Of a stretch of DNA of 64,000 bases, positions 1 to 64,000 are shown piece after piece (positions within the stretch are counted from its first letter, which is position 1; the number at the start of each line of letters is the position of its first letter). The stretch is from Octopus sinensis (taxonomy: Eukaryota): assembly GCF_006345805.1 (NCBI RefSeq), contig NC_043000.1, positions 138,198,001 to 138,262,000 of the forward strand. Reading direction: 5' to 3'. Position numbers and translations under genes: made by a program. Below the pieces are notes generated by a model. It did not search any database, was not told the DNA's origin, and saw only the letters and a program-made list of their open reading frames with translations.

Positions 1-160
1 TAAAATTTCATAAGTTTCCATAGAACAAAGTTGACAACCATCCCTACTATTTCTATAAGGTTGCGCCCTTCTAACAATAATTTGATTGATCCAAAAGCAA
101 TTCAATTTAAATTTTAATTGTAATTTGAATTGAAGATATAGCCACGAAACGTAATTATAT

Positions 161-573
161 CTCTTTACTCTTTTACTCTTTTACTTGTTTCAGTCATTTG
201 ACTGCGGCCATGCTGGAGCACTGCCTTTAGTCGAGCAAATCGACCCCGGGACTTATTCTTTGTAAGCCCAGTACTTATTCTATCGGTCTCTTTTGCCGAA
301 CCGCTAAGTGACAGGGATGTAAACACACCAGCATTGGTTGTCAAGCAATGCTAGAGGGACAAACACAGACACACATACACACACACATACATATATATAT
401 ACATATATGCGACAGGCTTCTTTCAGTTTCCATCTGCCAAATCCATTCACAGGGCTTTGGTTGGCCCGAGGCTATAGCAGAAGACACTTGCCCAAGATGC
501 CACGCAGTGGGACTGAACCCGGAACCATGTGGTTGGTTAGCAAGCTACTTACCACACAGCCACTCCTGCGCCT
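161..573 (-). mobile_element. SINE family A (tRNA-like head, CORE-like ACCTTGGGCAAG box, internal CA/TA tract, GTAAAAGA tail)
   Basis: Minus-strand head GGCGCAGGAGTGGCTGTGTGG (A-box-like) and GGTTCAGTCCC (B-box-like). About 21 copies in the window. Confidence 0.9.
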
Positions 574-959
574 ATATACTGTTTATTTATTCTTCTTCTT
601 CTTCTTCTTCTTCTTATTATTATTATTATTATTATTATGTACTTCTTGTGATCTAGGTAAATGTTTTATCATATTTTTTATTTTTTCTATATGATATGAT
701 TTACGTCTATCATTGTTTGAATTGAATTGTGCGGATATAGAAATTAATGTAAGGATAAGAAAATTAGACAGATCAATATATAAAGTGTATTAAATACATA
801 AAATACAACTGAAGATAGCACTGTATTTAAATTGAAGTAATGCTTGCACTGTTCAATTAAATGGAGCCACTTGAGGTGGATATATTGTACTAGTACTTGA
901 CATCCTGTTACTTATTTCGATTTTATATGTGCGTGTGTGTGTGTGTGTGTATGTATATA

Positions 960-1370
960 CTCTTACTCTTTGACATGTTTCAGTCATTTGACTGCGGCCA
1001 TGTTGGAGCACCGCCTTTAGTCGAGCAAATCGACCCCGGGACTTATTCTTTGTAAGCCCAGTACTTATTCTATCGGTCTCTTTTGCCGAACCGCTAAGTG
1101 ACGGGGACGTAAACACACCAGCATCGGTTGTCAAGCAATGCTAGGGGGATAAACACAGACACACAAACACATACACACACATACATATATATATATATAT
1201 ACATATATACGACAGGCTTCTTTCAGTTTCTGTCTACCAAATCCACTCACAAGGCATTGGTCGGCCTGGGGCTATAGCAGAAGACACTTGCCCAAGATGC
1301 CACACAGTGGGACTGAACCCGAAACCATGTGGTTGGTTAGCAAGCTACGTACCACACAGCCACTCCTGCA
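960..1370 (-). mobile_element. SINE-A
   Basis: Full-length match to 161-573. Confidence 0.9.
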
Positions 1371-1379
1371 ACTATATCT

Positions 1380-1613
1380 ATGTGTGCATGTCTTTGTCTC
1401 TGCATTTGTCCCCTGTCACCACTTGACAACTGTTGCTAGTGTGTTTATGTTCCCATAACTTAGCTGTTCAGCAAAAGAGCCCGATAGAAAAAAAATATTA
1501 GGCTTTTAAAAAGCAAAAACATCCCTGGGGTCAAATTGTCTGACTAAAAAACCCCTTCAAGACAGTGCTCCTGCATGGCCACAGTCAAACAACTGAAACA
1601 AGTAAAGACTAAA
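1380..1613 (+). mobile_element. SINE-A 3' half, diverged
   Basis: ...GTGCTCCTGCATGGCCACAGTCAAACAACTGAAACAAGTAAA tail. Confidence 0.75.
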
Positions 1614-1919
1614 TGAGAAAATATATAAGAGGATGTGGTGGGGAAGGAGGGTGTTGTGGACGAGCGAGTATCTGTGTTCATGTCAGTACTTTAAGTATAA
1701 TCAAACAATTGGATATTCAATTACTGAATCTCACTGTACCACATATATATATAGAGAGATATACTAAGATAAAATGGTTGATAGATACATAAATACTTTT
1801 ATATATATGCACATTAATATAAATACAAATATATATGAATCATGCCTATATCTACCTATCTATTTTTTAAATCTATCTATCTGTGTGAGTGTGTCTGTGT
1901 CTGTGTATAATATATACAT

Positions 1920-1957
<38 letters not shown>

Positions 1958-1958
1958 T

Positions 1959-2029
<71 letters not shown>

Positions 2030-2036
2030 ATATAAA

Positions 2037-2128
2037 GTTAATCCAAACATGAAGACATAAAGAGAAAACACAACAATGCGAGGACGTGGAACAAGTATAG
2101 TGTTATTGGACGCTCGGGAAAGTACATT
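2037..2128 (-). mobile_element. Short fragment of the same Penelope-like terminus, between (TA)n tracts
   Basis: Similar to 61362-61445 and stops before the hammerhead. Confidence 0.55.
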
Positions 2129-2160
<32 letters not shown>

Positions 2161-2729
2161 ATATGTATGTATATATATACATATATACACACATGCACAC
2201 ATGTACACACACACAAAAACACATATATATATATATTTACCCACACATGCTCACAAAATATTATGGTTATTTCCATATTAATTGCTTATTGATGTCATAC
2301 TTTCATGAATAAACAAAATAGAAATTCCACAATATTCGAGATCCATGCTCATATATGTTTTTTTTTTATTAATTTATAATAGAAATAACAAGTGCAGCAT
2401 CACTGATTCCTGGATTTGATGAAGTTACATAGATTTGTTTTAGATAAGGAAAAAAAAAAAAAATGACTCAAACAATACATGCCAACAACCATTATTTGAA
2501 AGAAGTCATTCCATCAACAATTACAGAAAATTATATTAAATACACAAAAATTATACAACCATGGAAATTATGATTAATCCATGCAAATTGCGTTTAATAT
2601 TTGTTGAAACTATTGGAATAACAAAACTGGATGGAAGTACTGTTTTGTAGGTTTGGAGCAAAGCTAAGATAAATATGAGATAGTGGATCAAAAGATTAGA
2701 TAATTCGATTAATCCATATAATACAATAA

Positions 2730-3075
2730 GTGTATATATGTGTTTGTGTGTGCATGCATGTGTGTGTGTGTGTAGGTATGCATACACAGACATATACATA
2801 CATACTTGCATATGTGTATCTGTATGCATGTATATACATGCATACATACATGCATACATACATACATATGTGTATACATACATACATACAGAGAGACATA
2901 CATACTTGCATGTGTTATGTGTGGGTGCGTGTGTCTGTAAATGTATGTGTGTGTATGTGATATATACATATATAAATGTATGTATGTATACTATATACAT
3001 ATAAAACACATACATGCACACACACATATTGCATATTTATACATACATGCATGCATACATACATACATACATACA

Positions 3076-3111
<36 letters not shown>

Positions 3112-3152
3112 TATGCATATATATGTGTGTTTGTATATACATATATACATAC

Positions 3153-3221
<69 letters not shown>

Positions 3222-3270
3222 TACATACATACATATATATGTGTGTTTGTATATACATATATACGTGTAT
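2730..3270. repeat. Compound (GT)/(CATA)/(TA) microsatellite
   Basis: Visible. Similar tracts at ~1890-2240 and ~10020-10380. Confidence 0.9.
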
Positions 3271-3531
3271 GTGGATTGCATGTTTGTTTTTGTTCTTTTT
3301 ATCCCTTCATATTTATAAATATTTTTCTATGTTACAATAGTTTGGACAAATATATAAAATATATATTACTGAAGAATTGATCTACAGTCGGATGCCCTTC
3401 CTAAATATGATTTTCTTCATTTCGCTTTTTACTGAGAAGACTTTGGGACAGGAGATTTATTCAATGGCAAGCCATGACAAATGGTACATCTTGCAGCACA
3501 ATGTTTTCATCCAATGATATATATATATATA

Positions 3532-3758
3532 TCTTTCTCTTTTCTCTTTTACTTGTTTCAGTCATTTGAATGTGGCCATGCTAGAGCACTGCCTTTAGTC
3601 GAGCAAATCGACCCCAGAACTTATTCTTTGTAAGCCCAGTACTTATTCTATCGGTCTCTTTTTTGCCAAACCGCTAACTGGCAGGGACGTAAACACACCA
3701 GCATCGGTTGTCAAGCAATGCTAGGAGGACAAACACAGACACACAAACATATACACGC

Positions 3759-3795
<37 letters not shown>

Positions 3796-3890
3796 TATGA
3801 CAGGCTTCTTTCAGTTTCCATCTACCAAATCCACTCACAAGGCATTGGTCGGCCCGGGTCTATAGCAGAAGACACTTGCCCAAGATGCCA
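3532..3890 (-). mobile_element. SINE-A, head truncated
   Basis: Match ends at CCAAGATGCCA. Confidence 0.9.
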
Positions 3891-3973
3891 TATATATATA
3901 TACATACAAAAATTATTGTAATTATAAACATAATTAAAATTAGGGCTTAGCAAAATTGCTTCACCACATACTG

Positions 3974-4317
3974 AAATTTAGAAATAGCAGTTAAATACTA
4001 TTCTACTACCATACACACACATACATTTAGAGACACCCACACCCACACATACACATATGCAATTATGTATGTCTCTATGTATGTATGTGTCAGTGTATGC
4101 ATGTATGCATGCATTCACACACATACACGCATGCATGCACACACACACACAAACACACATATACACTTATTATATTATATGGATTAATCAAATTATCTAA
4201 TCTTTTGATCCACTATCTCATATTTATCTCATATTTTCCGGTGTGAGTTGGGAGTATTGCTGTCTGGGGGATATCTTATGGTAGTAGAATAGTTTTTAAC
4301 TGCTATTTCTAAAATTT
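3974..4317. repeat. ~40-bp inverted arms (3974-4013, 4277-4317) enclosing an inverted copy of 2667-2960
   Basis: Arms differ by 1 mismatch and 1 indel. AGATAAATATGAGATAGTGGATCAAAAGATTAGATAATT at 2667 recurs as a reverse complement ending at 4229. Confidence 0.8.
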
Positions 4318-4323
4318 GGTATA

Positions 4324-4744
4324 CTCTTTACTCTTTACTTTTTTACTTGTTTCAGTCATTTGACTGCGGCCATGCTGGAGCACCGCCTTTGGTCGAGCAA
4401 ATCGACCCCGGGACTTATTCTTTGTAAGCCCAGTACTTATTCTATTGGTCTCTTTTTGCCGAACCGCTAAGTGACGGGGACGTAAACACACAAGCATCAG
4501 TTGTCAAGCAATGCTAGGGAGACAAACACAGACACACAAACACATACACACACATACATTTATATATATATATATACATATATACGACAGGCTTCTTTCA
4601 GTTTCCGTCTACCAAATCCACTCACAGGGCTCTGGTCGGCCCGGGGCTATAGCAGAAGACATTTGCCCAAGATGCCACACACTGGGACTGAACCCGGAAC
4701 CATGTGGTTGGTTAACAAGCTACTTACCACACAGCCACTCCTGC
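4324..4744 (-). mobile_element. SINE-A
   Basis: Full-length match. Confidence 0.9.
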
Positions 4745-5000
4745 TATTTTTAGCAACATATCATTCTATGCAGATGACATTCTCCCTCATCCCACTTCTA
4801 TACACAAATATTTTCTACATAAACCCAAATAGTTCTCTACCATGTTGCACTACCACCTAGAACAGAAAAGCTGAGGACATCCAGCAAAAGGGAATTGATA
4901 ATCAATTTACAAGTTAACAGCCCCAAGATATTACCATTTCTCATATCAATGAAACAATCCAACACCACCTCCTGGAACAATACAAGGTTATATCCTTTAG
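4745..5000 (+). mobile_element. Possible ancient non-LTR RT relic
   Basis: ISFYADDI at ~4757-4785 followed by heavily degraded sequence. Confidence 0.35.
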
Positions 5001-5711
5001 AATTACTATTTGGTCTTTTGGCTTCTGTCCTGTTCCTTCTTGACATCTGTACTCAGCTATAGACTTTATAATCACTACGAATATATGATTTCACAACCTC
5101 TGCAATAACATCTCAGCTGTATAGCTTCACTTAATTACAGACTTTATAATCACTATTAATATTTGATCTCGCATTTTCAGCTTCTCCCTAATAGCAACTA
5201 AACTGTCTGCCAAAAATGCCATGACTCAAAATACTTCAACTTTGATCAGATCTCACACTTCCCAAAGCTAAGTACAACTCACGTTTGAGTAATGGCCAAA
5301 ATTTGATCAGCATGCTTCCGCACACACATATACAGACACACTCACATGCATGTGCATGCACCTGACCACGTTTAAGAATGGTTGCCTAGCTGCGTTAGGA
5401 AGATTTATTAGTATACTTTAATCTGGAAACATTATTTCTTATCTCTACTGGAATCCCTAATGCAAATCCCTTTCTATCTTTATCTCTCCTCTTAATCTTC
5501 TCTTCAAACATAGCACTGAAAAACTTGCTCAATTCTTTCATCTCCCATATAATGGAGTTCTTTCGTAGTTGGCCCCTTTATCTTCTGGCATCAACATACA
5601 GAGGTTAACATGGAGCATCAACTACATTTTCACATCCCATACATACTCATGCACTTGTACACACACCTATATACATGTACATATGCATACATGTATGTAT
5701 GCACATATAAA

Positions 5712-6500
5712 CAGGGTGCATAAGATATTTGAGGACATGTATTTTTGGGGTCACTGCTGCATTTTTTGCTAACTCTGTATAATCTTTGCTTCAGAAAATA
5801 ATAAGGGCAGACCATCAGCTTACTCAAGAAATGAAGAGACATGCTGTTATTGTGGTTATAAAGGCTGGGCATAGTGATTTAGAAATATCTCGAATTTCAA
5901 AAGTTGTCAGATCTTTCGTCTACAAAGTTTGTAAGGAGCTAGAGACTGAAGATGGAAATGTATCACCAGTATCAAAGCATAAAAAGCACTCTAAACACTC
6001 TGAAATCATCAGAACACCTGAATTTATCCAGCAAGTTCAACAGACTATTCCATTGACTACAATCCTAGAAAGACCATAAGATCAACTGCAAAAGATCTCC
6101 ATGTGTCAGAAGTAACTGTCAGAAATGTTGTCCACGAAGACATCAGATATAAGTCTTATATGATGAAGAGGGGTCAGTTTGTTAGAAAAAGCAAAAGAAA
6201 ATCACATCAGATCTAAAAGGGTATTAAAGAAACTGAAAAATCCTGCAGAAGAAAATTTGATTTGGTTTTTCTCAAGAAAGAAAAACTTCAACCAAGATCA
6301 AAATGCTAACAGAAGAAATGACACATAGTTATGTGCAGACTGTTCTGAAGTTCCAAGTGTTATACATACAAAATTTCCTGCGACTGTCATGGTTTTAGGG
6401 GTTGTTAGCAGTGAAGGACATGTGATTCCTCCTTCCTTCTTTCCACAAGGCTCTAGAGTTAACTATGCTGCTTACATTGAGGTCCTTAAAATAATATTCT
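5712..6500 (+). mobile_element. Degenerate Tc1/mariner transposase fragment, DD37D/maT-like, 3'-truncated
   Basis: Starts CAGGGTG. Translation KRHAVIVVIKAGHSDLEIS...RTPEFIQQVQ, then HTKFPATVMVLGVVSSEGHVIPPSFFPQGSRVNYAAYIEVL, which resembles maT-type transposases. Stops and frameshifts present. Confidence 0.75.
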
Positions 6501-6674
6501 TGAAGGACTTTTCCATTCGGGGGAACAAAAAAAAACAGCGCAGGGAGCAAGATCAGGTTACTAGGAGTTGGAGTGGGGGTAAGCGGGTCATACGATTTTT
6601 AGTCACAAACTATCTCCACAGGTTAGGGCAATTCTGGCTCACCTCATCTCGCAAATGCTTCAGAACTGCCCAGT

Positions 6675-7310
6675 AAAATGTCTGGTTAACAGTTTGCCCT
6701 GGAGAGACAATACTGTGTGGACAACTCCTTTCACATCGATGTGACAAATCAGCATCTTCCTGACATTGGACTCCACTTGACACACTTTTAGGGGTATGGT
6801 GACATTCAGTGCTTCCATTGACTTGATTGCTGCTTCATTTCTGGATCATAGCTGTAGCTTTCATAACCAGTGATGACCTTCAGAAAGAGGTCTGGATCAA
6901 CTTCCAGCTGTCCTTTCAGTTCATGACACACATTCTTCTTTTGATCTTCCATGAGCAAATGAGGCACAAACTTTGCTGCAACTCTTTTCATTTGCCATTC
7001 CTCACTCAAAATTTGTTGGCTGGACCTCCAAGACAAACTGGTCATATCAACAATTTGCCCTCCAAGATCGGATCAGTTTATGAATTTTCATGATGTTTTC
7101 AATCGTTCAGGAGGTTGACCTGAACACGGTTGGTCTTCAAGCAACATGTAACCATTCCTAAAGTGCAAAAGCCACTTGTAAACCTGTGTTTTGCTCATAG
7201 CAGTGTCCTTGTAAGCTGTTTGAGGCATGACAACTGTTTTGGTCACCGTTTTCCTCGGTGCAAAACAGAATTTCATGGAAGCACCCTGTTCCTTCATTTC
7301 AGCCATTGCA
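6675..7310 (-). mobile_element. Degenerate mariner (DD34D-type) transposase fragment
   Basis: MKEQGASMKFCF...SKTQVYKWLLHFRNG...LEDQPCSGQP. RVAAKFVPHLL is WVPHEL-like. KVITGYESYSYDPEMKQQSSQWK covers the first catalytic Asp region. Confidence 0.85.
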
Positions 7311-7573
7311 AAAATGGACAAACAGGGGAGAAGCACTGCAAAACAAAGATACCCCATGTGGCAGTATGACAGTACCCAACAATACCGGTTGGCAGACTGA
7401 TGCCTGAGGGTTGCATCAAGTGGCTTCTAGCAGTGAGGGCCCAAACTACAATGGGCTTGTCCCACAGGGAATGTTTTGAGTTACTCACATGTGTGTGCGT
7501 GTCAGTGTGTGTGTGTGTGAGTGTATATATATATATAATTATATATATATGTATATTTTTTCCTGTTTAACTC

Positions 7574-7948
7574 ATGTTCATCCAGGCTCAGCAATTGCGT
7601 AGGAAGTCGGGGATAAGAAACAGGAAGAAAGAGTGAGAGAAAGTTGGAGTGAAAGAATACAACAGGGGTCACCACCACTCCCTGCCGGAGCCTCATGGAG
7701 CTTTAGATATTTTTTTCGCTCAGTAAACACACACAACCCCCAGTTTGGGAATCGAAACCGCGATCCTCCGACTGCGAGTCTGCTACCCTAACCACAGCCT
7801 GGATGAACATTCATCCATCTGTCGATGCTCTCAGTGTCGGAAGTTGACCTGCTTTCTCTTCTGCGGGTCTTACAAATAGCAAAGGACCATGTTTTGGACT
7901 TCTCCCACTACAGGACGAAGACTGCTTCGCTCAACAAACAAACAAATC
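7574..7948. mobile_element. SINE family D copy with inverted 5' part (minus 7574-7795, plus 7796-7948)
   Basis: tRNA-like head on the minus strand. The 15-bp AGCCTGGATGAACAT is duplicated in inverted orientation. (CAAA)n tail on the plus strand. Confidence 0.7.
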
Positions 7949-8039
7949 TGCAACAGCAATGACACCTGTTGCAGGTGAAGCTACATGACACAATGGAGAA
8001 GTGATGCCTCTCATGTGCTCTTTCATATTCTCTCTGGTG

Positions 8040-8290
8040 TCTCTCCTCAATGGCTGGAATTACAAGTTTCAGAATTCAGTAACATTCATTACACCTCAGG
8101 GCTCCCTCCTCCCAGGTGTCTGGGGAGATGCCAGAGTTCTTTATATGTCTCTTCAGCACATCCTTGTATTACAGCCTTTGACTACCACAGCTCTTCCTAC
8201 ACTGATGCAGTTCAACTTAGAAAGTTGCTTTTCTATACTTCCAAGTGCAACAGTAATGAGGTTATGAGGGCCTTCACACAAACTGCACCA
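8040..8290 (-). mobile_element. Possible R4/Dong-like (RLE-type LINE) ORF C-terminus relic
   Basis: Minus-strand frames give ITVALGSIEKQL, then KAVIQG and RTLASP. This resembles the C-terminal pattern ..GALG.I.K.L....QKA..LG...ILRR.L. Confidence 0.4.
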
Positions 8291-8478
8291 GTGCAGAGCA
8301 GGGCCTCTATATCATGAATGCAATCCTGTCATCTGATAGGCAAGATGAAGTACAAATGACAAAGTTGGACTAGGCATTCTGTGACATAGAAAAGGTAAGG
8401 AAGCCCTGCAGCACTATACACTTTTATCATCATGTTGCAGGCAATGTCATGGCAGCTCTGTAGGTATTTCTCAAGACA

Positions 8479-8712
8479 GGTGGCGAACTGGCAGAAACGT
8501 TAGCACACTGGGCGAAATGCGTAGCCGTATTTCATCTGCCGCTACGTTCTGAGTTCAAATTCCACCGAGGTCAACTTTGCCTTTCATCATTTAGGGGTCG
8601 ATAAATTAAGTACCAGTTATGCACTGGGATCGATGTAATCGACTTAATCCGTTTGTCTGTTCTTGTTTGTCCCCTCTATGTTTAGCCCCTTGTGGGTAGT
8701 AAACAAATAGGT
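8479..8712 (+). mobile_element. SINE family C (tRNA-like head TGGCAGAAACG...GAGTTCAAATTCC, central GACTTTGCCTTTCATCCTTTCGGGGTCGATAA domain)
   Basis: Repeated about 13 times in the window. Ends AAGAAATAGG. Confidence 0.85.
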
Positions 8713-8719
8713 ATTTTTC

Positions 8720-9135
8720 AAGACAGCTAAAAGTCTATTTAAAGACTATATTCAGCTCTCAGGTTTGAGGTGAGAAGTGTTAGTCCAAGTTACAGCATTG
8801 CTGAGATAGGAACTCTTCTTTGTGGTGTTTGTGGACTTTTCCAAGTCATTTGACATGGAGGGCTGAGAAACTCTTTAGAAATTGCTTGAGATGCATGGCT
8901 GCTCTGAGAAGCTTCTTAACATCATCGAGCAGTTTCACACAAGGATGAAAGGACAAGTTTCAGTTGGCAGAGGATTTAGTGAAGCGTTTGCAGTCAAATG
9001 TGGTGTGAAGCAGGAACACATACTTTCCCCTGCACTCTTGTCTCTCTACATTACAGTTGCGCTTGACACCATAAGGGTAAATATGCACAAGGAAGTTTTT
9101 GTCTGCACCAAAGCAGATGGGAAGCTCTTCAACAC
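8720..9135 (+). mobile_element. RTE/BovB-like RT internal fragment
   Basis: FVVFVDFSKSFD...HGCSEKLLNIIEQFHTRMKGQV...SEAFAVKCGVKQEHILSPALLSLY...TKADGKLFN. The tail matches the RTDGKLFN-type motif of BovB-like RTE. Confidence 0.75.
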
Positions 9136-9344
9136 ACACACACGAACACACACACAGATATTATACACCTATATATATGTACATATATACATGCACATAT
9201 TTTTCTATGTGAAAACTAGTACTAGTAAAAACTTACAGTATTTCATAAATGCATTATTTTGAAATAAATTATGAATTTAAGTATAAACACTTAATTTTTA
9301 TTTTGAGTATTTTCTTCATTTGAATTTAGCAGATAAATATTAAC

Positions 9345-9670
9345 TTATAAAACTGACACAAGACTACAACCCTCTCGAAGGCAGACTTCACAGACATGAT
9401 ACGCTTCCGTAGTGATCTTCATCTGGCACTCAGGCAGTGGCAAAAGATGGCAGGACACAGCAACACAGATCAATGCAGACTCTGTAAGGAGGAGGTGGAA
9501 TCTGCAGAACATCTCTGGCTGAGATGTCCATCCCTGATAGTGGAACGCTATATCCACCAACTAGGGGCTACAATGGATGAGATGATTCGTCTCCCTTCCG
9601 CGGCTCTAGCACTTCTGAGATTTATCCTCAGGTACTTGAGGTGACCAACAACAGCAATAACAACAACACC
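9345..9670 (+). mobile_element. 3' end of an I/Ingi/Nimb-group LINE with C-terminal CCHC finger and (CAA)n tail
   Basis: RFRSDLH...CRLCKEEVESAEHLWLRCP...LRFILRYLR* (C-x2-C-x8-H-x4-C), followed at once by CCAACAACAGCAATAACAACAAC. Confidence 0.7.
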
Positions 9671-10982
9671 ATGTGAAAGGTTTTGTAAATTATATCAGCA
9701 CCTGCACTTGATTGGCACTTTATTTTATTAACCTTTGAAGGATGAAATGCAAAACTGGATTCAGTGGAATATATGCTAAAATCAAAATCAAAAATAGAAG
9801 GAAATCAAATAAATATGGCAAATTATTTTGTCCAGTACTCTTACAATTCTGCAAATCCACCATCCTGTTCTGTAAAGTGTTTAGCGCTGGGTGCTTGAAG
9901 GGTGATATGTAGAATGGATAACTAAATATTAATGGGAATATTACTACTAATATACATGGAAACTGATTTATACACATGTATGCTAACATGCACATAAAAC
10001 TACGCACACTGGTATACATCTATGTGAGTGTGTATATGTGTGTATGTGGAGGGGTAAGCGTGTTTATATGCTGTGTATAACATAAATAAGGACACTGTAT
10101 GATAACACATTTATGTATCATATAATACATGCATACATAGATGAAGAAATACATGCATGCATAGATACACACACAGATGCATGCATGCGCACACATGCAT
10201 ATACATGTGTGTGCATGTATGTATATGTAGGTGTGGATGAATCTATTTGTTTCAACAGAAATGATATACATGCAAATAAAGCACACATATATATATACAT
10301 ACATATGTAATTATATATATATAAATAAAAATATATATATATATATTTGTACATATATATATATATATATATATATACACCCATATATCGTTGGTATTTT
10401 ATGTTTATCTTTCAATGTATAGAACTGTTTTCCATAAATTCTGGAAAATACCAACAGAATTATTATTAATACGACTTTTACGAATCAATAATGCTATTAT
10501 TACGAGAATTACTATTTTCACGATCACCATCATGATGTTCAAACCAATATATTCATGTTTTCTACATTGATAAACAACATATAAATTATGAATCTAATTA
10601 CAATACAATTCTCTAACTGACTGAATGCTTTACAATATTTTACTTCAAATCACTTTTCCAGTTTTTCTGTCTCCTTTATGTTTGGTTGACTCTTGTTTTA
10701 TGGATTTGGAAAATAACATTCTGATTTAATGCTCTCTTATTCCGCATCAATATCAGTTATCACTGATTATGCTCACAGACAAAAATGCTGCCCACCACAT
10801 AGCAAATCAAATGATAAGAAATCAGAAATTAGCAATGAAAATCCAAACTTAGGATCAAAAATTTATTTCAAAGAGAAGCTGAGTCAGACCACAAAGATTA
10901 TTCTTCTTCGGTTATCTTCGGTTTCGTTTTACAAACCGTATCATGTACTCGGCTTGCTAAGTTTTTACAGCAATAATATTGT

Positions 10983-11042
10983 CATGATATCGCGATCATC
11001 ATTTTTGTCATTGTTGTTGTCGTCATCATCATCACCTTCATT

Positions 11043-11086
<44 letters not shown>

Positions 11087-11216
11087 TATCACTATTATCA
11101 TTGTCATTGTCATTCTCCCCTTCCCATTCCCATCACCACCACCACCAGTCGTCATCGTCATCGTTGTCGTCATCATCATCACCATCATCATCCTCATCAT
11201 CACCTTCATCATCACC

Positions 11217-11256
<40 letters not shown>

Positions 11257-11551
11257 CTATTATCATTGTCATTGTCATTCTCCCCTTCCCATTCTCATCA
11301 CCACCACCAGTCGTCATCATCATCGTCGTCGTCATCATCATCACCATCATCATCTTCATCATCACCCTTATCATTATCGTCATTGTCATCAACGTAATCA
11401 TCATTGTTATCATCATCATCATAATCATCACTGTTATCATTGTCATTGTCATTCTCCCTTTCCCCTCCCTATCTCCCCCACCACCATCATCATCACCATC
11501 CTCATCATCACCCTCATCATTATCGTCATCATCATCAGCGTAATCATCGTT

Positions 11552-11583
<32 letters not shown>

Positions 11584-11584
11584 T
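10983..11584. repeat. Compound (ATC/GTC/ACC)n array with ~170-bp higher-order unit
   Basis: ATTGTCATTGTCATTCTCCC..TTCCC..C..CACCACCA recurs at ~11100, ~11265 and ~11440. Confidence 0.9.
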
Positions 11585-13019
11585 TATATTGAGCATAGTA
11601 CTATTTGTTATGATACAAAGAAATACCCTTAATAACTGGTTTTTTCAGTTATCTGAAAAAGGTACTTTTCTATGTCAGTACATGGCATATTTTTTTTACA
11701 CACAGCACTCATCATTCATTTATACTAAAATCTCCATAACAGTGTAGGTAAATGATTCATTCAGATGCACAGATTGCCTAATGCTTTTAGCGCATCACTG
11801 CTCAGTTCAATTGTGAGATTTATAGCAGAATGACAGAGCAACAAGACTTAGATATGTTAGTCATACATGAGTAGGTTATGGAATTTATTTTCAAGGTGTA
11901 CCTATTGATAACTTTGTCTAGCTATCATATCTTAAGTCTCATTTCCCTGAAATTGGACCAATATGGTAATAACGAATTTTTTAGAGATTTCTATCGGTTT
12001 GTTTCGAGACGCATAAATTATAATGGTTATTGAAAAGTTTTGTCTTTTTTTTGGTATATTTGGCATTAGAATTTTTCTTTTGCCTTTATCTTGTAAATTA
12101 TTTATAAATTTAACCTTTAAGGGTATTTTTTGATATGCTGGCCATTGATAAAATTTTTTTCCCCAAAAAAATTTTATCCTACATTAGTTAAGTCTCATTT
12201 CTTTATCAATGATATCAGAGATCTTACTACATCATTACTTTATGTATTATATGTATTCCTTCTTACATATCACATAAGCTCATCTTGGGTTTACAGAGAT
12301 ATGACTTTGACTATCTCAGTTACTAGTTTGTACATTGCTCTTTGTCAAATTGAAAATTAGATCTTTAATCCTTTTGCTACCGTATTTATTTTGAAATTCT
12401 CTGTGCTTCTTTCAATTAATTTTAAATATAACAAAGAATTTAGTAAGATAACTTAGTTATCATTAAACTAGTGTGAGGAACATAAATTATGACTAAGGTT
12501 TGGTGGAAGATTTTCATTCAAAACTTATGAAAACAAGGAATTTGTACTACAGAGCCAGAGGCGGATTCAGTCGGGTTGATATTGAAAAGGTTAAACTCTA
12601 GTAATTCTTCTAGTTTTGGAATAATTTCTGCTGTTATTATATAGATTCAGTTATCAGAAAACAATCAATTATTATATTCAGCTTTTGCTGAAAAGCATGC
12701 CAATGAATAAAAAAGGGCAGAGGGAAAAATGTTCCTGAACACCTACATGAATAGCAATTTGCAAAAGGACATGTGGTCATTTCGACCAGCAGGTCAAACA
12801 ACCATGAAATGTCAGCCAAATCTCCCTTAAGTCACACTCCACTGTCTCATATTAGACTATGTAGTTCTAGATGCATTTTACCTGAAACAGGAAGGAGTGA
12901 TCATAGCTGGTATATCTTCCATTGTAGACCTGCTTGACCAGAGTAAACCTGAAGATACATAATAACCATTTCTATATGGCAACTACGCACACAAACTTTG
13001 GTGCTTCGCTGAATATATC

Positions 13020-13192
13020 TCGTTGTTGTCATCAACATCATCATCATCATCACTATTATCATTGTCATTCTCCCTTCCCCTACCCATCATCACTACAACC
13101 ACCACCACCACCACCATAATCGTCGTCGTCGTCATCATCATCATCATCATCATCACTATTATCATTGTTGCATTCATATATTCGCATATTTA
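13020..13192. repeat. Compound (ATC)n array related to the 11-kb and 18-kb arrays
   Basis: Contains TCATTCTCCCTTCCC and ends in the 29-mer shared with 18761-18789. Confidence 0.85.
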
Positions 13193-13332
13193 GCAGTTCG
13201 ACAAAAGAGACCGATAGAATAAGTACTAGGCTTCCAAAGAATAAGTCCTGAGGTCGATTTGCTCGACTAAAGGTGGTGCTCCAGCATGGCCACAGTCAAA
13301 TAACTAACACAAGTAAAAGAGTAAAGAGTAAA
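13190..13332 (+). mobile_element. SINE-A 3' part
   Basis: GACCGATAGAATAAGTACTAGG...AAGTAAAAGAGTAAAGAG. Confidence 0.85.
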
Positions 13333-13566
13333 ATCCTTGATGAATCAATAGTTTTGGATTTTGCCTTCTTAAGTTCTTATCAAGGGATGAAAATCTCCAT
13401 AACTTATCCACTTATCATGGTCCCTCATTATCTCATTCATATTCCTCATTAGCCAACCCTTCCTAGTATGAGTTCCATGCTCTTTTTTTCCATGGCTGTA
13501 TGAGAATATGGTCGTGTCACTTTGAACACAGCCTTTCAATAATATTTTATTTCATAAGAACACATT

Positions 13567-13949
13567 ACTCTTTTACTTGTTTCAGTCATTTGACTGCGGC
13601 CATGCTGGAGCACTGCCTTTAATCGAGCAACTCAACCCTGGCACTTATTCTTTGTAAGCCCAGTACTTATTCTATCAGTCTCTTTTGCCGAACCGCTAAG
13701 TGACGGGGACATAAACACACCAGCATCGGTTGTCAAGCAATGCTAAGGGGACAAACACAGACACACAACACACACACACATACATATATATACATATATA
13801 CGACGGGCTTCTTTCAGTTTCCGTCTACCAAATCCACTCACAAGGCTTTGGTTGGCCCGAGGCTATAGTAGAAGACACTTGCCCAAGGTGCTACGCAGTG
13901 GGACTGAACCCAGAACCATGTGGTTGGTAAACACGCTACTTACCACACA
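13567..13949 (-). mobile_element. SINE-A
   Basis: Near full-length match. Confidence 0.9.
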
Positions 13950-14613
13950 TGTGATTTATAATAATTTATACTGTTCTCTCTCATGAATACAACATTGTTC
14001 CATATGTTGTGCAACTGCTTCGAAGCTTCTCACTTAGAGCATACATGCATAAAAGTTCACCTTCATTCTGTTTTAGTAGCATATTCTCTTTTTAAATATT
14101 ACTCAAGTGATATGTTTGCTTTCACTTGTAAAGGTTGGTATTTGGAGGTAGCTGCAACACTCTGAATGCATGAAAGCACCTTTGTTTATCAAATGTTAGA
14201 AAACACATGCATGTGTAGGTACGAAATCCACAGCCATCCCTTGCAAGCAAGTTAAGACTTTGTATTATTCATTCACTGTTTGTTTGCTGTACCAATATAT
14301 TTGGTCGTTAGCAAACATAGGCATCCTCTCGGCTCTCCCACTTTTGATTCAGCAGAACATTTGGGATAAGACAGCAAAGAGGTGAGAGGACTGCACAAGC
14401 ACTCAGCTGGTACACATTTCAGCTGAGCAGACTTGAGCCATAGGAAATGAGTAGCTGGACACGATATAATGCTCAGTTTAGGAATTACATCGATGATCCA
14501 ATGAGCATGAGTCCATCACTCTAACCGCTAGACATTCATGAAATAACATGCTTATATTTATAAGTATACATCTGCTACATGTAAAAACAAATAAGAAGGG
14601 CAAACAGAAACTA

Positions 14614-15030
14614 GAAGTGGCAAGCTGGCAGAAACGTTAGCACACCAGGCCAAATGCTTAGCAGTATTTCGTCTGCCGTTACGTTCTGAGTTCAAATTCC
14701 GCCGAGGTCGACTTTGCATTTCATCCTTTCGGGTTCAATAAATTAAGTATCAATTACACACTGGGCTCGATATAATCGACTTAATCCGTTTGTCTGTCCT
14801 CGTTTGTCTTCTCTGTGTTTAGCCCCTTGTGGATAGTAAAGAAATAGGTATTTAGTCTGCCACTATGTTCTGAGTTCAAATTCCGCCGAGGTCAACTTTG
14901 CTTTCATCCTTTCAGGGTCGATTAAATAAGCACCAGTTACACACTGGGGTTGATATAATCGACTTAATCCCTTTGTCTGTCCTTGTTTGTCCCCTCTGTG
15001 TGTAGCCCCTTGTGGGCAGTAAAGAAATAA
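14614..15030 (+). mobile_element. Two tandem SINE-C copies, second one 5'-truncated
   Basis: Full copy to ~14850, then a restart at TATTT.GTCTGCC. Confidence 0.85.
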
Positions 15031-15217
15031 GAAACTGGAAGTGGCTTGTCAGCAAAACCTAATAAGTTCATGACAGAGGAAGAAGTGGAATCTGATATTT
15101 AAAGGCTGAAAATTTGCTGAGAGAAAAGAAATATTCTAACTTAAGGCATTCGTACTGAAAATACATCAAAACAAATTTCTATAGGTGGCAAGAAAACATA
15201 TATGTATACTCTTTTAA

Positions 15218-15596
15218 TATTTTACTTGTTTCAGTCATGTGACTGTGGCCATGCTGGAGCACCGCCTTCTAGGTGCAATCACTGACCCTGGGATTGCATC
15301 TAGAAAGTTACCCTCAGAGGCACAAATCTGGGCAAGGTTGTTTATGGAAAACCAGCAGTCGCCCATGCATACCAGCCTCCCCTCTCCTTGCCACCAGTGT
15401 TATCCAAGGGAAAGGCAAGGGCCGATACAGCTTGGCACCTGTGACGTCACAACTTATTTCTACAGCTGAGTGAACTGGAGCAATGTGAAATAAAGTGTCT
15501 TGCTCAAGAATACAACATGCAGCCCGCTCCAGGATTCGAACTCACAACTTCACTATCATAAGCTTGATGCTCTAACCACTAAGCCGTGCACACTCC
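15218..15596 (-). mobile_element. SINE family E (different tRNA-like head, TTCTTGAGCAAGACACTT...GCTCCAGTTCACTCAGCTG body) ending in the SINE-A tail
   Basis: Head GGCTTAGTGGTTAGAGC...GAGTTCGAATCC. The last ~55 nt match the SINE-A tail. Confidence 0.8.
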
Positions 15597-16112
15597 TATA
15601 ACAAGCATACATAGTTAGGTAATAATTATTCACAGGAAATAAGCCAAAAAATGATTACCTCATATGAACAAGATACATTAAAATCTTCAAGCTGGAAACG
15701 CTGGATATTTTTGTCAGAAGGATAGTATTTGCCATGTATAATTATTACATAATAATATATGCCTGGTTGCATAATATCCATTATGGCATCAAATATTTGA
15801 ATCAGTTGTGAAAGTCTTGATTTTGTGATATGGATATTTATATATAAATTTTTATATAAATGTTTTGCAACCATCTGTATCTGTTTGTTCATCTTTTGTT
15901 TCTTTAATGCTCACTGGAGCTATGTGTTTCATATAGCCAACTCTTGTTCTGTTGAGCTATTTTTCTCTGATTAGGAAGTTGGATTTAAGGAACCTCATGA
16001 ACCCAAGCACTAATTTGACACTGATCTATTCTACACTTCAATACATATACCAGCATCTTTATTTAATAGACAACTATTTCCCACCAGGTTACTAGTATAG
16101 AAAAATATTACT

Positions 16113-16514
16113 CCCTCTCTTTTACTTGTTTCAGTCATTTGACTGTGGCCATGCTGGAGCACTGCATTTAGTCGAGCAAATCGACCCCAGGACTTATTCT
16201 TTGTAAGCCTAGTACTTATTCTATCGGTCTCTTTTGCCGAACCGCTAAGTTATGGGGATGTAAACACACCAGCATCGGTTGTCAAGCAATGCTAGGGGGA
16301 CAAACACAGACACACAAACAAACGCACACACATATATATATATACATATATACAACAGGCTTCTTTCAGTTTCCGTCTACCAAATCCACTCACAAGGCTT
16401 TGGTCAGCCTGAGGCTATAGTAGAAGACACTTGTCCAAGTTACATGCAGTGGGACTGGACCCGGAACCATGTAGTTGGTAAGCAAGCTACTTACCACACA
16501 GCCACTCCTGCGCC
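16113..16514 (-). mobile_element. SINE-A
   Basis: Full-length match. Confidence 0.9.
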
Positions 16515-17130
16515 TATATTGAATAGGAACAGTGTTAAAGTTAGTAATTCAGCTAGCAAGAATTTTAGGTGTTATGTGAAAGCTGAATAGAAGAAAGATC
16601 CAAACAGCTGCTCCATAAAGCTCATGCAAATGTAGAATTCATAAGAACGTTCCACTAGAGAGTAACTGTCTGGCAAAGTCGGTTGTATATAAGGCCAGAA
16701 TTGAATCAAACAGCAGTAATGAAGTTAAAACATAAATTGAGGCAATGGAACTCACATTCAAAACTCTTTATTTCAAGCACAAACATTCATTTGTCAACCC
16801 TGATGGAAAATGTGCTAAGGCTTTTTTTTAAGTTTATGTCGTTTTTGCATGAGACAAGCTTCATAGATTCAAAATTAACTGGTCTATTTTAGATAGTGTG
16901 CAACCATATAGAAAAGGGAGCTTCAAATCAGAGATGCTTTGATTGAGTGAAAACTGAGAATTTTGACCCATGGCAGTAATAGTCTGAACAAAAGAACTGA
17001 ACTGTTAATGCATTGAATGCATGCAGCTAAGTATCTTTTATGCAAATAATACTGGTTTCAAAATGCTTAATTAATAGTTTTTATTGATGATGATGATGAT
17101 GATGTTTTAATATATGTGAATGTGTGTCTA

Positions 17131-17180
<50 letters not shown>

Positions 17181-17296
17181 GGACGATTGGGATCACGTGG
17201 ATGAGAAAGCCACGATCCAGAGAGGAGTGGACAGCGTACTGTGACCAGCGGTGTCAAATGGACGCCTGACGGACTGGTCGGTCAAGGTGATCAAGG
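17181..17296 (+). mobile_element. Short GC-rich 3' end of an RTE-like LINE inserted in (TA)n
   Basis: Reads TIGITWMRKPRSREEWTAYCDQRCQMDA*, similar to RTE ORF ends (W...A..R..W). Ends GGTGATCAAGG-(TA)n, with TA repeats on both sides. Confidence 0.55.
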
Positions 17297-17584
17297 ATAT
17301 ATATATATATGTATTTGTAGTCATGAATTTATAATTTACAGGACGATAGAGTCCTTTCAACTGATAGGAAGAACAATAGAAAGGCGGGTGGCTTTATGAA
17401 AGGTATTGAGAAATGAAAGGGTGACAGTAGGAACAGTAACAAGTTTGTTGTTGTGGAGAAGATTCATGGATTACATATAGGTGGAAGCAAATGGATGAGC
17501 AGAAAGAGAGATGGTAGTGATTGGAAAGAGGCACCTGATCATACCCTCAAGGTACAAGAAAATGAATAAAGGAAAGTTTGGAGA

Positions 17585-17968
17585 TAGGCGTAGGAGTGGC
17601 TGTGTGGTAAGTAGCTTGTTTACCAACCACATGGTTCCAGGTTCAGTCCCACTGCATGGCACCTTGGGCAAGTGTCTTCTACTATAGCCTTGGGTCGACC
17701 AAAGCCTTGTGAGTGGATTTGGTAGATGGAAACTGAAAGAAGCCCATTGTATGTATGTGTATATATATATGTGTGTGTGTGTGTATATGTTTGTGTATGT
17801 GTTTGTCCCCACAACATCGCTTGACAACCAATGCAGGTGTGTTTAAGTCGCCGTAACTAAGTGGTTCGGCACAAGAGACCGATAGAATAAGTACTAGGCT
17901 TACAAGGCAGTGCTCCAGCTTGGCCACAGTCAAATGACTGAAACAAGTAAAGGAGAGAGTAAAAGAGA
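17585..17968 (+). mobile_element. SINE-A with internal deletion near the 3' end
   Basis: Head AGGCGTAGGAGTGGCTGTGTGG on the plus strand. Confidence 0.9.
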
Positions 17969-18404
17969 GAATGAGATTAAGAATGTTTTCATGTATGATC
18001 CAATCTTGAGGCAGTGAGACAACAAACTTGTTAGCATTTGACATGCTTAGCACATCGTCTTGAACAGTGAAGTACAAAATAATGTTGGGTACCATATTAA
18101 GTAGTTTCCATATTTCTTGGTTTACATAATTTTTGGAATGAAATAACCCTTTATGTTTCAAAATTTGATCTAAAATAAATGGAGTGTTTTATACATTTGA
18201 CACTTCGACTAAACAGAAATAGCAGAAAAATTCACAATCCAGAAATCAGTTAGACGAGAATGGTTGAAACAAGAACAAAAAAAAAATGGATTGCAGTTTT
18301 CTTCCAATATATTATTATATGTAAGATGTAGATGTAAAATAAAATTAATGTACGGAAAAATCAAGATAAAAAAGAAAACCATAACCAGCTTTCAGCATTC
18401 TGTC

Positions 18405-18412
18405 CTCATCAA

Positions 18413-18447
<35 letters not shown>

Positions 18448-18789
18448 CCATCATCACCATCATCACCATCACCACCATCATCACCATCATCATCACCATC
18501 ATCATCATTATCATCGTCATCGTCGTCGTCATCATCATCAGCATCATCATCATCATCATCATCACCACCACCACCACCACCATCAGCAGCAGCAGCAATG
18601 CCGTCGTCATCATCATCATCGTTGTCGTCGTCGTAATCATTGTTGCCGTCATCATTGTCGTCATCATCACGACAACTACCAACTCCATCGACATCATTGC
18701 CATTGTCATTTTTATCATCATCATCATCCGCATCATTCATCATTCATCATCAATATCATTATTGTTGCATTCATATATTCGCATATTTA
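18405..18789. repeat. Compound (ATC/GTC/ACC/AGC)n array
   Basis: Visible trinucleotide array. Confidence 0.9.
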
Positions 18790-18986
18790 TTTTTCTTTCA
18801 TTTTTCACATCTACAGCTACACCTATCATGGATGTGTTGCTTTGAAACTAATTCATTTATCGTTATTTGTTTTTCGTTAATTTTGTGTCTTTCAATTCAG
18901 TTAACTGCAAAAAAATTCTACAGCTTATCACCAAAGAATATATATTCATGAACGTAAGTGAAGCCAAATATACCTATATACATAGT

Positions 18987-19361
18987 CTTTTTACTTGTTT
19001 CAGTCATTTGACTGCGGCCATGCTGGAGCACCACCTTTAATTGAGCAAATCGACCCCACGACATATTCGTTGTAAGCCTAGTACTTATTCTATCGGTCTC
19101 TTTTGCCAAACCACTAAGTTACAGGGATGTAAACACACTAGCATCGGTTGTCGAGCGATGTTGGGGGGGACAAACACCAATACACAAACACACAAACACA
19201 TATATATACACATGCATATATACGACAGGCTTCATTCAGTTTCCATGTAACAAATCTACTCACAAGGCTTTGGTCAGCCCGAGGCTATAGTAGAAGACAC
19301 TTGCCCAAGGTGCCATGCAGTGGTTGGTAAGCAAGCTACTTACCACGCAGCCACTCCTGTG
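18987..19361 (-). mobile_element. SINE-A
   Basis: Match with a small head deletion. Confidence 0.9.
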
Positions 19362-19787
19362 CCAGTAGGTGTATTAAATTTTTGAAATCACCCTTTGCCA
19401 TTTTAAATCCTGAGAATACAGATGTCTGAGGCTTCATATATGTAATTCAGAGCCTAATTCCAACAAATTAAGACTATCCTAGCATTATGATACAAATTAG
19501 GATATCTCAGTATAAATTATTTAAAAAACTAAAACACAAGCAATTTAGAAATGAACAACATTCATAGAAGTTTGATATTCTTTTACTTGTTTCAGTCATC
19601 TGACTGTGGCCATGCTGGAGCACCGCCTTTAGTCAAACAAATCGACCCGAGGACTTATTCTTTGTTAGCTTAGTGCTTATTCTATCGGCCTCTTTTGCCA
19701 AACCACTAAGTTAAGGGGATGTAAACACACCAGCATCAGTTGTCAAGTGATGTTGGGGGTACAAACACAGACACACAAACGTATACC

Positions 19788-20166
19788 CACAGCGACTACT
19801 GTCAGCCACTGACCATTCAAAATACGACCATTAAGGCATTCCCAGATTTCCCCACCCCCTCTCCACATCAGCCTCATTATTCTTCACCTATCCTACCAAG
19901 AACTCAAAACGACCTCGAACACACAAGTGCAAACAAGGGAGTCAGAGAAAGGCAGAATGCTACTTATATCTGAACACTACTACAGAAATATTCTTTTAAA
20001 AAACTTTTCTTCTAATTTTTCTAAATTTAATTATTTAATCGTTACAGTTGAAAAGGTCTCAAAATGACCGAAACCGGTACTGAAAGATTCACTATAAAAT
20101 CATCTTAACATTTTCTATTTTTGACTTGTTTTTTCATATATATCAACTTGTGTGTTCCTTTCCACC
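19788..20166 (+). mobile_element. Penelope-like terminal fragment carrying a hammerhead, inserted in the internal microsatellite of a SINE-A copy
   Basis: Splits SINE-A into 19578-19787 and 20221-20378. Contains the hammerhead at 20045-20082 and ends at (TA)n. Confidence 0.6.
20045..20082 (+). ncRNA. Minimal type-I hammerhead ribozyme motif with a U3:A8 core variant
   Basis: CAG-UUGAAAA-GGUC(ucaaaau)GACC-GAAA-CCGG-UA-CUG. Helix I CAG/CUG, helix II 4 bp, palindromic helix III ACCGGU, GUA cleavage triplet. Confidence 0.7.
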
Positions 20167-20169
20167 CTT

Positions 20170-20212
<43 letters not shown>

Positions 20213-20580
20213 TATATATATACAACGGGCTTCTTTCAGTTTCCGTCTACCAAATCCACTCACAAGGCTTTGGTCAGCCCGAGGCAATAGTAGAAGACAC
20301 TTGCCCAAGGTGCCAAGCAGTGGGACTGAACCCGGAACCATGTGGTTCTTAAGCAAGCTACTTACCATAGTCACTCCTCGTGACTATTCTTCTGAAAACT
20401 ATCATTGTTTGCATGTTCATTTTAACATTGTTTGCTTTTTGTGTGAAACACAAAAATGTTTGTATTTGAAGCCAGAAAAATACACTGATAATGAAAAGTA
20501 AATTTATGCAAACATTTGCCAGTGACCTCAACATTGTACTTTTAACCAGATCCATAATACTCTAGGTTTGTTTTAAAATT

Positions 20581-21009
20581 TTACTTTTACCTGTTTCAGT
20601 CATTAGACAGCAGCCATGCTGGGATGCCATCTTGAAGATTTTTTTGTTAAATGTATCGACGCCAATACGTAAATTTGAAAGACTGACATTTATTCTAACT
20701 GACTTTTTTGCTGAACTGCTAAGTCACATTGACATAAACACACCAACACCAGTTGTCAAGCAGTGTGGGGGGGGGCATACACAGACACAAAGACACACAC
20801 ACACACACCATACACACACACACGCACACACACATACATATATAGAATGGGCTTCTTTCAGTTTCTGTCTCCCAAATCCACACTCAAATCTTTGTTTGGC
20901 CAGAGGCTACAGTGGAAGAGACTTACCCAAGGTGCCATGCAGTGGGAGTGAAACCTGAACCATATGGTTGTGAAGCAAGCTTCTTATCAAACAGCCATTC
21001 GTGCGCCTG
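20581..21009 (-). mobile_element. SINE-A, diverged
   Basis: Recognisable head, CA tract and tail. Confidence 0.75.
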
Positions 21010-21179
21010 TCTTGTTGACTGCTAAACATAAGAAACAGCAAAAGAAGGAGCAGTAATTTTACTGATCAATTTATATCTATGCAGGTGTAAAGTAAGGTTT
21101 CTTTTCCAAGCCACTTTTCTTTTTAAGCTTTATTTTTTTGTTAGGTTTTGAAATTATTACAAAAGTGTTCATGACTTTA

Positions 21180-21432
21180 ACATCATCATCATCATTTAGC
21201 GTCCGCTTTCCATGCTAGCATGGGTTGGACGGTTCAACTGGGGTCTGTGAAGCCAGAAGGCTGCATCAGGCGCAGTCTGATATGGCAGTGTTTCTATGGC
21301 TGGATGCCCATCCTAACGCCAACCACTCCGTGAATGTATGGGTGCTTTTTACGTGCCACCCGCACAGGTGCCAGACGGAGCTGGCAAACGGCCACAGACG
21401 GATGGTGCTTTTTACGTGCCACCAGAAAAATC
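21180..21432 (-). mobile_element. RTE 3'-end fragment, same terminus as the 51412-57583 LINE
   Basis: (CAT)n-TTAGCGTCCGCTTTCCATGCTAGCATGGGTTGGACG...GGATGCCCATCCTAACGCCAACCACTCC. Confidence 0.85.
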
Positions 21433-21465
21433 TTGCATGGGGTGCCAAAGCATTGAAGTGATATA

Positions 21466-21712
21466 TTAGGTTGGCAACTAAGTACCCGTGGTTTTTTAAA
21501 AATTAAAAAAAAAACATCAACTAATTAATCAATAATGTACTCACCCTTGTTGTTTACAACTTCTTCTCAATGTTCAACAAGACTTTCTATACCTCGTTGG
21601 TAGAAATCATTCGATTTCATCTTGGAAAATTGATCCAACCAAGCTCTCAATTCTGCATCAGTATTGAATGAAACTCCATGCATAGCATTTGGTACCAAAC
21701 AGGAGAGTACAG
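21466..21712 (-). mobile_element. mariner 3' end with terminal inverted repeat
   Basis: TA-TTAGGTTGGCAAC TIR. Minus strand reads GVSFNTDAELRAWLDQFSKMKSNDFYQRGIESLVEH*EEVVNNKGEYIID*, a typical mariner C-terminus. Confidence 0.85.
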
Positions 21713-22061
21713 TTGGTGTGACAGCACTTCCCGATTTAGGTACAAAGCCAGCAATTCTGAGGGTGGGGTATAAGTTACTTCATTTTGTTCTTCACTAGTA
21801 CTTCATCTTGTTCACCCTTCAGTAGGTTTTGAGCTCAAAATAGAGAATCAGATAAATACCTCAAATATTTTTTCTTTTGATGCTTTAACAATTCCACCAA
21901 GAACATGATGCTGTGTAATTAATGTAAATTTTAATGAATGGGAGACAGCACAGATGATGCAATTGGATACCTAAGAGGATACAGAAACTTGAGTAAATTA
22001 TTGATATTTTTAAGGATGGTGGTCATTACAAGGAATGGCAGATGCTGCATTACTGTCTCAA

Positions 22062-22297
22062 CAGAGGCACATGGCTTAGTGGTTAGGGTGTTGGACCTAT
22101 CATCATAACAGTGTTGTTTCGATTCCTGAACCAAGTGATGCATCATGTTCAAAACATTTCTTTTCATATTACTCCAGTCCACTCAACTGGGGAAAAAAAT
22201 GAGTGCTCCTGTGAGGAACCAGCATCTAATCTAGGTGGGGAATACATTTGTTATGAAACAGGAAAACCATCCCTTATGAGTCCTATGACTTGAGAAG
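22062..22297 (+). mobile_element. SINE-E-like copy with a type ii tail, diverged (another relic at ~59732-59930)
   Basis: GGCTTAGTGGTTAGGG head, CTCCAGTCCACTCAACTG body, GAAACAGGAAAACC..CCCTTATGAG tail. Confidence 0.55.
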
Positions 22298-24974
22298 GTA
22301 ACTTTACATTTCTTTTTATGTCTCAGCATTTAATTCAATACCAAGACTGTCTTCTCATAATGGTTTCTAATTTAGGCACGTAGGTACCATCGATCCCATT
22401 GCTTAACTGGTACTTTGTTGTGTTGACCCCCCTAAGAATAAAAGGCAAAGTTGACTTGGAAGGATTTGAACTCAAAATCTAGAGAGCTAGAACAGAAACT
22501 ACAAAAATATTTTCCTAACACTCTAATGATCCTGTCAATTCAACACTCTGTCTCTTGATTAATCAGAAGTTAGAATTGCAACATTCAATTTATTCCATCA
22601 TGTCTTGGTTTACATAAATTATTCTCAGTAGATTCCTTCAAGTATCTTAAAATAACATTGGAAAGATTAAACAGTGGATATAAAACTTTATTAGATTTGA
22701 ATAAGAAGCTGTGAAGTACAAACTGAAATTCTGTTAGTTATCCAGTTAGCTTTATAATTGATTTTCATCTGTAAATCTGAACAAATACTTTACTTTATCT
22801 CAAGAATTTGCATTTCTATATTTTGAGTAAATTTCCAGTCAGAAAATCTGAGTCCTTTCATATTTTTCTATCAACCAATAGAAGAAACAGTGAGAGACAT
22901 GTGCAATTAATGTTCAATCACTGTAAGTCACTAATTAATTAATTAATTAATTAATTAATTAATTGTATTGATAAAATCTTTATCCTTTAACACAAATATA
23001 TGTTGTTAACATGTTAGCACATTCATTTATGATGTGCTAATCAGGTGAAACAAAAGACATCTCCCAAGTGGCACAGTGAAAGAGCAATATAACAATTACC
23101 AGGAATGCCACACAAGTGACTTATAAAGAAATAGTCTTCAGTAGCATACCAGTGATACATGTGCCAGTCCAGAATCACAACTAAGCTAAAAGTTTCTTTT
23201 ATTTCAAACAATTCTCATTTTATATTTTTAAATTGTATAAGTATTTATTTTTTAAAATATGTCAAAGACCCATGAGATTATATCACTGCTTTCACTTTTG
23301 TCATCAGTGGCTAGTATGATTTTGTCTGATGACTGGTAAAGATTTCTTTTTGAGTGTGTAAGGTCTGATATTTTGGCTTGCAATGATAATGTATTGTTGA
23401 CAGTGGTGATCCTTGAATTAATTGTTTTTTAGAATCTTTTTTTTTTTTATATATTTTGGCTTTCAAAACAACATGAAATGACAAATTCTAAAAGAGGAGA
23501 TATAATCACTCTCTCCAGAAAATTAATACTGAATCAGTGAATTCTGGAAAAAAGGGAATTTGGGACTTATTCGGAATAATGCAAAAAAATTAATCCTGAT
23601 TTTACATGAATGTAAAAGTAACACACACAAACACACACACACACACACACACATGAGTGCATGAACACACGAATGTTTAATAAAGTCAAACAAATGAAAG
23701 CGATTTACTCAATACTTGTAGAGTAACAGAGTATATGGTTTGTTGAAACTGAATTCTCATCTTAGTCATTCTAGGATTATTTGTTAATCTAATTAAAGTA
23801 TTTCTTTTGCTATTTTTGTTTTGGTATGTTTATGTTTTATACTATGTTATTTTTTTTATAGTATTGTAACTGTTATTGCTTCGGTAAATATTCGATGCTC
23901 TTTAAAGATGTTTGAATTTGAAACTAATTAAGGACACATTTATTGTAAATTATGTTTCATGGCTGAGTGATTTTGGTGTGGCCCTTAGAAATTATTTATG
24001 TTTATTTCAATGAGAGTGCACTTTTTAAGATTATAATTTATTAGGGTATATTTATGTATGTGTAAATATTTTGGCTTTCACTTGCTTATGTTTATTAATG
24101 TGTAAGCATGTCATGGTTGATTTATTATGGCTAAAATGTATGGAATTTTATTTTGGTCAGTGTAACTAAAATAAATGTTTTGGTCAGTTGCCAAAAAACA
24201 AATGATTTCTATTTATTTCTAGAAATATGATTCTTTGGGTGTGTTTCCTTATATACATGTAAGTGAATGCAAATGTGTGAGCATTTGGCTTTGTATTCTT
24301 GTTGTGTGTACGTCACAGTTAAGTGATTAAAGCTAAAATATAGCTTATTTTATATGAATGTACTTACACGGATGTATATAAAACAATTTTGTTTGTTTAA
24401 ATCATTGAAGAGCATGTGTTGTTTGAATTGTAGGTTCTCAAGTGTGTATAATGTGAATGGATGTATGTGCATGCATATATGTTGTATACACAACATTTTG
24501 TATGTGTGTGGTTGTCCTGTTTGGAGTTTAGAGTATTTTCTAAATATTCCATGGAAAAATGCAGTAATTTTATTTCCCAGTCCTGCTTCATCTGAGGAGT
24601 CTAGAACCAAAAGACCGAATTCTGTGGTGTCATGTGCCACATTCTAGATAGGTCCATTTTTTTTTACTAATATGGTATTTGTAATTGAAAATGGCACCTC
24701 CTTGAGAAACAGCATAGGCTGCAAAAAGTTTCAGTATCTACCAACAAGAAAACTGACATGTTATTGCTGTTAATGGACTTCAAAAGGTTGGCAACTGATG
24801 GTCTTTGTATATATCAACCAAAGACTGCTTTAAATTTCCTTTTAGATTCTCTTTACTCTGACTCTATACATCTAAGGACTGGGACATGTCCTTCACCTAC
24901 AAAAATATAGTCATGTGTAGCTGAGTCAACATGTTATTATAATCTGTAACTATGTCTATATCTACCAATGTCTT

Positions 24975-25037
<63 letters not shown>

Positions 25038-25041
<4 letters not shown>

Positions 25042-25250
25042 TGAGGGAGATAAATTAATATTAATTTTAATATCAATTTAAAACCATTAGTCCAGCATAC
25101 AAAAAATCTGAGAAATCAGAGAAAATTCTAATATATGTGTATATTGGCAGGGCAAGACTGCTAGGTAGTCGTCCGTATGCTAGAAATAGATCATCCACGA
25201 TCAAACTACAAAGAAAGTTCTCTAGAGGAAAAATTCAGCGAACACCATAT
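25038..25250 (-). repeat. Unclassified TA-flanked interspersed repeat (copy 1)
   Basis: Its reverse complement shares CTATTTCTAGCATA and ..TTTAAATTGAT..TAATT.AT.TC..TTT.T.CCTCA.TATTT with 62960-63118. TA repeats on both sides. Confidence 0.45.
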
Positions 25251-25344
25251 ATATATAAATATATATATATCATTTGCCATGCTGGACTACTGAAATATAC
25301 AAGTTTTTTTTCATTCGCTGTAATTTTCAAGTTATTGTTTCTCA

Positions 25345-25475
25345 TTCCTTTCTGTTGAACAGTGTAGACTTGAAACATAAAAGATATTTTCATTTTTCCT
25401 GAGTGTCAAACTAATATACTTGCTTTTTGTTCATACACCTGTCTTCATCTTTTGTTTTTCTATACATTTCAACTA
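25345..25475 (+). mobile_element. Penelope-like terminus with degenerate hammerhead (left arm of an inverted pair)
   Basis: CUUU-CUGUUGA-...AGU(guag)ACU.-GAAA-CA-UA-AAAG at 25348-25383, then a T-rich tail ending at (TA)n. Confidence 0.55.
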
Positions 25476-25492
25476 TATGTATATATATATAT

Positions 25493-25625
25493 AGTAGGAA
25501 ATTACAAAAGAAACAAAAATGAAGACAGGTGTGTAAACAACAAACAGGTGTATTAGTTTAATGCTCAGGAAGGTGAGAAAGTCTTTTACGCTTCCAGCCT
25601 ATACACTTCAACAGAAAGGAACATG
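25493..25625 (-). mobile_element. Penelope-like terminus with degenerate hammerhead (right arm of an inverted pair)
   Basis: Its reverse complement aligns end to end with 25345-25475. CUUU-CUGUUGA...GGAAGCGUA-AAAG at 25583-25618. Confidence 0.55.
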
Positions 25626-25661
25626 AAAAAATAAACAGAGAGATAATAAAAAAGATTTAGT

Positions 25662-25673
25662 GGCTAGTGCCCA

Positions 25674-25722
<49 letters not shown>

Positions 25723-25751
25723 TATATATATATATATGTGTATATATATAT

Positions 25752-25803
<52 letters not shown>

Positions 25804-25887
25804 TATATTCATATATTTATATATATGTATGATATATATATATGTGTGTGTGTGTGTATGTATGTGTGTATATATATATATATATAT

Positions 25888-25954
<67 letters not shown>

Positions 25955-25998
25955 GATTTATATATATATATATATGTATACATATATATGCATATATA
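25662..25998. repeat. Long interrupted (TA)n
   Basis: Visible. Confidence 0.95.
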
Positions 25999-26000
25999 TT

Positions 26001-26402
26001 CTTTTATTCTTTTACTTATTTCTGTCATTTGACTGTGGCCATGCTGGAGCACCGCCTTTAGTCGAACAATTTAACCCCGCGACTTATTCTTTGTAAGCCT
26101 AGTACTTATTCTATTAGTCTCTTTTGCTGAACCACTATGTTACAGGGATGTAAATATACGAACATATGTTGTCAAGTGATGGTGGGAGGACAAATTCAGA
26201 TACACAAATGCATACATATATATATATATATATATATGTATGATAGGTTTCTTCCAGTTTCCATCTACAAGTTTTGTCTACCAAATCCACTCGCAGCTCG
26301 AGGCTATAGTAGAAGATACTTGCCCAAGGTGCCATGCAGTGGGACTGCACCCAGAACCATGTTGTTGGGAAGCAAACTTTTTACCACACAGCCACTCCTG
26401 TG
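26001..26402 (-). mobile_element. SINE-A
   Basis: Full-length match. Confidence 0.9.
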
Positions 26403-26639
26403 CTTATGAAATGTATATACAAATATGTATATATGAATATATGTATGTCAAATATTTACTAGATGTGTGTTTGAGTCTATATATTTATGTGTTTATGAAG
26501 AGGTTGTAAGAACTTAGCAACTATAAGCTTTGATTGTGAGGGTGTGGGAGCACACAGATATCCTCTAGTCTGCACCCTTGCATACACAGCAATATATGTA
26601 TGTGTGTTCATATATTTATATTCATGAATATGTATTTTG

Positions 26640-26962
26640 GCTCATGTGCCAGTGGCATGTAAAAGCACCATCCGAACGTGGTCGATGCCAGACCCCTCTG
26701 GCCTCTGTGCTGGTGGCATGTAAAAGCACCATCCAAATGTGGTCGATGCCAGATCCCTCTGGTCTCTGTGCTGGTGGTATGTAAAAAGCACCCACTACAC
26801 TCTCAGAGTAGCAGGTGTTAGGAAGGGCATCCAGCTGTAGAAATGCTGCCAGATCAGATTGGAGCCTGGTGCAGTCTCCTGACTTCCCGGACCCCAGTCG
26901 AACTGTCCAACCCATGCCAGCATGGAAAACAAACGTTAAACAATGATGATGATGATGATGAT
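26640..26962 (+). mobile_element. RTE 3'-end fragment with 3 hairpin modules
   Basis: GTGCCAGTGGCATGTAAAAGCACCATCC repeats, terminal domain and (ATG)n. Confidence 0.85.
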
Positions 26963-27659
26963 ACATATATATATACATATATGAATTCCTAAAATTGTTA
27001 CAATTTCCTATCTTATGAGGGATAGAAAGAAAACGAAATTGTTATATTTGTGGGATGGAAAAAGTATGAACGAAAACAATTAAATAAATAAATGAAATAA
27101 AATAAAAGATAAGACAATAGAAAAAGAACAAATTGTATTAATTCAAGTTGACAGCTAAACATAATGTTTACAGCTTCATATGATGTAACTCTTATAAAAA
27201 CAGAAATAATCCTCGATGTATGACTGTCTGTATGTGTATTTGTAAAGTTTGTGTATGCATACACACTCACACAGACACATACACACATATGTATTATATG
27301 CATATATGCACATACACACTCATGCTCTCACACACTCACACACTCACACACTCACATAACTTGTAATATGATTCTAAATCTGGAATAAACTAAGAATGAA
27401 AAGGAAAACCTAAGTTTATAACATTTGCTTAATGTGTTTGGATAATCCTTTGGTTTGGTGTTATTTTGATAATCTAATGTGGTGGATTTGGCATTTGAAG
27501 ATAAGAGAGAGGAAGGGAGAAAGAAAGCTATGCTAAAATTGGTTCTTTATAACATCCTGTTTGATGCTTCAAGTTAATTTTGAGATAGCACAGAAATTAA
27601 GAAATTAGGATGGTAGTTCTATATCAATGTAGTACGTACCAGTAATATGTTACATCAAA

Positions 27660-28090
27660 GGTGAGTTGGCAGAACCGTTAGCATGCCGGGCGAAATGCTT
27701 AGCGGTATTTCGTCTGCCACTACGTTCTGAGTTCAAATTCCGCCGAGGTCGACTTTGCCTTTCATCCTTTCGGGGTCGATAAATTAAGTACCAGTTATGC
27801 ACTGGGGTCGATATAATCGACTTAATCCGTTTGTCTGTCCTTGTTTGTCCCCTCTGTGTTTAGCCCCTTGTGGGTAGTAATGAAATATGTGTTACACCAA
27901 AGGTGATGAGGTGGCAGAATCGTTAGCATGCTGAGCAGAATGCTAGGTGGCATTTTGTCCATTTTTTCGCTCTGAGTTCAAATACTGCTAAGATTGAATT
28001 TGCCTTTTGTCCTTTAAGAGTTAATAAGACAAGCTGAAATTTGGGGCTGATGAAATTAACTTACCCAAAATCACTGGCCCTGTGCTGAAA
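27660..28090 (+). mobile_element. SINE-C (27660-27888) followed by an older diverged copy (27907-28090)
   Basis: Young copy with CpGs intact, then a degraded head and body. Confidence 0.85.
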
Positions 28091-28159
28091 TTTTAACTCA
28101 ATATGTGGTACACTAGTTATGTCCACATAGGTATTCCAGCTTCTGCTTTGAATATTAAT

Positions 28160-28400
28160 ACTCTTTTTACTCTTTTACTCGTTTCAGTCATTTGACTGTG
28201 GCCATGCTCGAGCACCGCCTTTTAATCGAGCAAATCGATCCACAGGACTTATTCTTAGTAAGCCTAGTACTTATTCTATTAGTCTCTTTTGCTGAACCAC
28301 TAAGTTATGGGGATATAAACACACCACCATCGGTTATCAAGCAATGATGGGGGAACAAACACAGACACACAAACATATACACACACACATACATACATGC

Positions 28401-28432
<32 letters not shown>

Positions 28433-28597
28433 TTGATGGGCTTCTTTCAGTTTCTGTCTACCAAATCCACTCACAAGGCTTTGGTCGGCCCGAGGCTATA
28501 GTAGAAGACACTTGCCCAAGATGCCCTGCTGTGGGACTGAACCCAGAACCTTGTGGTCCATAAGCAAGCTACTTACCACACAGCCACTCCTATGCCT
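28160..28597 (-). mobile_element. SINE-A
   Basis: Full-length match. Confidence 0.9.
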
Positions 28598-29041
28598 ATT
28601 AATATAAATATTTTAAGAATTCATTTTATATGTAAGGGCTGATTATTATATTAATGGCAATTAAGTCAATTTTTCTCTATATTATTTACATAAATGATAT
28701 GATAATAATAAACATTTAGAGATTGTATTGAGCTAATTATCAAGATGCAGACAATTAGAGATGCTGATCATATAGACTTTTAAAATTAGTACATGTTCAC
28801 AATTTTTTCTTAATGAAATTCATCCTGTACATGATTGGTATTTAATATTATTAACCCTACAATGATGGAAATTTCGATATGATTTGATATGGACTTATCA
28901 AGCTTCATGCTTATCTTTAAGATATATTTTATCTCATTTATATTGTTACAAAGTTTGGTTAAAACAGGAATATCATTATGCTATTGCATTACATTACATA
29001 GGCCAATGAAAAAGCCTCCATTTGGTCACTTAATTTACTAG

Positions 29042-29042
<1 letters not shown>

Positions 29043-29083
<41 letters not shown>

Positions 29084-29535
29084 GTTTAATGTCCGTTTTC
29101 CATGCTAGCATGGGTTGGACTGTTTGACCAGGGTCTGGGAAGCCAGGAGGTTGCACCAGGCTCCAGTCTGATCTGGCAGTGTTTCTACAGCTGGATGCCC
29201 TTCCCAATGCCAACCACTCCGTGAGTGTAGTGGGTGCTTTTTACATTCCACTGGCACAGAGGCCAGGGGAGGCTGGCAACGGCCATGATCAGTTGGTGCT
29301 TTTTCTGTACCACCAGTACGGAAGCCAGTCAAAGTGGTGCTGGTATCAGCCACAATCAGATGGTGCTTTTTACATGCCACCAGCACGGGTATCACAACTA
29401 CAATTTCCATTTGATTTTTATTTTGATATTGATGTACTTGCCTCAGTAGGTCTCCTAAAGCACAGCAGGTCACCCTATGATCCAAGGTAAGCACAGCAGG
29501 CCATCCTGCGATCCAAAGTACTTTGGATGGGCTAA
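29043..29535 (-). mobile_element. RTE 3'-end fragment including a homologue of the UTR-start module
   Basis: Minus strand GAGACCTACTGAGGCAAGTACATCAATATCAAAAT...TGGAAATTGTA resembles GAAGACCTGTTGAGGCAAGTGAAAATCAAAAT...TGGAATTTGTA. Confidence 0.85.
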
Positions 29536-30139
29536 ATAAATGCCCCTGAAATTGCACACTACAAATTTTAAGAAGTCAGACAAGATTATATCATGTAAGC
29601 CTAGATAGCATACGGATGACTATAAGAGAGGAAAATGATTACTGATACAGTTTGAACAGAAATCTGTTTTGTTGGGGACAATTTAGGCCTAAGTAACAAC
29701 AACAGTAATGATAACAACAAAATAACAACAATGTGAATACTGCATCACATCTTCTGTGACTTCGTATGTCTGAGAAAATTTATATCACTTTATAAGTTTT
29801 ATGAATGGCATTTAAAGAGTTGAAAGTGATTCTAGGAAGAATTAACAATATATAAGTGTAATTAAAGTAATATTTAGAATCTGAAGAAAGTGCTGATGGC
29901 CTACATTAGCAAAAGTTTGTTCATCGAAGAACCCCTTGAAGAGTTTGATAATTTTACTCAGCATGTGGGGCGTAGAATTTTGCTTTTCCATTGACAGTGA
30001 TGAAGTGACTAAGAGAGGGGAGACTTTTGCTTTGATTTCAGATAATTAAAATAATTATTTCTCTATAATCAATGTGACAGCTTTACTTTTTCTCCATTCC
30101 TTACTTTCAGACAAATCCATAAATTTCAAATATTTGTTT

Positions 30140-30350
30140 CAAAGTTTCGGTACAAGGCCAGCAGATTTCAGGATGAGATAAATCAATTAGATCAATCCCA
30201 GGGCTCAACAAGTGCTTATTTTATTGACCCTGAAAGGATGAAATGCAAAGTTGACCACAGGGAAATTTGCACTCAAAACACAAAAATGGATGCAATACCA
30301 CAAAGCATTTTGCCCGGTGTGCTAATGATTCTGCAAGCACTATGCCTTAA
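30140..30350 (-). mobile_element. SINE-C relic (similar relics at ~21715-21900, ~22375-22545 and ~62265-62470)
   Basis: GACCCTGAAAGGATGAAATGCAAAGTTGACC is the reverse complement of the central domain. Confidence 0.6.
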
Positions 30351-30982
30351 GAATCTCAAATATTAGATTCTTCAATCTTCTTATCAATTGAAATTATTGA
30401 ACTCTTCCATAAATTCTTCTTTAAAGCTTCAAATACATCGGCTCATATTTTTTATTAGACACAAAGTCCAATATCTTTTATTAATGGACCTAAGTAAATG
30501 CAACGTTAAACTTTTCCCAAAGAATTTATGAAAAATATAAAAATAACTGACTTTAGTTAATAATCGAAGCTATATCATAAACTTGAAAAGTCTTGTCCTT
30601 AGCTGCCTCTTCATTATTTGCTAGAAACAATACACTTTAAGCAAATAAGGGAAACTCCATGAGGAACTTAGCTGCTATAAATAGTACTTAAATTCCTCTC
30701 AAACTATATCTTGATATCTCAAAAATAGTAAACATTGAATAATATAGCCCTGTATGTTATCTACAAATAAGGTCTAATAGTTGTGGCTTCAATGATTTTC
30801 ATCTCAGATCAGACTCATCAGAATTGGCTGGAAGCAAAAGAGCAACAACAACAATAAGCATAACTTCATTTCCATATTGAAAATGTCCAAGGGTATGACA
30901 ATGGATATTGGTATCATAAGATAGTGTTTGATACTCCATAATATTATGATACTGAAATTATATTAAGTATGATATACTTAAG

Positions 30983-31282
30983 TGGAGGCACATGGCCTAG
31001 TCGTTAGAGCAGCATACTCATGGTCAAGGGATTGCGGGTTTGAATCTCAGACCGGGCAATGTGTGTGTTTATGAGTGAACACCTAAGCTCCACGCGGCTC
31101 CAGCAGAAGGTAATGGCGAACTTCTGCTGACTCTTTCACCACAAATTTCTCTCACTCTTTCCTCCTGCATCACGCAGCTCACCTGCAATGGACCAGCGTC
31201 CCATCCAGGTGAGGAACCTATACACCAAGGAAACCAGGAAACCAGCCCTTATGAGCCAGGCATGGCTCGAGAAGGAGCAAAC
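30983..31282 (+). mobile_element. SINE-D variant with tail type ii
   Basis: GGAGGCACATGGCCTAGTCGTTAGAGCAGC head. Tail CTGCAATGGACCAGCGTCCCATCCAGG...GAAACCAG. Confidence 0.8.
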
Positions 31283-31735
31283 ATGATATACTTAAAATGG
31301 AAACACTCTGATATTATGTTCAATTTTTCTTGGGGAAAAGAGTACAATATTGAATCAACATCAGCATAAATTTATTTTTAAACAAGTTTTAATATAATTT
31401 TTCTTATTCAGTGCTGTAATACAGTTATGTCATTGAATGTGTGAGAAAATCTATACTGGCTAAAATTTTGTTCACACAGTCAAAAGAACTACCTATATAA
31501 ATCAGAAATTAGGGTAACATCCAGAAACTGAGCAAACAGATGAAAATATGAAATTGCAACAGTTTGTCCATAGAAAAGTTCATAGAACAGTTTGCTAATT
31601 TTAGTTGGCATGTGGAGTATGAAATAGAATTTCAGCTTTTATTTTTTTGTGTATAAGTGAAGAAAAGACAATAAGGGGTATCTTTGCTTTGACTATTTGA
31701 ACCAATTAAGCAATGTCAATGACTTTGTGATTTAA

Positions 31736-31954
31736 CCCTTTAGTGTTTAAACTGGCCATACCAGGCCAAAATTGTCTTCCTGTTATATGCTCAAACCAGC
31801 CAGCTCTGACCTCTCACACCTACCCTACAAAGTCATTCTAAAAATAAACAGGGACATCATCAAAATCTCAGAGTTACAAGATCTGTACAATTAATTTAAA
31901 ACAATGTGATTAAACGGGCTTTACATTTGACAGGGTAATCTGAATGCTAAAGGG
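31736..31954. mobile_element. piggyBac-type MITE (219 bp)
   Basis: TTAA|CCCTTTAG ... CTAAAGGG|TTAA, with TTAA at 31732-31735 and 31955-31958. Confidence 0.8.
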
Positions 31955-32337
31955 TTAAAAAATACTTTTCTTAAGAATGACCTGATAAAGGAGTTCAATA
32001 ATTTTAATTAGTATGGGGACTGAAGAATCTAATGATTTGAAGAATCATTGATTTTTTTTAAATATAAGAAAGGAACAGCAAAATATATCATCACATTAGG
32101 TGTAGACAAGTAAAACTGTTATTTGTCTGCAACCCAAGCAACAACAGTTCTCCTTTAAAGAATTTTCTTTTCTGTTAGACACTAAGTGTCTAACAGAATT
32201 GATTTAAGTATTTGTAATATTTCAGAGGTCTTCTGAGATTTGTAGGGCAGAGGAACAAATGATAATGCAGGCACTATCACATTATCAGTATTGATTTCTG
32301 AGGTGAGCTTTATTTCCCATGTGATGTATATTTAGAT

Positions 32338-33105
32338 TAGCGGTTCTAAACCTTTTTGATCTCATTGCACACTAAAAAGCAAATTAGAAATTATGGTGCA
32401 CTTTGTATTACTTTTAACGTTTTTTAACTTGCTGTGTCTTGAGGAAGAGGATTTTTCCATTGCCTTTTCAGACCTGCTGGGACTGGTAACATCCTTTACC
32501 ACTGAAATGGTTTAACTTATAAAAAGCACCCACTACACTCACGGAGTGGTTGGCGTTAGGAAGGGCATCCAGCCGTAGAAACACTGCCAGATCAGACTGG
32601 GCCTGATGCAGCCTTCTGGCCTCACAGACCCCAGTTGAACTGTCCAACCCATGCTAGCATGGAAAGCGGACGCTAAATGATGATGATGATGATGATGATG
32701 AAGGCAGCGCCTGTTGGTAACACATGGACAAAGAGGAAAGTCTAGAAAGATATTCTGGGGAGCATAAATTGGGTTTAGTAGTATGTGCATGCCTTAGAAG
32801 TTGGGCTCAATATGTGTGAGGAAGAGAGACAAGTGAGTAAGGATACCTGAATGAAGATGTGATGATACCCAATAGTTGTTAGGAACTGTTATAGTAGCAA
32901 TAGAAAAAGCTGTTTTAAAACTAAAGAATGTTGAAAAATATAGAAAACTACCACTTATATTGTTTTGTTAATCCCACTTAAGAATAACAAAATTGTTGAT
33001 AACATTTTTCAAAACACTTAAGTATTGAAATTGAGTTTTTATGGTGCACTTAAGTAGCTTGTATAATGCACCAATGTTACACAGTACACATTTCAGGAAC
33101 CACTG
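32338..33105. mobile_element. Old hAT-like non-autonomous element containing a nested RTE 3' fragment
   Basis: Ends TAGCGGTTCTAAAC ... CAGGAACCACTG resemble the CAGTGGTT TIR type. Flanking 8-mers ATTTAGAT and GTTTAGAG match at 6/8. Confidence 0.5.
32520..32700 (+). mobile_element. RTE 3'-end fragment
   Basis: Terminal domain plus (ATG)n. Confidence 0.9.
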
Positions 33106-34049
33106 GTTTAGAGCAAAGAATAGCCATGTATTATTCTGTAGGGTTTCACTCAGAGAATGGATAAAGGCTGTCAGTTGCTTGAGTAGTAGATTTGAAAATT
33201 ATGTACAATCTACATAAAATATTAATGCTATAATTTGTGATTATTTTCATCAGATAAATATTGATATATCATCATTAATAATTGTTGTACTTATTCTAAA
33301 TATATACGTGAGCAAGAGAGCTTCTATGTAGTCATTCAACCTGGAAGAAATAGCAACTAAATTACACTCTAATCATATCCTGCCATCTATGAAATGACAA
33401 AGACATTTGGATAATATTGTCCTAGATACACTATGTAAAAAATGATGAGGTGCTCAAAGGCTGGAACATCTTTGGTTATAAGTCTGCTTCATGAGAGCTG
33501 CTGAGGAACAAAAACAACAGCAAAGCACAGAAATATTTTGTAGGTATATTTTCCATTTTATTTTTATTCTTATATCTATTAATTTTATTTTGCATTTCAT
33601 TTTTCTTATTTTTACACAATTTTACAAATCAAAAATTCTTCTCAAAGCAACAACAGTCTTTATAGGCAAGTTAGAAAAGAAGAAACAGTACTCGTGACCT
33701 CATGACTCTTTTTTAAGGGAGTCTGAGACTAGTGGAATAAATTGGGGAGGAAACAATGACTGCCACTCTAGAACTCTTTTTGTAGCTCTTGGGCCTTCAC
33801 ATCATATTACAAATGTTCTTCACATCATATTACATCATCATTGATTTTCTGATGGAACCACAAAAGATATATTTCCAGTGGTTTTGCAGTTACTGATACT
33901 ATTTGCACTGTTTTTTTTTTTTGCTAGTGATAGCAGGCAGGCTTTGAGATCAAGTAAGAAATTATGGTGCATTACTTTTGACTTCTTTTCTTTAACTTGC
34001 TGAGTCTAAAGGAAGAGTCAGTTTCAACTACCTTTTCAGGCCTGTGGAG

Positions 34050-34458
34050 ACTCTTTTACTCATTTATTCTTTTACTTGTTTCAGTCATTTCACTGTGGCC
34101 ATGCTGGAGCACTGCCTTTAGTCGAGCAAATCGACTCCAGGAATTATTCTTTGTAAGCCTAATACTTATTCTATCAGTCTCTTTTACCAAACCGCTAAGT
34201 TACAGAGATGTAAACACACCAGCATTGGTTGTCAAGTGATGTTGGGGAGACAAACACAGACACACAAAAATATACACACACACATACATATACACGATGG
34301 GCTTCTTTCAGTTTCCGTCTACCAAATCCACTCACAAGGATTTGGGCCAACTGAGGCTATAGTAGAAGACACTTGCCCAAGGTGCCACGCAGTGGGACTG
34401 AACCCGGGACCATATGGTTGGTAAGCAAGCTACTTACCACACAGCCACTCCTGCACCT
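34050..34458 (-). mobile_element. SINE-A
   Basis: Full-length match. Confidence 0.9.
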
Positions 34459-34865
34459 ATGACTCACAATATTTTTGACCTATGGAATGTTTAAACACAT
34501 TTCAGTCAGCATCGGTTAGAAAGACATGGACAAAGACAAAAGTTCTAGAAAGATATTCTGAAGAGAATAAATTGGGTGTGGTGGTAAGTGTAGGCTTGGG
34601 ATGTTGGGCTTAATATGCATGATGAGAAGGAGAGCTCTGTGGTGCACCCAAATATCACTGATCTGTACTTCATTTATAGATCCTAAAAGGATGAAAGATA
34701 AATTTGACCTCAGATGAATTTAAACTCAGTGTGCAGAAAGTCGACAAAAGTCACACAGCCTTACATAGCATTCCACCTGATGTTTTAATTTGCCTCAGTT
34801 TGAGGAAAGCACTATTAGTATGAATTCCATTGGTGAGAGGAGCTTGCAGAATCTATAAACTCAGC

Positions 34866-35064
34866 CTAGGTGGCACGTAAAAAGCACCCACTACACTCGC
34901 AGAGTGGTTGGCATTAGGAAGGGCATCCAGCCGTAGAAACTCTGCCAGATCAGACTGGAGCATGGAGCAGCCCCTGGCTTCCCAGACCCCAGTCGAACCA
35001 TCCAACCTGTGCTAGCGCAGAAAACGGACGTTAAACAATGATGATGATGATGATGATGATGATG
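34866..35064 (+). mobile_element. RTE 3'-end fragment
   Basis: Terminal domain plus (ATG)n. Confidence 0.9.
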
Positions 35065-36284
35065 TTACTCCATATGAAATCAATAATTGAAAAAGGGTAA
35101 AAAGAACCCTCTCTCCTTGCTTATATTTAAGCAATGAAAAGAAATAAGCTAGATATCAACTGCACTAAATTTCTTCAGTTATCCCAGGTATTGCCAATAT
35201 AGAAGAAATGAAAAACCCAAACTTCTGTGGACAGAGACTCTCCTTAGAATGAAAAAAAAAAAGAAATACTTAAAAATAACGGACAAGACATATTTCAAAC
35301 ACTAAATCTAAGATGGGAGAATGCTCAAATTGAATCTAAACAGATACGTTGGTTAACTATATATCACTTGTACAGGAAACAAAACACTCCTGATTGGTTT
35401 ATTGGTTACCTTCATGCATGAGGTCCCTTCAGACAAAGATTACAAGATATACACTAGGACAGTAACAACAACAACAACAACAACAATGTATTTGATAATG
35501 AAGGTAACAAACAGGATAATTGGATGGACTCCATAGTTAGGAATCAATAAAACACATTGCTATTTTTCTTTTTTGAATTTTTTTTTTGTCTGCTATTTCT
35601 ATAACGTTTTACTTTTTGTTGTCTGCTATTTCTATGGTGTTACAAAGTATGTAATCTTTTTACTGTTTTATTTCTCTTTTTTTAATTATGATAATCTCTT
35701 GCTCTGATTATTTCAGGAAACTATAACTAGATCACATTTTGCCAGAATAACATACAATTCCAAAGGTAGCACAGAATACATTGCAATTTGCAATTATCTG
35801 AATGAGGATATTGCAATTTAAACCTAATTTGCAACAGTAGGAAACACTATGACTCAGAAATTCTGTTGTTGCTGTAATGTAAATGACATGCTTTATAATG
35901 AAACCAGCTACTTGGATGGATAAATATGTTACAGGTTTTCCTCAGGAAAGAAGATGGACAAATGAAGAAAACAAAAAAAGAATGAAATAGAGAAAGACTA
36001 ACAAAAAAGGTGAAGAAAATACAGCTGAGAATAGGAAAAAGGAAAGATCAAAGATGTAGGAAAGACAGGAGAAGGAGGAGGAGGTGGAGGTATGGAGGTA
36101 AAACGAAAGACGAATAATTTGGAAAAAGCTGAGTAAGTGCTGAATGGAGTGAAGAAGCTAAAATGAATGAAGTAACCAGAAAAGTGTTGAGGAGGAGAAT
36201 ACATAAAAAGAATATGAAGTGGAGGTGACAAGACAAAAACTATTGCCAGACATTTGAAGGAGAAAGAAGATATATATATATATA

Positions 36285-36591
36285 CCATGGTCACCGTGGT
36301 CGACCAGGCTATTAGATGTTGTTACACATCGCTGGTCACAATGCGCTTCGCATTGTTTTAGCCTTCAAATGACGCCACCCCACTGGCTAAGCGAGCAGGC
36401 CAACAGAAGAAAGAGTGAGAGAAAGTTGTGGCGAAAGAGTACAGCAGGGACCACCACCACCTCCTGCTGGAGCCTCGTGGAGCTTTAGGTGTTTTTGCTC
36501 AATAAACACTCACAATGCCCAGTCTGGGAATCGAAACCATGATCCTACGACCGCGAGTCCGCTGCCCTAACCACTAGGCCATTGCACCTCC
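36285..36591 (-). mobile_element. SINE-D with tail type iii, TA on both flanks
   Basis: Head GGAGGTGCAATGGCCTAGTGGTTAGGGCAGCGGACTCGCGG (TCG at the anticodon-like position, tRNA-Arg-like). Tail ...GGTGACCATGG-(TA)n. Confidence 0.85.
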
Positions 36592-36593
36592 AC

Positions 36594-36775
<182 letters not shown>

Positions 36776-36809
36776 ATGTGTGTGTGTGTACATACATATG
36801 TATATCGCA

Positions 36810-37215
36810 ATCAAATTTGATGACTGGCATCTGTGCTTGTGGAACGCTAAGAGTACCAAATGAGTCAGATCATTACCAGAGCAACAAGCTGGCCTCTGTG
36901 CCAATGGCACGTAAAAAACACCATTTGAGTGTGATCATTACCGGTGTCACCTTACTGGCACTTGTGATGGTGGCACATGAGAAAACATTCGAGCAAGGTC
37001 ATTGCCAGTACTGCTTGACTGGCCCTCGTGCCGGTGGCATGTAAATGCACCCACTACACTCTTGGAGTGGTTAACGTTAGGATGGGCATCCAGCTGTAGA
37101 AACTCTGCCAGATCAAATTGGAGTCTGGTGCAGCCATCTGCTTCGCCAGACCTCAGTCAAATTGTCCAACCCATGCTAGCATGGAAAGTGGAAGTTAAAC
37201 GATGATGCTGATGAT
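36810..37215 (+). mobile_element. RTE 3'-end fragment, second subfamily
   Basis: Inter-hairpin segments shared with 43335-43737. Confidence 0.85.
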
Positions 37216-38272
37216 ATGAATTATCCATGCATTCCCCAAAACTCATTTTCTTTACACTCATTTCCCCATCACTCTTAACTACAGCTCTGTGTATTCAGAT
37301 GCTACATGGACACTGAAAAGCAATGTTGCTTTTCATGTAATGGGTTCAAATCAGCATAAAACATATCATAAATATATTTATTCATAGCAATAACATTTTG
37401 CCCCCCTCAGAACCAGTTTTCTGGTTCCTCAGGCAAAAAAACAAAAAAAACGAAACAAAACAAAAGAAGAAAAATCAGTTTCTTTACAAGGGAAAATGGT
37501 TGGAGGTGCCATTTCAACACCTTTCTGCTGTTGAATGTTTTTGCATTGAAAAACTGTTCAAGTGACCTGAATAACAGAATGGTTTGATGGCGCTAGGTCT
37601 GGTGAATGGTGAAGGTGAGGAAGAATCTCTTAGCCTGTCGCCAACATACTGTTCAGTCTCCCTTTTTGTCCTCACCATCTTTTAGGCACCCTCTTGTCTT
37701 CATATCACCCACTCTTTCTCCTATTCACCTACCATATTGCTCATGTCAAGTGGGGAGGCATTGGATCAATCCATATCCAATCACCATCCCCCTCTATCCT
37801 TACCACCATCTCTAACCAGAAAAACCTGTGGCTGTCTTTCTCCCATTATTCCCAAACTTTTACTGTCTCACTGTATTCCCTGTTATTCCCATTCGTTACT
37901 GTTTCTCTATTTCTCCTTTCAGCTCTGTTTCTTCCATTACTCCCTCCTCAGCAACCTTATTATCTAAATGTCCTCCTCCTCCTCCTGAGAGAACAGAAGT
38001 TTGTGAGGACAATTTTGTTTTGCATGACAACTTCTGTGGTGGTGTTGTCATGATAGAATACACCCAAAACACCCCAATGGGATTGGTGTTAAGAATGGCT
38101 CCCTTCCACAGAAAGCAAGCCAGATTGTATGTGTGAGCTAGATGGGATCCTCTGACAAGTCTAGGAGAACAATAAATCTAAATAGGAAATAGCTAACTCA
38201 TCCCATAAAATCTCAGACATAAAATAATGATGGTTATAATAACTATGAGATAAGTATGTGTGTGTGAGTGTG

Positions 38273-38323
<51 letters not shown>

Positions 38324-38346
38324 AAGTAAATATATATATATATGCT

Positions 38347-38484
38347 TACCAGCCACATGGTTCTGGGTTAAGTCCCACCATGTTGCATCTTGGGCAAGTG
38401 TCTTCTACTGTAGCCTCAGGCCGACCAAAGCTTTGTAAGTGGATTTAATAGATGGAAACTGAAAGAAGCCTATTGAGTGTGTGT

Positions 38485-38531
<47 letters not shown>

Positions 38532-38733
38532 TGTGTGTGTTTGTGTCTGTCCCCCTTGATGACCGATGCTGGTGTGCTTATATACCCGTAACTTAGCACT
38601 TCGGCAAAAGAGACCAATGGAATAAGTACTAAGCTTACAAAGAATAAGTCCTGGGGTAGATTTGTTTGACTAAAGTCAGTGCTCCAGCATGGCCACTGTC
38701 AAATGACAGAAACAAATAAAAGAGTAAAAGAGT
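38347..38733 (+). mobile_element. SINE-A, slightly 5'-truncated
   Basis: Internal (GT)n tract and AAAAGAGTAAAAGAG tail. Confidence 0.9.
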
Positions 38734-39193
38734 TAAAGATATGTATATATATATAATCCAGTGTTCTACATTTTAGCAGAGTTCTTTATTTAAAATTACC
38801 AATATTATTGAAGCACGTGCACGCACACACACACACACAAACACACATATACACACACACACACGCACACACACTCACACACGTGCACAAACATACATCA
38901 TACACACATTTCACAGGAGAACTTAATATTTGTCTAATTCTGAATGAAGGTGACAGAAATTCTTTTGAAACAAAGTGCATGTATGGTATAATTATATTTT
39001 AAATGATACTAGGTCTTAAAAGGGAGAAATGACACCAAGAATACAATACAAATTGAATTAAAATAAATGCTAGGAATTTTAGCGAGACAACAGAATATAC
39101 AGAGCTGGAAAGTTGAGGTGACATCTCACACCTTTTTTCATTCTGATAAGCATCAATATTATGGATTTGGTGCTTGATGCTGGATTAAATGTT

Positions 39194-39281
39194 TCATCAT
39201 CATCATCATCATCATCGTCGTCGTCGTCGTCGTCGTCATCATCCTCATCATCATCGTCGTCGTCGTCGTCGTCGTCGTCAG

Positions 39282-39322
<41 letters not shown>

Positions 39323-39397
39323 GCGTCATCGTCGTCGTCATCAGCATCATCATCATCATCATCATCATCATCATTATCAGCGTCGTCGTTGTCGTCG

Positions 39398-39439
<42 letters not shown>

Positions 39440-39850
39440 ACATCATCATCATCATCACATCATCATCATCATCATCATGTAACGTCCATTGTTCATGCTG
39501 GTATGGATTGAATGGTGTGATCAGAGCTGACAAACTGGTGGGGAGGTGATGCGCCAGACTCTAGTCTGATTTGGCATGGCTTCTATGACTGGATGCTCTT
39601 CCTAATGCCAACCACTTTACAGAGTTTGCTGGATGGTGTGATCAGAGCTGACAAGCTTGGGGTGAGGATGCACCAGACTCCAGTTTGATTTGATATGGCT
39701 TCTATGACTGGATGCCCTTCCTAATGCCAACCACTTTACTTTACAGAGTGTGCTGGGTGCTTTTACATAGCACCACACAGGCGTTTTTACATGGCACCAC
39801 ATAGGTACTTTTATATCTCACCACATGAACACATTTACATGGTGCGCTTT
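39194..39850 (-). mobile_element. Older RTE 3'-end fragment with duplicated terminal ~120 bp and a ~285-bp expanded tail
   Basis: TGGTGTGATCAGAGCTGACAA...CCAACCACTTTAC occurs twice (~39513-39625 and ~39634-39750). The (ATC/GTC)n run at 39194-39478 abuts its 3' end. Confidence 0.75.
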
Positions 39851-40199
39851 ACATCATCAGAAAGATTGGATTTTAACATTTCTGCAGCAGAGTATGGATT
39901 CTCTCAAGTACAGCCAGGTATGAAATATCCCGGTCCTTTGTGTAAATATAGCACATTTTAACAACCATAGAAGGTTTCTTTTTTTTTTTTATTACATTGA
40001 ATTCCTATTCTGGCAAAATTCCAATTATTTAGATCAAGAAGAATGAGTTGGTTTCATGACATTGTGCTCCTGATAGCAATTTCTTGTTTGATCCTACAGA
40101 TTGTCATGAAGTATGGGCGCAAAATATTTCTCTGGTCTTGCCTGGCTATTTGATACTTGATCTCATATTAACTTCTCTTTGTAACCTAGTGGTTCAGCA

Positions 40200-40345
40200 A
40201 AACAGACCAATAAAATACATACCAGAGTTACAAAGATTAGCACTGGGGTCAAATCAGCTGCTTGACTAAACCCTCTTAGGTGGCACTCCAGCATGCCCGC
40301 AGCCCAATAACCAAAACAAATAAAAGATAGAATGCAAAAGATAAA
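40200..40345 (+). mobile_element. SINE-A-like 3' part, diverged
   Basis: GGTGGCACTCCAGCATGCCCGCAG...AAATAAAAGA. Confidence 0.6.
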
Positions 40346-40410
40346 AATATAGTTGGTGGGCAGTAATAGAAAGTTGAATTGAATACTTTATGCTTTCTTT
40401 CTTTTTTTTC

Positions 40411-40813
40411 TTTTCACTTGTTTCAGTTATTTGACTGCAGCCATGCTGGAGCACTGCCTTTAGTTGAGCAAATCGACCTCAGGACTTATTCTTTGTAAGC
40501 CTAGTACTTATTCTATTGGTCTCTTAAGCCGAACCGCTAAGTTACGGGGGACGTAAACACACCAGCATCGGTTGTCAAGCGATGTTGGGGGGAAAAACAC
40601 AGACACACAGACATATACACACACATACATATATATATATACATATATACGATGGGCTTCTTTCAGTTTCCATCTACCAAATCCACTCACAAGGCTTTGG
40701 TCAGTCCGAGGCTATAGTAGAAGACACTTGCCCAAGGTGCCACACAGTGGGACTGAACCTGGAACCATGTGGTTGGTAAGCAAGCTACTTACCACACAGC
40801 TGCTCCTGCGCCT
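40411..40813 (-). mobile_element. SINE-A
   Basis: Full-length match. Confidence 0.9.
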
Positions 40814-41425
40814 ATGCTATTAAGCTTTTTTTTTTTGCTTTCATATATTTCATAGCAGACATAGTCAAGCAAACACGATTTTCTGCTTAAGTTTGCTTTG
40901 AAATCAGTTTATTTTTTCAATTTCAGTTTTCATGTGCAATCTCTCTCATAGTCTGAGTTTAATACATGCCTTATGAATGAAATGGTATAAACTGAAACTA
41001 CATGGATGTCCATGAGGTGGACAGGAACCAGAACTTGTGAGTTAGATTTAATCTGTCACCTTGTTTAAAACCATTCTCACCTGAACCTTGGGTGCCTTTA
41101 ACAGAACCCAGTCTGTTGCAGATATTTGTTACTGGTCTTCAGTTTGAAGATAATTATTTTATTTCCTACTGGAACAGATAATGAATTATAGATTTGCATT
41201 CTTTTCTTCCACTGGTCACAGAAACCCTGCATAAATGTTATGGATGCTGTCCTGCTTCTATCTAGGAAATAAAAAAAAAGCATTACTTTTGCTTTCACAT
41301 CAGTGCCCTGCATTTCATTAATTTTCTTTCAACTACTTATATATCATTTATAACTTTTTAACAAGCCACATAATTGTAATCACATAATTGATATCCTCTT
41401 ATATTTTCATTATTTTTCACGTTCA

Positions 41426-41500
41426 AGGTGGCAAGCTGGCAGAAACGTTAGCATACCGGGTGAAATGCTTAGCAGTATTCCGCCTGCTGTTATGTTCTGA
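41426..41500 (+). mobile_element. SINE-C head only
   Basis: GGTGGCAAGCTGGCAGAAACGTTAGC...GTTCTGAG, interrupted by the HINE-like element. Confidence 0.8.
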
Positions 41501-41838
41501 GGTATTGTTTTTAGATGTGTTTTGTTTGTTTGTTTGTCCATTGAACAGATATCTCAAGAACTGCTGGATGGATTCAGATGAAACTTTCAGGGATATTTGG
41601 TCTCGTGACTGGCATGCACTGATTAGATTTTGGGATTGATCTGGTACCGGACAAGGATTCTAGATTTTTTTTCTGGTTTTTTTACTTAACTTTTGTCGGG
41701 TTCATTTTTAGTATTCTCATTTGTGAGAGCAGTTGAGTTTATTTCAGATATTCTCATTTTAAAAATCATCTCTAGCTAATCATTGAGAGGACGTTGGTGT
41801 TGCCTTGGCAGAGGTGTGCGCCCTCTGATGCTCTTGTT
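41499..41838 (+). mobile_element. Non-autonomous Helentron/HINE-like element
   Basis: Internal (GTTT)n, then GATATCTCAAGAACTGCTGGATGGATT...GAAACTTTCAGG. 3' end CCTTGGCAGAGGTGTGCGC..CTCTG..TGCTCTTGTT resembles HINE ends. The 5' subterminal repeat is missing. Confidence 0.55.
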
Positions 41839-42151
41839 ATTATTACATTTACATAAGGAAGAGCTAGCAGAGGACGTCAAGCAAGACCTATATCAAGTAG
41901 ATTTGTGATGATATAAACTGCCATCCCTGTGACCTGCTGAATATGATGAACGATAGAGTCACAACTCTAACATAGAGTCACAAGTAGCTGTACGAGCATT
42001 GTAACTAGATGGTGATTGAATTTACTTCTCATCCTTCAGATTTCAAAAAGTACAAGTTAAGTGTTTTTGTGTGAATTAGATCAACACTTTCTCTATCAAT
42101 TATTTAAAAAAAATCATTATCATTTATATTATTTCATTAGAAAAGGGGAAA

Positions 42152-42420
42152 ACAGGCAGGTTTGTATGAGAACTGGACAGAAAGGATACCTATTTCTTTA
42201 CTACCCGCAAGGGGCTAAACAGAGAGGACAAACAAGGACAGACAAAGGTATTAAGTCGATTATATCGACCCCAGTGCGTAACTCGTACTTAATTAATCGA
42301 CCCCGAAAGGATGAAAGGCAAAGTCAACCTCGGTGGAATTTGAACTCAGAATGTAGCGGCAGACGAAATACGGCTACGCATTTCGCCCGGCGTGCTATCG
42401 ATTCTGCCAGCTCGCCGCCT
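42152..42420 (-). mobile_element. SINE-C
   Basis: Reverse complement of the 27660 copy. Confidence 0.85.
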
Positions 42421-42723
42421 TTGCATTATCTATTCTATCTTTTTGTATTTTGAAAGCAAAGCCAGTGATAATTCTGATTTCAAGCTGCATTATCCTATTA
42501 ACCTTTCTCTTGAATATATTTGGGGGATGTAAAGAGGTGAGACTATCATATGTAAGCAGCAGTTTGCATTCCACAATGGACATTGTTTGAGTCTCTGTTA
42601 CACCTTGGAAATTAACTTTCCAGAAGCAGATACCCCTGGCTAACCATGACCAAAGGAGGCCTTAGATTTCACAAGTAATGGTTTTTATTGTATGCCTTCA
42701 TAACCCAGTCATTTATAGTTTGA

Positions 42724-43099
42724 GCTCTTTTATTCTTTTATTCTTTTATTTATTTCAGTCATTTGACTGTGGCCATGCTGGAGCACTGCCTTTAGTCGAG
42801 CAAATCAACCCCACGACTTATTCTTTGTAAGCCTAGTACTTGTTCTATCGGTCTCTTTTGCCAAACCGCTAAGTTACAGGTATGTAAACACACCAGCATT
42901 GGTTGTCAAGCAATGTTGGGGGGTGGGTGGACAAACACACACATATATATACATATATACGACAGGCTTCTTTCAGTTTCTGTCTACCAAATCCACTTGG
43001 CCCAAGGCTATAGTAGAAGACACTTGCCCAAGGTGCCATGCAGTGGGACTGAACCCGGAACCATGTGGTTGATAAGCAAGCTACTTACCACACAGCCAC
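42724..43099 (-). mobile_element. SINE-A
   Basis: Match with small deletions. Confidence 0.9.
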
Positions 43100-43334
43100 T
43101 ATGTTTTTTTTCCGCATATTTTCATGTAATACATGCTGTATCTAATGATGTTATGTTGTGCATGATTTCTGGGATTTTAGGTATGTATTTGTCTTTTTTT
43201 TAAACTTATTCCAAAAGGATCCGTTATGATGCAGGTTACCTCTGTTTTCAATCCTCACATTCTGGCTATTTCTATTTCCAGCTCTTTACATTTACAGAGT
43301 TTCTCCTCTTCTTTTGGAGATATTTTGTCAGCTT

Positions 43335-43737
43335 GTTGGCAGGCATCCGTGCTAGTGAGGTGCAAAGAGCACCATACGAGTGTGATCGTTGACAGAGTGG
43401 CTAACCGGCTTCCATGCCAGTGGCACATAAAAGGCACCATTCGAGTGTGATTGTTACCAGCGTTGCCTTACTGGCACCTGTGCCGGTGGCATGTGTAAAA
43501 AGATTTGAGCAAGGTTGTTGCCAGTACTGCCTGACTGGCCCTCGTGCTGGTGGCACGTAAAAAGCACCCACTACACTCTCGGAGTGGTTGGTGTTAGGAA
43601 GGGCATCAAGCTGTAGAAACTCTGCCAGATCAAGATTGGAGCCTGGTGCAGTCATCTGGTTCACCAGCCTTCAGTCAAAATCGTCCAACCCATGCTAGCA
43701 TGGAAAGCAGACGTTAAACGATGATGATGATGATGAA
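43335..43737 (+). mobile_element. RTE 3'-end fragment, second subfamily
   Basis: Hairpin modules, terminal domain and (ATG)n. Confidence 0.85.
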
Positions 43738-45011
43738 GAAATATTTCTTTTCCTTGTGGTCTATGATAATAACAAATAGTGGATTTGGCTTAATCCTCCT
43801 GTCAATATGATTTACTATGTCTTAGAGTATGTTCCCTTTGTTATTATCTAAGACATTGTCTACTGTATCTTTGAACATTTTTTTATCTTTCTGTAGGTAT
43901 TTCATGATGTTGGCATAATTTACTTTTGGTCATGATTAGTCAACTAGAAACTATATGATTGATTGTTTCTTCACAACATTCACACACTTATGTAGTTATG
44001 TAGTTATTTTTTGGATTTTACTTCCTTACATATTTTGGTGGATTCTAAGTGAGAAAATCCTGGATTTTTTGGTCTGCAGTAAAAACATCCTTTTGTTGCT
44101 TCTCAGTGTGTGTTAAGTTTTTGTCTTCATTTACTTCATCTTTATGTATTGTCCATGTAAGAGCTTTTCTTGCCAACATCTTAGTATTCTGAAATCTCAG
44201 TTTTAGCTTAGCATTTAGTTATTTTAACGGTTTCTGTTGTCTCCACATTCTACTCATTACTGTCTGTTACTTCAGCATCTTTTTTTAAATATTTATTGGC
44301 TTTCATGAAGAGGGAAAATGGTTTATTTTTCCCATATTTTGAAGCTATTTTCATTAGCATTCTTTTATTCTTTTTCAAGGTATTTTCGAAGTCCTACAGT
44401 GGATATTATATAAGTTTTCCTTTCAAAAGTCTTCTAGTTCCCTGCATTCAGAGAAAATATATTTCTGTGTTACCTTTTGGTAATGTGCTCTAAATGTAGT
44501 CGTATTTCTTTTTTCCTTTTTAATGTTGCTTTATCCAGTACACTTTCAATGGAGAATATCAAAATCACAACAACACATAACTGTATCTATAATATTCCTT
44601 TCTAACTTTTTCTTTTGCGTGTGTGTGTGTGTTATCCTCTATCTATTTCATCATTGTTTTTTAGATATTTGTAAATGTCCTTTTTTTTACTTCTCTTAGC
44701 TGCTTTATTTGACATGCTTTATTTACCTTTCTGTAAAATCTTCTCATATATTATTATAAACTAAATTTCCTATTGTCTTCTCTTCCATTGTATCATTGTA
44801 CTCTATGAAGCTGCATCCTTACTTGCTTGACATTATCATTGTGTTCCCTAATTTATCTGTCATTACATTCTGAGTTCAAAATTTTGTCAAGGTTAACTTT
44901 GCCTTTCATCTGCTGGCCTTGTGCCAAAATGTGGAATCATTATTATGCTCCTTTATATCTCTTCATTTTATTTCTCATAGAGCTATTTTTTTCCTAAAAG
45001 CATTGTTTAAT

Positions 45012-45293
45012 TTGTTGTGTCTGGGGAGAGGCATTTTCTTTTTGTGCCTTATAATGTAACACACTCACTGGTAAAACAGTCTTGACCCTTGAAGAGTCAA
45101 GACTATTGAAAATGTTGCAAGACGCAACGAAAATTTTAGGAAAATAAAAATAAGAAATAAGTGGAAATTTTACCGGTGAGTGTGTTACATTATAAGGCAC
45201 AAAAAGAAAATGACTCTCCCCAGATACAACAGAATATGCTTCAACACACGAAGTCATATAAAGAATCTTGCAAGCCAAATCTAAAAATGAAAT
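45012..45293. repeat. 282-bp insert with 64-bp inverted arms and 14-bp flanking direct repeats
   Basis: Arms 45013-45076 and 45168-45231 differ at 3 positions. AAGCATTGTTTAAT occurs at 44998-45011 and 45294-45307. Confidence 0.85.
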
Positions 45294-46257
45294 AAGCATT
45301 GTTTAATGTTTTTTGTTTAAAAATGTCAGTATTATTCATTTAAAATCTTAATTAATGCAGTAGTATTAGTACCATCACTGGTCTATATTTTTGCATTCTA
45401 TAATTCGGAAACTTTATATTTTAAAAACACTTTTACTTTCTGTGATTGGCAAATTTTTATTGAAAGTACGTGATAAATCAATCATTATGTATGATCTGGC
45501 TTTCTGATCTTTTATAACTTTATCTGATTGATTAGCTCATATCTCTCAATCCTTTTACAGAACTAAACCCTTCAGAAGAGTCACTATCTCTTCTATAATT
45601 CACTCAAACTTGTTTTCATAAGAATTATAAGTTGATTGAATATAGACTTTCCTGAGTTTTATTTTTCCTCAATAAAGATTATCTTGCTGCCTTGCTGTGT
45701 ATATATAATCTCACAGTAGATATAATCCATTTTGTTAAGCAGTAACCAGCCAGTGAGTATAAACCAAAATGTTTCATTAAATATCCTACTTATCTAAAAT
45801 ATTTGTTCCATTTAATTTCTTTATTTGTGTTCCATATAGTGATATTTCATGTGATAACATTTCTAGAGACTTGCCTCTATGGCTATATAATCGATCTTAT
45901 CCTTCAGTTAACAAATTTTCAAGCTGGTGCTAGTGAGCGTCAAGCAGAGGATTTAATTGCCTCAAATGGGCTTTAATAAATCTTAACCAATATTTAACAT
46001 GCAAGCTGTTCATAAAATGGAATAAATTAGTCTGCCATGGAGGAGGGAAGAGGTGTGTGATATTTCGTGTCATGTCCTCCAACAGAGGTGTAAGTAAGAG
46101 TTGTAATTTCATATTCCTTTGATGAGATTTCTTCTACGAAATATCAGAATTTTCTTTTCTCCTCATTGCAAACTAACTTATTGCACTTGCAAACTGTTCA
46201 TATTTTACTATTAGCGTCCTTGGATTTTAATATTTTACTTGAAATATTAACCTGGAA

Positions 46258-46470
46258 TGAAGGTTGCAAGCTGGCAGAATCATTAGCATACTGGGGAAAA
46301 ATGCTTAGTGGCATTTCATCTGTCATAATGTTTTGAGTTCAAATTCTACCAAGGGTGACTTTGCTTTACATTCTGTCAGGGTCAAAATACCAGCTGAGTA
46401 CTGGGATTGATGTAATGAACTAACCCACACCCCCAAAACTGCTGGTCTTGTGCCAAAATTTAAAATTAAT
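46258..46470 (+). mobile_element. SINE-C, diverged
   Basis: Head and central domain recognisable. Confidence 0.7.
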
Positions 46471-46600
46471 ATTAACATGAAAGAATGTATTTTCCCAATG
46501 AACTGGCATTACTTTTTGATGAAATAAACCACTGGGACTCAACGTAATTGATTAGCTCCCTCCCACAAAATTTCAGGCATGTGTGCCTATAGTAGAAAGG

Positions 46601-46690
46601 ATTATTACTATTATTATCATTATTATTATTATCATTATTATTATTATTATCATTATTATTATTATTGTTGTTGTTGTTGTTGTTGTTATT
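46601..46690. repeat. (ATT)n(GTT)n microsatellite
   Basis: Visible. Confidence 0.95.
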
Positions 46691-46711
46691 GATGCCACAT
46701 TAAAAAGCAAC

Positions 46712-46930
46712 CATGCTGGTGCTGCACATAAAGCACTGGTGTTAGTGCCATGTAAAATGAACCCAGTACATTCTGTAAGATGACTGGTATTAGGAAGGGC
46801 ATCAAGCCATTGAACCCATGCCAAAACAGACAACTGAAGCTGAGTGGTGCGCTTCTCATTACCAGTGCCTGTCAAATTGTCAGCCCATGCCAGCATGGAA
46901 AAACGGACGTTAAATGATGATAATGATGAT
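46712..46930 (+). mobile_element. RTE 3'-end fragment, diverged
   Basis: TTAGGAAGGGCATC...CCCATGCCAGCATGGAAAAACGGACGTTAAATGATG. Confidence 0.75.
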
Positions 46931-46981
46931 TATATGATTATAAAAGAAATCATCATCATCATCATCATTATTATTATTAAG

Positions 46982-47370
46982 TGGAGGCGCAATGGCCCAG
47001 TGGTTAGGGCAGCAGACTCGCAGTCATAGGATCGCGGTTTCGATTCCCAGACCGGGCGTTGTGAGTGTTTATTGAGCGAAAACACCTAAAAGCCCCACAA
47101 GGCTCTGGCAGGGGATGGTGGTGATCCCTGCTGTACTCTTTCACCACAACTTTCTCTCACTCTTACTTCCTGTTTCTGTTGTACCTGTATTTCAAAGGGC
47201 CGGCCTTGTCACTCTCTGTGTCACGCTGAATATCCTCAAGAACTACGTTAAGGGTACACGTATCTGTGGAGTGCTCAGCCACTTACACGTTAATTTCACA
47301 AGCAGGCTGTTCCGTTGATTCGGATCAACCGGAACCCTCGTCATCGTAACCGACGGAGTGCTTCCATCCA
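46982..47370 (+). mobile_element. SINE-D with tail type iv
   Basis: Same head and body as 36285-36591 with an unrelated ~200-bp 3' part. TATTATTATTAA on both sides. Confidence 0.85.
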
Positions 47371-47383
47371 TATTATTATTAAA

Positions 47384-47597
47384 GTGGTGAGCTGGCAGAA
47401 ATGTTAGCACACTGGGCAAAATATTTAGCAGCATTTCGTCCATATTTATGGTCTGAGTTCAAATTCCACTGAGGTTGACTTTGCCTTTTGTCTTTTCAGG
47501 GTCGATAAAATGAGTATCAGTGAAACACTGGGGTTGATGTAATTGACTAGTCCTCACCCAACAAATTTCAGGCATTGCACTTTTAGTAGAAAGGATT
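47384..47597 (+). mobile_element. SINE-C, diverged
   Basis: Head and central domain recognisable. Confidence 0.7.
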
Positions 47598-48249
47598 ATT
47601 ATTATTATTATAAACATTATTATTATGATTATTATTATAGTAATAGTAGTAGGTGTAGTAGTAGCAGCAGTAGTAATATGTAGTAGTGTCTATTAGAAAT
47701 AGCCAAGAGTGAGTTAGAATATTCCAGGCTATCAAGAGTTACTTACTCAAGCCTATATTGTGAATGAATAATGAATGAATAACATTTTTTCCTTCCAGTT
47801 TATCATTCCAATTAATCATGCTCTTGGTCATGTTAATCAAATCATGCTAGAGTCAACATTGACTTTTGTTTGTCCAATTTTGTAATTTAAATCTTAACAA
47901 AATACCAGAAATGAACAAATCAATTACGTCTTTTATACGAGCAAAATAGTCTTTGTTCGTAGACAAAAGGAAATGATTATTTTACTGGAAAGTTTCTGAA
48001 GATAATGAGTTAAATTTTAAATGAGGCTCTGGAAAATTTGATATCAAGAAGACTTGTTGTAGCCTTATGGGAGTGTAAGCTCAACAGATGATTATCTGAA
48101 ATGTTATTTAAAATATCGTGTATAACAGTGAAGAATAAAATATATAGATTGGATTGCAAGAGATTATCATTTTCCTCATTGTAATCATCCTCCCCATTGC
48201 CATAGTCATTGTCAATGTCCTCGTACTCATATAACCATCACTGTCACTG

Positions 48250-48552
48250 TGGAGGTGCAATAGCACAGTGGTTAGGGCAGCAGACTCGCGGTCAGAGGAT
48301 TGCGGTTTCGATTCTCAGACCAGGTGTTGTGTGTGTTTATTGAGCGAAAACACCTAAAAGCTCCACGAGGCTCTGGCAGGGGGTGGTGGTGACCCCTGCT
48401 GTACTCTTTCGCCACAACATTCTCTCGCTCTCTCTTCCTGTTTCTTGAGTAACGCTGCGATGGACTGGTGTCCCATCCAGCTGGGGGGAACACATACACC
48501 ACAGAAACCAGGAAACTGGGCCCATGAGCCTGGCTAGGCTTGAAAAGGGCGA
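48250..48552 (+). mobile_element. SINE-D with tail type ii
   Basis: GCTGCGATGGACTGGTGTCCCATCCAG...GAAACCAGGAAACTGGGCCCATGAGCC. Confidence 0.85.
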
Positions 48553-48828
48553 TGTTTATTGTTTATCATTGTCTCTATAATAATCATTGCCAGCGTCATT
48601 GTAGTGGTCACTTTTCCATGCTTGCATTGGTTAGATGGAGTTTGTTGTGGGTTGAAAGGGTGAAATGGAGTTCACAGGTGGATGCTCTTCCTGTCACCAA
48701 CATGCATCTGATTTCAAGCAAGGATATATTTCCCTTTGGCCAGATATGTTTTTCATAGAAGACTGGACATGAACAACATTGCTTGTATGACAGTCAGACT
48801 CATTTATGATCATCACACGATGACAAGA

Positions 48829-49379
48829 CAACAGTATGCATACATACACAAATGCATAACAAATCCATGCTCAAGGCTTCAGTCAGCTCAAGGCTTTAGT
48901 TGAAGACAATTGCAGTTGGACTAAACCTGAAACTATATAGTTCTTAAACAAGCTTCTTATAGATGTTTTCAATCTAGTTTGGATTCTTTGCCATCAAATT
49001 TGAATTCTTTGCAGTCAAATTTTAATTTTTCAATTGGTGCTCAAGCCTTGAAAAAAAACAAAAGAGTTAAACTACATCAGCCATAAGGGAATACATGTCT
49101 ATCTTATCTAACTCATCCAGTAGAGCCCACCAACTGATATCTGAAAGGTTCGATGAAATAACTCATGAACACTGCAATAGATTCTACCAAAAGATGCTCT
49201 GGTACGTCGACTTGTCTGGAGAAAGGGAGATAATAAATGAATGATTCTTTTTCTATTATTGTCTGAAATAATATGCCAAGGCAACAGTATGCATACATAC
49301 ACAAATGCATAATAAATCCATGCTCAAGGCTTCAGTCAGCTCAAAGTTTTAGTTGAAGACAATTGCAGTTGGACTAAAC
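48829..49379 (+). repeat. 98-bp direct repeat (48829-48926 and 49282-49379)
   Basis: 3 mismatches, offset 453 bp. Confidence 0.9.
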
Positions 49380-51411
49380 ATCTATAACTACACAGCCACA
49401 GAGGTGATGAAAATAAAGTAAAGAAAAGATTTTTTTTTCTTATCATTTTGACAAAGAACTACATTCTTTTAAGATATTTTTAAAGTGGATCTTGGTGAGG
49501 AACATGAATAGAAACTTTTAAGGCATAGAGAAGGCTTCAATTGTTTTTCTTTAATTATTTTTTCTTTAATTTTTGGCTGATTGCTGGATAGAATGCTTTG
49601 TATGATTTATTCTTTATTTGAGCAGAGTTCAAATCTCACTGGGATCAATTTTGCATTTCATCCGTTTGGGGCAAATGAATAAAGAATCTTACACTTAAAT
49701 TGTTACTTCTTTTTCTATCAATTCTATGGCTACTATAATGATTTTTATTCCATTCAGTTGTGTTTTAATTTGCTATAGATATCAAGGGAATATTTATATC
49801 GCAGAGAGAGATCTGGTGTAGTTCTGCAGGTTATCGGTTGATAGCTAAGCTTCATAACATTAACAGACTGAGTAAAATGGTTTAGGGAAACAGCAGAGTA
49901 AAATAAACATTGACTGATTTTTACATTAAGAGCATTACTCATTAAGTGAGAATTAATCTTAAATGTTGCTGCAAGCTAGTTGTATTTAATAAAAGGAGAG
50001 AACAGTAAAGAAATATTCAGTGATGATCAGTATAAATTAGGCTCTGCAGATGGTAAGATAACATACAGAGGCATCCAGTGAGAAGATAATCTATAAAAAT
50101 GCTCAGCTGACTGTTAACAGCATGAATGATGCATGGCTGAATGGACTTTTGCCTGGTATTATAAAGACAATGATTTGGAGATAAGAAATAAAAAGTTATT
50201 AGTAATACTGGGAAAATTCCTTAAGAAGCAAATACTAATTACAACTAAATGAGTATCAATAATTTAAAACTGAAAATTATTAATTTACATCGGAATAAAA
50301 ATAAACAGAAACAAAACCATTGCCTTGGAGCAAACCAAATCAGCATAATTTAGTAATCTAGTGAAGTGTAGGAATACAGTATGTTAAAAAAAAAACAACA
50401 ACAAAAACCAAGCTTATCAAATGGACAGAACAAAAGCGCCAACAATCAACAAGAAGTTAGAGTTGCAATCAGAAACAGTTACTGTAAGAGATTACCTTCA
50501 TATTTTTATATTATGTATTCATATCAGAATTATATACAATGCAAGTGAGTTTTTTTTTTCTTTGTTTGTTTTAGTTTTCAAGAGAAATGTTGTATTGAGA
50601 TAGTGAAACAGAAAGCAAGTTACCATGGGAACTGATATTAATTGCAATGTGCATTTAAATTTTTATTATTCATGTAGTTTTTGTGCTTAGTTATTGTTTT
50701 GTTTTAGGTGAATTTTAAAAATAAATTTATATTTTATAATTTGATTTGCTTTTTGTCTCATTTATGGTTCTGTTAAATTTCCATTTCTATACTCTACATT
50801 TAATACAGTTTCCTCCTTCAACAATAAATTGCCAGAACATGTTTAAAATTGGGCTGAAAAATCAATAAGTCCCTCTTATATTTTCTTTATACTTATTTCT
50901 GTGTTTTCTTATTTATGGTGATATTCTACATAATTATATAACTATGTAATTTGGAGATCAGCACGCTACTTGTAGTTTTCTCAGCTTGCAGTTTAGCTAA
51001 TGAGTACAGCCTGTTAGATAATTTCATCTACTAACCTTCCAAAGCCACTTAATTGCACAGTTTGTAGAAAATGATTATATGTTCTGGCAATCAATGGCTA
51101 AAATTCATATTTGTCATATGTCCTTCAACAGAATTTAATAATGCAGGATAGCTGAAGGAGCTTTTGTCATACAGTATATTTTAGATGAACAATTATATAT
51201 ATTCTAGTGGCTCAGTATCATATTTTTATATTAAAATCAGAAATATACCTAAGAAATGTGGACAAAACATTAGGTTTCTAATCAATGGGATTTTGAACAA
51301 GAAAACTGAGCTAAGGGAAATAACTAAAATATGCCGATGGCATGGTTTGAAATAAACTAAATATAGATGGATGTACTGAATGACATATGCAAAAATATTC
51401 TTAATGAATTG

Positions 51412-54285
51412 TACAAGATTTTCTGGGCAGGGAACACTGATGGGGTTGGTGGCGTGGGTATACTTATCGCTGAGAAATGGATAGATAGAGTAATTGAGGT
51501 AATCAGAGTAAGTGACAGAATACTTAAGATTAGAATAGTGCTTCATAATAGATTAGCAACCATTATATCGGCCTATGCCCCTCAGCCAGGGCTACCCGAT
51601 GGACAGAAAGACAGTTTCTATGACACCCTACTGCAGACCACCTCATTGACGAACGACAGGGACCTTCTCTTTGTGGCTGGTGATTTCAATGGGCATGTTG
51701 GACGACATGCTGGGGGCTTCCATGGCGTGCATGGAGGCTACGTTTATGGTTCCCGCAACGAGGAGGGAACCAGGCTGCTGGAGTTCTGCGATGCGAATAG
51801 TCTTATGATCTGCAACACTAACTTCAGGAAACCAACAAGCCACCTGGTCACCTACCGATCGGGCCGGCATACTAGCCAAATCGACTACATCCTCGCCAGA
51901 AAAAGGGAAAGATGGCTGCTTATAAATGCCAAAACCTTCCCAGGCGAAGAATGCACCCCACAACATAGACTGGTAGTTAGTGACTTTAGGATCAGGACTA
52001 AGAGGGCGACTAGAAGACGACCAACATGGAGAAGAAGGGTCTGGAAGCTTAAAGACCCTGCGAATGGACAGAGATTTAGAGATATGTTACTTGAAGCCTT
52101 TGACGAAGTGGAAGTGGGTATAGCTACACATGGGGTAGAAGACAACTGGACGTTTCTGAGGGACAACCTGCTGAAAGCCGCTGACCAGATCTGTGGCTGG
52201 TGCAAAGTCCCCTTAAGACCCAAAATTACATGGTGGTGGAACAATATTGTTGATAGGGCTATTAGACAAAAGAAACAGGCTTGGAAGGCCTGGAAGAACG
52301 GTGGTAGCAGGGAAGGTATCAGACTGCCAGAAGGGAAGCCAGGAGACAGGTCTATCTAGCCAGAGGGGAAGCAGATAAAAGAAAATTTGCCAATGTCCTG
52401 CGCCGTGAGGATGAAAGACTTGAGGTATTTCGTGTTGCAAGACAGTGTGTGAGAGAGAATCGAGATGTGGTAGGAGAGAAATGTGTTTGCATGGAGGATG
52501 GTTCACTTGCGCTAAATGAGGATGCAAAGAGAGAAGCTTGGAGACGCCACTATGAAAGGTTGCTGAATGAGGAAAATGAATGGGATAAAGAGAGTCTGCC
52601 GAATGTTGACCCAACAGAGGGACCAGCTATCCGAGTTGATAGTTCCGTGGTAGCTAAGGCAATTAGAAGCATGAAGACAGGGAAAGCCCCAGGCCTATCA
52701 GGAATTACTGCAGAGATGCTCAAAATATCTGGTAGTGTCAGCTATAGCATAGTCACCCGTATAGTTAACCAGGTGATACACGATGGAGTCATACCCAATG
52801 ACTGGTGTAGCAGCATAATAGTCAACTGCTACAAAGGTAAAGGCGATGCCCTAGATACAAATAACTACAGGGGCATCAAGCTGTTGGATCAGGTAATGAA
52901 GGTTACGGAGAGGGTTATAGCCCAGTTAATTAGAGAGAGAGTTAGCTTAGATGATATGCAGTTTGGGTTCATGCCAGGGAAAAGTACTACTGATGCTATA
53001 TTCTGGTAAGACAGCTGCAGGAGAAATACCTAGCCAAAGGTAAGCCCTTGTACCTGGCTTTTGTTGACTTAGAGAAAGCCTTTGACAGGGTCCCCCGATC
53101 CCTTATCTGGTGGTCAATGAGGAAACTAGGGATAGATGAATGGTTAGTGAGAGCTGTGCGAGCCATGTACAGAGACGCAGCTACTAAGGTGAGGGTTGGC
53201 AACGAGTACAGTGAAGAATTCCGGGTAGAGGTTGGGGTCCACCAAGGTTCAGTCCTCAACCCCCTCCTATTTATCATAGTCCTCCAGGCAATAACGGAAG
53301 AATTTAAGACAGGATGCCCCTGGGAGCTCCTATATGCTGATGACCTTGCTCTAATTGCTGAGTCACTATCAGAACTGGAGGAGAGGTTTCAGGTGTGGAA
53401 ACAAGGATTAGAATCGAAGGGCCTTAGAATCAACCTAGCCAAAACCAAAGTCCTAATAAGTAGGAAGGTGGACCAACCACAAACGACTTCAGGTAGATGG
53501 CCCTGCTCGATCTGTAAAAAAGGTGTAGGTAGAAACTCTATAAGATGCACCAAGTGTAAGCTATGGACACATAAGAGGTGCAGCAATGTCAAAGGAAGGC
53601 TAACTAAGAAAATAGTTTTTGTCTGTGGCAGATGCTCAAGAGAAATAAACACTGGAAATGTGCAGAGACCAACTTCTACCACGTTCCAGGGAGACAAACT
53701 AGAAGTAGTTGATAGCTTCCGCTACCTAGGAGACCAAGTCAGTAGCGGGGGGGGTGTGCTGAAAGTGTAACTGCTAGAGTAAGAATAGCCTGGGCAAAGT
53801 TTAGAGAGCTCTTACCCCTGCTGGTGACAAAAGGCCTCTCGCTAAGAGTAAAAGGCAGACTATATGATGCGTGTGTACGTACAGCCATGCTACATGGTAG
53901 TGAAACATGGGCCGTGACAGCTGAGGATATGCGTAAGCTTGCAAGAAATGAAGCCAGTATGCTCCGATGGATGTGTAATGTCAGTGTTCATAATCGTCAG
54001 AGTGTAAGTACTTTGAGAGAAAAGTTGAACCTAAGAAGTGTCAGTTGTGGTGTGCAAGAGAGACGGCTGCGCTGGTATGGTCATGTGACAAGAATGGCTG
54101 AAGATAGTTGTGTGCAAAAGTGCTACACCCTAGCAGTTGAGGGAACCTGTGGAAGAGGTAGACCCAGGAAAACCTGGGACGAGGTGGTGAAGCACGGCCT
54201 TCGAACTTTAGGTCTCACCAAGGAAATGACTGAAGACCGAGTCCTATGGAAGTGTGCTGTGCATGAGAGGACCCGGCAGGACTAG
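51412..54285 (+). pseudogene. RTE APE-RT ORF lacking its N-terminus, broken by 3 frameshifts (~52315, ~53005, ~53750)
   Basis: ORF-track pieces 51367-52359, 52449-53009, 53048-53770 and 53824-54285 join into one RTE-like protein with small indels. The bridging frames are open (YQTARREARRQVYLARGE, FLVRQLQEKYLAK, GCAESVTARVRIAW). I saw no in-frame stops in the joined frame. The third shift lies in a G8 run. Confidence 0.9.
53504..53635 (+). other. C4HC3 PHD-type zinc finger encoded inside the RT, between ...RINLAKTKVL and ...VDSFRYLG
   Basis: CSIC-x10-CTKC-KLWT-H-KR-C-x14-CGRC matches the PHD spacing C-x2-C...C-x2-C-x4-H-x2-C...C-x2-C, including the Trp before the His. Confidence 0.8.
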
Positions 54286-57200
54286 TCAGGCCATATCCCG
54301 TGGCCCCTACCTGGGACGTAGTCGATCCACCTGTGCATACCTTCCTTCTTGTGACACTTGTGAAGACCTGCTGAGGCAAGTGAAAATCAATCAAAATAGA
54401 TGAACATCAATGGAATTTGTATCTTTGTGGTACCAGTGCCTGTGGCACACAAGAAAACCATCCGAACGTGGCCGTAGCCAGTACCGCATCGACTCGCCTC
54501 CGTGTTGTGGGAACATGGTGGCACATAAAAACACCATCCGAAGACCCGGCAAGACTAGTCAGGTCATAACCCGTGGGCCCTACCTGGGACGTAGTCAGTC
54601 CACCTGTACATACCTTCCTTCTTGTGACACTTGTGAAGACCTGTTGAGGCAAGTGAAAATCAAAATCAAAACAAATCAAAATAGATGAACATCAATGGAA
54701 TTTGTATCTTTGTGGTACCAGTGCCGGTGGCACACAAGAATCCATCCGAACGTGGCCGTAGTCAGTACCGCTTGTGGTACCAGTGCCGGTGGCACACAAG
54801 AGTCCATCCGAACGTGGCCGTAGTCAGTACCGCATCACTGGCCATCGTGCTGTGGGCACATAACAAACACCATCCGGTCGTGGCCGTTCGCCAGCCTCAT
54901 CTAGCACCTGTGTCGGTGGCACATAAAAAGTAGTCAGTACCGCTTGTGGTACCAGTGCCGGTGGCACACAAGAATCCATCCGAACATGGCCGTAGTCAGC
55001 ACCGCATCACTGGCCATCGTGCTGTGGGCACATAACAAACACCATCCGGTCGTGGCCGTTCGCCAGCCTCATCTAGCACCTGTGTCGGTGGCACATAAAA
55101 ACACCATCCGAAGACCCGGCAAGACTAGTCAGGCCATAAACCATGGCCCCTACCTGGGACGTAGTCAGTCCACCTGTGCATACCTTCCTCCTTGTGATAC
55201 TTGTGAAGGCCTGTTGAGGCAAGTGAAAATCAAAATCAAAATCAAAATCAAAACAAATCAAAATAGATGAACATCAATGGAATTTGTATCTTGTGGTACC
55301 AGTGCCTGTGGCACACAAGAAAACCATCCGAACGTGGCCGTAGCCAGTACCGCATCGACTCGCCTCCGTGCTGTGGGAACATGGTGGCACATAAAAACAC
55401 CATCCGAAGACCCGGCAAGACTAGTCAGGTCATAACCCGTGGGCCCTACCTGGGACGTAGTCAGTCCACCTGTACATACCTTCCTTCTTGCGACACTTGT
55501 GAAGACCTGTTGAGGCAAGTGAAAATCAAAATCAAAACAAATCAGAATAGATGAACATCAATGGAATTTGTATCTTTGTGGTACCAGTGCCGGTGGCACA
55601 CAAGAATCCATCCGAACGTGGCCGTAGTCAGTACCGCTTGTGGTACCAGTGCCGGTGGCACACAAGAATCCATCCGAACGTGGCCGTAGTCAGTACCGCA
55701 TCACTGGCCATCGTGCTGTGGGCACATAACAAACACCATCCGGTCGTGGCCGTTCGCCAGCCTCATCTAGCACCTGTGTCGGTGGCACATAAAAAGTAGT
55801 CAGTACGCTTGTGGTACCAGTGCCGGTGGCACACAAGAATCCATCCGAACATGGCCGTAGTCAGCACCGCATCACTGGCCATCGTGCTGTGGGCACATAA
55901 CAAACACCATCCGGTCGTGGCCGTTCGCCAGCCTCATCTAGCACCTGTGTCGGTGGCACATAAAAACACCATCCGAAGACCCGGCAAGACTAGTCAGGCC
56001 ATAAACCATGGCCCCTACCTGGGACGTAGTCAGTCCACCTGTGCATACCTTCCTCCTTGTGATACTTGTGAAGGCCTGTTGAGGCAAGTGAAAATCAAAA
56101 TCAAAATCAAATCAAAACAAATCAAAATAGATGAACATCAATGGAATTTGTATCTTGTGGTACCAGTGCCGGTGGCACACAAGAGAAAACCATCCGAAAG
56201 TGGCCGTAGCCAGTACCGCATCGACTGGCCTCCATGCTGTGGGCACATGACAAACACCATCCGATCGTGGCCGTTCGCCAGCCTCATCTAGCACCTGTGT
56301 CGGTGGCACAAAAACACCATCCGAAGACCCGGCAAGACTAGTCAGGCCATAACCCATGGCCCCTACCTGGGACGTAGTCAGTCCACCTGTGCATTCCTTC
56401 CTTCTTGTGACACTTGTGAAGACCTGTTGAGGCAAGTGAAAATCAAAATCAAAATCAAAACAAATCAAAATAGATGAACATCAATGGAATCTGTATCTTT
56501 GTGGTACCAGTGCCGGTGGCACACACTTTGTGGTACCAGTGCCGGTGGCACACAAGAGAACCATCCGAACGTGGCCGTAGCCAGTTCCGCATCGACCGGC
56601 CTCTGTGCTGTGGGCACGTAACAAACACCATCCGATCATGGCCGTTCGCCAGCCTCATCTGGCACCTGTGTCGGTGGCACATAAAAACACCTTCCGAAGA
56701 CCCGGCAAGACTAGTCAGTCCACCTGTGCATACCTTCCTTCTTGTGACACTTGTGAAGACCGGTTGAGGCAAGTGAAAATCAAAATCAAATCAAATCAAA
56801 ATAGACAAAATAGATGAACATCAATGGAATTTGTATCTTGTGGTACCAGTGCCTGTGGCACACAAGAAATCCATCAGTGCTGTAGTCAGTGCGGTGGGCA
56901 CATGACAAACACCATCCGATCATGGCCGTTCGCCAGCCTCATCTAGCACCTGTGTCGGTGGCACATAAAAACACCATCCGAAGACCCGGCAAGACTAGTC
57001 AGGCCATAACCCATGGCCCCTACCTGGGACGTAGTCAGTCCACCTGTGCATACCTTCCTTCTTGTGACACTTGTGAAGACCTGTTGAGGCAAGTGAAAAT
57101 CAAAACAAATCAAAATAGATGAACATCAATGGAATTGTATCTTTGTGGTAACACAAGAAAACCATCCGAACGTGGCCGTAGCCAGTACCGCATCGACTGG

Positions 57201-57415
57201 CCTCCGTGCTGTGGGCACGTAACAAGCACCATCCGATCGTGGCCCTTTGCCAGCCTCATCTGGCACCTGTGTCGGTGGCACATAAAAACACCATCCGAGC
57301 GTGGCCGTCTGCCAGCCTCGTCTGGCACCTGTGTCGGTGGCACATAAAAAACACCATCCGAGCGTGGCCATTTGCCAGCCTCGTCTGGCACCTGTGTCGG
57401 TGGCACATAAAATCA
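54270..57415 (+). repeat. Higher-order tandem array forming the LINE 3' UTR
   Basis: 8 copies of a module starting GACCCGGCA(A/G)GACTAG at about 54270, 54543, 55112, 55409, 55978, 56325, 56699 and 56983. About 30 GTGCC-N3-GGCAC-type hairpins by hand count. An ~866-bp near-identical tandem block spans ~54405-55270 and ~55270-56135. Confidence 0.95.
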
Positions 57416-59937
57416 CCCACTACACTCTCGGAGTGGTTGGCGTTAGGAAGGGCATCCAGCTGTAGAAACACTGCCAGATCTGACTGGACTGGTGCAGCTT
57501 TCGGGCTCCCCAGACCCCAGTTGAACCGTCCAACCCATGCTAGCATGGAAAGCGGACGTTAAATGATGATGATGATGATGATGATGAATTGAAATATTCT
57601 CCTTGGTTGGAGAAGGCTCACGAAATTCTAGCAGTGTTCATTAGTGACACAAAAGAAAGGGGGAGATAATTTCAATAGGGCTGCAGTATTAACATCCAAC
57701 AGGCATTTTTGAACAATGGATGTAACTATATTTAAGTAATGTAACCGCGATGATATTGAAAGAATTACTTTTGATGTTTGGATTATTTGATAAATAAGAA
57801 TGTTTAAGACATGGGAATAAACCAGAATTTTTATAGCAATTTACATGGACTTTATCAGCTTCATGTATTCCAGGTCCAAGAAGAATTAAAGTTTTGGTGA
57901 AAGGATTTTCTCTAGGAGTATGATCCCTACTGGAATATTATATATATATATATATAGCAATCCAATATCTTAGATATAAAGACGTTATTGCTTGCTTCCT
58001 ATTTTCCATCTGCTATAGATTCTGACTACCAGAGAAGTGCAATAAATAAGGATCCGGAATCAATCACTTTCAAATAAAATATGTTTGATTTGATCTGTTT
58101 GTAACAATTGAAATTATTTATGGAAAGATGTACTACCAAAACTGTCAATAAAACAAAATGCATGACAAATATTTGTTTGGTGAGCACAGTCACGCACACA
58201 GGCACACACACACACACACACGCACACACACACACTCACACACACTCACACACATGCACACATGCGATGGCAGCAACTCAGTATCAAGCAATGCCATCTC
58301 TTAGATTTAATTGTTCTCTTAAAGTAGCATGGATGTGGCTTTTCAGTTTTCCAATACTGCTATAGGCCTGCACACTTTTGCACAGATGTGGAAACGATGG
58401 ACACCTCTGGAAGCAAGTGTTCATAGATATTCCACCTATGTTGACACATTCCTTAATTTCATCATGAAATTTTCCATTTAGTGTTTTGCCTTTTTTAGTT
58501 ACTGTCAGTCATATTATACAACACATAATAGAAATGTTAAGAAAATTAATCCTATGCCAGAGGTTTCTGCTTAAGTGATGGAAGACCTTGTAGTGAGCCA
58601 ACCCCACATCTAAACAACGTATTCATTTTCTGAAAAGAGCAAGATTGTGTCACAGAAAGCTAACAAAGCCTCTGGTCTTATTTCAGAGTTTTCATCGTCC
58701 TATAGAGATATCCAAAGAAAGATTAGGTCATGCCTAGCTATTGGATGGCTGTTGAGCCTACTGAGATTTTATTTCTTGTCCTGTAGGGTATACATACAAT
58801 TCAACATGTGCAACTGTTTCTCCAGACACATTGTTTTGTTTCTCTCCTCATCTGTTTCCTCTTCTCATTGCTTTCTGCAGAAGAGTGTAGACTCGAAATG
58901 TTAAAGAATTCTCCTATTTCTCCTGAATGTCAAACTAATACACCCTCTTCCTTGTTCCTTCACTTGTCTCTGACTTTTGGTTTTTTTGTCTCTGACTTTT
59001 TGTACCATTTTGAACCATATATATGTCTGTGTATGATGATGATGATGACAATGATGACTTTCCCCTCATGACCAAGGAAGACCATCACTGGTCATTGCCT
59101 ATGCAAAATGCCAGCAATGCTCATCCAAGGGGTTCACATTTACAGCTTCCATGCTCAACATGGCACCCTCCTGCTCCACAAGGAATCTAATAGTCACCTC
59201 ACTGACAATTGCACAACCTAAACTTTTGGGTGTAATAAGGCTTTCACAGAAGCTCTCAAACCTTCTCCACCCCTACTGACATGACCAAGAGACAGGCCAG
59301 GGCAAGATATCCAGTTTCAAAATGGATCACAGGATCAGGTGTGTGGGAGTGCCATAACATCAAGCCCAAGTAAAACATCTTCAAAATGTTCAATAACATT
59401 CCCTACATATCTCATTTTATATAACAGAGTGATTATATCCTAGAGACATGCTTTAGCAAAAGTTAAGGGGTACTTCACTCCAGCATGCTGGACACCAGCT
59501 CAAAATTTCTGAGGACTTGTGCTATTGACAGATAGTTCTTGAACCAACACGAGGTTCAGCTGCCCTTTTGACAGATTTTGTTTTTAGTCCTGCTGGGTTT
59601 CTAGTAACCACTCCCTCATCATGATGACCTAATCAGGCAACAGGTTGTACTGGATTTCACGTTACCAGTAGCTCTCATGAGAGGCCTCACAATTGACAAC
59701 ACATATGCACACACACACACACACAGATACAGGTGGCCTAGGGGTTTGGATGTCATACTCACTATTATTAGATTATGGGTTTGATTCTCAGACTGAGCAG
59801 TGCATTGTGATCTTGAGCAAAACACTTCATTTCATGTTACTTTGCATTCATTTTGACATCTGATATGTGGCACACTTGTGCACATGTATATATCGATGTG
59901 ATGTGGGGGGAGTGAACTAATTTACAACACATACATT

Positions 59938-60342
59938 TACTCTTTTACTTGTTTCAGTCATTTGACTGTGGCCATGCTGGAGCACCGCCTTTAGTCAAGC
60001 AAATCGACTCCAGGACTTATTCTTTGTAAGCTTAGTACTTATTCTATCGGTGTCTTTTGCTGAACCGCTAAATTACGGGGACGTAAACAGACCAGCATCG
60101 ATTGTCAAGCGACGTTGGGGAGGGGACAAATACATACACACAAACATATACACACACTTACATATATATATATATATATACATATATACGATGGGCTTCT
60201 TTCAGTTTCCATCTACCAAATCCACTCACAAGCTTTTGGCCAATCCGAGGCTATAGTAGAAGACACTTGCCCAAGGTGCCCCACAGTGGGACTGAACCCA
60301 GAACCATGTGGTTGTTAAGCAAGCTACTTACCACACAGCCAC
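59938..60342 (-). mobile_element. SINE-A
   Basis: Near full-length match. Confidence 0.9.
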
Positions 60343-61308
60343 AGATGGACATTGCTCCAGCAAAGTAAATCATTAATGCCAACAGGCTGAGTACATCAAC
60401 AGTCCATAAATATATATACGGCCAGCTTGCTCTCTGTAGTAGAATTCTTAATGATCATGATTCATTCTAATGACTAATTTGTTAGTCTCAGCACCCTTGT
60501 ACATATGGGTATTCATATGCATAAATAATTATATATATGAAATTATATATACATATAAATTATATATATATATATATATGTTATGTTTAACTTGTTTCTG
60601 TAATCAGACTGCAGTCAAGTTGGGGCACAGCCATTATATTTATATATATATAATTATATAATTACATAATTATATATAGTATACACATCAGAGAATTAAA
60701 CATATTCTAATAATTGGAGGTGCCCCTGGATTTCATACACCACAGATATGCTTTTCGATTAGCAATGCTTTCCCGTATATATACTCAAGTGTATTTGCTT
60801 TCCCAAATGAATTGCACTTCAGGTTCAAAGCTGTGATGAAGCTGTAAGGTGGTACTCAGCCACACAACTACGAGTCCACCATATTGTATAGCAGTAAGCT
60901 AGTGAGAGTCATAAGATAATCATTTATTCCTTTGACATCTTTTTCCCTTTTTCAAATATAAAAATACAGACAGTCTGATAGATAGATAAATCTCTATGTA
61001 TACATTATATGCATATTAATGTTGATTTAATATCTGTTACGTGATTAACAAGATAAAAGAGGATCTTTAAATGAGCAAAATATTGATCTACTCTCTCAAC
61101 TCACTTCTCTAATCTGTTGCATATATATATATATCTAGTATAACCAGCTGAAATTGCATAGATAATCTGGAACTCAACTGAGGATACAAAACTCCGAATG
61201 ATCCGTCCTTGTTTTCTTTGTATCGTCTGTCTAGATGTTTTGTGTTCTGGTCCCATTTTTGTATTTTATATATGTATATATGTATATATATATGTGTATA
61301 TATGTATG

Positions 61309-61361
<53 letters not shown>

Positions 61362-61362
<1 letters not shown>

Positions 61363-61560
61363 GTTAATCCAAACAAGAAAGCACAAAAAAACAAAACAAC
61401 GCAAGGACGTGGAACAAACATAGTATTATTGGATGCTCAGGAAAGAAGGAGGGTTTAACATTTCGAGTGGAGCTCTTCGTCGGAAACATAGAAGAGGGAA
61501 AGATCCAGAGGAAAAAAATCGACAATGGTACACACGCGGTCACATTTTGAAAGACCGATA
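61362..61560 (-). mobile_element. Penelope-like terminal repeat abutting (TA)n
   Basis: GTTAATCCAAAC...GGACGTGGAACAA..TAGT.TTATTGGA.GCTC.GGAAAG is shared with 2037-2128. Contains a hammerhead-like motif. Confidence 0.6.
61453..61487 (-). ncRNA. Minimal hammerhead-like motif (core CCGACGA)
   Basis: Minus strand GUUU-CCGACGA-A-GAG(cucca)CUC-GAAA-UG-UU-AAAC. Helix I GUUU/AAAC. The UG after GAAA is compatible with CpG decay of GAAACGUU. Confidence 0.5.
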
Positions 61561-61884
61561 TCCTTTAAGTTCGTTCATGCGTAACTGTTTTGAACGACAC
61601 TTGTAAAGAGCTCCTATGCTATTTATTCTGGCTACTGTTCACAATTTCCATCTTCCAGGGTAATTTTATGCAATGGCCATTAGTCTAGTACTGCTATAGC
61701 ATAGGATGAATATAATAATAACAAGAACTTTTGGATGGAAATTCAAAAATTCCTTAATGCATTGTGTTCATGTTTGGATACCTTTCCTAATACCAACCAC
61801 TATACAGAGTATACAGGGTACTTTTAAAGTGACACTGGCACAGACAATTTTATGTGGCACTGGGACAGCCACTTTTACACAATG

Positions 61885-61908
61885 AAAATAATAATAATGA
61901 TGATAATC

Positions 61909-61936
<28 letters not shown>
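61885..61936. repeat. (TAA)n microsatellite
   Basis: Visible. Confidence 0.95.
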
Positions 61937-61957
<21 letters not shown>

Positions 61958-62256
61958 TGTGGTCGGTGAAGGAACACCCTCAGAAAAGGTCTATCAAAAC
62001 AACGAACTCAGCACTTGAACAACTCTGGACCCCTATCACAACTGATGAGGTCACCCAGATACTGCAAAACTAAGTAACTGGAAGACACCCACGCATGATA
62101 AGATCCTCAACTTCCAGTTAAAATATCTGGCTGAGAATCTTAATGACTTACTAGCAGAGCCAGAGACAATGCCTGAATAGCTCACAGAAAGGAAAACTAT
62201 CCTAATTCCCAAATCCACTGAAATGGCAAACCCACAAAATTACAGACCAATAAACT
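61936..62256 (+). mobile_element. R4/Dong-like RT N-terminal fragment directly after (TAA)n
   Basis: ITTDEVTQILQN..NWKTP..DKILNF.LKYL...NDLLAEPETMPE*LTERKTILIPKS...NPQNYRPI resembles the NWKAPG..I.NFW.K...PEWLT.G.T.LIPK..P.NYRPI pattern. Confidence 0.7.
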
Positions 62257-62829
62257 ACTATATTTGTGTCAAATTTCAGCACAGCAGTTTTGTGGGAGGG
62301 GTTATATCAATTTAATCAACTCCAGTGTTCAACTGGTACATATTTTATAGAACTTGAAAGGAAAGTCAAAGTGAACTACAATGGAATTTGAACCCAAAAT
62401 GTAAAGCTGACCAAAATGCTGTTAAGTAGTTCACCTGGTGTGCTAACAATTCTGACAGCTCCCTGCCTTTTATTTGTACCATTATGTTAGTTATAGATCA
62501 ATTGGTAAAGCTCTCTCTCTCTCTCTCTCTCTGTTACCATGGCTTTGAGTATGGAAAATTTTCACACTAAAATCTTCTATCCATCTTTTATTTATGTTTT
62601 GCTTGCTTCAGGCACTGGAGCTTCAGGCTTCAGGCCATGCTGGGGTACAAACACAAAAATACAAACATCCACACACACACACACATGCACGAACACATGC
62701 ATGCATACACACGCACATATACATGCATACATATTTATGTATATATATATACACACACACATAAACGTGCATACATATATATGCTGAGGATTTACAGATA
62801 CTGCATCTTGCATTTTGCATTTTGTAAGT

Positions 62830-63118
62830 GTTAATATAAAATCACGATACGTAGGTAATCGTTTTATTTTGTAAATTTCATTTGCTATGCTTATTTTTTA
62901 CATTTTAGCATTTGCTAGGTTTTATCTTGAGAACACACTTTTTCTAGTAAGGCGATTTGACTTCTATTTCTAGCATATAGGATTCCACTTTAGTGGTCAT
63001 TCCTCTCATTAATTGTAATATAATCTTTAAATCTTCCGAATTTTTTTTGATATACTAGACCACTGGTTTAAATTGATGTTAATTAATTGATATCAATTTC
63101 TACCCTCAGTATTTTAAT
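62830..63118 (+). repeat. Unclassified TA-flanked interspersed repeat (copy 2)
   Basis: Homologous to 25038-25250 and ends at (TA)n. Confidence 0.45.
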
Positions 63119-63147
63119 TTATATATATATACATAGATATATATATA

Positions 63148-63237
63148 TGTGGCACCTTGGGCAAGTGTCTTCTACTATAGCCGACCAAAGCCTTGTGAGT
63201 GGATTTGGTAGACGGAAACTGAAAGAAGCCCGTCGTA

Positions 63238-63279
<42 letters not shown>

Positions 63280-63499
63280 TGTGTGTGTTTGTGCATCTGT
63301 GTTTGTCCCCTTAGCATTGCTTGACAACCGATGCTGGTGTGTTTATGCCCCCGTTACTTAGCAGTTCGGCAAAAGAGACCGATAGAATAAGTACTAGGCT
63401 TACAAAAGAATAAGTCGAGTTGCTCGATTAAAGGCGGTGCTCCAGCATGGCCACAGTCAAATGACTGAAACAAGTAAAAGAGTAAAAGAGTAAAAGAGT
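63148..63499 (+). mobile_element. SINE-A, 5'-truncated, after (TA)n
   Basis: Starts GTGGCACCTTGGGCAAG and ends (GTAAAAGA)3. Confidence 0.9.
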
Positions 63500-63799
63500 A
63501 CACATATATATATATGGTGGTTGTCTACTCCCTATGCAGAGTTTAACCACCTCCTGTACCTACAACTTAGAACCATCATGGTATCTGATGTAGCTATAGT
63601 AGAACTCACCTGCCCAAGGTATCACACATTGGGACTGAACTCAGAAGTATGTGATTGGGAAGCAGGCTATTTGCTATGTTAAGGACAATAGATTGCTGTA
63701 CACATTATCCCACTATAAGAATTAGAATCTGGTTCATACTCAATGACAACGCTGCTTAGAGCAGGAGCTGAAGTTGTGTACTCATAGGTATTTGCTATC

Positions 63800-64000
63800 A
63801 TCACATCCGAACGTGGCTGTAGCCAGCGCCGCGCGACTGGCATCCGTGCCGGTGGCACGTAAAAAGCACCATCCGACCGTGGCCATTGCCAGCTTCGTCT
63901 GGTCCCCGTTCCGGTGGCACGTAAAAAACACCATCCGATCATTGGCCATTTGCCAACCTCGTCAGGCACGTAAAAAGCACCCACTACACTCACGGAGTGG
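63800..64000 (+). mobile_element. RTE 3'-end fragment cut by the window end
   Basis: Hairpin modules, then GCACCCACTACACTCACGGAGTGG. Confidence 0.85.

What the first reader, a model, noticed from the sequence alone, without database searches (positions are those of the whole stretch)
54270..57583. RTE LINE whose 3' UTR has grown to ~3.3 kb by repeatedly re-copying the ORF end plus stem-loop modules
Seen: the UTR is longer than the retained ORF (~2.9 kb). It holds 8 copies of a module that starts with the last codons of the ORF (GACCCGGCA(A/G)GACTAG, TRQD*). Copies 2-8 share essentially one junction, CC(A/T)TCCGAA|GACCCGGC, which differs from the ORF context (GAGAG|GACCC). Copy 7 has a deletion between two TAGTCAG direct repeats. 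About 30 hairpins are interleaved. One 8-bp TSD (ATGAATTG) brackets the whole 6.17 kb. Established: RTE 3' UTRs are usually short and their 3' structure is recognised by the RT. Inference: one template jump created the junction, which then amplified by slippage or unequal exchange. The array could act as a multivalent RT-binding or RNA-stability scaffold, or be the start of a LINE-derived satellite.
Basis: partly seen in the sequence, partly recalled or inferred. Interest (0 to 1): 0.8.

Follow-up and report, generated by a model that had tools for sequence, protein, structure and literature searches.

The report
Octopus RTE LINE with tandemly expanded 3' UTR
A dead, 5'-truncated RTE retrotransposon copy in an octopus-type genome has a tail region about five times its usual ~600 bp, because a ~350-bp piece was duplicated head-to-tail seven extra times; this is a clean but ordinary case of a tandem repeat growing inside a transposon.

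Summary
One element (51412-57583) sits between 8-bp direct repeats. It has a 5'-truncated endonuclease/reverse-transcriptase ORF and a 3298-bp 3' UTR. The UTR holds 8 copies of GACCCGGCRRGACTAG (0.01 expected), and modules 2-8 are joined by one identical junction.

Six related copies keep both the ORF end and the tail: one on an ENA contig and five at two Octopus vulgaris loci. All six carry a single module, with a UTR of about 400-620 bp. So the expansion is not the ancestral design. No copy of the same subfamily could be found.

The junction lies in 2-3 nt of microhomology (GA/GAA) between the ancestral ORF end (GAGAAGACCC) and a native ~62-bp UTR subunit (CCATCCGA). Growth was stepwise: the older modules differ by 1-4% each. 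The last step was an 866-bp, two-module duplication that is 99.5% identical, with breakpoints in homologous module sequence. That pattern fits unequal exchange or slippage.

The amplified unit lacks the conserved terminal ~170 nt shared by all short mobilised copies. It also folds no better than shuffled sequence. The "multivalent RT-binding scaffold" idea is therefore unsupported.

Whether the array began before or after insertion is unresolved. This is a new member of a known kind (tandem repeats arising in a LINE 3' UTR), of low to moderate interest.

The parts
51404..51411 (+). Left target-site duplication ATGAATTG
   Evidence: Exact 8-mer; only 3 occurrences in the window on both strands. 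Homology to RTE proteins starts at the very next codon.
51412..54285 (+). 5'-truncated RTE ORF: endonuclease 51559-51906, RT about 52845-53473, PHD-like finger 53504-53635, C-terminal region ending TRQD*
   Evidence: Pfam Exo_endo_phos_2, RVT_1 and PHD. Residue 1 aligns to residues 77-117 of ~1000-aa relatives. There are 0 nonsense codons in 955 codons and three 1-nt deletions at about 52315, 53001 and 53752. dN/dS is 0.21 against the O. vulgaris copy.
54270..54542 (+). Module 1: last 16 nt of the ORF plus UTR start; its 3' part carries an internal deletion
   Evidence: It is the most diverged module, with 11 of 257 private substitutions.
54543..55112 (+). Module 2, with internal 62-bp and 172-bp duplications
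55113..55408 (+). Module 3: its 5' part has its own variants; its 3' part is a copy of the 3' part of module 1
55409..55977 (+). Module 4, a near-identical copy of module 2
   Evidence: 1 of 119 and 1 of 95 differences from module 2
55978..56325 (+). Module 5: its 5' part is identical to that of module 3; its 3' part is full length
   Evidence: 0 of 119 differences from module 3 in the 5' part
56326..56698 (+). Module 6, with a 29-bp internal duplication at 56497-56554
56699..56982 (+). Module 7, with a 36-nt deletion between TAGTCAG repeats and a second deletion
56983..57392 (+). Module 8, the canonical UTR body. It is collinear with the single-module UTRs of relatives and ends in 3.2 copies of the 63-bp subunit (57214-57412). 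It has a 14-nt deletion in its first subunit.
   Evidence: 88.5% collinear with L002:771-1402 and 79% with L029:11246-11826; TRF
57393..57562 (+). Conserved 3'-terminal region with the CCATGCTAGCATGG hairpin. It is not part of the amplified module.
   Evidence: Shared at 77-98% identity with 15 other copies in the window and in the loci. The shortest copies hold only this region.
57563..57583 (+). (ATG)n tail
   Evidence: TRF finds 8.3 copies over 57563-57587, 100% matches
57584..57591 (+). Right target-site duplication ATGAATTG
54390..56120 (+). Most recent step: an 866-bp two-module unit (54390-55255) duplicated in tandem (55256-56120)
   Evidence: 4 substitutions and 3 single-base indels between the two copies. 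Identity drops to about 90% to the left of 54372.

Best explanation
This is one 5'-truncated, non-autonomous copy of an octopod RTE-type LINE. Its canonical ~600-bp 3' UTR has gained seven extra head-to-tail copies of a ~350-bp segment. That segment runs from the last 16-18 nt of the ORF to 23 nt into the second 62-bp UTR subunit.

Shown:
- All seven junctions are the same, so the junction arose once.
- The junction sits in 2-3 nt of microhomology (GA or GAA) between the ancestral ORF end ...GAGAAGACCC and the subunit core ...CCATCCGA(A/G)CG.
- The array then grew in several steps. The older modules carry private substitutions and indels.
- The last step duplicated two modules together (866 bp, 99.5% identical). 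Its breakpoints lie in sequence that is homologous between modules.

Inferred:
- The growth was DNA-level unequal exchange or replication slippage. The UTR is natively repetitive (a 62-bp minisatellite and an (AAATC)n microsatellite) and therefore prone to it.
- The array has no function. It is a neutral by-product.
- At least the last step happened at this locus. Whether the first steps preceded the insertion is open.
For: - Eight module starts and one junction.
- Single-module UTRs in six related copies that keep both ORF end and tail:
  - L002, ENA contig, 86-88% identity, UTR about 610 bp.
  - L029:9012-11826, O. vulgaris, 85-89% identity, UTR about 560 bp.
  - L029:1530-3280 and L029:15897-14764.
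  - L001:10016 onward and L001:5725-6306.
- The published octopus RTE-2_OV has UTRs of about 600 nt (PMC9115989).
- The ancestral ORF end reads GAGAAGACCC in three relatives.
- The two-module repeat has 4 substitutions and 3 one-base indels in 866 bp. Its edges lie in the conserved 5' part of the module.
- Private divergence per older module is 1.0-4.3%. Eight columns show variants shared by subsets of modules, which indicates stepwise history.
- Other, smaller duplications with different boundaries lie inside the array: 29, 62 and 172 bp.
- Other tail copies in the window show the same tendency:
  - the 62-bp subunit in 2.4 copies at 26645-26792 and 1.9 copies at 63844-63963;
  - a 119-bp duplication at 39512-39739.
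- There is no tail or terminal region at any internal junction.
- The element lacks about 80-115 N-terminal codons and the 5' UTR. It cannot profit from its own UTR.
Against: - No copy of the same subfamily (over 95% identity) could be examined. A long-UTR subfamily is therefore not excluded.
- The ORF has no nonsense codon in 955 codons. At the modules' mean private divergence of 2.3%, about 3 would be expected (P about 0.04, rising to about 0.08 after dropping doubtful alignment columns). This hints that the first duplications pre-date the insertion.
- An RNA-level template switch by the RT would leave the same junction as a DNA-level duplication.
- No reads were available to confirm the copy number.
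Confidence: 0.62

Rival explanations
1. The array is a trait of a subfamily, made at the RNA level. The reverse transcriptase of an active master element switched template from the ORF end back to the downstream subunit. The multi-module UTR was then inherited and enlarged over rounds of retrotransposition, and this copy received most of its modules at insertion.
For: - There are no nonsense codons in 955 codons, while modules differ by 1-4% each.
- dN/dS is 0.21-0.45 against relatives, so the copy left an active lineage recently.
- The three frameshifts are 1-nt deletions, mostly in short homopolymers. They may be consensus errors.
- The 2-3 nt microhomology fits RT template switching as well as DNA repair.
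Against: - No second locus with the junction was found in the window or in about 40 kb of O. vulgaris sequence.
- All six related copies have one module.
- The timing statistic is weak (P 0.04-0.08).
- The last step has breakpoints in homologous module sequence and not at the junction. That fits recombination better than RT jumping.
Confidence: 0.25
2. Assembly over-expansion: some modules, above all the 866-bp near-identical repeat, are artefacts of assembling a repetitive region.
For: - The two 866-bp copies differ by only 4 substitutions.
- Their 3 indels are single-base length changes in short runs. The 3 ORF frameshifts are of the same kind. This suggests a long-read consensus with residual errors.
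Against: - Modules 1, 2, 3, 6, 7 and 8 each carry private substitutions and distinctive indels, so at least six modules are distinct sequences.
- There are no N gaps anywhere in the window.
- At 3.3 kb the array is short enough for ordinary long reads to span.
Confidence: 0.07
3. Functional scaffold: the repeated modules act as multiple binding sites for the element's RT, or they stabilise the RNA.
For: Each ~62-bp subunit keeps a short inverted repeat, GCCAG(6-11 nt)CTGGC. It is intact in 19 of 25 independent subunits although the loops vary.
Against: - The amplified unit excludes the terminal ~170 nt. That is the only part kept by the shortest mobilised copies and the best-conserved part across families.
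- Folding energy is no better than shuffles, z = -0.07 and +0.18.
- The consensus fold of the subunit is -1.1 kcal/mol with almost no covariation.
- There was no Rfam match.
- This copy is 5'-truncated.
- Relatives manage with one module.
Confidence: 0.04
4. Nested or tandem insertions: repeated insertion of 5'-truncated copies of the same RTE into one another's UTR or tail.
For: RTE-type elements with microsatellite tails often land in existing tails. Long (ATG)n arrays are common in this window.
Against: - No internal junction carries the terminal region, an (ATG)n tail or a target-site duplication.
- All seven junctions are identical to the base.
- There is only one tail and one pair of flanking repeats.
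Confidence: 0.02

Closest known systems
Octopus RTE LINEs (e.g. RTE-2_OV of Octopus vulgaris, Petrosino et al. 2022, PMC9115989) and their related short tail copies
   Same: - A single ORF with endonuclease and RT.
- A 3' UTR of about 600 nt that begins with a microsatellite.
- A simple-repeat tail.
- The nearest DNA relatives are O. vulgaris copies at 85-89% identity.
   Different: - This copy has seven extra UTR modules, giving a 3.3-kb UTR.
- It is 5'-truncated.
- Identity with RTE-2_OV itself was not tested, because no sequence was available.
Satellites derived from LINE 3' ends: chicken HinfI/SCR1 from the CR1 3' UTR plus the end of ORF2, the common cetacean satellite from the L1 3' end, and the HeT-A-derived 18HT satellite of Drosophila (review PMC9659126)
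   Same: The repeat unit is built from the end of the LINE ORF plus 3' UTR sequence, arranged head to tail.
   Different: - Those are long arrays detached from any intact element.
- Here there are only 8 units. They are still inside one element, bounded by its target-site duplication and ending in the normal tail.
- It is at most an early stage.
Hypervariable 3' UTR tandem repeats of Ogre LTR retrotransposons (Macas et al. 2009, cited in PMC9659126) and the VNTR of SVA elements (own knowledge)
   Same: Tandem repeats inside the non-coding 3' part of a retroelement, varying in copy number between copies.
   Different: - Those arrays are a family-wide feature carried by retrotransposition. That is not shown here.
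- They belong to a different element class.
Tandem TE dimers made by double insertion and then expanded by unequal exchange (McGurk and Barbash 2018; own knowledge)
   Same: Later growth by unequal exchange between misaligned repeats.
   Different: The founding junction here is an internal microhomology join. It has no element terminus, tail or target duplication, so it is not a double insertion.

Membership tests
RTE-clade non-LTR retrotransposon | Single ORF with an N-terminal apurinic-type endonuclease followed by reverse transcriptase | tested here: met
   Exo_endo_phos_2 and RVT_1 in one reading frame once three 1-nt shifts are allowed for. Relatives are single proteins of about 1000 aa.
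RTE-clade non-LTR retrotransposon | No ORF1 | not testable with these tools
   The copy is 5'-truncated, lacking about 80-115 codons and the 5' UTR.
RTE-clade non-LTR retrotransposon | 3' end made of short tandem repeats instead of poly(A), with short target-site duplications | tested here: met
   An (ATG)8 tail and a 5-8 bp duplication. [quoted passage not shown]
RTE-clade non-LTR retrotransposon | RT domain groups with RTE elements in a phylogeny | not tested
   No named RTE reference sequences were on hand and hits carry no clade names. The label rests on architecture, on the tail, and on the literature on octopus RTEs.
Tandem repeat (minisatellite) arising inside a transposon UTR | Three or more head-to-tail copies sharing one junction, inside an element with its own termini | tested here: met
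   8 modules, 7 identical junctions, one tail and one pair of flanking repeats.
Tandem repeat (minisatellite) arising inside a transposon UTR | Related elements without the expansion | tested here: met
   Six related copies have one module.
LINE-derived satellite DNA | Long arrays (tens to thousands of units), present at loci independent of the parent element | tested here: not met
   Only 8 units, all within one element. There is no other junction in the window or in the fetched loci. The source genome could not be searched.
Tandem array by repeated or double insertion | Each unit ends with the element's 3' terminus and tail, with target duplications at the joins | tested here: not met
   Internal junctions read CCATCCGAA|GACCCGG, with no terminal region or (ATG)n.

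The most novel reading that the evidence does not exclude
The multi-module UTR belongs to a young, still mobile RTE subfamily. In that subfamily the UTR grows between rounds of retrotransposition, by RT template switching or by recombination in master copies. Copies of it are dispersed in the genome, so a LINE would be caught spreading the seeds of a future satellite.
Probability: 0.2. Interest if true: 0.45.

Novelty: new member of a known kind. Interest (0 to 1): 0.25.

Why it matters
It is a well-preserved intermediate. The founding junction, the stepwise growth and the latest two-module duplication can all be read off a tandem array that still sits inside its parent LINE, with target-site duplication and tail intact. 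That illustrates how LINE 3' ends can seed minisatellites and perhaps satellites.

It also matters for octopus repeat annotation. Such arrays inflate element length and may be split into many 'SINE-like' hits. It does not point to a new mechanism or function.

Tried and rejected
1. A protein search with a spurious ORF spanning the junction (55809-56288), meant to find other contigs with the junction, gave no hit.
2. The exact junction 22-mer gave 0 hits in JGI metagenome contigs and in GTDB genomes. The 17-mer module start gave 23 loci, and all were chance matches with no homology to the element. These collections hold no octopus RTE, so the absence says nothing.
3. An exact look-up of the window's own C-terminal ORF found nothing on record.
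4. Other ENA contigs (L003-L005) belong to more distant families at about 71-73% identity. Their UTRs are different or cut off, so they were not informative.
5. Rfam (E up to 1) and tRNA scans of the element found nothing. There is no sign of a tRNA-derived or known structured RNA.
6. The attempt to date the array against the ORF (no nonsense codons versus module divergence) gave only P of about 0.04-0.08. CpG transitions do not explain the module divergence, as they account for 5 of 40 substitutions. This is left open.
7. Nested insertion, a functional scaffold and an assembly artefact were considered and ranked low (see the rival explanations).
8. The species of the window was not determined. 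The nearest hits are Octopus vulgaris and O. bimaculoides sequences, none identical.
Full report
WHAT IS THERE

The region is the 3' half of a single non-LTR retrotransposon copy spanning 51412-57583 (6172 bp). It is flanked by ATGAATTG at 51404-51411 and 57584-57591. That 8-mer occurs only three times in the window on both strands. The first three bases, ATG, could belong to the (ATG)n tail, so the true target-site duplication is 5-8 bp.

The left part (51412-54285) encodes an endonuclease (Exo_endo_phos_2), a reverse transcriptase (RVT_1) and a PHD-like finger. Read in the right frames it has no nonsense codon in 955 codons. It has three 1-nt deletions, at about 52315, 53001 and 53752. They are short length changes, two of them within T or G runs, and might be consensus errors.

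A search of 1.8 billion representative proteins shows that residue 1 of this ORF aligns to residues 77-117 of single-ORF relatives about 1000 aa long. The copy is therefore 5'-truncated, and the homology begins exactly after the left repeat.

The nearest named relatives are Octopus vulgaris and O. bimaculoides proteins. The host is an octopod, but the species was not determined.

THE ARRAY

GACCCGGCRRGACTAG occurs eight times, against 0.01 expected. Aligning the modules shows that the 18 nt before each of modules 2-8 are the same: ATAAAAACACC(A/T)TCCGAA. The seven junctions are identical to the base, so they descend from one event.

The modules are 273, 570, 296, 569, 348, 373, 284 and 605 bp long. 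Each module has these parts:
- The last 16 nt of the ORF.
- About 170 bp of unique UTR with an (AAATC)n microsatellite.
- Two or more copies of a ~62-bp subunit with the core CACCATCCGA. The array holds 28 of these cores.

Module 8 continues into the rest of the normal UTR:
- Three 63-bp subunits.
- A conserved ~170-nt terminal region.
- The (ATG)8 tail.

Module 6 has a 29-bp duplication, modules 2 and 4 have 62-bp and 172-bp duplications, and module 8 has a 14-nt deletion.

WHAT THE NORMAL UTR LOOKS LIKE

I could not reach the source genome, but related copies were recovered through protein hits.

An ENA contig (L002, 86-88% identity) carries the ORF end ...GAGAAGACCCGGCAAGACTAG. It is followed by one module and the tail, about 610 bp in all, collinear with window 56980-57573.

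In O. vulgaris, a copy at L029:9012-11826 (85-89% identity over 2.6 kb) has a UTR of about 560 bp. Two further copies in L029 and two in L001 also have 400-600 bp between the stop codon and the tail. One of the L001 copies is interrupted by another element.

The published RTE-2_OV has UTRs of about 600 nt and a microsatellite starting at the ORF end (PMC9115989).

The one-module UTR is therefore the ancestral state, and this copy has seven extra modules.

HOW THE JUNCTION AROSE

Three relatives read GAGAAGACCC at the ORF end. The window's GAGAGGACCC is a later A-to-G change.

The subunit reads ...CACCATCCGA(A/G)CGTGGCC. The junction CCATCCGAA|GACCC therefore lies in 2-3 nt shared by both parents (GA or GAA). 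Such a join can come from replication slippage, from microhomology-mediated repair, or from a template switch by the reverse transcriptase. The sequence alone cannot tell these apart.

HOW THE ARRAY GREW

The segment 54390-55255 is repeated at 55256-56120, with 4 substitutions and 3 single-base indels (99.5% identity). Just to the left of it, identity falls to about 90%. In module terms this is a tandem copy of [3' part of module 1, module 2, 5' part of module 3]. The exchange point lies in the conserved stretch after the microsatellite, which is the expected product of unequal exchange between misaligned modules.

Before that step the array had six modules. They carry 1.0-4.3% private substitutions each, with a mean of 2.3% (40 of 1714). 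There are also eight columns with variants shared by subsets of modules. Growth was therefore stepwise and not a single burst.

The region is intrinsically unstable. The 62-bp subunit is tandemly repeated in unrelated tail copies (26645-26792, 63844-63963, L002). Another tail copy has a 119-bp duplication at 39512-39739.

No internal junction carries a tail, a terminal region or a target duplication. Repeated insertion is therefore excluded.

TIMING

With 135 nonsense-prone sites per unit divergence, a neutral divergence of 2.3% would give about 3 stop codons, and none is seen (P about 0.04). After dropping doubtful alignment columns the figure is about 0.08. CpG decay does not explain the module divergence, since only 5 of 40 substitutions are CpG transitions.

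dN/dS against relatives is 0.21-0.45, so the copy left an active lineage not long ago.

This is a weak hint that the first duplications pre-date the insertion. In that case a long-UTR master would exist. I leave the question open.

STRUCTURE AND FUNCTION

The 'hairpins' are short:
- Perfect stems of 5 bp or more number 28, against 17.5 (maximum 26) in shuffles.
- The minimum free energy of the canonical UTR and of a module equals that of shuffles, with z = -0.07 and +0.18.
- The consensus fold of 25 independent subunits is -1.1 kcal/mol.
- The inverted repeat GCCAG...CTGGC is intact in 19 of 25 subunits, with variable loops.
- Rfam finds nothing.

The part that is conserved across all families is the terminal ~170 nt with the CCATGCTAGCATGG hairpin. 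It is the only part kept by the shortest copies, for example 32522-32702. That part is present once and is not in the amplified unit.

Together with the 5' truncation, this argues against a multivalent RT-binding role.

ARTEFACT CHECK

At least six modules are distinct sequences with their own substitutions and indels. The window has no gaps. Only the 866-bp repeat could in principle be an over-expansion, and reads are needed to settle that.

COMPARISON WITH WHAT IS KNOWN

Tandem repeats built from the end of a LINE ORF plus its 3' UTR are documented:
- the chicken HinfI satellite from CR1;
- the cetacean satellite from L1;
- HeT-A-derived satellites;
- by analogy, the variable 3' UTR repeats of Ogre elements (PMC9659126; PMC12628747).

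This locus is a small, early, element-internal example in an octopod RTE. I file it as a new member of a known kind, with low to moderate interest.

Noticed in passing
window 39194-39781 (minus strand): Another RTE/SINE-type tail copy with a 119-bp tandem duplication of its tail body (39512-39739). Its (ATG/ACG)n tail has expanded to about 285 bp (39194-39478).
   Followed up: partly
window 11023-11583 and 18406-18620: Very long (TCA)n arrays, the reverse complement of (TGA)n: 187 and 71 units. They have the same repeat motif as the RTE/SINE tails. This may be microsatellite growth seeded by element tails.
   Followed up: no
window 21181-21423, 26638-26962, 29061-29453, 32522-32702, 34869-35059, 36889-37219, 43420-43739, 46733-46937, 63804-64000: About ten short copies share the last 180-390 bp of the RTE UTR at 71-92% identity. 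They belong to several families. Whether they are SINEs with their own heads or 5'-truncated LINEs was not resolved.
   Followed up: partly
window 14664-15029: Tandem dimer (183 bp x 2, 87% matches) of a different SINE-like repeat.
   Followed up: no
L001:5690-5760 (Octopus vulgaris OX597824.1): A 5'-truncated RTE copy begins with a partial duplication of the ORF-end/UTR-start segment. Its junction differs from the one in the window, which suggests this boundary is duplicated recurrently.
   Followed up: no
window 52315, 53001, 53752; 54424, 54940, 55244: All three ORF frameshifts, and all three indels between the two 866-bp copies, are single-base length changes, mostly in short homopolymers. 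They could be long-read consensus errors and not real mutations.
   Followed up: partly
window 54286-57583: The UTR array has a CpG observed/expected ratio of 0.69 and 51% GC. The ORF and flanks have 0.39-0.42 and 36-47% GC.
   Followed up: no
proteins P0080, P0110, P0122, P0152: Close relatives of this animal RTE protein are filed in public records under bacterial names: Acinetobacter baumannii, Pseudomonas aeruginosa, and Herbaspirillum and Thiodiazotropha MAGs. They sit on contigs of about 0.6-1.8 kb. This is most likely host or sample contamination.
   Followed up: no
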